Made by a program: the position numbers and the translations under genes. The notes beneath the pieces were generated by a model. That model was not told where the DNA came from. It saw only the letters and a program-made list of their open reading frames with translations, and searched no databases. Shown piece by piece: positions 1 to 36,186 of a stretch of 36,186 nt of DNA (positions are counted from its first letter, which is position 1; each line of letters begins with the position of its first letter). Source of the DNA: Candidatus Iainarchaeum sp. (GTDB taxonomy: Archaea > Iainarchaeota > Iainarchaeia > Iainarchaeales > UBA10191); the NCBI GenBank assembly GCA_030649735.1, contig JAUSFL010000001.1, forward strand, positions 1 through 36,186. The letters run 5' to 3'.

Positions 1-1097
1 GGCGGAGAGCCGGCAATATAATTATTGTTGGCTTGGAAAGTGCTGAGAACTCCAGCCCCCACGCTATAAAGGCTGTTGTTTGCGTGCATGCCAGAATCAA
101 CAAACAAGTTATTGAATACTCTTGCATTGGATGCCGCTCCAGCGTTTCTGGCATCGTTCTGATTTATATTCAAAAAAATCGTGTCTATTCTTGTATTGAT
201 AAAAGTATTGTTGTAAAATGACACGTTTGGAATATAAACATTGCAGGAATAGGCAACATTCACTAAAAGATTATTGCGAAACGTCCAATCACGAATATCG
301 GCAATTCCGTCTTGTGAAAGATTGCATAATTGGGCTTCAGAATTAGTGATTGTGTTGTTCTCAAAAATAATGTCATAGGCAGAATCGCCATTATTCCCAA
401 AAGTTTGAATGATATCAGTATGGTGGCCATTTTCCCACATATTAGTAAAATAATTTCCTCGGAAAATATGGTGCGCGCCAAAAGGCTGAATCACGTCAAA
501 ACCTCCGCCATTGGCGCCGTCAAAAGTGTTGTTTTCTATCAAATGGCTGTCGCCAAAAAGAAACAAGCTCACATACCCAATGTCCTTAATTATATTCCCC
601 TTGACAATGCAATGGCCTGCAGACTGTGACGGCAAATTGCCGCCTTTATTGAATTCAATGCCTGACGCACTGTCAAAAGGAACATCATGAAGCGTATTAT
701 TCAATATTTGACAGTAATGCGCGCCAGTGCCAACTGAAATCATTCCACGCCAAGCCACGGCCTCAGAAGTGCCAGTAATGTCAAAACCGTCAACAATCAC
801 ATAAGGCGCCGAAATGTTAATTTGGCTAGTGACAACAGCCCCATTAGCCTTGAAAGTCACTGGGCTTCCAGCACTCCCCCCGCGGCTTAAATTTACATTT
901 TCGTTATAGCCGCCAGCGCTTACAATGCAAGAATCCCCTGGAGAAACCATGCCTGTGCACTTTTGGATAGTCCTGAAAGGCTGCGCTTCACTCCCGGGAT
1001 TAGAATCACTGCCTGTGATCGAAACATTATAAGTTGCGGAAAAAGCAAAGCCTGCAAAAAGCAAGAAGAAAACCAGCAGCAATAATTTGAATCTCAT
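1..1097 (-). CDS. Secreted right-handed beta-helix (pectate lyase-like/DUF1565) protein, truncated at window start
   Basis: Not in the ORF track because it has no stop in the window. Manual translation from ATG 1097 gives the signal peptide MRFKLLLLVFFLLFAGFAFSA, then TYNVSITGSDSNPGSEAQPFRTIQK...PGD (DUF1565-like motif) and repeated IxNN/FxNNT beta-helix motifs. Confidence 0.85.
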   Translation of the reverse strand, partial: MRFKLLLLVFFLLFAGFAFSATYNVSITGSDSNPGSEAQPFRTIQKCTGMVSPGDSCIVSAGGYNENVNLSRGGSAGSPVTFKANGAVVTSQINISAPYVIVDGFDITGTSEAVAWRGMISVGTGAHYCQILNNTLHDVPFDSASGIEFNKGGNLPSQSAGHCIVKGNIIKDIGYVSLFLFGDSHLIENNTFDGANGGGFDVIQPFGAHHIFRGNYFTNMWENGHHTDIIQTFGNNGDSAYDIIFENNTITNSEAQLCNLSQDGIADIRDWTFRNNLLVNVAYSCNVYIPNVSFYNNTFINTRIDTIFLNINQNDARNAGAASNARVFNNLFVDSGMHANNSLYSVGAGVLSTFQANNNYIAGSP

Positions 1098-1152
1098 TCA
1101 TTTAGAAAAAAGGGGTTTTAATATTTAATTCTAATGGATAACGTGGTTCTTA

Positions 1153-2535
1153 ATGGATTCTTTTGATTTCATCAGCCCTTTAGATTACAGGTATATTGGA
1201 AGAGACAAGGATTTTGCAAAAATTGCCGGCTTTTTTTCAGAAAACTCCCGCATCAAATACCAGGCTAAAATAGAGCTTGCGTTGATAAAAGCTTTAGCCG
1301 CAAGAAAAGTTTGCTCTCAAAAAGTTGTTGAAGAAGTAGAGAAAGCAATTCAGGAAATAAAAGCAGAAGAAGTTTACAATGAAGAAGACATTACAAAACA
1401 CGACATTAAGGCTTTAGTTAATGTGCTGCGCTCGAAAGTTTCTGAAGAGGCAAAGCCATTCATTCACTTGACTTCAACATCCTATGATATCGTTGATACC
1501 GCGAATTCATTGAGGTTTAAGGAAGGCACGCTGGAGCTTTTGATTCCCGCATTAAAAGAGCTTGAGAAAACCATAATTGAGCTTGCATTGCGGGAGAAAG
1601 AGACAGTGCAGATTGGAAGGACTCATGGGCAGCACGCAGAGCCAATAACTTTCGGGTATTTTTTGGCATGCTATGCAAGCAGGATTGGGCAAAGAATCAA
1701 GGAAATTGAAGCACGCGCAAATTCATTGAAGGGAAAATTTTCAGGAGCAGTTGGGGCATACAATGCTTCAAGCCTTTTCTTTGACAATGCGCTGGAGTTT
1801 GAGAAAGAAGTCCTTGCGCAATTGGGCCTTTTGCCAAGCGAGTCTTCAACTCAAATCATAGAGCCAGAGCCATTGACTGACTTAAGCCATGCAGTGGTTT
1901 CCTGCTTTGGGGTTTTGGCAAACTTGGCCGATGATTTAAGGCATTTGCAAAGGAGCGAAATTGCGGAAGTCGCGGAAGCCTTTGATTCAAAGCAGGTCGG
2001 CAGTTCAACAATGCCTCACAAGCGCAATCCAATAAACTTTGAGAACGTTAAAAGCTTTTACAAAGAATTCATGCCGCGCATGACTTCAGTCTATCTGGAC
2101 CAAATTTCAGAGCATCAAAGGGACTTGACTAATTCTGCAAGCCAGAGGTTTTTGCCAGAGCTTTTCGTGGGCTTTTATTCAAGCGTGAAAAGAATGGACA
2201 AAATTCTTTCAAAATTAGTGGTGGACAAGGAAAACATGCGAAAGAATTTTGAAACAGCAAGCGAAAGCATTATTGCAGAGCCATTATACTTGCTGTTCGC
2301 TTTCAAGGGCCATCCTGACGCGCACGAGTTTTTGAAGCAATTGACGCTGAAGGCACAGCAGGAAAAAAAGCCATTGATTGAAATAATAAAGCAAGACAAG
2401 GAAGCCAAAGAATGGCTGGAAAAGCTTGATGAACGGCAAAAGGAAATCGCCCTCCAGCCTGAAAAATACATTGGAAAGGCTGTGGAAAAGACGGGCTTAA
2501 TTTGTGAACACTGGAAGAAAGAACTGAAAATTTAA
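1153..2535 (+). CDS. purB: Adenylosuccinate lyase
   Basis: Fumarate-lyase signature GSSTMPHKRNP, plus GRTHGQHA, ISPLDYRY and HQRDLTNSA. Confidence 0.97.
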   Translation: MDSFDFISPLDYRYIGRDKDFAKIAGFFSENSRIKYQAKIELALIKALAARKVCSQKVVEEVEKAIQEIKAEEVYNEEDITKHDIKALVNVLRSKVSEEAKPFIHLTSTSYDIVDTANSLRFKEGTLELLIPALKELEKTIIELALREKETVQIGRTHGQHAEPITFGYFLACYASRIGQRIKEIEARANSLKGKFSGAVGAYNASSLFFDNALEFEKEVLAQLGLLPSESSTQIIEPEPLTDLSHAVVSCFGVLANLADDLRHLQRSEIAEVAEAFDSKQVGSSTMPHKRNPINFENVKSFYKEFMPRMTSVYLDQISEHQRDLTNSASQRFLPELFVGFYSSVKRMDKILSKLVVDKENMRKNFETASESIIAEPLYLLFAFKGHPDAHEFLKQLTLKAQQEKKPLIEIIKQDKEAKEWLEKLDERQKEIALQPEKYIGKAVEKTGLICEHWKKELKI

Positions 2536-2593
2536 TTTATTAATAGCGAAAAAGCCGAAAATGCCCCAAAAAGTTCTTAAAAGCCAAAACCTA

Positions 2594-2646
2594 TTTAAAT
2601 AAGATAAGAAAAAGAATATATAACACATTAACTAGTATTAGTTAAT
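2594..2646 (+). promoter_or_regulatory. TATA box plus 20-bp near-palindrome (candidate operator) upstream of the protease gene
   Basis: TTTAAATA at 2594-2601. ATTAACTAGTATTAGTTAAT at 2627-2646 is an inverted repeat with one mismatched pair. Confidence 0.5.
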
Positions 2647-2660
2647 TTGGGGGTTTTTGA

Positions 2661-3383
2661 ATGAAAAAGATATTAATTGCGGCATTAATTGCCTTAGTAC
2701 TCTTTGGATTCTTGGCAGTGGCAACACGGCCTGAAAAAGAAGACAAAGGGCCTTTAGAAAAAATAACTTTCATACATTACAAAAAAGGAACTCACGAAGC
2801 AAACAATTCCGGAAAAGCCAAGCCAGGAACATCCTGCTACTCTTTCTTGAGCACTGGCGCAAAATGGAAAACAACAGAGCCTTTCGCAATCAATCCATCA
2901 AACAATGACAGCGTAAGCGAAACAGCCGTTCAAAACGCAGTAAATGCCGGAGTTGCAGAATGGGAAAAGTCCGGCGGAAACATTTTTGGGAACGGAAGCA
3001 TTGACTATACTGCAAGCTATAATGGCGGAGCCTTGGATGGAATTAATACAGTAACTTTTGGAGACCTGGGCAATCAAGGAATCATTGCAGTAACCACTAT
3101 TTGGGGTTATTTCAGCGGGCCAACACAATCAAGGGAACTTATTGAATGGGACTTGCAATTCAATGATTACTTCCAATACGGCGATGCAACAACAACTGAT
3201 TATGTAATGGATGTGCAAAACATTGCAACCCACGAACTAGGGCACGCTGCAGGAATGGCTGACTTGTACACAGTCTCATGCAATAATGAAACAATGTACG
3301 GTTACAGCTCTGTTGGAGAAACACAAAAGCGCACTTTGAACATCGGCGACATTAAAGGAATAAAATTGCTTTACGGGGCCTAA
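2661..3383 (+). CDS. Secreted matrixin-like zinc metalloprotease (metzincin)
   Basis: Signal peptide; HELGHAAGMAD (HExxHxxGxxD) zinc motif; Met-turn ETMY. Confidence 0.85.
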   Translation: MKKILIAALIALVLFGFLAVATRPEKEDKGPLEKITFIHYKKGTHEANNSGKAKPGTSCYSFLSTGAKWKTTEPFAINPSNNDSVSETAVQNAVNAGVAEWEKSGGNIFGNGSIDYTASYNGGALDGINTVTFGDLGNQGIIAVTTIWGYFSGPTQSRELIEWDLQFNDYFQYGDATTTDYVMDVQNIATHELGHAAGMADLYTVSCNNETMYGYSSVGETQKRTLNIGDIKGIKLLYGA

Positions 3384-3424
3384 AACAGCCCTGATTTTTC
3401 TTCTTTTAATCCTTCCTTTTTGAC

Positions 3425-4513
3425 TCAATAGTCTTCAAAGACAATTTGCTTGGGCTTTATTTCAACTTTTTTAGGCCCTAAGACAGTCCTGCCTAATTCA
3501 AAAACTTCAAGGCCTGATTCCTTGCTGGCTTTTTGGATTGCTTTCGCGCTTTCTTCAGGCGCTATAACAGCATAGCCGATCCCCATGTTCCAAGTATAGT
3601 ATGCTTCAGAATCTGGAAGATTGCCTTTGCTTTGCAAAAATTTGAAAAGTTCGCTTGATTCTGGAACAAAATCAATCTTATAGGAAAAGTTCTTTTTGGC
3701 GCGCATTATTTTCTTCCACCCGTGCCCGGTGATTGGAGAAAAATAATGCACTTCGCAAGTTTCAAGGATTTTTTTAACGACTGGAGAGTAAAGCGCAGTG
3801 GGCTTGAGCAATTCTTCGCCCAAAATTTTGCCGGATTCAGGCAATTCTGTAAAATAGCCGTCAGAAAGGCCTTCAGCAATTTTTCTTGCAAGGGAAATTC
3901 CATTGCTGTGGATTCCAGAGCTTTGAATTCCAAAAATAAAGTCCCCAGCCTTCAAGTTTTGGCCAATTGTCAAATTCTGTTTTGGCTTTATCAAGCCGAC
4001 TGAAGAGCCGGCCAAATCCAAAGTTTCAGGAAAAACTACGCCTTTCAAGGTCGGGGTTTCACCGCAAGGAATTGCAATCTGCAATTCAACGGCGGCCTTC
4101 CTATAGCCTTCCAAAAGCGCTTGCGCTTTTTCTTCAGTGAACCAGTTGGAATCCCCAGTGCTTATTATGTCGCCGTAAATTATTGGCTCTGCGCCAATTG
4201 AGGAAAGGTCATTAGTGCTCATTGCGACAGTGTCAATTCCAATGCTCTCATAATATTTTACTCCCTTTCCGCGCGAGTCATTGCTCATTGAGTCTGCAAT
4301 CAAATTCTTTGTACCCAATCCTTCAACATTGAATGCGAGGTAGAAATCCTGCTCTGGAAAGTCTATCGCAACAGCGCTTTCGCCTAAAGTCCCATTGACC
4401 AATCGCAAGCCGAATTTTTTCGGAGAATCCATTGTTTCAGAGAACTTTTGAATCGCGGCCTTCTTTACAGGATCAAGCTTTGAATAATCAACAATGTCGG
4501 AGTACTTCATCAA
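3425..4513 (-). CDS. purM: Phosphoribosylformylglycinamidine cyclo-ligase (AIR synthase)
   Basis: EGLGTK, CGETP, SSGIHSNG and WNMGIG motifs; same-strand cluster with purL/purQ. Confidence 0.92.
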   Translation of the reverse strand: MMKYSDIVDYSKLDPVKKAAIQKFSETMDSPKKFGLRLVNGTLGESAVAIDFPEQDFYLAFNVEGLGTKNLIADSMSNDSRGKGVKYYESIGIDTVAMSTNDLSSIGAEPIIYGDIISTGDSNWFTEEKAQALLEGYRKAAVELQIAIPCGETPTLKGVVFPETLDLAGSSVGLIKPKQNLTIGQNLKAGDFIFGIQSSGIHSNGISLARKIAEGLSDGYFTELPESGKILGEELLKPTALYSPVVKKILETCEVHYFSPITGHGWKKIMRAKKNFSYKIDFVPESSELFKFLQSKGNLPDSEAYYTWNMGIGYAVIAPEESAKAIQKASKESGLEVFELGRTVLGPKKVEIKPKQIVFEDY

Positions 4514-4516
4514 AAA

Positions 4517-5113
4517 TCACTTTCCTTCAAGCTCTGCGCCCTGCAGTGAAACAAGCAAGTACTTTCCATTCTTTGCTTCTAGAATCATTATTGAGCAATC
4601 ACCTAATATCTTGAATTCTCCAAGATTTAATAATCCCCTAGCCAAAGTGCTAATTGGCCCACCGTGGGTTATTATTGCAATTTTCTTGTAATCTTCGCTT
4701 GAGATTTTCTTGAATGCTGCAATCACTCGCTTGGCAAAAAAATCATAATCTTCAGAGCCAGAAACAAAATTCCTGTACTTGTGCTTTGAAAGCTTTTCAA
4801 CTTCTTTTGGGAATTTAGCTTTGGCTTCAGACTTTACAAGGCCAGTCAGCACTCCATACTGGTTTCTTTCACGCAAATCATCAACAACTTTCATTTCAAC
4901 ATTGAGCTTTGCCGCAATTACTTTTGCTGTTTCAGCAGCCCTTTTTCGCGGGGAATGAAAAATAACTTCAATTCCTTTTCCCGAAAGTTTTTCAGCAAGT
5001 GCTTTGGCCTGCAATTTGCCTTTTTCTGAAAGGCAGTCATCAAAGTCTCCGCCATAGCGGTTTTCAACATCGCCAGTGGTTTCACCGTGGCGGATTAGGA
5101 AAATCTTGACCAT
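4517..5113 (-). CDS. Histidine phosphatase (PGM-like) family protein
   Basis: N-terminal LIRHGET, SPRKRA, LRE and THGG motifs. Confidence 0.9.
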   Translation of the reverse strand: MVKIFLIRHGETTGDVENRYGGDFDDCLSEKGKLQAKALAEKLSGKGIEVIFHSPRKRAAETAKVIAAKLNVEMKVVDDLRERNQYGVLTGLVKSEAKAKFPKEVEKLSKHKYRNFVSGSEDYDFFAKRVIAAFKKISSEDYKKIAIITHGGPISTLARGLLNLGEFKILGDCSIMILEAKNGKYLLVSLQGAELEGK

Positions 5114-5125
5114 TCACAAACCTTT

Positions 5126-5929
5126 TTACTTGAAGAAGTCCACAGCATTCTTGAAAATCTTCAGGCCAGAACTGTCTTCTGGAATTTCGGCGCCAGCGCG
5201 CTTGAGGATTTCCTTCTGCAATGGCCAATTGTCCTGCTGAGTGAACAGAATGTTCCTTTCAGGATGCGGCATTAACCCAAAAATCCTGCCTGTTTCATCG
5301 CAAATTCCAGCAATGTCAAGCATTGCGCCGTTAGGATTGAAAGGGAATTCTCCATTTGCAAGGCTTTCACGCTTTGCGTACTTGAGGACAATCTGGTCTT
5401 TGACTCCAAGCTTTTCCAAAACCTGCTGGCTTGCAGTGAATTTTCCCTCGCCGTGCGCTACTGGCAGGCTAATATTGTCAATGCCTTTGGTGAAAACGCA
5501 CTTTTTTGAGAAATTCTTTAAAGAAATCCAGCGGCATTCATAACGCGCAGTATTATTGTGCGCCAAGGCAACAGAGCGCTCGCCGTACTTTTTGTCAATT
5601 CCGGGCAAAAGCCCGAGATTTGTAATAACTTGAAAGCCATTGCAAATCCCAATGACCAACTTTTTTTCATCAATGAATTCCAAAAGGTTTTCCCACAAGT
5701 TGTTGCGAATTTTATTCGCCAAGGCATTTCCGGAGCCAGTGTCATCGCCGTAAGAAAACCCTCCAGGAAATGAAAGGATTTCAAAGCTTTTCAAAAGTTG
5801 CGGGTTTTTTATCAAGTCATTGACGTGGATTATTTGCGGCAGGGCGCCGGCTTTTTCAAAAGCAAAGGCTGTCTCTTCATCACAGTTTATTCCATAGCCA
5901 GTCAAAACCAAAACTCTGGGAATCGCCAT
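5126..5929 (-). CDS. purQ: FGAM synthase glutaminase subunit PurQ
   Basis: GINCDEE, PGGFSYGD, GICNGFQ and MPHPER motifs; start overlaps the purL stop (TAATG). Confidence 0.96.
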   Translation of the reverse strand: MAIPRVLVLTGYGINCDEETAFAFEKAGALPQIIHVNDLIKNPQLLKSFEILSFPGGFSYGDDTGSGNALANKIRNNLWENLLEFIDEKKLVIGICNGFQVITNLGLLPGIDKKYGERSVALAHNNTARYECRWISLKNFSKKCVFTKGIDNISLPVAHGEGKFTASQQVLEKLGVKDQIVLKYAKRESLANGEFPFNPNGAMLDIAGICDETGRIFGLMPHPERNILFTQQDNWPLQKEILKRAGAEIPEDSSGLKIFKNAVDFFK

Positions 5930-8895
5930 TAAAAATCCCTCAATGTTTTCCTGTAAGCTTCATTCAAGTCCTTGATTGAATTCTTGCAAACTGCCTTGCC
6001 ATTCAAGCCCTTGATTTCCAGGCCGTTTCCTAAAACAACCCCGATTTTTGAGAATGCATTGCCTTGCATTAACTGCTCAAATGCGGCAGAGTCTTTTGGA
6101 GCCACAGTGACAATAATCCTGCCTGCTGATTCTGAAAAAAGCAAAGCGTCATTTCTTGAAATACCTTCCAACGGGGTTTTCTGCAAGTCAATTTGCGCTC
6201 CGCAATTGCCTGCAATACATGCCTTTGCCAAGGCAATTCCCAAACCGCCAAAGCCGACAGGAATTGAAGAAGCAACTAATTCTTTGTCAATTGCCTGGCT
6301 TAAAGAATTGTAAATTCCAATTGATTTTTCGGCATTCACTGAAGGCACGTTTTTTCCGACAAATCCCTTGGAAGCGTAATATTCAGAGCCGCCAAGCTCA
6401 TTCTTTGTCAGGCCCAAGGCATAAATGAAATCGCCTTCAAGCTTGAAGTCTATTGAAACGCTTTTTTCGGCATTGTCCATTATTCCCAGCGAGGAAATCA
6501 AGAGCGTTGGAGGCACTGAAATCTTGACTGGAGAATTGCTTTCGTCAAAGCCTGCAAAGTCATTGAACATGCTGTCTTTTCCGGAAATGAACGGAGTCCC
6601 AAAATTAACTGACAATTCAAAGCAAGCCTGCACTGAATCCTTCAATTGCCCCAAGCGTTCAGGCTGCAAGGAAGAGCACCAGCAAAAATTATCCATCAAT
6701 GCAATGTTTTCCAATTTTGTTCCAACGCAAACCAGGTTTTTTATTGCGGCATCAATCGCGCACGCGGCCATTTCATAAGTGCTAATGTCGCCGTACTTTG
6801 GAAACAAGGCCTGCGATAATGAAACAGCGCGCTTGCTTTGCAAAACCGGCCGCAGCACTGTTGCTTCGGCATTGACTTTTCCAGCGCCCTGCAATGGCTT
6901 TAGGACGCTTGTTCCCTGGACTTCAAAATCATACTGTGTTGAAACAAACTCTTTGCTGCAAATGTTCAATCGCGCAAGCATTGCAAGCAATTCTTCAGAA
7001 AGGCTTTCAGGCTCCTTGAATTCCGGCTCTTTCAGGTCTTTTGGAAAGTTTGCGCTTTTCAGGACTTTTTTCGGCAATCCGTCATGCAAGAACTTCAGGT
7101 CTATTTCCATTATTTTTTGGCCATTGCTGTTCACAATGCATTTTCCCGAATCATTGAATTCTCCAATTACTGTGGATTCTACTCCGCGAGAATCCATCAG
7201 GTCCAAAAACTTTTGCACTTTTTCCTTTGGAATTGCCAAAGTCATGCGCTCTTGGCTTTCTGAAACCCACACTTTCCAAGGCTGCATTCCAGGATATTTT
7301 ACCGGAATTTTCTCCAATTCCACAACGCAGCCATTGCATTCTTTGGCCATTTCAGCGACAGAACAGCTAAGGCCTCCGGCTCCATTGTCTGTAATGCTGT
7401 TAAACAATTCCAAATCGCGGGCTTCTTTCACTATTGCGTCGCTTAATTTTTTCTGCGTGATTGGATCGCCAATCTGCACTGCAGTTGCCGGGCTTCCTTC
7501 AGTCAAGGCTTCTGAAGAAAAAGTCGCGCCGTGAATTCCATCCTGTCCAACGCGGTTTCCAACCATTACAATTGCGTCTCCAGGCAATGCGGCTTTTTCA
7601 GTGGAGTCTTTTCCATTAACTTTTCTAGGAATCAGCCCTAAAGTGCCTACAAAAACCAGCGGCTTTCCCTTATAACGCTCTTCAAAATACAAGAATCCTT
7701 GAGGCGTTGGAATGCCAGAGCAGTTTCCTCCAACATTCACGCCTTCAATGACTCCAAGCATTATTCTTTCAGGCAGCAAAATCGGGCTTTGCCTGTCTTT
7801 TGCCTTGAACAATAATTTGGCGTCCTTGGGGTCTGCAAAGCAAAACCCGTAACGGTTTATTATTGGCTTTGCGCTCATTCCAAAACCAATCGCGTCCCTA
7901 TTGACGCCAACAATTCCGGTAATTGCGCCGCCGAAAGGATCCAAAGCGCTTGGGGAATTGTGCGTTTCTGCCTTGTCTGTAACAAGGAATTTTTCGTCAA
8001 AAAACAACGCGCCTGAATTGTCGACAAAAACTGAAGCGCACAAGTCCTTACTTCCCTTCAATGCGCGGATTTGCTCTGTTGACTTTTGGATTTTTTCCTT
8101 GAACAAACCACCTTTGATCTCGTCAAGCTCTGCGGCAAAAATCGTGTGCTTGCAGTGCTCGCTCCAAGTCTGCGCAAGGCTTTCCAATTCAATGTCTGTG
8201 GGCTTTCTTTGCAATGCATTGAAATAATCGCGAATAACTTTCATTGAATCCAAATCCAAGGCCAAAGGCCCTCTTCTAGACCCGTCAGAATCCGCGATTC
8301 CTTTCTTTCCAATTACAATCAATTCCTCGTCAGGAACATTCAAGTCAACCAAGTCAGAGTTTGGCGACTGATTCAAGCGAACTTTTGGCACTATCAAGTC
8401 CATTCCATTGTCTTGCGAGAATTTTTCCCAGCCTTTAATATGGATTCTTTGAATCAAAGGGTTTGCGAAAGACTTCGCGATTTTTTCAGCATCATCCGGA
8501 CTGGTTTTTCCGCGCAAGTAAAAAACCTGCGAGTAATAAACAGTTGTTCCTTCGGCTTTTTCTCCAAAAAAGTCATAAATTGTTTCAGCCGCGGTGTTTC
8601 CAACATTGTCTGTGACTCCGGGCAAAAAGCCTGTTTCAATCGCAAAATCAAAAATGCCCTGCAAAGAAGAAATCATGCCGTTTCCATTTATGCGAAAGCC
8701 CTGCATTACAGGGTTTGAAAGCAAAGAACCGCACTTTTCCAAGTCCGCAAGCTCTAGCTTTGGCGAAGAAACAGTGTAAACATCAATCACATCGACAGCA
8801 TTAACTGCCTTGAATCCAAGCGCGTGAATTTTCTTCAGCTTCGTCAAAGCGCGCGCGTCAGGAATTTTTGAAAAAACCTCAATTCTACAGTCCAA
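5929..8895 (-). CDS. purL: FGAM synthase PurL with N-terminal PurS-like repeats
   Basis: QTWSEHCKH, ETHNSPS, DGIHGA, DNGAGG, SESQERM and ISGKDS motifs. Start moved from 8967 to TTG at 8895 (SD-like GGTGG upstream). Confidence 0.95.
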   Translation of the reverse strand: MDCRIEVFSKIPDARALTKLKKIHALGFKAVNAVDVIDVYTVSSPKLELADLEKCGSLLSNPVMQGFRINGNGMISSLQGIFDFAIETGFLPGVTDNVGNTAAETIYDFFGEKAEGTTVYYSQVFYLRGKTSPDDAEKIAKSFANPLIQRIHIKGWEKFSQDNGMDLIVPKVRLNQSPNSDLVDLNVPDEELIVIGKKGIADSDGSRRGPLALDLDSMKVIRDYFNALQRKPTDIELESLAQTWSEHCKHTIFAAELDEIKGGLFKEKIQKSTEQIRALKGSKDLCASVFVDNSGALFFDEKFLVTDKAETHNSPSALDPFGGAITGIVGVNRDAIGFGMSAKPIINRYGFCFADPKDAKLLFKAKDRQSPILLPERIMLGVIEGVNVGGNCSGIPTPQGFLYFEERYKGKPLVFVGTLGLIPRKVNGKDSTEKAALPGDAIVMVGNRVGQDGIHGATFSSEALTEGSPATAVQIGDPITQKKLSDAIVKEARDLELFNSITDNGAGGLSCSVAEMAKECNGCVVELEKIPVKYPGMQPWKVWVSESQERMTLAIPKEKVQKFLDLMDSRGVESTVIGEFNDSGKCIVNSNGQKIMEIDLKFLHDGLPKKVLKSANFPKDLKEPEFKEPESLSEELLAMLARLNICSKEFVSTQYDFEVQGTSVLKPLQGAGKVNAEATVLRPVLQSKRAVSLSQALFPKYGDISTYEMAACAIDAAIKNLVCVGTKLENIALMDNFCWCSSLQPERLGQLKDSVQACFELSVNFGTPFISGKDSMFNDFAGFDESNSPVKISVPPTLLISSLGIMDNAEKSVSIDFKLEGDFIYALGLTKNELGGSEYYASKGFVGKNVPSVNAEKSIGIYNSLSQAIDKELVASSIPVGFGGLGIALAKACIAGNCGAQIDLQKTPLEGISRNDALLFSESAGRIIVTVAPKDSAAFEQLMQGNAFSKIGVVLGNGLEIKGLNGKAVCKNSIKDLNEAYRKTLRDF

Positions 8896-8981
8896 AAAAA
8901 GCCACCAGCCCCAAACTCCCCATTTAGAAAGGAAGAAAACAATTAAAAACTCCGCCAAAAAAAACAATTTTGGCTTTTAAA

Positions 8982-9257
8982 CTACTGCACAGTGCAGTCG
9001 CTGCCTTTGCAAAAGCCGTCAATTCCGCAATAATAGCTTGCATTGACGCATTTCAAAAGATTTGGAGCGCCAGGACTGCAGAAAGAACTCATGCTTGAAA
9101 CAGAACAGTCATTATTGCCAGTGCAGGGAATGCTTTGTGCATTGCAGGAGACTGTATAATTGCCTGCGCCGGGCTGATTGCTGAAAAAAAGAAAGTATGC
9201 CGCAACAACTGCGATTGCCAGAATTAAAATTCCCGCAATGACTAATTTGCTCTTCAT
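8982..9257 (-). CDS. Small membrane-anchored or secreted Cys-rich protein
   Basis: N-terminal hydrophobic helix and 8 Cys. TATA-like CTTAAATA at 9280-9287 (minus strand) fits a leaderless transcript. Confidence 0.7.
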   Translation of the reverse strand: MKSKLVIAGILILAIAVVAAYFLFFSNQPGAGNYTVSCNAQSIPCTGNNDCSVSSMSSFCSPGAPNLLKCVNASYYCGIDGFCKGSDCTVQ

Positions 9258-9282
9258 AATTTAATTCAGGATTTTCTAATAT

Positions 9283-9426
9283 TTAAGGCTTTTCAAGGCT
9301 GGTTTTTTGCAAAAATTCTGTTTTGTAGTAATTGCAGTGCTTTTGCAGACTGCACTTTGAACAATTAGGGTTTCTCGGAAAGCACTTGCGCTGGCCGAAC
9401 TTTACCATCAGTTCGTTGATTTCAAG
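9283..9426 (-). pseudogene. nth: Orphan 3' end of endonuclease III (displaced nth C-terminus)
   Basis: Translates as LEINELMVKFGQRKCFPRNPNCSKCSLQKHCNYYKTEFLQKTSLEKP*. Matches the nth C-terminus at 22/34 residues; C-x6-C-x2-C-x5-C is intact. Confidence 0.9.
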
Positions 9427-9427
9427 C

Positions 9428-10497
9428 TTATTCAATTTACGACTGGAAGTCTGGCTAAATAAGCATTAATAAAGTGCAATTCAGAATATTCAATATATGA
9501 ATAGGCAAATTACCTTGGGAAAAGAGACAGGTTCAATCGCTGGGCACATTCTTGGAGACGGATCAATAACTGCAAGAGATAATGCAGTATTCTTCTCAAA
9601 CACAGACATTTCATTGCTGTCAGAGTTTTCAGAAAACATGATGGTTGTGTTCGGCGTTGAACCCAGAATCTGGGTTCAAGAAAAAAGAAGTTTTGAAGAA
9701 AAAACTAAATGGAAATTTAGGGCTAATTCATTAAAGGATATAGAATTTGGGTGTCCTGTTGGCTTATTTTATAAAAAAATCTGCGGAGTACTTCTTAATG
9801 CTGCTTTAGGCAATTTTGCCATTGGAAAAGATAAAAAGATAACTGAACAAATCATTACCGCACCAAAAGAATTCAAGAAAGCATTAGTTCGGGCTTTTTT
9901 TGATGATGAATGCACAGTAGATGTGCTTTCAAGAAACATACGGGTTTTTCAAGACCGACCTGCACTACTCGAGGACTTTAGGAAATTGCTGAAAGAATTT
10001 GAAATAAATTCAAGCGAACTTCATTTTTATCTAAAAAGAGAAAAACAAAGGTATTATTTCAACATTTCTGGCTTTGACAACTTAGCCAAGTTTGAAAGAA
10101 TAATTGGATTTACAGCAACTGAGAAAATGAACAAGTTAGCAATTTTAATTAAGAAATTAAATGAAAGTAAAACAAAAAGATTATGCAAAAAAGAGGCAAA
10201 ACACAAGATTTTGGAAATCATAAAAAATAACTCTCAGCCATTATGCCTTAAGGAAATAACTAAAGAATTGAGAAATTACAGTGCTAGGATTAAATGGAAT
10301 GAAAGTACGGTTTTAAAACACTTAAAATGGCTTGTTGAAGAGAAAATAATATCTAGAGAAAGAAAAGGAATTAGGTTTTACTGGTCTTGCGAATATAGTA
10401 ATCACAAATCTTTTGAAGATGGCAAATTTCGCATTTCGGTTTTCTTGTAATGCAAACTCTTTGTCCGTGCTTTACCATTAACTCATTCAATTCAAGC
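9428..10497. mobile_element. Free-standing homing-endonuclease insertion carrying a replacement nth 3' end (~1070 bp)
   Basis: Bracketed by TTCAAGC (9421-9427 and 10491-10497) at the same nth codon position. Contains the LAGLIDADG ORF and the current nth 3' end. Confidence 0.72.
9497..10450 (+). CDS. Two-motif LAGLIDADG endonuclease with C-terminal winged helix
   Basis: Motifs IAGHILGDGSI and LVRAFFDDECTV; FSNTD; IGF near the domain end; wHTH-like KILEII...EITKEL...STVLKHLKWLVEEKII. No intein splicing motifs. Confidence 0.88.
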   Translation: MNRQITLGKETGSIAGHILGDGSITARDNAVFFSNTDISLLSEFSENMMVVFGVEPRIWVQEKRSFEEKTKWKFRANSLKDIEFGCPVGLFYKKICGVLLNAALGNFAIGKDKKITEQIITAPKEFKKALVRAFFDDECTVDVLSRNIRVFQDRPALLEDFRKLLKEFEINSSELHFYLKREKQRYYFNISGFDNLAKFERIIGFTATEKMNKLAILIKKLNESKTKRLCKKEAKHKILEIIKNNSQPLCLKEITKELRNYSARIKWNESTVLKHLKWLVEEKIISRERKGIRFYWSCEYSNHKSFEDGKFRISVFL

Positions 10498-11009
10498 CAG
10501 TATGGTTTTGGGACTTTTTTCATTAAATCTAACCTAATCTTGTCAGCTTCCTTCTCCTTTGTCAATCCAAGCCGTTGCGATATGACAGCAACATGAACGT
10601 CAACTGGAATATCAGGAATTCTAAAAGCATAAACTAAAACGCAACCGGCAGTTTTCTTTCCAACTCCGGGCAGGCTTGTGAGCTCTTCCAAAGTTTTTGG
10701 GACTTTTCCATTGAATTTTGAAAGCAAGAGCTTTGAAGCTTGAATAATGTGCTTTGCTTTGGTTTTGTAAAAACCGACTGGAAAAATCAGTTTTTCAATT
10801 TCTCGCGGAGAGGCGCGAGAAAGCTTTTCCGGAGTTGGGAATTTTTTGAACAGGCGCAATGATGCTGGAAAAGTCGTGGTGTCCTTGGTGCGTGCTGAAA
10901 GAATTGTCGCAATCAAAGTCTTGAAAGGCGTTGCATGCAGGACTGCTGGCGTTGTCACTCCAATTTCTTTGCGGAGCAAAAGCATTATTGCATGAATGTT
11001 TTTTTTCAT
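10371..11009 (-). CDS. nth: Endonuclease III (HhH-GPD DNA glycosylase, 4Fe-4S)
   Basis: LIATILSART, HhH LPGVGKKTA, PVDVHV, and C-x6-C-x2-C-x5-C. Confidence 0.96.
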   Translation of the reverse strand: MKKNIHAIMLLLRKEIGVTTPAVLHATPFKTLIATILSARTKDTTTFPASLRLFKKFPTPEKLSRASPREIEKLIFPVGFYKTKAKHIIQASKLLLSKFNGKVPKTLEELTSLPGVGKKTAGCVLVYAFRIPDIPVDVHVAVISQRLGLTKEKEADKIRLDLMKKVPKPYWLELNELMVKHGQRVCITRKPKCEICHLQKICDYYIRKTSKT

Positions 11010-11013
11010 AAGA

Positions 11014-12096
11014 TTATAGTCTTCTGCCAGAACGCTTTAATTTTATGGCGTCAAAACGCCTCAAGGCCTGCTTTGCAAACAAACCGGTTTTCGTGAGGTC
11101 TGGCTCTTCTGTAAAAACCCCGAAATATTTCCCGCCTAGAATTACCCGCTCTTTAGCTTTGCGAGCGCCAACCCATCCTTTAAGCATGTTCATTTTGAAA
11201 GGCAAATTTTTTCCCAAAATATCCCTCAATGATTCGCGTTTCCAGCTTCCTAAAGAAAGCTGCGGAGTGTACAAATAATCCTGGCCAAAAAGGTAAGATT
11301 TTCCGTCTGGCGAAAAAACAACATTGACTGGAAGGCTAAGCCCGGGCATTATTGGAACTCCCATACCGAACAATGCATAACCTTGCAATTCCCCGGGTTT
11401 TCCTTTAGTCGCTTCAACCAATGCCTGCCTTACTTTTCCGCCTCGCTTGCCGCGATAGAATTCATCCCTTACAAGAGTTTCTGAAGCCAGGCTTTCCTTT
11501 CTGACTTCTTTAGGAATTATTCTAGAAATTTCCGCAGGCCATGGATGCCGCTTTTCATAAGCATTGGTTGCAACGCTGATTACTGTTGCTCTAGACCCTA
11601 AAGACTTGATTGCTGAAAAAATTGCCTTCAATTTTTCTGGAGCCTGCCTGTCAAAGCGCAAGTGCTCGCGGTCTATTGAAAGATTCACTCTAGGCCTGCC
11701 GCACTTTTCAAGCAATGCTTTGACTTCTCCGGAATTTTTTGAGAAAAGAAAATAATTGGTGGTAACTGCAACGTTTTTTCTGCCTAAAATTCCGCAGGCG
11801 TAAGAAATCATTCTCGGCGCGTCCTTGTTCAAGAAAGGCTCGCCGCCTGCAACGCAAATTGAATGCTCTTTTCCAGTAATTCTGCCAAGCTCGCGAATTT
11901 GGTCAATTATGCCCTTGAATTCTTCAAAAGTAGTGTCCTTTCCAGAACCAGCATTTCCATACCCAAATCTTCCGTCCTGAAAGCAAAAAGAGCACTTGAA
12001 CTGGCAACGCGGAGTAATATCAATTCCAAAATTACTACTAAATTGAATTCGCTCTTCGCCAAAATTAGTAAAGCTTGGACGGGCCACAAAAACCAC
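11014..12096 (-). CDS. Radical SAM protein, function unknown
   Basis: CQFKCSFC, GGEPF, VTTN and LSIDREH motifs; very basic C-terminal half without SPASM cysteines. Confidence 0.88.
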   Translation of the reverse strand: MVFVARPSFTNFGEERIQFSSNFGIDITPRCQFKCSFCFQDGRFGYGNAGSGKDTTFEEFKGIIDQIRELGRITGKEHSICVAGGEPFLNKDAPRMISYACGILGRKNVAVTTNYFLFSKNSGEVKALLEKCGRPRVNLSIDREHLRFDRQAPEKLKAIFSAIKSLGSRATVISVATNAYEKRHPWPAEISRIIPKEVRKESLASETLVRDEFYRGKRGGKVRQALVEATKGKPGELQGYALFGMGVPIMPGLSLPVNVVFSPDGKSYLFGQDYLYTPQLSLGSWKRESLRDILGKNLPFKMNMLKGWVGARKAKERVILGGKYFGVFTEEPDLTKTGLFAKQALRRFDAIKLKRSGRRL

Positions 12097-12100
12097 TAAA

Positions 12101-12814
12101 TTATCTTCCTAAAACATCCCACATTACTTCATCCTTGTCGTTGATGACTATTCCTTTGTTATTGATTTCTAAAGGATGGATTTTCTTGCTGTGGCTTGTT
12201 CCCCTGAGCTTTCTTATGAAAACACTCCGGTTTGGCGGCATGAAGTATAATGCAATTATTCCGTCAGCAACAAACTCTTCAACGCCGAATGCTGAAAAGT
12301 CGCTTCTTCCGCCCTTGGTTTCAGCAACCAGCAATGAAGTGCAATCAAGCTCTTTCAAGGAATCGCAAAACTCGTAAAGGATGTTCCTCAATTCTCCATC
12401 ATTTGAAATTCTGGCCCCAAAGGCAGTAGTGCTGTCAACAACCAGGCGCTTGATGTTGAATTCCTTGCACATTTTGGAAATAATCCTTAATTCTGCCTCT
12501 ATCTGCTGGTGCAATTGCTCTGGCCTTGTTGCAGTCAAGTTCAGCTTGTAAATTTTCAGCATGCTTTTGTCCTGCAGCCGTTTCAAGTCCCAGCCAAAAT
12601 TCTCCATGTCCCACGCGATTGCCTTTTGATTGGCCTCAAAAGTCACGTACAAGCCGGCCTCATTAAATTTTGTCGCGCCATTGTACAAGAACTGCATTGC
12701 AAGGATTGTTTTTCCAGTTCCTGCGGCCCCGGCAAGCAGTATTGAAGCCCCGGTTGGGATTCCGCCATTCAAAATCTTGTCCAATCCGTCAATGCCAGTC
12801 AAAATTCTCTGCAT
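12101..12814 (-). CDS. KaiC/RAD55-like RecA-superfamily ATPase (single domain)
   Basis: TGIDGLD, Walker A GAAGTGKT, LVVDS, EEFVADGII and KLRGTSH motifs. Confidence 0.92.
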   Translation of the reverse strand: MQRILTGIDGLDKILNGGIPTGASILLAGAAGTGKTILAMQFLYNGATKFNEAGLYVTFEANQKAIAWDMENFGWDLKRLQDKSMLKIYKLNLTATRPEQLHQQIEAELRIISKMCKEFNIKRLVVDSTTAFGARISNDGELRNILYEFCDSLKELDCTSLLVAETKGGRSDFSAFGVEEFVADGIIALYFMPPNRSVFIRKLRGTSHSKKIHPLEINNKGIVINDKDEVMWDVLGR

Positions 12815-12912
12815 GATAGATGTTGGAATTTGGCGTTTTTAAGAGTTTCCAAAAAAACGCCAATTCTCCAGTTTCAGCAAGGTTTTTATTGTAAAAAAAC
12901 ATTTTTTTATGC

Positions 12913-13227
12913 ATGATTTCAAGAAGGCCGTTCATTAATGCAAGGGCAAAGCTTGTCAAACGGACAGCAAGACCGCGGTTTTCTGCAAGGGCTGATGCTG
13001 GAAAAGAAAGCAGGCTTCACTTGCTTTTAAGCATGGAAATCAATCCATTAACCAAGCCACAAGTAATTAAACAGGCAGTTGCAGGCTTTGCCAGCGAAAG
13101 AATTGCGCGCGGAAATAAAATAATCAGCAGAAGCGAATTCGGGCAATTAGTTGGAAAATTCGGGCCTAACCACATTGACATAAGAACCATGCTAAAACGC
13201 TACGGGCTTGAAGTTGAAAAAGCTTAA
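12913..13227 (+). CDS. Basic hypothetical protein, paralog of 13258-13710
   Basis: ATG start with upstream AT-rich box; shares RI..xN.IISR.E..Q.VGKFG...GL..EKA with the next ORF. Confidence 0.7.
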   Translation: MISRRPFINARAKLVKRTARPRFSARADAGKESRLHLLLSMEINPLTKPQVIKQAVAGFASERIARGNKIISRSEFGQLVGKFGPNHIDIRTMLKRYGLEVEKA

Positions 13228-13257
13228 AGTTAAATATTTTCAAGCACTAATTAAACA

Positions 13258-13710
13258 ATGCGTTTTGAAAGAAGAAAGATTCCAGTAATTACACAAATGA
13301 AAACCGCAAAGCCAATAAGCCTGCAGGAATTCTTGGGCAGGGAATTCTCGCCAACGGCTCCCAGCGGGGAAATTGGCGCTGCCTTTAATTCTTTTGCAAG
13401 GCACAGAATCAGTTCAAGAAACAGGATTATTTCAAGGCAAGAGCTTGCGCAAATTGTGGGAAAGTTTGGAAAAAACGCGATAACTTCATTGATGCGGCGG
13501 GGCTTGAAAATAGAAAAAGCGCAAAGAAAAGGAAGAATAGCGCCAATGACGCACTATAGGAAATTAGACCAGACTGACGGCGTAAAGCCAGTAAATCAGG
13601 CAATAGCGGCTACTGAAATGAAAATGAAGGCAGGGAAAGTCTTGCGGGAAAATCCAGGGCTTAATGCAGACTATACCCTGCACTCGGCTTGGAGAAAACG
13701 CAAAAAATAA
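13258..13710 (+). CDS. Basic hypothetical protein, paralog of 12913-13227
   Basis: Shares a ~45-aa domain with the previous ORF; TTAAATA about 22 nt upstream. Confidence 0.7.
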   Translation: MRFERRKIPVITQMKTAKPISLQEFLGREFSPTAPSGEIGAAFNSFARHRISSRNRIISRQELAQIVGKFGKNAITSLMRRGLKIEKAQRKGRIAPMTHYRKLDQTDGVKPVNQAIAATEMKMKAGKVLRENPGLNADYTLHSAWRKRKK

Positions 13711-13765
13711 TTGTTTTTCCTAAACTAAACTCTTAAAAACCTGAAAGCAGCTTTAATTACTGAAC

Positions 13766-14491
13766 ATGCTAGAGAAAACTGAGACTTTACAAGAGCCTTT
13801 TGTCGAAGAAAAGCCAATGGACTTGGTTGAATTAATTTACGCGCCAGACTGGAAGACAATTCTTTTGGATTTGGTTCAAAGCGAAAGAATGGATGCTTGG
13901 GACATTGACTTGACAGCGCTTGCTGAAAAATACTACGTCAGGATTCAAAGCCTGACTGAAACAAACCTGCGGATTCCTGCAAACGCAATGCTTTGCTCTG
14001 CAATTTTATTGCGGTTCAAAAGCAAAAAATTAAGGATTTCAAGCATTGAAGACGCTGAAGAACTGGCAATCCAAGAGCAGGCATTAGAACTAAAAAACAC
14101 AAAGCTTTTCGCAGACTATGACCCTTTCTTGAAAAATCCGCGAATGAACCGGGAAGGAACAATCACGCTTAATGACTTGGTTTCCGCAATTGAGGAAATG
14201 ATGGAAAAGTCAAGGCAAAAGTCCTTGAAGAAAAGGCTTGACATGCCGGAATTCAAGCTGCCTTTCAGCGGAATAAACATTGAGGAACGGATTGCAAAAA
14301 CTTTGGAAGACGTAAATTCAAAAGCAGACTCTCAAGGCCTTTGCCTATTCAGCCAGTTGACTGAAGGAAAAAACCCGATAGAAACAATTGACGTTTTCTT
14401 GCCAGTGCTTTTCCTGTGCACTCGGGACAAAATAAACGCCTGGCAGGAAGAATGGTTCGGGGAAATATTCATTTCCATCATAAGCAGTTAA
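13766..14491 (+). CDS. scpA: Segregation/condensation protein A (kleisin)
   Basis: LLDLV..MDAWDIDL, AILLRFKS, ITLNDLVSAI, and archaeal C-terminus FLPVLFL...QEEWFGEIFI. Confidence 0.92.
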   Translation: MLEKTETLQEPFVEEKPMDLVELIYAPDWKTILLDLVQSERMDAWDIDLTALAEKYYVRIQSLTETNLRIPANAMLCSAILLRFKSKKLRISSIEDAEELAIQEQALELKNTKLFADYDPFLKNPRMNREGTITLNDLVSAIEEMMEKSRQKSLKKRLDMPEFKLPFSGINIEERIAKTLEDVNSKADSQGLCLFSQLTEGKNPIETIDVFLPVLFLCTRDKINAWQEEWFGEIFISIISS

Positions 14492-15207
14492 TCAGTCTTT
14501 ATCATTGGAACTTCAATTAACAGAACAAATGATTTTTCCAAAGCATTGATTTCAAAGTCTTGAATGCCGGTAATTTCTGCAGAATCCCGTTCTGAAAGCT
14601 TTTTTCCAAAAACCTCAACTGAACCTTCAATCAGGAAAACAAAAACGCCATTGTTTTTCCACTCTAATTTATGGAACAATTCCTTGCCTTTTTCAAGCAC
14701 GCCAAGAAAGAATGCAGAATCCTGATAAAGCAATGCAGAGTTCTTGAGTTTTTTTCCAGAAGCAACCGCGAGCAGGCGGTTTTTCAGGCTTTCTTTAGAA
14801 AATTCAACAAGCTCATAAGACGGCTTCAAACCTTGCTTTTTAGGCAGCACCCAAACTTGCAAAAGCCTCAATTTCTCGCTTTTTGAAGGATTGGTTTCAG
14901 AATGCATTATTCCAGAACCTGCAGTCATTTTCTGCACCTGGCCAAACTTTAAAACGCCCTTGTTTCCAACACTGTCCTCATGCATTAACTCGCCTTCAAG
15001 GACAATAGTCACTATTTCCATGTCAGAATGAGAATGCATTCCAAAGCCTGAAGCCGGGCCTATAATGTCATCATTCAATGCCAGCAAGGCCCCAAAGCCC
15101 AAGCGTTCTGGATTATAATAGTCCGCAAAGCTGAAGCTAAAGCGCGAATGCAGCCAGCCGTGCTCTACAGTTCCTCTCTCAAAAGACTTGTGAATTTTAA
15201 CTTGCAT
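14488..15207 (-). CDS. Pirin family protein (YhhW-like)
   Basis: HGWLHSRFSFSFADYY, FGMHSHSDMEI and MTAGSGIMHSE motifs. Confidence 0.93.
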   Translation of the reverse strand: MQVKIHKSFERGTVEHGWLHSRFSFSFADYYNPERLGFGALLALNDDIIGPASGFGMHSHSDMEIVTIVLEGELMHEDSVGNKGVLKFGQVQKMTAGSGIMHSETNPSKSEKLRLLQVWVLPKKQGLKPSYELVEFSKESLKNRLLAVASGKKLKNSALLYQDSAFFLGVLEKGKELFHKLEWKNNGVFVFLIEGSVEVFGKKLSERDSAEITGIQDFEINALEKSFVLLIEVPMIKTD

Positions 15208-15298
15208 TAAAAAAATAGTGAATTCTTTTATTTACTCTTTTTGGGGCAAGGCGGAAAAAGAATACTTTTTTAACCAGTTTCAGCACTCAATTTTTGTT

Positions 15299-15793
15299 AT
15301 GAACGACACCGCAAAAACAATTGAGGCAGCATTGTTCACAAGCCCAAACCCATTAAGCCTGACTGACTTTTACGAGCTGACAAAAAAGAATGTTTCAGAA
15401 CTGCGCATTGCATTAAATGAGCTCATAAGCCACTACAACGAGACAGAATCGGCCTTGGAGATTGTTGAAACACTGCAAGGCTATCAAATGAAAGTGCGCA
15501 AGGGATTTGACGAGAAAGTCACTCAATTGACTAAAGCGCCTGAATTAAGCAAGGGAGTAATGAAAACTTTGGCTTTCATTGCCTACAAGCAACCGCTCAA
15601 GCAAAGCGACCTTGTCAAATACAGGACGACTTCAGCCTATGATGAAATCAAGGTCTTGGAAGAAAAAGGCTACATTACTCGAGAGCCAAAAGACAAGACA
15701 TTCATTGTAAGGACTACAAAAAAATTCCTGAACGCTTTCGGCGAAGACTCTTTGATCTTGAAAGAAAAAGAGGGCTTGGAAAAAAAAAGCTAG
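15299..15793 (+). CDS. scpB: SMC-Scp complex subunit ScpB
   Basis: IEAALF, LSKGVMKTLAFIAYKQP and TTKKFL..FG motifs; start moved to ATG 15299. Confidence 0.93.
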   Translation: MNDTAKTIEAALFTSPNPLSLTDFYELTKKNVSELRIALNELISHYNETESALEIVETLQGYQMKVRKGFDEKVTQLTKAPELSKGVMKTLAFIAYKQPLKQSDLVKYRTTSAYDEIKVLEEKGYITREPKDKTFIVRTTKKFLNAFGEDSLILKEKEGLEKKS

Positions 15794-15794
15794 G

Positions 15795-15807
15795 TTTTGA
15801 TTTTCTT
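15795..15807. repeat. 13-bp direct repeat TTTTGATTTTCTT (second copy at 24961-24973, inside the hsp20 3' end)
   Basis: Exact match. The minus strand at 15790-15810 reads RKKIKT* versus hsp20 GKKIKID*. Confidence 0.4.
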
Positions 15808-15818
15808 CCTGGAAAAAA

Positions 15819-18800
15819 TCAGCCTATTTCTAGAACTTCTTTCGCTTGGGTTACAATCCACGTTTGCCTGTTGATTTTTACAACCCAGTAAGGGTCAAAG
15901 GGGCTTTTTGAGTATTTGTTTGGCTCCCAGGAAAGCACTGCGCTAGTGGAATCATTAGCTGCTTCAGACAGCACGATTGTAGCCGTGTCAGAATTTGAAT
16001 ATAATGTCTTGTCAATTTGGATTGTTTTCCCATTCGCTTGAATGCTCTTGAGCCTTACATCAGTGCTGCCAATTGTGCATTTGCTTCCATTCCAGCCAAT
16101 GCAGCAATCGTTCTGGTATTCAAAAGTCAGTGGTCCGCCCTCGCTCATTTGCTTTGAAAGCCTTAGTGATTGAGTTCCTTTCTTCAACTGTAATTGCAGG
16201 GTTTGCGTTTCATTGCTTGCGCTTGTTGCAATTATTGCTGGAATTTTCTTCTGGCTTTTGCATTCCTTAATTACCTGTGCCGAGCGGTTTCCAGCAATCA
16301 ACACTTCTGCAGTAATCCTGAACTGGGCTGTTGACGCTTGCTTGCTAACCACTGATGGCTGCTTTTGCTTTGCTGCTTTCTTCGCCAAAGACAACGCAAT
16401 TTCCTTGCTTACTGGCAAATAATTCACTGGCTTTAAAGTCCAAGAAGCCTGTTTGAAAGAGCCATCGCCGGCATCAAGCATTATCGCTCCAGAAGTCAAC
16501 TTGCCTTTCTTGAAAGCAACCAGATAATAATCCTGTTCGCTTGTTTGCCCTTGAATTTTAATTGCCTTACTCATTTTAGAGCCTTCAAAAGCAGAAACTG
16601 CCTCAGAATCTGAAAGCAAGTGCGAATCAACAAGGTCCTTCCAGCTTTTTTTCTTAGTGATTTTCGTCAAATTCTTTATTCCAGCCACTCCTATAAAATT
16701 AAGGTTTTCTAAATCCGCGGCTGGCTTGGCGACTTTTATTCCTGCAGAAATCATTTTTTCCTGTTTATCGCTAAAAGGAATTTTATCCCCATCTTTTTTC
16801 ACAGGCGGCTCGGCAATCTGCAAATATTTGCCGTTATAAGAATCATTTGTTTGCATTGGCTTGAAATAAATCTCGCCCGCATCGCTCGCGGTAACATAAA
16901 TGTGTTGTCCTAATCCATTTAAGACTGGATCAGTGATCCAAAACCCATAAAGCGTAACTTGGGGAGTAAACCAAGGGTCGGTTTTTGGGTTTGGAGTGGG
17001 ATTAGCGCTTGCGGCAAAGCCATTCACCGCAACCCATCTGGAGTAAGAACCAAAAATAGGCAAGGCAGCTGGAGTGTTTGGCTCAAATACTAATTCTCCT
17101 TGCTTCCACCACTCTTCTTTAGTGACTGGATAGGCCATCCAATGCGCAATATCCCGCAAATAATTATTCAACGCATCAGGAGAAGACGAGTCATAAACAT
17201 CAACAGAATAATTATATCCTTGGTAAGGATTTCCTCCAACTTGTGAATCATAATTATCATAATTATTGCTCACGATTGAATCATACGGGTCAAAATGCCC
17301 AAGCGCGGCATCCATTCCATCAGCATCCAATTCAGGCAGAGAAGAATTTTCAGCGCGATTATACTGATGGGCATAATCCTGAATTTCTTGCTGAGTCAAG
17401 TCTGACTGCCCCGCGCCATTACGAATATAATTCAGGATCATTTGAGCGCTCGCGGCCCCGCTAAAGTTATTCAAATCAGCTTGAAAAAAAGGCATGTCGG
17501 CCAAATGCAAGATATATTTGTTTTTATCAAACTCTTGCTGCAGCGCATAATATACTTTCCTTGGAGTCATAATGTCCGGATTAGAGCCATTATTAGTTAC
17601 TCTCATTACTCCCCACCATTCTTCATTCGAGTATCCATCAGGATGGCTTGTGGTAGGATATCCTCCATTGTCATGCGCAGAATAACTTCCCGCGGCTTTC
17701 CAAAATTCGTCACTGTATTCCATTAATGACCCGCCAATAGCAACGTTTGAGGCTGAAATTTCTCTCCAAAGCCTTACTGTCCAGTCGGCCTGGGTTTGCT
17801 CATACTCGCTAGAAACCCTATTATCCAAAGCATCAATTCCATACTCGGTTATGACAAGGGGTTTTGAAGTTTTTGATTCAAACATGCTGAAAAAATTGGT
17901 GAAAGTATATGTCGGGTAATGATTTATTCCCCAAATATCAATGTAAGGAATGTTCGCATCATCAGCCCCTCCGGCAGAATTTCCAACAGTGGTCATTTGA
18001 TCCGGCATTTCAAGCGAAACAGCCATTACTGGATGATAAGCGCTTCCTTCAATCAAATAAGCATTTTTTGCCATCTCGTTAACAAGGGAAAAATAAAGGG
18101 CGTGCCTTGCATTGTTTCCATTAGCGTAAAAGCGGTTCTCTTCATTTCCAATCGCCCAGACTAAAACAGCCGGATGATTCTTGTAAGCAGTAACATAATT
18201 GTTGAAATCAGCAAGAATCGAAGTTCTAACTGTAGGATCGCTAAAATCGCCCCTGTGACTCATCCAAAAGCCCATCATTACCCTAATTGGGTTATTTCCA
18301 TTATTCCAGGCAGCGTCCAAAAAAGCCGGGCTATTTACTTTGCCCCAAGTCCTAATAGTATTGGCATTCATTGTCCTTAGCAATGGAAAATCCCTTGCGG
18401 TAAGTTCTGGATGAACGGTTATGTCATAACCCTGATCTGGAGTGTTTCCAATGGGAACTGGCGCATACCCCACACTCTTGATTTTGTATTTCCCATTATC
18501 AACCAATAATTCTCTTCCGGAAACTTTTACACTGCCTGTGCTTTGCGGTTTTATTTCAGTTTCACAAACCCCGCCAGAGCAAACCGCGCAAACTTTTATT
18601 GTTTGAGTCTCATTCGTATCCGAAGCAGTGCAAGCCCCGCCATAACAGCCCTTGTTGTGAATTATTCTTGTTTTTTTGATTGCGCTTCCATCGCAATAAT
18701 TTGCGCCCCAATCCCCATAAGTTGTTGTACCGCAAACCTGCACAGTAACATAATTGTTATCAGTTACACAGGCTGCATCAGTAGTGTTGGGACTTGTGCA

Positions 18801-19640
18801 AATTGGAGTAATATAATCTTTAGCCGCATTCCCATTGTAACAAGTATTCCAAGTATTCGGCTTTCCGCAATCGGCATTCAATGTGCAAGTAATTAACTGC
18901 AAAGAATAACTATTATAGTCCTGGCTTATTTCAGCGCCTGTTTTTGTGTAATCAAAAACTTTCACTTCATCAATAACTGACTCTTTTACCCCATAAAAGT
19001 ATGATTGGCCAACCCTTAGCAGGAATGGCTTTAGGAAATTAACATCATCGCACTTATCCCAACTATTTGCGCCGCCAGGCATTCCGTCATAATAGACTCT
19101 AAATACTCCAGTGCTGTTTGGCCCGCAATTCCAAGTTAAGGCCATGTGATGCCATACTCCTGAAGAAACACGCCCTCCTGAAGATTGGCCCCCACTGTAT
19201 AACTCTAAATAAAATGCGTTAAAGCTGCTAATGAAACCCATGACATAAGGGATTCCATAACTTTTGTTTGTGTTCCAAAGCGTTGGGAAATTGCTGTCAA
19301 TTTGAACTAACCCTTGTTGCATTGAAGGGTCAAAGCGCTTAAAGAGAAGCTCTATTGTGCCTTGATTTAAAGTATCAAGATCTTTTAACTGGTATTGCAC
19401 AAACTCATTAGTCCGCATATGCAATGCATTCCCAACCACCCCGGATTCTATTGTAGAATACAAAGGATTAACATTAGCCTGGCCATTGCTCAAAGTAAAA
19501 AAACCATTCTTGTCTTTTACTGACTGGATTGAATCAAAAGGCTCATAAAAAACAGGATTAATTGCAAAGGCTGCTTGAATGAAAAATAAGGCAAAAAGAA
19601 ACACTGCCAAGCTTGTTAATTTGATTCCCATTCTCCCCAT
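15819..19640 (-). CDS. Large secreted multidomain protein: LamG-like + Cys-rich linker + clan GH-A (GH2-like) glycoside hydrolase + C39-like domain + CBM-like module
   Basis: Signal peptide; WHHMALTW...IDEVKVFD (LamG); NTIRTW, WAIGNE (acid/base) and ITEYG (nucleophile); NFSGAASAQMILNY (C39-like). Confidence 0.85.
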   Translation of the reverse strand: MGRMGIKLTSLAVFLFALFFIQAAFAINPVFYEPFDSIQSVKDKNGFFTLSNGQANVNPLYSTIESGVVGNALHMRTNEFVQYQLKDLDTLNQGTIELLFKRFDPSMQQGLVQIDSNFPTLWNTNKSYGIPYVMGFISSFNAFYLELYSGGQSSGGRVSSGVWHHMALTWNCGPNSTGVFRVYYDGMPGGANSWDKCDDVNFLKPFLLRVGQSYFYGVKESVIDEVKVFDYTKTGAEISQDYNSYSLQLITCTLNADCGKPNTWNTCYNGNAAKDYITPICTSPNTTDAACVTDNNYVTVQVCGTTTYGDWGANYCDGSAIKKTRIIHNKGCYGGACTASDTNETQTIKVCAVCSGGVCETEIKPQSTGSVKVSGRELLVDNGKYKIKSVGYAPVPIGNTPDQGYDITVHPELTARDFPLLRTMNANTIRTWGKVNSPAFLDAAWNNGNNPIRVMMGFWMSHRGDFSDPTVRTSILADFNNYVTAYKNHPAVLVWAIGNEENRFYANGNNARHALYFSLVNEMAKNAYLIEGSAYHPVMAVSLEMPDQMTTVGNSAGGADDANIPYIDIWGINHYPTYTFTNFFSMFESKTSKPLVITEYGIDALDNRVSSEYEQTQADWTVRLWREISASNVAIGGSLMEYSDEFWKAAGSYSAHDNGGYPTTSHPDGYSNEEWWGVMRVTNNGSNPDIMTPRKVYYALQQEFDKNKYILHLADMPFFQADLNNFSGAASAQMILNYIRNGAGQSDLTQQEIQDYAHQYNRAENSSLPELDADGMDAALGHFDPYDSIVSNNYDNYDSQVGGNPYQGYNYSVDVYDSSSPDALNNYLRDIAHWMAYPVTKEEWWKQGELVFEPNTPAALPIFGSYSRWVAVNGFAASANPTPNPKTDPWFTPQVTLYGFWITDPVLNGLGQHIYVTASDAGEIYFKPMQTNDSYNGKYLQIAEPPVKKDGDKIPFSDKQEKMISAGIKVAKPAADLENLNFIGVAGIKNLTKITKKKSWKDLVDSHLLSDSEAVSAFEGSKMSKAIKIQGQTSEQDYYLVAFKKGKLTSGAIMLDAGDGSFKQASWTLKPVNYLPVSKEIALSLAKKAAKQKQPSVVSKQASTAQFRITAEVLIAGNRSAQVIKECKSQKKIPAIIATSASNETQTLQLQLKKGTQSLRLSKQMSEGGPLTFEYQNDCCIGWNGSKCTIGSTDVRLKSIQANGKTIQIDKTLYSNSDTATIVLSEAANDSTSAVLSWEPNKYSKSPFDPYWVVKINRQTWIVTQAKEVLEIG

Positions 19641-19779
19641 GCCCTAAATTTGCTTCAAAAGGCGTAAATACTGATCAGTCATTTAAATATGGTTTTTATA
19701 ATCCTTTAAAAAGCGTAAAAATACAACGGCAACTATAATAATTGAAAGAATATTAATCCAACACGACACACAACTTGAA

Positions 19780-22038
19780 GTGTTTGCAGTGAAAAACCGG
19801 AATTACAAATTCATTAAGGTTTTAAAAAACATTCCTGTGTCGCTTAACTGCCAATTGGGCGATCCTTTACAAAAAGACCAATGGAAAAACACATTAAGCA
19901 AATTAATTAGTTTGGAAATGTCCAATCATTCAGGGCCAGTGGGACTGATTACAAAATCTCTTTTGACCAAAACACAATTAGAGCGCCTTAAGAAATCCCC
20001 GCTGGATGTTTGGGTTTTCATGTCAATAACAGGATTAAATGAAAACAAAAAAACTAATTTTGACAAAATTAGAGAAAATTACCTCAAAGCCTGCAGTGAA
20101 TTAAAACATGTCATTGTCTACCTTAGGCCAATAATCCCAAATTATAATGATAATCTAAAAGCCATTAACCCAATAATTGATTTGGCGGCAAAGGGGCAAA
20201 AATTAATTGTTGTGCGCGGCTATAAAGACATTAATTTAAGCAATCGGCCTTATCTGGAAAACAAAAAATTGACCGCCCGCATTTCCAAAATCTGCGGGCA
20301 AAAGAAAGTAAAAATGTATGAAAGAACAGTTTGCGCAGTGTCAGACTTTTATAAGACTCCTTGCCCAGTTCACGAGAATTTGAATCCAGTAAACGTTGAG
20401 TTTATACGAAAAATAGGGTATCCCTTGCATGCTGTAAATGGGAATCTTTTCCCAGACCCCAAACTAGGGGGCGATTCTTACCCGTGGACGAGGGGAGACA
20501 AGAATTTTATTAAAATAATTTGCCATAATGCGCCTAAACTGCCAAAACTCAACAATTTGACTCTTTTGTCAAAAACAATAAATGATTCTTTTTGCGATTG
20601 CACTTCTTCCTGGTTTGGCTGGACGCGACAAGCGCCCTGCACAATAAATTGCTGGTATTGCATAGCAAGCTCAAAAGTTAAACCAAGCAAATTAAGGTCT
20701 GTCGGATGCAACCCATTAGATTTGAAATTGTGGCTAAGCAAAAAAAATTCGCCCTCAAAAGCAATGGCAGTTTTTGGAATTATTCATTCCCTTTATGCCG
20801 GCGGAATCGAATATTCCGCCGATGCAAGGTTTAAACTTGTCTGGCACAGAAAAAATTTCACAAATTTTCTAAAGTTTAAAGACGGGCTAATCCGGCCAGT
20901 GACAGCTGAATTTTGGCCAAGCCTTAGCTGCAATGCACGCTGCAGCCTTTGCCCATACCGCGCAAATAAAGCGCGCGAGAATGCAGATAAAAGCAATAAT
21001 CTGATCTTAACAACCCCAAAAATAGCAAAAAGAGTTTCATCACAGCTTGCAAAATTCGGAATTCATAGCGTGCTATTGACTGGTGGCGGAGAGCCATTCA
21101 TGAATCCAAACATAGACAAAATTGCTAAAATATTCAAGAATAAAGGACTAAAATTGGGAATATACACAAACGGCACTGTTCCAAATCGCGAATCACAAAT
21201 AAGAAACATTGTTAGACTTGAGCCAAAATTCATTCGAATGAGCATTAATGCAGGTTCGGAAAAAGAACACCAAAACGAATACCACATTGAATCAGCCAAT
21301 GGAAAAAGCGCTTGGAAAACAATCAAAGAAAATGCATTAATTTATTTGGATGAAATAAAGAAATCCAAAGCAAATACTAGTTTTGGGTTTTCTTTTGTTC
21401 TGCTTGGCAATGAACAGCCTTCAAGTTATGTTGGAATGGCCAAGTTCATCCGTGAAATTCACGAGGCGTCAAACAAATTGCCGCTTTATGCGCACTTTAG
21501 GCCAAAATTCATTTACTACAAAAGCAATGGCGCCGTGAACCCTGAACTTGCCGCCGAAGCAGCACTGAACATTGGGCGAATTGCAGAAAAAGTGAAGAAA
21601 TATGTTCTGCCCAATCTCCCAAAATCAAAAACCTTGAAAATACAAAATAATGCTTATGCCTTAAATTACGCTAGCAAAAATGCAAAAGCCCACCCTGCTT
21701 TTTGCACTGGATGGGCAACTTCATTTAATCATTTGGGAGAAGGATACATTTTGAGTGAATTATGCGGATCAAAATGGCCAGGTTCCAAATGGGGCAATTT
21801 GATGTCACAGACAATGAATAGCGCCTGGTTTTCTAAAGAACGGCTGAAACTTCATAAAGAATACTCTAATGGGAAAAGAAAAGCGCCAGTATACAATAAA
21901 TTAACTGGAGTGCAAAACTTGCTGTCTGAAATAAGAGCCACTGTCAAAACGCCATTAAATGATAAAGAGATTAAGTTGTTTTGGACGCTTTTTGACAACA
22001 AAAACTATGCAAGACCGTCTTCCTGGGATTTTATTTGA
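19780..22038 (+). CDS. Tandem radical SAM protein (two CxxxCxxC motifs)
   Basis: CTINCWYC (aa 287-294) and CNARCSLC (aa 384-391). The second domain has TGGGEP, YTNG and RMSINAG. Confidence 0.85.
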   Translation: MFAVKNRNYKFIKVLKNIPVSLNCQLGDPLQKDQWKNTLSKLISLEMSNHSGPVGLITKSLLTKTQLERLKKSPLDVWVFMSITGLNENKKTNFDKIRENYLKACSELKHVIVYLRPIIPNYNDNLKAINPIIDLAAKGQKLIVVRGYKDINLSNRPYLENKKLTARISKICGQKKVKMYERTVCAVSDFYKTPCPVHENLNPVNVEFIRKIGYPLHAVNGNLFPDPKLGGDSYPWTRGDKNFIKIICHNAPKLPKLNNLTLLSKTINDSFCDCTSSWFGWTRQAPCTINCWYCIASSKVKPSKLRSVGCNPLDLKLWLSKKNSPSKAMAVFGIIHSLYAGGIEYSADARFKLVWHRKNFTNFLKFKDGLIRPVTAEFWPSLSCNARCSLCPYRANKARENADKSNNLILTTPKIAKRVSSQLAKFGIHSVLLTGGGEPFMNPNIDKIAKIFKNKGLKLGIYTNGTVPNRESQIRNIVRLEPKFIRMSINAGSEKEHQNEYHIESANGKSAWKTIKENALIYLDEIKKSKANTSFGFSFVLLGNEQPSSYVGMAKFIREIHEASNKLPLYAHFRPKFIYYKSNGAVNPELAAEAALNIGRIAEKVKKYVLPNLPKSKTLKIQNNAYALNYASKNAKAHPAFCTGWATSFNHLGEGYILSELCGSKWPGSKWGNLMSQTMNSAWFSKERLKLHKEYSNGKRKAPVYNKLTGVQNLLSEIRATVKTPLNDKEIKLFWTLFDNKNYARPSSWDFI

Positions 22039-22073
22039 TGTAAATTTAGCAAATTCAATTTAAAGGCGATTAA

Positions 22074-24956
22074 ATGCTGGAAAAAAGAGGCAGTTTATTT
22101 TCAATCCCGCAAAAAATAGTTAAAAAAAACCCAAAAGACGCGCTTGAATATTTGAATTCACTCAAAATTGAATGCACTTTTGACCTTTGGGTATTTTTAA
22201 ACCAATTCCGGACATCACGCCAGGCCAGTTCTTTTAATTTCTCGGGCCTCTCAAATTTGCCGAAAGTTTCCATTAGAATAAAATCCAGTTTTAATCCAAA
22301 ACACCTAAAAACAGGAAATTCTGATTTCTCTTGGAAAAACGTTTGCAAATCGTTCAATTTTATTGTCGGATGCTTTAATAAAAAACCAGAAGTTGTCTGC
22401 AAGAATATTGACGAGCTGCTTGCATTCCACATTATTTCTGAATTTTTGGGCCATCCGGTCTTTTGTTATTGGGATTCCGGGTGTTTCTCCAAATCATGGT
22501 TTTTGAATCCAAACGATATACAAAAATTCTTTCCATGGGAATCCCAAAGATGCATCCACATTTGCAATTCAGACTTTGCCAAGCGGCTTCTTTTAGGAAG
22601 GGGACTGAATCCAGCGTTAGTTTTGGTTAATTCTAGAAAAAGCCGTGGGTTAAAGCACGCGATGAGCCGGCTTTGCTCGGACAAATCATTGAATTTTGCC
22701 AAAAAATACCTTAAAATAAGCAAAGAAAAAAACCATTTTGGCACGGCTAAATTAATAGGGAAATTATCTTTGCGAAAGCCTTATTTGGCGGGGCTTAATA
22801 AATTGGCTTATTTCTCCAACAAAGTGTCTTTAGAAAACAGCGTGAGCTTTAACTCAGAAGAGCAAATCATCAGAAGAAACTTTTTCGAGTATGCTAAAAA
22901 TAAGCTGGATGAATTAGAATTAACGCAAGAATCCAAATTAAGCATTCTTTTGCATAACTTTATTGACTGCTCATTTTATCTAAAATCTGGAAAAAAATTA
23001 ACTACACTTTCAGACTGCTCATTTGCATTTAGGCGGCGAAACCCATTAGATTTTGCATATTACCATTTTACAGAGATTGAGCTGAAAGGGGCAATTGATA
23101 AATTCATAAACACTATTCACAAAAATAAGGAAAAAAACCACTTAATACACAATTATAAGCTGGCAATCTCAAAAATTTCAGAAAACAACACTATCTTTTC
23201 TAAATTAGCGCAGCCCTCTTTTTCTAAAATAAATGATTCGCCCCAAATACTCAAAAAACTTGGGAATACTGCCGTGCCTCTTTTTTGTTTCTTGGACGGC
23301 TGTTCTTTGGAAGCATTCGCTTTGTCTGTTCTTAATCCGCTAAAAAAGCGAATCAAAAAAAAGGAATCTTCTGCGCCAGTGTATGTTTTTTCATCAACCC
23401 AAAAAAAGTTTGCCAAACGCGTGGATTGTGAATTCATTGATTTTGCAATAAAGAACGATTCCTTGCTAAAAAAATGCGCTAAATGCGGCTTATTAAAAAT
23501 AGCCCAAACCAAACAAATTTCAGGCGGGATTAATTTGCTTCAATTGAGCAAAAACAATTTGATGCTCTTGTACAAAAATAGAAATAATGGTTTGGTTTGT
23601 TCTTTCGATGAAGACGGGCTAGTAACCTCAAATAACCTAAACATTAATTGGATGAGCATTGGCAAAATAAAAAGCGAATGCACCGCGGCCCTAAGCGGCT
23701 TGAAGGCGGGGGAAAGATACGCAATAATCAATCTGGAAAGAAAAAGCTTGTTTACCGGCTTTCCTTTAGTGAATAAAACCATTCTTGATATGCGTGCCAC
23801 TTTTACAAACCCAATAAATTCACCAAGCATTCCAAGCCAGATTGTGAAAAAGAGCTTGTTCGCGGACAAAACTTTTGACGGCGCCCCAATATCAGGCAAT
23901 ATATTAGAAATCTCAAACCCCAATCAAAAATACGAGTTTGGCATTGAGTTTTTTGCCGCCCCCAACGCACCACAAAAAATGATCAGAAAATTTGAATTGA
24001 CCCATAATAAGAAAGTCTTATTTGCATGGAATGGGGGGTATTTCATAGATAAAAGAGTAACCAAGCGCGAGAATTTGCCCAGCCATTTGCTAAACTCGCC
24101 GCTGGGGCTATTAAAAATTAATCAGGAAGTTTTATCCCTGCCGTTGTTTAATAATCGGCCCGCATTAGCGATTGATCAAAAGGGAAATGTAAAAATAAGT
24201 TACTTGAATGTGAAAAAACTCAAACTAACAATACAACTATCTAACACAAATTTCAACATAGCCTTCAATCAAATAGATCCTGAAAAATTCTGGACCGGCA
24301 AGCCAGCGTTATGCACTGTAAAAAAACACATTCAAACAGCCCCTCAAGGATTTATAGCAATAAAATTCTTATTTAACAAAGTTATTGAAGTACTAAAAGA
24401 AAGGCAGGTTTCAAAAATAAGCATGCCTTCATTCACTTTACTAATACCTAAAAAACAATGTTCTAATTCATGGGCAAAATTAAAGAAAATCTCATTCACC
24501 CTGGGCAATTACAAAAATTTCGGTTCAATGATTGAAGCTGGGCCGGTGTTGATAAAAAACAGTAAAATAAGCATTAATTTAGAGAAAGAAGGCTGGACAA
24601 GCACTGAGTCAAAAGCAATTCAATTTTCACTAGTTCATTCCTTGTCTGTAAGGACTTCAAGAACTGCTTTTTGCATATTAAAAGGCGGGAAGGTTGCAAC
24701 TGTTACAATTAATGGCAGAACAGTTGAAAGCATTGGGGCAACACACCTTGAATTGGCTAAAATAATTAAGAAAATATTTAAAGGCAAAGTATTAGACGCC
24801 ATGGAGTTTGATTGCGGGGGCAGCGTTTCTCTTTTAGAAAGAGGCAATTATTTGAGCTTATTTAGTAGTTTCACTACTGGCAAAAAAAAGAATACAATTA
24901 TCAAATATCCTGGGAGATCAATTTCAACAGCAATTCTTCTGTTTGAGAAAGTCTAA
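22074..24956 (+). CDS. Large protein with C-terminal phosphodiester glycosidase (NAGPA/DUF2233)-like domain
   Basis: WNGGYF, EAGPVL, SRTA, INGR..SIGATHLELA and FDCGGS motifs; the N-terminal ~600 aa are not recognised. Confidence 0.75.
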   Translation: MLEKRGSLFSIPQKIVKKNPKDALEYLNSLKIECTFDLWVFLNQFRTSRQASSFNFSGLSNLPKVSIRIKSSFNPKHLKTGNSDFSWKNVCKSFNFIVGCFNKKPEVVCKNIDELLAFHIISEFLGHPVFCYWDSGCFSKSWFLNPNDIQKFFPWESQRCIHICNSDFAKRLLLGRGLNPALVLVNSRKSRGLKHAMSRLCSDKSLNFAKKYLKISKEKNHFGTAKLIGKLSLRKPYLAGLNKLAYFSNKVSLENSVSFNSEEQIIRRNFFEYAKNKLDELELTQESKLSILLHNFIDCSFYLKSGKKLTTLSDCSFAFRRRNPLDFAYYHFTEIELKGAIDKFINTIHKNKEKNHLIHNYKLAISKISENNTIFSKLAQPSFSKINDSPQILKKLGNTAVPLFCFLDGCSLEAFALSVLNPLKKRIKKKESSAPVYVFSSTQKKFAKRVDCEFIDFAIKNDSLLKKCAKCGLLKIAQTKQISGGINLLQLSKNNLMLLYKNRNNGLVCSFDEDGLVTSNNLNINWMSIGKIKSECTAALSGLKAGERYAIINLERKSLFTGFPLVNKTILDMRATFTNPINSPSIPSQIVKKSLFADKTFDGAPISGNILEISNPNQKYEFGIEFFAAPNAPQKMIRKFELTHNKKVLFAWNGGYFIDKRVTKRENLPSHLLNSPLGLLKINQEVLSLPLFNNRPALAIDQKGNVKISYLNVKKLKLTIQLSNTNFNIAFNQIDPEKFWTGKPALCTVKKHIQTAPQGFIAIKFLFNKVIEVLKERQVSKISMPSFTLLIPKKQCSNSWAKLKKISFTLGNYKNFGSMIEAGPVLIKNSKISINLEKEGWTSTESKAIQFSLVHSLSVRTSRTAFCILKGGKVATVTINGRTVESIGATHLELAKIIKKIFKGKVLDAMEFDCGGSVSLLERGNYLSLFSSFTTGKKKNTIIKYPGRSISTAILLFEKV

Positions 24957-25453
24957 TCAATTTTGATTTTCTTTCCCTTCAATTTTGGGTTTTGCTTTCT
25001 TTTGAAAACCAGTTCAAGAATTCCATTATTGAAAGAGGTTTTTTCAGGCTCTTCAACAACTTGGAAAGGCAAGGCAACTTGCTTGAAGAAAGGCTCTGCG
25101 CTTTCAGCGCTGATTGAAAGCTTTAATCCGTCCAAACGAACGTCAACGCTTTCTTTTTCAACTCCCGGCAATTCTGCAATTATGAAAACGTTTTCAGAAT
25201 CAGAACGAATGTCAACCAATGGCTCGCGCATTTTCAATTCTTGCTTTGGCTTGAGGTTTTTTGCAAGCTCTTGCATTATTGGCTTGCCGTCTTTTGAGAT
25301 TTTTATTGAAACCCCGAAAACTTCTGCCTTGTCAGCCTTCATTCCTTCAGACTCTTCAAAGCTCTTCATCAACTGGTCCATCAACTGCTCCAAGTTCTCA
25401 AAGTCAATCAATTCGTCAATCTTGCGCTTTTCAGGCTTTTCTTTCTCAACCAT
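24953..25453 (-). CDS. hsp20: Small heat shock protein Hsp20 (archaeal type)
   Basis: REPLVD, AELPGVEK, FNNGILE and C-terminal IxI motif. Confidence 0.93.
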   Translation of the reverse strand: MVEKEKPEKRKIDELIDFENLEQLMDQLMKSFEESEGMKADKAEVFGVSIKISKDGKPIMQELAKNLKPKQELKMREPLVDIRSDSENVFIIAELPGVEKESVDVRLDGLKLSISAESAEPFFKQVALPFQVVEEPEKTSFNNGILELVFKRKQNPKLKGKKIKID

Positions 25454-26115
25454 TAATTCTCACCATTAAACAATTTTGTCTGGAACCTTGCATTAAGCAT
25501 TCTTTGGCTTGTGTCCCAGCTTTTGCGCGCAATTGAAGGAAGCTTGTTGTGCTCTAAAAGGTATTTTTCAATGAATGCAATTGTGTCTGGATCGTGAGGA
25601 TAGCCGCTGCCTATTTTGCCAAAGGTTTTTTCAAGGACTTTGATTGCTGCATCGCGCTCGACTTTTGCCAAAATTGATGCTGCTGAAACAATCGGATAAT
25701 TTACATCGGCCTTGTGCTCTGACTTTATCGCAACATCAAAAGACAAGTATTTTTTGATTCGCAAGCCAAAATTCTCCTGCAAGACATCTGGAGAGTCAAC
25801 GTAAACAAGCTGGGGCTTGTTCTTCAAGCAATTCAATAATTCAGCAGCGCGCATTGCCTCAATCTCATTCAGGCTTTTGTGGTCGCGCAATGAATCAATT
25901 TCTTCGGGCAAAATGTGGACTGTGGCAAATTCGGAAAGAGATTTCTTGATTTTTGGAAACTGGCTCTCGCGCTCTGCAGGGGAAAGCAATTTGGAGTCTG
26001 CAACGCCAATTTCAGAAAGCAATGACTCGCGCTCTTTTTCAATGACTGCAACAGCCATTACCATTGGCCCAACGCAAGGCCCGCGGCCTGCCTCGTCAAT
26101 TCCGGCAATCAGCAT
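25453..26115 (-). CDS. rnhB: Ribonuclease HII
   Basis: GIDEAGRGP, DSKLL, VSAASILAKV and GSGYP motifs; C-terminal PIP-like QTKLF. Confidence 0.97.
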   Translation of the reverse strand: MLIAGIDEAGRGPCVGPMVMAVAVIEKERESLLSEIGVADSKLLSPAERESQFPKIKKSLSEFATVHILPEEIDSLRDHKSLNEIEAMRAAELLNCLKNKPQLVYVDSPDVLQENFGLRIKKYLSFDVAIKSEHKADVNYPIVSAASILAKVERDAAIKVLEKTFGKIGSGYPHDPDTIAFIEKYLLEHNKLPSIARKSWDTSQRMLNARFQTKLFNGEN

Positions 26116-26179
26116 TCTAGAATAAGGCAGTCAAATTATTAAAAACAAAACGCCTCTTTAGTGCTGTAAAGTGAAATAA

Positions 26180-26911
26180 ATGCCGCCCGCAAGATTAAAA
26201 ACAAGAACAACGCTGAATTCAAAATTCGCCAAAATTGTAAAATTTTCTTTCAAAAACCCGCAATTAAACCCAAAGCAGATTGGAAAGCAATTGCAAATGC
26301 CGTCAGACGACATTTCGCAAGTCTTGCACTCTGCTGAAAGGCAAGGCTATCCAGTGAAAGGATTGGAAAAAAGGCCGGCGCCGGCCTGGAAAAATCCCGC
26401 AGTTGAAAAAAATGCGGTTTTAGCGCTTTCAGAAACTTTGAAGCCAATGAAGCAAATTGCAAGAGAAATGAAAATCCCGCAAGGAATAGTCTCTCAAATA
26501 AATGCAAGGCATTCGTGCAGGTCGCCCTTGATTACAAGGGCTTTAGGGCAAAGGACTGGCTTGGATTGGAGAAAACTGCCTTTGACAAATCATTTTAATC
26601 GCGCGGAAAAAAACCAGATTCTGATGGCTTGCACTGAAGAAATCGGGAAAATGGCCTGGAAAAAATACAAACGGGAATTGGAAAAAAGGGAAGACACGCA
26701 GGGAAAAGCGCTTGTTTCAGCGCTTGAAGCATTAGGCCATTACAGCCCGGAATTCGGCAACCCGAGGCTTTTTGCACTATTGGCGGCGCAAAGGGCAATA
26801 AGGGAAGAAGTGTTTGAAAACAACACTCACGACTATGGCCAAAGAATGATTCTTGCAAGGGCAATAATCCAGCATTTTAAGAGTGGAAGACTAGTCAAAA
26901 CGGCAAAATAG
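26180..26911 (+). CDS. Hypothetical protein with two HTH-like motifs and a sigma70 region-2-like C-terminal domain
   Basis: KQIGKQLQMPSDDISQVL and KQIAREMKIPQGIVSQI (HTH-like). The C-terminus resembles sigma region 2 by eye. Confidence 0.6.
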   Translation: MPPARLKTRTTLNSKFAKIVKFSFKNPQLNPKQIGKQLQMPSDDISQVLHSAERQGYPVKGLEKRPAPAWKNPAVEKNAVLALSETLKPMKQIAREMKIPQGIVSQINARHSCRSPLITRALGQRTGLDWRKLPLTNHFNRAEKNQILMACTEEIGKMAWKKYKRELEKREDTQGKALVSALEALGHYSPEFGNPRLFALLAAQRAIREEVFENNTHDYGQRMILARAIIQHFKSGRLVKTAK

Positions 26912-26976
26912 CCTTGTTTTAAAATGCTTTTTGTCAATAAAATACTAAAAATAACCTGATTTTTGGTGAATTGAAA

Positions 26977-27237
26977 ATGAAAGGATTGATAATAAACTAC
27001 CGCAGGGGCTTGAAGACTCAGACTCCAAGACAGTACATTATTGAAGTTGAAGGAATTTCAACAAAAAACGCGACTGAAAAATTGCGCGGAAAAAAAGTGG
27101 TCTGGAAAACCAAGGCCGGAAAAAGCATGGCTGGAAAAATAATGCAGGCGCACGGGGCAAAAGGCGCAGTGCGGGCAAAATTTGACAAAGGCCTTCCAGG
27201 ACAGGCAATTGGAACTAAAGTAGAAATCAGCGATTAA
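26977..27237 (+). CDS. rpl35ae: 50S ribosomal protein L35Ae
   Basis: NYRRG, GKI..AHG..GAVRAKF..GLPGQAIG motifs; SD GGTGA at 26965-26969. Confidence 0.95.
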   Translation: MKGLIINYRRGLKTQTPRQYIIEVEGISTKNATEKLRGKKVVWKTKAGKSMAGKIMQAHGAKGAVRAKFDKGLPGQAIGTKVEISD

Positions 27238-27297
27238 AGAAACCTAATTTCGTTAGACCTTTTTTACTTGCTTTTCTAAAGATAGCTTTATTAATTC

Positions 27298-27331
27298 CAT
27301 ATTAACACCATATTAATGTGGTATTAATATG
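27298..27331. promoter_or_regulatory. 34-bp palindromic operator of the TA operon, overlapping the antitoxin start codon
   Basis: CATATTAACACCATATTAATGTGGTATTAATATG is an inverted repeat with two mismatched pairs. Confidence 0.7.
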
Positions 27332-27574
27332 TCTATTACAGCAATTGTTAAGTTGAATGACGAAGCCAACAGAATAATTAATATTGTCAAGGCAAAGTAT
27401 GGTCTAAAGGACAAAAGCCAGGCGTTGAACAAAATGATAGAACAATACCAACTGGAAATTCTCGAACCAGAATTAAGGCCAGAATTCATCGCAAAAATGA
27501 AAAAAATTGAGAAAGAAAAGACCATTAAAGTCAGCAATGTTGATGAATATTTTGAAAAGCTTCGCAAGAGATGA
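27329..27574 (+). CDS. Antitoxin, DUF2683-like
   Basis: ANRIINIVKAKYGLKDKSQA...LEPELRPEF pattern; lies directly upstream of a RelE-like toxin. Confidence 0.8.
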   Translation: MSITAIVKLNDEANRIINIVKAKYGLKDKSQALNKMIEQYQLEILEPELRPEFIAKMKKIEKEKTIKVSNVDEYFEKLRKR

Positions 27575-27580
27575 ATTCAC

Positions 27581-27850
27581 TTGAGTTATTTGCTTGAAGT
27601 CAAAGAGTCAGTCGAAAAATCCTTTGAAAAGACTGCAAAAAAAGACAGAGTTCAAAGCGAGGCAGTAAAAAGCAAAATAAAGCAAATTCTAGAAAACCCT
27701 TACAGATTCAAGCCATTAAAGGCGCCAATGCAAAACAAGCGCAGAGTCCATGTTTACGGGCCTTTCGTGCTTGTTTACTCAATAGTCGAAAATGAAAAAA
27801 AAGTGATAATTGAAAATTACTCGCATCACGATAAAATTTACAAAATTTAG
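27581..27850 (+). CDS. Type II toxin, RelE/YafQ family
   Basis: ILENPYRFKPL, RRVH, FVLVY and HHDKIY motifs. Confidence 0.85.
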   Translation: MSYLLEVKESVEKSFEKTAKKDRVQSEAVKSKIKQILENPYRFKPLKAPMQNKRRVHVYGPFVLVYSIVENEKKVIIENYSHHDKIYKI

Positions 27851-27860
27851 AACTTTCTTC

Positions 27861-27878
27861 CCTTGATTTTCTGGTTGA
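27861..27878. repeat. 18-bp direct repeat CCTTGATTTTCTGGTTGA, left copy (orphan 3' end of gene 28850-29191)
   Basis: Exact match to 28876-28893; the minus strand reads NQKIKGRKF* (stop at 27847-27849). Confidence 0.8.
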
Positions 27879-28044
27879 GAATTAGACCATTTCGTTAACT
27901 CTTGGAACTTATAGAAATAAAAGTGTCCCTTTTTCATTAAACGTAGTCAAAAATGACTTACGAAGCAATTTGAACCCCAATTGTGATTGTGTGATAAATT
28001 AATAAACTTCTGATTATTTGTAATAGTTGGAGCGTGAGTTTCTG

Positions 28045-28566
28045 ATGAAATATATTGCGATATTGGGAGTAAGCCTTCTTTTTGTGTTCTTTTTGATGGG
28101 TTGTTCAACAAATGAAACTCCACTTAAGGAATTCAAACCAGCTGGCGCAGGATTCTCTGTTTTAATGCCCGGAACTCCTCAACTTCAAACTCAAACAATG
28201 AATACTGCAATCGGCCCGGTAGACATCAAAATGTATGTTCTTGAAAAGGATAATTTAGGATATACTGTAGGTTATACTAGTTATCCTGAAGCAGCCGTAT
28301 CTGAAAAAACACCGGATCAAATGTTAGATGGCGCTAGGGATGGAGCTGTCGCCAATGTGTTTGGGACTCTCACATCAGAAGAAATATTATCTATTAACGG
28401 CAATCCAGCAAGAGAGTTTACAATTACAGTTAAAGGTGGCGGAATTAGAGCACGGATAATTTTAGTTAAAAATAAACTGTATATGGTTCTAGTCGCAGCA
28501 AGCAAAGATAATATTATGAAAAAGCAAGTTGGGGACTTTTTAGAATCTTTTAAACTAGTTGAATAA
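28045..28566 (+). CDS. Predicted lipoprotein (possibly PsbP/DcrB-like fold)
   Basis: MKYIAILGVSLLFVFFLMGC lipobox; FSVLMPG...FLESFKL pattern; start moved to ATG 28045. Confidence 0.75.
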   Translation: MKYIAILGVSLLFVFFLMGCSTNETPLKEFKPAGAGFSVLMPGTPQLQTQTMNTAIGPVDIKMYVLEKDNLGYTVGYTSYPEAAVSEKTPDQMLDGARDGAVANVFGTLTSEEILSINGNPAREFTITVKGGGIRARIILVKNKLYMVLVAASKDNIMKKQVGDFLESFKLVE

Positions 28567-28567
28567 A

Positions 28568-28798
28568 ATGGATGAATCAAAAAATAAAAAAACCGATTAT
28601 GTCAGTTTAACCCTTTATGTTTCTTTAATCGTAATTTTAGGAAAAGTTGGAGAAACACTATTTGGCCCCATAATAAACTCACAAATGGGAATATTTTCAT
28701 TAGGCGAATTAATCGGGGCCGCGATAGGTGGCGGCATAGGCGCGTTGTTAGCTTTTATAATTGTCAAATATATTCTGAAAAAATCAATTACTAACTAA
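28568..28798 (+). CDS. Small 2-TM membrane protein
   Basis: Two hydrophobic segments; glycine zipper GAAIGGGIGA. Confidence 0.65.
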   Translation: MDESKNKKTDYVSLTLYVSLIVILGKVGETLFGPIINSQMGIFSLGELIGAAIGGGIGALLAFIIVKYILKKSITN

Positions 28799-28849
28799 AC
28801 TCGCATCAATTCTTGCTAATTTCTCCGCGCTCGTTAAATTGCCCATTTA

Positions 28850-29191
28850 TTAAAACTTATGAGAAGTTAAGTGAACCTTGATTTTCTGGTTGACTAAATC
28901 TACTTCTTTGCCGCAGGCATTGCATTCGTCAATCAAGTCCAAAATAAAACGCCTGTCTTCTGCTGTTTGGACAACTTCCTTTCCGGGAACTTTAGGGTCT
29001 TTCTTCAAGACAGTGTACTTGTCCATCAAATAAGCGTACAATTCCTTCAATGAAGCCTGGACTATCGGACGCTCTTTTCCAGAAGGCTGGAAATTCCTGT
29101 ACGTGGCGCACATTTTGCAATTGCGCTTTATTGAATTAGCCAAAGAGTCTGCTGGAGTCAATTCTTGCAAAGGCACGCTATATTCATGCAA
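28850..29191 (-). CDS. Hypothetical protein with two CxxC motifs (possible Zn binding)
   Basis: CKMC and CNAC; directly downstream of ilvE on the same strand. Confidence 0.7.
   Translation of the reverse strand: MHEYSVPLQELTPADSLANSIKRNCKMCATYRNFQPSGKERPIVQASLKELYAYLMDKYTVLKKDPKVPGKEVVQTAEDRRFILDLIDECNACGKEVDLVNQKIKVHLTSHKF
28876..28893. repeat. 18-bp direct repeat, right copy, within the 3' end of gene 28850-29191
   Basis: Exact match to 27861-27878. Confidence 0.8.
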
Positions 29192-29230
29192 GGCCAGAAT
29201 AAAAAATTAGCGGTTTGCAAAGCTGTTTTT

Positions 29231-30130
29231 TCATTTCACAAGCTCAAGCCAGCCCAAATAACGCTTGTCTTTTCCTCGAACCGCGCTTTTGTAAATTTGC
29301 TTTAGCTTTTCGCCGATTTTTCCTTTCCCATCGCCGATTTTTTTATTGTCCAAGGATTCAATCAAAGTGACTTCGGCGGCTGTTCCAGTAAAGAATGCCT
29401 CGTCAGCGCCGTAAGCGTCATTTAGAGTCAAGTCAGTTTCCACAGTTTCAATTCCTTCATCTTTCGCAATCTTAAAAATGCTGTCGCGCGTGATTCCTGG
29501 CAAGATTGTCCCTGGCTTTGGAGTGATTAGCTTTCCATCCTTTATTATGAAAAAGTTTTCTCCAGGGCCTTCGGCAATGTTTCCCTTATAATCCAAAAGC
29601 AATGCCTCGTCAAACCCTGCCTTTTTTGCGTCAGCTGACGCGAGAATTGAGTTTGCGTAATGGCCGCTGATTTTTGCAGTCATTAAAGAGCTTGAAGGAT
29701 GAATCCTGATGAATTTTGAAGTCTTGACTCTGACTGCATTTTCACCCAAGTAAGAGCCCCAAGGGATTACAATCACTGAAAAATGCGCTTCCAAGTCAAT
29801 ATTGTTCAATCCCATTTTTTCGCCAAAAAACAAGAACGGCCTAATGTATCCTTCTTCAATGCCGTTTGCTTTCACGGCTTCCTTAATCGCATTAAATGCT
29901 TCCCTATTGGATAATGGAACTTTCATGTCAAAGGCAGAAGCTGAATGAAACAAGCGGTCAACATGCTCTTTAAGCCTGAAAATTGCGGTTCCTTTTTCAG
30001 TCTTGTAAAACCTCACGCCTTCAAAAACAGCATCTCCATAGTGCAGGCTGTGGGTCATTGGATGGACTTTGGCCTTTTCCCAATCAACAAGCTTGTTGTC
30101 GAGCCAAATGAACTTGCTTCCCTGCATCAT
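29231..30130 (-). CDS. ilvE: Branched-chain amino acid aminotransferase
   Basis: LHYG..VFEG, YIRP, AKISGHY, EGPGEN, LPGITR and TGTAAE motifs. Confidence 0.96.
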   Translation of the reverse strand: MMQGSKFIWLDNKLVDWEKAKVHPMTHSLHYGDAVFEGVRFYKTEKGTAIFRLKEHVDRLFHSASAFDMKVPLSNREAFNAIKEAVKANGIEEGYIRPFLFFGEKMGLNNIDLEAHFSVIVIPWGSYLGENAVRVKTSKFIRIHPSSSLMTAKISGHYANSILASADAKKAGFDEALLLDYKGNIAEGPGENFFIIKDGKLITPKPGTILPGITRDSIFKIAKDEGIETVETDLTLNDAYGADEAFFTGTAAEVTLIESLDNKKIGDGKGKIGEKLKQIYKSAVRGKDKRYLGWLELVK

Positions 30131-30211
30131 AATTATTATTCAAACCAGCAATTTAGTTTTTAAACAATTCTTTTGCGAGAGTTTTTAATTTTTTGCGGGC
30201 TTAATGAAGTA

Positions 30212-31330
30212 ATGCCTGAAAAAAGCTTTCACAACATTGCAGTGATTCCTGGAGACTTGAACGGAATTACAGTGACTGAAGCTGCCTTAAAATTAAGCGA
30301 GGCAGTCAAGGGCAAATTGTCAAAGCCGATAAAACATTCAAGGTTTGACTATAACGCAGACTATTTTCTAAAGCACGGCTTGAAAGAATTGGGAAATAAA
30401 GAGCTTGATGAGTTGAAAAAGTTTGACCAAATTTTTCTCGGGGCAATCGGAGATCCGACAAAAATGAAGCCGGGAATTCTGGAAGTCGGGATTTTATTGA
30501 AGCTAAGGCAGGCGTTTGACCAGTACGTGAACTTAAGGCCTGTGGCGCTTCCTGAAGGAGTCAGTTCAATACTTATCGGAAAAACATCCAAAGAAATCAA
30601 TTTTGAGATTTGCAGGGAGAATTCTGAAGGACTGTACGTTGATGCCGGATGGATTGAAAAGAAAGGGACTGAAGAAGAGGCAGGCTATCAAATAATGAAA
30701 TGCACTTACAAGGGCGTGAAACGGCTTGCAAAGTATGCTGAAGAACGGGCCTTTGCGAGAAAAAAAGGGGAAAAGCCGACACTGCATTTTGTTTTCAAAA
30801 CTAACGTGCTGACTTATGCAGGAAGCCCTTGGCAAAGGGTTTTTGACGAGTACAAGGACAGGAAAGACTTGACTGCAAAATACATGCACATTGACAATTT
30901 CCTAATGCAAATGCTTTTGAAGCCAGAACAGTTTGATGAAGTGCTTACTGAAAACATGTTCGGCGACATTGCAACAGACGCCGGGGCAGTAATTCAAGGA
31001 GGAATTGGCTCTGCGGTTTCGGGCAACATAAACCCGACTGGAGAGTTTCCTTCAATGTTTGAGCCAATTCATGGAACAGCGCCAGACAAGTGGTATGAAA
31101 TAAACTCTAATGGAGAATGCATTCCGGGAACTTTCGTGAAAGAAAAAGTCCAGCAAGTAAAGCCAGAAGCCGCTTTCCTTTCTTACGCAATGATGCTCGA
31201 GCAATTGGGCGAATTAAAGGCCGCAAAGGCAATCCAGCAGGCTGCCTTGGAAAACATCCGCGACCCAAATTACAAAACCAAAACTCTTGACGAGCTTGTG
31301 AAAAAGGCTTGCGATTTTGCGGGGCGTTGA
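30212..31330 (+). CDS. leuB: 3-isopropylmalate dehydrogenase (divergent)
   Basis: LR..FDQYVNLRP, RENSEGLY, NMFGDI.TD and FEPIHGTAPD motifs; upstream of leuCD; start moved to ATG 30212. Confidence 0.88.
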   Translation: MPEKSFHNIAVIPGDLNGITVTEAALKLSEAVKGKLSKPIKHSRFDYNADYFLKHGLKELGNKELDELKKFDQIFLGAIGDPTKMKPGILEVGILLKLRQAFDQYVNLRPVALPEGVSSILIGKTSKEINFEICRENSEGLYVDAGWIEKKGTEEEAGYQIMKCTYKGVKRLAKYAEERAFARKKGEKPTLHFVFKTNVLTYAGSPWQRVFDEYKDRKDLTAKYMHIDNFLMQMLLKPEQFDEVLTENMFGDIATDAGAVIQGGIGSAVSGNINPTGEFPSMFEPIHGTAPDKWYEINSNGECIPGTFVKEKVQQVKPEAAFLSYAMMLEQLGELKAAKAIQQAALENIRDPNYKTKTLDELVKKACDFAGR

Positions 31331-31333
31331 AAA

Positions 31334-32734
31334 TTGTCTAATGGAACATTGTATGATAAGGTTTGGGAAAAGCACGTTGTCGCAAAACTTCCCACCGGAC
31401 AAACGCAAGTTTTTGTAGGCAGGCACTTGATTCATGAAGTGACAAGCCCGCAGGCTTTCGAAATGCTTCGCGAAAAAGGAATTAAAGCAAAATTTCCGCA
31501 ATTTTCAAAAGCAGTGGTTGATCACGTGATTCCAACTCACGACAGGAAAAGGCCTTTTGCTGACGCTGAAGCAGAATTAATGACCGCAACCCTTGAAAAG
31601 AACGCGAAAGAATTTGGAATTGAAGAATTTTCTGAAAGTTCTGGAAAGCAAGGCGTTTGCCACGTGGCTTTTCCAGAGCAAGGCCTGATTTGGCCTGGCC
31701 AGTTGGTTGTTTGCGGAGACAGCCACACTTGCACTTACGGGGCTTTCGGCGCTTTGGCTTTTGGGATTGGAACAACACAAGTAAGCCATGTTTTGGCAAC
31801 GCAAACAATGGCAATGGACAAGCTGAAAGTGAAACGCGTGAACTTTAACGGAGAATTAAATGCAGGAGTGACTGCAAAAGACATGGCATTATACTTGATT
31901 AGAAAGCTTGGCGTTAAAGGCGGGGTTGGATTTGCTTTCGAGTTTGGCGGAAAAGCCGTTGAAAGCCTGGGCATGGAAGGCCGAATGACTTTATGCAATA
32001 TGGCAGTGGAAGGCGGAGCGCGTTCAGGCTACATGAATCCTGATGAGAAAACTTTTGAATTCTTGAAGGGCAGGAATTTTGCGCCAAAAAAAGATTTTGA
32101 AAAAGCAGTGAGTTATTGGAAAAGCATTGCTTCAGAAAAAAATGCAATTTATGATTCTGTCGTTGATTTTAATGCCAGTGAAATAACGCCAATGGTTTCT
32201 TGGGGCGTGAATCCAGAGCAAAGCATTGGAATTGGAGAACGAATTCCTTCACTAGATTCTTTTGAGGGAAAAGCAAGGGAAGAAATGCAGGATGCTTTGA
32301 ATTACATGGGCTTGCAGGAAGGAAAAGAATTGCTTGGAACTCCGGTTGACGTGGTTTTCATTGGCTCTTGCACTAACGGCCGCTTGAGCGATTTGGAAGC
32401 AGCCGCAAAAATCCTGCAAGGAAAAAAGGTTGCTGTAAAAACTCTTGTTGTTCCAGGCTCTCAAATCATGAAAAGGCAGGCTGAAGAAAAAGGCCTTGAT
32501 AAAGTGTTCAAAGATGCTGGGGCAGAATGGCGTTTTGCAGGCTGTTCAATGTGCCTTGCAATGAATCCGGACAAGCTTGAAGGAAATCAAAGGAGCGCTT
32601 CAACTTCAAACAGGAATTTCAAGGGAAGGCAAGGCAGTCCTACTGGAAGAACTCACTTAATGAGCCCTTTAACTGCAGCAGCAACGGCGATTGAAGGCAA
32701 AATAGCGAATCCATTAAAGCACTTGAGGAATTGA
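31334..32734 (+). CDS. leuC: 3-isopropylmalate dehydratase large subunit
   Basis: HEVTSPQAF, GDSHT, GSCTNGR, GCSMCLAMN and STSNRNF motifs. Confidence 0.97.
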   Translation: MSNGTLYDKVWEKHVVAKLPTGQTQVFVGRHLIHEVTSPQAFEMLREKGIKAKFPQFSKAVVDHVIPTHDRKRPFADAEAELMTATLEKNAKEFGIEEFSESSGKQGVCHVAFPEQGLIWPGQLVVCGDSHTCTYGAFGALAFGIGTTQVSHVLATQTMAMDKLKVKRVNFNGELNAGVTAKDMALYLIRKLGVKGGVGFAFEFGGKAVESLGMEGRMTLCNMAVEGGARSGYMNPDEKTFEFLKGRNFAPKKDFEKAVSYWKSIASEKNAIYDSVVDFNASEITPMVSWGVNPEQSIGIGERIPSLDSFEGKAREEMQDALNYMGLQEGKELLGTPVDVVFIGSCTNGRLSDLEAAAKILQGKKVAVKTLVVPGSQIMKRQAEEKGLDKVFKDAGAEWRFAGCSMCLAMNPDKLEGNQRSASTSNRNFKGRQGSPTGRTHLMSPLTAAATAIEGKIANPLKHLRN

Positions 32735-32735
32735 A

Positions 32736-33338
32736 ATGAATTCTGAAATAAAATCATTGAAAGGAACTGCAATCCCGAAAATTTCAAACGACCAGAACAC
32801 TGACGACATTATTCCTGCAAGGTATTTGAAAGAAATCACGTTCAAGAACATGGGAAAATACGTTTACTTTGACGAGAGATTCAAGAACGGCATTGAAATC
32901 AAGGAACACCAATTTAACAATGCAAAATTCAAGGGCGCAAGCATTCTGATTGCCGGAGCAAATTATGGCTGTGGAAGTTCAAGAGAGCACGCTCCCCAGG
33001 CATTGCACAGGTTTGGGATTAAGGCAATAATTGCTGAAAGCTTTGCGGAAATTTTTGCTGGAAACTGCGCAAGCCTTGGAGTTGTCGGAGTTACGCTGCC
33101 GGCCAAAGAAATTGCAGCGCTCGCGCAGCAAGTTGAAAAAGAGCCAAAAACAGAATTGTCAATCAGCCTGCAGGACAAGACAATAAGCTTTGCTGGAAAA
33201 AAATTAGGCTTTGAAATTCCTGAAGGAAAAAGGCAGTCTTTCTTGAATGGAACTTGGGACGCAATGGCGGTCTTAAAGAACAGCGAGCAAGAAATCGAAA
33301 AAGTTGCTGAAAAACTTGATTATTTAAAGTACGAGTAA
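32736..33338 (+). CDS. leuD: 3-isopropylmalate dehydratase small subunit
   Basis: TDDIIPARYL, GCGSSREHAPQAL and SFAEIF motifs. Confidence 0.97.
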   Translation: MNSEIKSLKGTAIPKISNDQNTDDIIPARYLKEITFKNMGKYVYFDERFKNGIEIKEHQFNNAKFKGASILIAGANYGCGSSREHAPQALHRFGIKAIIAESFAEIFAGNCASLGVVGVTLPAKEIAALAQQVEKEPKTELSISLQDKTISFAGKKLGFEIPEGKRQSFLNGTWDAMAVLKNSEQEIEKVAEKLDYLKYE

Positions 33339-33350
33339 TTCAAGAATTTC

Positions 33351-33809
33351 CTAATTGAATTCCTTGACCATTATGAGCTTGTCAACGCCGTTCACAAAGC
33401 CGTTCGGAATTTCGCGCAGTCTCTGGAAGCCATTCCTGTAGTAAAAGTCCCTGACTTTCAAGAACGGCTGGTAATTGCCGGAAAAGCCGAAAGTGTGCAA
33501 AACAACCTTTTTTGCCTTGTGTGTTTTAATGTGGGATTCAGCGCGCTTCAAAAGCCTGCCGCCCAATCCAAAGCCTTGAAAATCCCGCCTCACAGCCAAA
33601 TAATGGATTTTGCTGTCCTTCTTGTGGGCTTTGAAAACAATGAATCCAACAGGCCTGGATTTGGCTTCTGCAACAACACAATGGTCTTTGAAAGCACAGT
33701 CCTTGATGTTTTTCAAATCCTTCAAGGTAAAATAGCCCAAAGCCTTGGCAATGCCGACGATACTTTTGGTATCTTGGGACTTGAAGCTCCTGAACTTGAT
33801 TTTAACCAT
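33351..33809 (-). CDS. GNAT family acetyltransferase
   Basis: LAVRRDFQGFGLGGRLL acetyl-CoA motif A; FYYRNGF. Confidence 0.88.
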   Translation of the reverse strand: MVKIKFRSFKSQDTKSIVGIAKALGYFTLKDLKNIKDCAFKDHCVVAEAKSRPVGFIVFKAHKKDSKIHYLAVRRDFQGFGLGGRLLKRAESHIKTHKAKKVVLHTFGFSGNYQPFLKVRDFYYRNGFQRLREIPNGFVNGVDKLIMVKEFN

Positions 33810-34014
33810 TTTTGCACCTTAGAACTAGTGAATGATTTATTGTTGTATATTGGCTTAAAAAACTAATTGAGGGTGTTTCGCCAGTGGACGAAGTCAAGGC
33901 GTACAAAAAATAGCGGAAGTGAAGGGTTTTTTAAATAAAACGCGGGATAAAAAAACAAGCTTAAAAAGAGGAAAAATTGAAGTGGGTTTTTTTATTTTTG
34001 GAATTTTAAAAAAT

Positions 34015-34071
34015 GTAGTGCCTAACTATTTATTGCACAAAGTTTGCTCCGCAAACCAGTAGTGCCTAACT
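34015..34071. repeat. 13-bp direct repeat GTAGTGCCTAACT (34015-34027, 34059-34071) flanking a small hairpin
   Basis: Exact repeat with the internal inverted repeat GTTTGC-TCC-GCAAAC; the second copy contains the hicB stop. Confidence 0.6.
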
Positions 34072-34275
34072 CTTCTCGCTTGCTTCATGCTCCGCAAGCT
34101 GTGCTCTTTTTGCTTTGTATTCTTCAACACAAAGCCCCATTGCTTCTTTAATATTATTTAAGGCTTCTTTCTTAGTTTTGCCTTGCGTATGGCAACCAGG
34201 CAGAGAAGGAACGTCTGCAATAAACCAGCCGCCCTCGTCTTTTTCTAAAATCACTTCAAAATTCTTAACTTTCAA
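34066..34275 (-). CDS. hicB: HicB family antitoxin (no adjacent hicA)
   Basis: VPSLPGCHTQGKTKKEALNNIKEA signature. Confidence 0.88.
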   Translation of the reverse strand: MKVKNFEVILEKDEGGWFIADVPSLPGCHTQGKTKKEALNNIKEAMGLCVEEYKAKRAQLAEHEASEKS

Positions 34276-34316
34276 AAAAACGCCTTTGTAAAAAAAAGGG
34301 AAAAGAAGTGCCGCCT

Positions 34317-35222
34317 TTAGGCGACGACTTCAATGTTTAATCTTTTCTTTAATTCTCTATAGCGGTTCCTGATTGTGACTTCAGTAACTCCGGCAACATT
34401 CGCGACTTCCTTCTGGGTTCTGCGTTCGCCTTTCAAAAGGCCCGCAATGTAAACTGCAGCTGCAGCAACTCCAGTTGGTCCGCGGCCGCTGATAAGGCCG
34501 TTTCCGATTGCTTCTTCAAGGATTTTTCTTCCTTCTTCCTGAACTTCTCCAGAAAGATTCAATTCCGAAGCAAATCTTGGAATGTAATGGATTGGATTAG
34601 TCAATGGAACATCCAACTTTAATTCCCTAACAAGGAACCTGTAGGTTCTTCCAATTTCTTTTTTTGTCAATCCGGATGCTTCTGCCATTTCATTCAAGGT
34701 TCTTGGAACATTATATGTCCTGCAAACAGTGTACAATACTGCCGCAACAACTGCTTCAATCAAGCGTCCCCTAATAAGGCCTTTCTTGACTGTTTTCCTG
34801 TAAAGCAATGCCGCTGCTTCAACCAACTGTTCTGGAATGTTCAGGTATGAAGCAACTCTCCTTAGCTCTGCAAGGGCTATTGAAAGGTTTCTTTGCATTG
34901 AAGAGCTTATTGATGCCCTTTTATGCCATTTTATCAAGCGGTACATTTGCGCACGGCTTTTAGTGGAAAGCTTGTTTCCCCTAAGGTCAGTTCCCCTACG
35001 GTCAATCATGGTCACAAGGCCCTTGTTTAACTTAACGTATTTCATTGGGCTTCCAGTCCTGGAGCGTTCCTCAAACTGGTCGGAGTCAAAGCTCCTCCAT
35101 TCTTTCCCAAAGTCTACTGCCTCATCACTAATAATAAGGCCGCAACTGCTGCAGACAACTTCTCCTTTCTCTGCATCTCTCATTAACTTAATGCTTCCGC
35201 ATTCAGGGCATTTTTCAACCAT
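34317..35222 (-). CDS. tfb: Transcription initiation factor IIB
   Basis: Zn ribbon CPECG...CSSCG, B-reader EWRSF, two cyclin repeats, VTEVTIRNRY; SD GAGGTG. Confidence 0.98.
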   Translation of the reverse strand: MVEKCPECGSIKLMRDAEKGEVVCSSCGLIISDEAVDFGKEWRSFDSDQFEERSRTGSPMKYVKLNKGLVTMIDRRGTDLRGNKLSTKSRAQMYRLIKWHKRASISSSMQRNLSIALAELRRVASYLNIPEQLVEAAALLYRKTVKKGLIRGRLIEAVVAAVLYTVCRTYNVPRTLNEMAEASGLTKKEIGRTYRFLVRELKLDVPLTNPIHYIPRFASELNLSGEVQEEGRKILEEAIGNGLISGRGPTGVAAAAVYIAGLLKGERRTQKEVANVAGVTEVTIRNRYRELKKRLNIEVVA

Positions 35223-35376
35223 TTAACTTACACCTCTTATTAAATGCAAAATATTGGATTTTCCCACAGGTTTTGAAAACAAGCATTGCTGGGGTTGGTT
35301 AAACAACAAAAACTTATTATTATGTTGAACTAGTTGGGAAAAAACAATAAGCTATAATAACATGCCTACGCCATTA

Positions 35377-35392
35377 TATTTAAACTTTCCGG
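35377..35392 (-). promoter_or_regulatory. BRE-TATA promoter of tfb
   Basis: Minus strand CCGGAAAG-TTTAAATA, about 155 nt upstream of the tfb ATG. Confidence 0.65.
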
Positions 35393-35435
35393 TGCAATTT
35401 CTTAAGAAAGAATATAAAAAGCCAACAAATGGCTT

Positions 35436-35840
35436 TTAATTGAGCAATACTGCGTTAATTACGCCTGATTGTCCAGGACGGCTTGTAACGCGGGCTTTTA
35501 CGGTTTCAGAGCCTTTTTTAACCTCTATTATTGCGCCTTTTGTAAGTATGTTTCGCCTGGCATACTCCCTGTTTGCCGAGTTTTCCACTACATTCGCTAT
35601 ATCAAACTTTTGGGATTTCTTGGTTTTTGGGTCCAAAACATTGGCAAACTTTGCCTCATTCAACTTCAATTTTGAAGTCCCGCCAAGGCCTTCAGCAGTA
35701 AAAGAAACCTGCTTTACTGCATTGACTTTTGTTGAAGCAAAAATTCCGCCCTTCCAGGCAAGCTTCTTGTTGCAGCGCCTTAAAGTCCTTGACCTGCCGC
35801 CAGTAGGCTTTTTGCCTGATTTCATGTGCCATTCTGTCAT
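35436..35840 (-). CDS. rps8e: 30S ribosomal protein S8e
   Basis: KPTGG, RRNILTKGAII and ARVTSRPGQSGVINAVL motifs; SD AGGTGA. Confidence 0.97.
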   Translation of the reverse strand: MTEWHMKSGKKPTGGRSRTLRRCNKKLAWKGGIFASTKVNAVKQVSFTAEGLGGTSKLKLNEAKFANVLDPKTKKSQKFDIANVVENSANREYARRNILTKGAIIEVKKGSETVKARVTSRPGQSGVINAVLLN

Positions 35841-35902
35841 ACTATAAATTCACCTGCTCTAAATAATGGTTTTAAAAGATGTTTAAACGTTAAATTTTCT
35901 CT

Positions 35903-36186
35903 ATGGAGAAAACAAGCACTGCCTTTGGAGAGGCAATAATAAAGGATTCCGAAGAAGTTATTAAAAACATTCTTGAAATTCTCGCGAAAAACCAATGCTT
36001 TGGGCAGGTTTTAAGCTCTAAGGCAATTGTTTCAGAAAAGCACTTGCTGCAGGCGGTCGAACAGACAGAAAGCGCTTTCGCGAACGGAACAAGCTTTGCA
36101 AAACGCAAGGAAATGGAATTGCTCTTGAGGATTTCCGGCAAAAAGCAGTTTCCAAAAGCCCTCGAGATTCTTGGAGTCAAGGAAGG
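35903..36186 (+). CDS. cgi121: KEOPS complex subunit Cgi121, truncated at window end
   Basis: Not in the ORF track. Manual translation: MEKTSTAF...KHLLQAVEQTESAFANG...EMELLLRISGKKQFPKALEILGVKE. Confidence 0.8.
   Translation, partial: MEKTSTAFGEAIIKDSEEVIKNILEILAKNQCFGQVLSSKAIVSEKHLLQAVEQTESAFANGTSFAKRKEMELLLRISGKKQFPKALEILGVKE

What the first reader, a model, noticed from the sequence alone, without database searches (positions are those of the whole stretch)
9283..11009. Intron-less LAGLIDADG element that invades nth and supplies a replacement [4Fe-4S] C-terminus
Seen: nth ends in WLELNELMVKHGQRVC..C..C..C. About 1070 bp downstream lies a second, stop-free 47-codon 3' end (LEINELMVKFGQRKC..C..C..C; 22/34 identical, all four Cys kept). 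Similarity starts at a shared TTCAAGC (9421-9427, 10491-10497), and deleting the span between them restores an in-frame nth. Between the two ends, on the opposite strand, is a LAGLIDADG ORF with acidic residues in both motifs and no intein motifs. The orphan end contains the TATA-like box of the next gene, suggesting it is the ancestral end. Established: free-standing homing endonucleases that carry a replacement gene end are known from phages and fungal mitochondria. Inference: the element cuts naive nth alleles and repairs the gene with a diverged, cleavage-resistant 3' end. I know of no description of this in archaeal chromosomes, but could not search.
Basis: partly seen in the sequence, partly recalled or inferred. 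Interest (0 to 1): 0.9.

Follow-up and report, generated by a model that had tools for sequence, protein, structure and literature searches.

The report
Homing endonuclease gene invading archaeal nth
A selfish gene for a DNA-cutting enzyme has inserted itself into a DNA-repair gene (nth) of a small groundwater archaeon, bringing a substitute gene end so that nth still reads through, and relatives of this element sit beside nth in many related archaea.

Summary
Its 5' third is native and groups with a same-genus genome, G001 (99/99). From about codon 106-118 onward it is foreign. Downstream lies a free-standing LAGLIDADG gene (9497..10450, +), then the displaced native 3' end (9283..9427, -).

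G001 has an uninterrupted nth that ends in the orphan-type sequence. A metagenome contig, L116, is 99.65% identical to G001 in the flank. It carries a full-length relative of the endonuclease at the same TGG|CTT junction, with the G001-type end as orphan and a window-like foreign end in use.

The foreign 3' parts of the window and L116 group together (98/91). A clade of window plus G001 is rejected for this part (AU p=0.015).

The endonuclease belongs to a large family from DPANN-labelled records. In 69 of 77 non-redundant loci it directly adjoins nth (66 convergent, 3 tandem). One further locus has nth 2.3 kb away, and in seven the contig ends too soon to tell. 34 of 77 keep orphan nth ends. 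The family is sporadic in the window's order (4 of 196 genomes).

The window's copy has lost the family's ~109-codon N-terminal domain, so it may no longer be active.

The mechanism matches fungal mitochondrial C-terminal replacement. My searches found no report of it for archaeal chromosomes or for nth. Cleavage was not tested.

The parts
10371..11009 (-). Chimeric nth (endonuclease III-like HhH-GPD glycosylase), 212 aa, intact, with four Cys (C-x6-C-x2-C-x5-C).
   Evidence: Pfam HhH-GPD E=4.3e-24. The best NCBIfam hit is TIGR01083 nth at 190.3 bits, under the 211.7 cut-off.
10693..11009 (-). Native 5' part of nth (codons 1 to about 105). The boundary is uncertain and lies somewhere in window 10655-10692.
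   Evidence: 78% identical to G001 over residues 9-105, and sister to it at 99/99. The maximum chi-square breakpoint falls at codon 106. Contigs of run X2 stay alike down to 10654-10660.
10371..10692 (-). Imported nth 3' part. Codons ~106/118-172 replaced the native stretch (co-conversion tract). Codons 173-212 are the substitute [4Fe-4S] end.
   Evidence: Identity to G001 drops to 60-62%. The B-minus-A identity difference is the lowest of 820 pairs. This part groups with L116's current nth at 98/91, and the AU test rejects a G001 clade at p=0.015.
9497..10450 (+). Free-standing LAGLIDADG homing endonuclease gene, 317 aa: a two-motif core plus a C-terminal winged helix. It lacks the family's ~109-codon N-terminal domain. 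Its last 80 nt are antisense to the nth 3' end.
   Evidence: Pfam. AlphaFold2 model pLDDT 91.3. Foldseek hits to the TliVMA and PI-PfuI intein endonuclease domains, I-DmoI and WhiA. The deletion is seen against L116 and all 32 aligned relatives.
9428..9496 (+). Element end next to the orphan. It holds the endonuclease's 5' leader and promoter region, with ATTAATAAA at 9465-9473, about 28 nt before the ATG. The first 10 nt (9428-9437) have no counterpart in L116.
   Evidence: Homologous to L116 2220-2279. The TATA-like box is read directly from the sequence.
9283..9427 (-). Orphan: the displaced native nth 3' end, 47 codons plus stop, with no internal stop.
   Evidence: Against G001 over 35 codons: 19 identical, 12 synonymous-only, 4 amino-acid-changing. 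Pfam EndIII_4Fe-2S E=0.0011. A contig of run X2 ends its match exactly at 9427.
10491..10497 (.). Upstream copy of the shared heptamer TTCAAGC (on the - strand: G of TGG, then CTT GAA). It marks the point where duplication begins.
9421..9427 (.). Downstream copy of TTCAAGC. This is the insertion junction, TGG|CTT, the same position as in L116 versus G001.

Best explanation
This is an intron-less, intein-less homing element in an archaeal chromosome.

What the element is. A free-standing LAGLIDADG homing endonuclease gene travels together with a foreign 3' part of its target gene, nth. The two are arranged tail to tail.

Inferred mechanism. The enzyme cuts endonuclease-free nth alleles near the codons for YW|LE, just ahead of the [4Fe-4S] loop. 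The break is repaired from an occupied allele. On the upstream side, recombination resolves inside nth. In the window this overwrote about 55-65 native codons with donor sequence. On the downstream side the native 3' end is kept as an untranslated orphan. The orphan also provides the homology arm for later homing events. The donor-type 3' end restores a complete nth and differs from the empty site at 6 of the 24 nt after the junction, which would protect it from re-cutting.

Shown here:
- the architecture of the locus;
- the chimeric ancestry of nth;
- empty and occupied alleles at the same junction in near-identical genomes;
- family-wide linkage of the endonuclease to nth, with recurrent orphan ends;
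- a sporadic distribution among related genomes.

Inferred, not shown:
- cleavage and its site;
- resistance of the occupied junction;
- that the orphan serves as a homology arm.

The window's own copy has an in-frame deletion of the N-terminal domain that every relative keeps. It is probably a decaying, possibly inactive copy.
For: Empty site. The G001 contig carries an uninterrupted nth that ends in the orphan-type sequence.

Near-isogenic occupied site. L116 1089-2219 is 99.65% identical (1131 nt) to G001. Identity begins right after TGG. L116 carries a 424-aa relative of the endonuclease, the G001-type end as orphan, and a current end that is 68/101 identical to the window's against 56/101 to G001's.

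Chimeric nth.
- 5' tree: window+G001 99/99.
- 3' tree: window+L116 98/91, and the AU test of window+G001 gives p=0.015.
- The identity drop between segments is the most extreme of 820 pairs.
- Breakpoint at codon 106; 1 of 1000 permutations reaches the observed statistic.

Run X2. Contigs about 83-93% alike lie on 8800-9427 and 10654-11033. One ends its match at 9427 although the contig runs on for 45 more letters. One runs on from 10660 with letters that encode RKTANIVLA, the G001-type sequence.

Family.
- 89 homologues.
- nth lies beside the endonuclease in 22 of 22 and then 25 of 25 genome-collection loci.
- Over 105 loci, which form 77 clusters: 66 convergent, 3 tandem, 1 with nth 2.3 kb away, 7 where the contig ends too soon. 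Orphan ends occur in 34 of 77 clusters.
- Found in 4 of 196 genomes of the order.

No intron. Rfam gives 0 matches, and the two junction regions form no helix beyond shuffled controls.

Fold. pLDDT 91.3, with best matches to archaeal LAGLIDADG endonucleases.

Shared element end and promoter between the window and L116.
Against: - No cleavage or expression data exist.
- The window's endonuclease lacks the ~109-codon N-terminal domain present in all 32 aligned relatives, so present-day activity is doubtful.
- The occupied left junction keeps TACTGGCTTGAA unchanged and differs from the empty site at only 6 of the next 24 nt. Immunity is therefore not evident from sequence.
- Without L116 in the data set, the AU test did not reject window+G001 for the 3' part (p=0.096).
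- The segment boundary used was chosen.
- Orphan start points vary across the family from about codon 137 to about 185, so there is no single universal junction.
- Most family members have intact ORFs and a very constant tail-to-tail fit with nth. This would also fit a host-useful partner protein.
Confidence: 0.88

Rival explanations
1. A domesticated LAGLIDADG DNA-binding protein (WhiA-like: LAGLIDADG core plus helix-turn-helix) works with or regulates nth. On this view the adjacency reflects function, not homing.
For: The endonuclease adjoins nth in 69 of 77 non-redundant clusters, and one more has nth 2.3 kb away. The reading frames abut exactly in 13 of 22 convergent loci and 35 of 70. Most ORFs are intact. 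WhiA is among the Foldseek hits. The window's copy keeps its ORF despite the N-terminal deletion.
Against: The family is sporadic: 4 of 196 genomes in the order. It is present in one and absent from the other of two alleles that are 99.65% identical in the flank. Orphan ends occur in 34 of 77 clusters. The nth 3' part is chimeric and travels with the endonuclease. The catalytic-position acidic residues are kept, whereas, as I recall, they are degenerate in WhiA. Broken copies exist (L143, L160 and L192 have short frames).
Confidence: 0.06
2. The 1070-nt insert is an intron (group I, group II or bulge-helix-bulge) that is spliced out of the nth mRNA, so that the orphan is the true last exon.
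For: Removing the span between the two TTCAAGC copies restores an in-frame nth. Group I introns carrying LAGLIDADG genes are known in DPANN rRNA genes (PMC6125680, passages read).
Against: An Rfam E-value scan of 8900-11200 gives 0 matches. Cofolding the two junction regions gives -19.1, against -18.8 +/- 2.6 for shuffles. The insert itself supplies an in-frame end with all four Cys and a stop. The endonuclease lies on the opposite strand. About 55-65 codons upstream of the 'intron' are also replaced, which an intron insertion does not explain.
Confidence: 0.02
3. A local tandem duplication of the nth 3' end was followed by an unrelated insertion of a LAGLIDADG gene between the copies, with no foreign DNA in nth.
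For: Two similar ends flank the ORF.
Against: The current end and the ~60 codons before it are not the closest relatives of G001, while the orphan is. L116 shows the same structure with a window-like end in a G001 background. The same architecture recurs in 34 of 77 clusters.
Confidence: 0.02
4. Assembly or binning artefact that joins two strains' nth fragments.
For: The source is a metagenome-assembled genome, and only contigs, not raw reads, could be laid.
Against: One 22.7-kb contig of run X1 spans 8800-11300 with 0 differences, but X1 may be the source of this DNA, so this is not independent. The same architecture appears in dozens of independent contigs from other collections.
Confidence: 0.02

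Closest known systems
Fungal mitochondrial mobile ORFs that insert a foreign C-terminal and displace the native one. Examples: Allomyces macrogynus atp6; Glomus sp. atp6, atp9, cox2 and nad3. Source: PMC3630166, passages read. The Allomyces work is cited there as ref. 48 and I did not read it.
   Same: A free-standing LAGLIDADG gene arrives together with a substitute gene end that is in frame with the host gene. The native end stays downstream as a duplicate. The native end matches the close relative's gene better than the inserted end does, and its differences are mostly synonymous. The donor is a foreign lineage.
   Different: The host is an archaeal chromosome, not an organelle. The target is a DNA-repair gene, nth. 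In most loci the endonuclease is antisense, tail to tail with the gene end, rather than in phase downstream (3 tandem clusters, plus L173, show the fungal-like layout). The protein family is distinct: an N-terminal helical domain, intein-type LAGLIDADG_3 core, and optional winged helix. The replaced tract can cover most of the gene.
Intronless homing and marker exclusion by free-standing endonucleases of T4-like phages (SegF, SegG, MobE). Recalled from memory. Only the abstract of PMC2790892 was seen, in the listing.
   Same: A free-standing endonuclease cuts genomes that lack it, and repair copies the endonuclease gene plus flanking donor sequence (co-conversion).
   Different: The phage enzymes are GIY-YIG or HNH types. 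They sit between genes, act during mixed infection, and do not leave a displaced gene end. Here a LAGLIDADG enzyme sits inside a cellular gene's 3' region.
Archaeal intein- and intron-encoded LAGLIDADG endonucleases (PI-PfuI, TliVMA intein endonuclease domain, I-DmoI).
   Same: Closest in sequence and fold. The family profile hits 1dq3 at E=5.1e-8. Foldseek top hits are 7qsu, 1dq3 and I-DmoI. All are monomeric two-motif enzymes.
   Different: No intein splicing domain and no intron are present. The disruption of the host gene is compensated by a carried gene end rather than by splicing.
WhiA (bacterial LAGLIDADG-derived regulator with a C-terminal helix-turn-helix).
   Same: Domain order: LAGLIDADG core followed by a helix-turn-helix or winged helix. 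It appears among the Foldseek hits (3hyi, 8dy9).
   Different: As I recall, WhiA has lost its catalytic residues and is conserved and vertically inherited. This family keeps the acidic residues and is sporadic and polymorphic.

Membership tests
LAGLIDADG homing endonuclease (Pfam PF14528 LAGLIDADG_3) | Two LAGLIDADG motifs or domains in one chain | tested here: met
   Pfam E=2.8e-14 with 2 stretches. The model shows two alpha-beta-beta-alpha-beta-beta-alpha halves at pLDDT 91.3.
LAGLIDADG homing endonuclease (Pfam PF14528 LAGLIDADG_3) | Acidic residue at the end of each LAGLIDADG helix | tested here: met
   G20-D21-G22 and D136 are invariant; D137 and E138 are nearly invariant across 33 sequences. 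Which residue binds metal was not determined.
LAGLIDADG homing endonuclease (Pfam PF14528 LAGLIDADG_3) | Fold like solved LAGLIDADG endonucleases | tested here: met
   Foldseek probability 1.00 to 7qsu, 1dq3 and I-DmoI; TM-score 0.64-0.70 on the target side for I-DmoI.
LAGLIDADG homing endonuclease (Pfam PF14528 LAGLIDADG_3) | Site-specific double-strand cleavage of the empty allele | not testable with these tools
   Needs an enzyme assay.
LAGLIDADG homing endonuclease (Pfam PF14528 LAGLIDADG_3) | Presence/absence polymorphism at one defined site in otherwise near-identical genomes | tested here: met
   G001 (empty) versus L116 (occupied): 99.65% over 1131 nt, junction after TGG. The window has the same junction.
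Free-standing endonuclease element with C-terminal replacement (fungal mitochondrial mORF type) | Endonuclease ORF not inside an intron or intein | tested here: met
   No Rfam match. No intein family in Pfam. No junction helix.
Free-standing endonuclease element with C-terminal replacement (fungal mitochondrial mORF type) | Inserted gene end in frame with the host gene, completing it | tested here: met
   The 212-aa nth has an intact HhH-GPD domain and four Cys.
Free-standing endonuclease element with C-terminal replacement (fungal mitochondrial mORF type) | Native gene end retained downstream, and closer to the relative's gene than the inserted end is | tested here: met
   Orphan versus G001: 31/35 residues. 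Current end versus G001: 22/35.
Free-standing endonuclease element with C-terminal replacement (fungal mitochondrial mORF type) | Inserted end of foreign origin | tested here: met
   3' part tree and AU test; lowest of 820 pairs. The donor lineage was not identified.
Free-standing endonuclease element with C-terminal replacement (fungal mitochondrial mORF type) | Endonuclease ORF downstream on the same strand, often in phase with the host gene | tested here: not met
   In the window, and in 66 of 77 clusters, the ORF is on the opposite strand, tail to tail with nth. Tandem layout occurs in 3 clusters and in L173.
Intein | Endonuclease embedded in frame in the host protein, with splicing blocks | tested here: not met
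   The ORF is on the opposite strand and there is no Hint/intein domain. NCBIfam hits to intein-containing proteins cover only the endonuclease part.
Group I / group II intron | Ribozyme core recognisable by covariance model | tested here: not met
   0 matches at E<=1 on both strands of 8900-11200.
Endonuclease III (nth, TIGR01083) | Score over the curated equivalog cut-off | tested here: not met
   190.3 bits against a cut-off of 211.7. nth is still the best family. G001 scores 205.1, also under the cut-off. The HhH-GPD domain and the Fe-S Cys pattern are present.

The most novel reading that the evidence does not exclude
A DPANN-wide family of nth-specific homing elements acts as a gene-conversion engine that shuffles nth modules between lineages. 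The shuffled units range from the last 40 codons to nearly the whole gene. This includes swapping the [4Fe-4S]-cluster form of endonuclease III for a cysteine-free form with a basic tail at the same chromosomal locus. On this reading, selfish drive, rather than host selection alone, decides which kind of repair enzyme a lineage carries.
Probability: 0.35. Interest if true: 0.85.

Novelty: new variant of a known kind. Interest (0 to 1): 0.8.

Why it matters
Free-standing homing endonucleases are usually said to be confined to intergenic sites, because inserting into a gene would break it (stated in the introduction of bioRxiv 10.64898/2026.07.13.738334, passages read). Carrying a spare gene end is a known way round this, but so far from fungal mitochondria.

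Here the same solution appears in cellular archaeal chromosomes. It is aimed at a DNA-repair gene and carried by a large, previously uncharacterised protein family: 77 distinct elements in the two collections scanned.

What the finding offers:
- A natural empty/occupied allele pair (G001 and L116) on which homing in archaea can be tested directly.
- A likely new set of long-target nucleases with accessory DNA-binding domains.
- A concrete route by which parts of a core gene move horizontally among ultrasmall archaea, including apparent exchange of Fe-S and Fe-S-free endonuclease III forms.
- A warning for annotation and phylogenies: nth in these genomes can be a chimera, and the orphan ends are pseudogene fragments.

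Tried and rejected
- RNA evidence: the look-up of sequencing runs listed no RNA holder, so expression could not be examined.
- Read laying gave contigs only. No joint across 9428-10497 was listed in any of the 4 runs. No contig of run X2 was laid on 9428-10653; a hole in contig cover proves nothing. X1 spans the whole stretch but may be the source of this DNA.
- The first AU test on the 3' part, run without L116, did not reject window+G001 (p=0.096). In that tree the window grouped with L019 (98/92), probably through long branches.
- Bulge-helix-bulge check: cofolding the two junction regions was no better than shuffles.
- Rfam: nothing.
- Downstream orphans in the three tandem loci L074, L080 and L081: only chance-level hits.
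- The archaeal SSU family search on the window's own genome also rings in bacterial controls. The domain was settled instead by clan competition.
- I considered a co-phylogeny test of endonuclease against nth end and dropped it, because physical linkage makes it uninformative about transfer.
- I did not search the N-terminal domain's fold separately. The model only shows that it is helical.
- Literature: searches found no paper on a free-standing LAGLIDADG gene at nth or in DPANN chromosomes. This covers only the held PMC and bioRxiv library. Supplements were closed and were not seen, including those of PMC3630166 and PMC6125680.
Full report
**Observation.**
- nth lies at 10371..11009 on the - strand. 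It is 212 aa with Pfam HhH-GPD at E=4.3e-24. Its best NCBIfam hit is endonuclease III TIGR01083 at 190.3 bits, below the 211.7 cut-off. It ends ..YWLELNELMVKHGQRVC-x6-C-x2-C-x5-C.
- At 9283..9426 (-) a stop-free 47-codon frame reads LEINELMVKFGQRKC-x6-C-x2-C-x5-C. It matches the current end at 25/43 residues, E=7e-16, and matches EndIII_4Fe-2S at E=0.0011.
- TTCAAGC stands at 9421-9427 and at 10491-10497. Removing the 1070 nt between the copies gives TAC TGG CTT GAA ATC.. in frame.
- Between the two ends, on the + strand, a 317-aa ORF (9497..10450) matches LAGLIDADG_3 in two stretches and a winged-helix domain at residues 234-304. There is no intein family.
- The ORF's last 80 nt are antisense to the end of nth.
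- The genome's rRNA operon fits the archaeal models best.

**Empty and occupied alleles.** In the same-genus genome G001, one contig carries KaiC-like, nth and EamA genes with nothing between them. Its nth ends ..KKYWLEINELMVKFGQRKCFPRSPNCFACSLQKHCGYYK... Over 35 codons the window's orphan compares with this end as 19 identical, 12 synonymous-only and 4 amino-acid-changing codons, so 31/35 residues agree. The window's current end shares only 22/35.

The metagenome scan returned contig L116. Its positions 1089-2219 are 99.65% identical (1131 nt, 4 mismatches) to G001, from the EamA gene up to the base after TGG. Beyond that point L116 carries:
- a 60-nt leader;
- a 424-aa endonuclease, 57% identical to the window's;
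- tail to tail with it, an nth whose last 101 residues are 68/101 identical to the window's current nth but only 56/101 to G001's.

The G001-type end sits in L116 as an orphan (2221..2084, -). At the contig's last 29 nt, in the helix-hairpin-helix motif, L116 again matches G001 at 28/29. G001 and L116 are therefore an empty and an occupied allele of one lineage, and the junction (TGG|CTT) is the same as in the window.

Run X2, from a different study, holds contigs about 83-93% like the window on 8800-9427 and on 10654-11033. One contig stops matching exactly at 9427 although it continues for 45 more letters. Another runs on from 10660 with unlike letters that, read on the - strand, encode RKTANIVLA, as in G001.

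**nth is a chimera.** Residues 9-105 are 78% identical to G001, with the next best relative at 60%. Residues 106-172 are 60% identical and residues 173-206 are 62%, no better than order-level relatives.

Among 820 pairs of 41 Fe-S-type nth genes, the middle segment is normally more conserved than the 5' segment (mean difference +0.139, sd 0.083). The window/G001 pair is the lowest of all at -0.186. The boundary for this comparison was picked.

A maximum chi-square scan puts the break at codon 106 (window ~10692), with nucleotide identity 0.73 to the left and 0.54 to the right. One of 1000 codon permutations reaches the observed value. The X2 contigs suggest ~10655-10660.

Trees:
- 5' part: window+G001, 99/99.
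- 3' part (residues 118-206, 47 rows): window+L116 current ends, 98/91. The AU test rejects window+G001 (p=0.015, delta lnL 65.3).
- Without L116 in the data set the same test gave p=0.096.

So about 1.23-1.27 kb (9428 to ~10655-10692) is imported. It consists of the endonuclease gene plus roughly 285-320 nt of foreign nth. Only the last ~125 nt of that foreign nth duplicate something still present, namely the orphan.

**The endonuclease.** The AlphaFold2 model is confident (pLDDT 91.3). Its best structural matches are archaeal intein endonuclease domains (TliVMA, PI-PfuI), I-DmoI and WhiA. By sequence, the family profile hits PI-PfuI at E=5.1e-8. G20-D21-G22 and D136 are invariant, and D137 and E138 nearly so.

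All 32 aligned relatives have an extra N-terminal region of about 110 residues. In the L116 model this region is helical and confident.

Against L116, the window keeps the leader (ACGACyGGAAsTCT ... ATTAATAA) and the first two codons, ATG AAT. Homology then resumes at L116 codon ~112. The window's copy is therefore an in-frame deletion derivative. This looks like a step in the decay phase of a homing endonuclease, though the remaining 317 codons are open.

**The family.**
- The protein search gave 89 homologues, all E<=1.9e-40, from records labelled Pace-, Woese-, Nano- or Iainarchaeota. One is labelled Paceibacterota.
- In the genome collection, 22 of 22 close loci have nth next to the endonuclease. 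With three more genomes from the window's order it is 25 of 25: 22 convergent and 3 tandem.
- The metagenome scan kept 80 of 139 relatives. Of these, 70 have nth convergent and abutting, one (L190) has nth 2.3 kb away with reverse-transcriptase-like ORFs between, and in 9 the contig ends within 541 nt.
- Collapsing the 105 loci at >=95% endonuclease identity gives 77 clusters: 66 convergent, 3 tandem, 1 other, 7 not assessable.
- nth C-terminal fragments on the far side of the endonuclease occur in 34 of 77 clusters. They are always 3' fragments, beginning anywhere from about codon 137 to about 185.
- In L067 the orphan begins at the same codon as in the window.
- In L072 the orphan is of the ..CDYY type while the current end is of the ..GVNKHR type.
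- Within the window's order the family was found in 4 of 196 genomes at E<=1e-15. None of the 60 nearest relatives had it beside nth.

**Mechanism.**
Shown: a discrete element occupies one site in nth; it is polymorphic between near-identical genomes; it carries a foreign nth 3' part that groups with the 3' part carried by a related element; it leaves the native end behind.

Inferred from what is established for LAGLIDADG homing and for the fungal cases:
- The enzyme cuts empty alleles near the junction.
- Repair copies the element from an occupied allele.
- The upstream crossover falls within nth, here in or near the conserved LPGVGKKTA motif.
- The downstream crossover uses the donor's orphan against the recipient's native end.
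- The substitute end escapes re-cutting through its differences from the empty site.

On the last point, both occupied alleles differ from the G001 empty site at 6 of the 24 nt after the junction. Both share I-to-L and F-to-H changes plus synonymous changes.

**Rivals.** An intron is unlikely: there are no Rfam matches and no junction helix, the insert has its own in-frame end, the endonuclease is antisense, and the upstream flank is also replaced. A purely local duplication is contradicted by the trees. A domesticated partner protein cannot be wholly excluded for some lineages, given the very constant tail-to-tail fit, but it does not explain the polymorphism, the orphans or the chimerism. 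A misassembly would not recur in dozens of independent contigs.

**Comparison with what is known.** The closest described system is the mobile-ORF-mediated C-terminal replacement in fungal mitochondria (PMC3630166, passages read). There a LAGLIDADG ORF arrives with an inserted C-terminal, the native C-terminal stays ~1 kb downstream, and the native copy is nearly identical to the sister species. The original Allomyces atp6 case is cited in that paper.

The differences here are the host (an archaeal chromosome), the target (nth), the mostly antisense orientation, the protein architecture, and the length of co-converted gene sequence. Phage intronless homing shares the co-conversion logic but uses other enzyme families at intergenic sites. 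My account of the phage systems is recalled from memory, apart from one abstract seen.

Six full-text searches found no report of such an element at nth or in DPANN chromosomes. The only paper that mentions LAGLIDADG together with Woesearchaeota concerns group I introns in rRNA genes. The absence of a report holds only for the library searched, and supplements were closed.

**Verdict.** It is a new variant of a known kind of element. One correction applies: the window's own endonuclease is truncated and may be a relic.

Noticed in passing
L110-L115 (genomes G166, G168, G152, G013, G041, G056); also L076/L112 about 1012-1095 and L172 2527-2607: In another family of the same order, the locus between a DinB-like polymerase gene and a small conserved gene holds one of two forms of nth. 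Endonuclease-free G013 and G041 have an Fe-S-type nth. G152, G166 and G168 (with endonuclease) and G056 (without) have a cysteine-free nth ending ..VRFGKTYTSRKKKD... The two forms are only 35-39% identical, while the flanking genes are 40-72% identical. L112 and L172 keep a short Fe-S-type orphan (..CTARNPKCGGCFLNKKKLCPKIGV) beside the cysteine-free gene. This looks like near-whole-gene replacement driven by the same element family.
   Followed up: partly
window 11014-12096 (-): A radical-SAM gene (Pfam E=2e-12) lies between the KaiC-like gene (12101-12814) and nth. In G001 the KaiC-like gene is directly followed by nth. The gene downstream of nth also differs: EamA in G001, a small Cys-rich membrane protein and purL in the window. 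Synteny around nth is therefore not conserved within the genus.
   Followed up: no
window 9428-9437: Ten nucleotides at the element/orphan junction have no counterpart in L116. Together with their neighbours, on the - strand they read AAATTGAATAAG. This resembles GAATTGAATGAG, the E-L-N-E codons of the current end. It may be a trace of the original joining event, or it may be chance in AT-rich DNA.
   Followed up: no
L116 about 2205-2219 versus L004 2013-2025: Two of the 4 mismatches between L116 and G001 over 1131 nt fall in one codon (ATA versus AGC) within about 8 nt of the junction. This may be donor-derived sequence or repair scarring at the cut site.
   Followed up: no
L062-L083, L110-L112, L116-L195: The endonuclease frame and the nth frame abut with no base between their stop codons in 13 of 22 convergent loci and in 35 of 70. 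Others overlap by 3-107 nt; the window overlaps by 80 nt. Packing this tight across proteins below 50% identity is unexplained.
   Followed up: no
L190 295-2551 (-): Between the nth 3' end (1-282, +) and the endonuclease (2599-3654, +) lie two ORFs on the opposite strand. One carries a reverse-transcriptase-like motif (..YIRYVDDFVIL..), perhaps a group II intron or retron inserted into the element.
   Followed up: no
L173 1-90, 245-1276, 1267-1404 (+): A same-strand layout: nth end, then endonuclease, then a second nth end-like fragment downstream. This is the arrangement known from fungal mitochondria.
   Followed up: no
G000:C30:141544-141924 (L002): A second, distant LAGLIDADG-like frame in the window's genome (E=2.2e-4, 28% identity, 336-aa open frame).
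   Followed up: no
P0028: One family member is labelled by its source as Candidatus Paceibacterota, a bacterial group. This could be mis-binning or a cross-domain occurrence.
   Followed up: no
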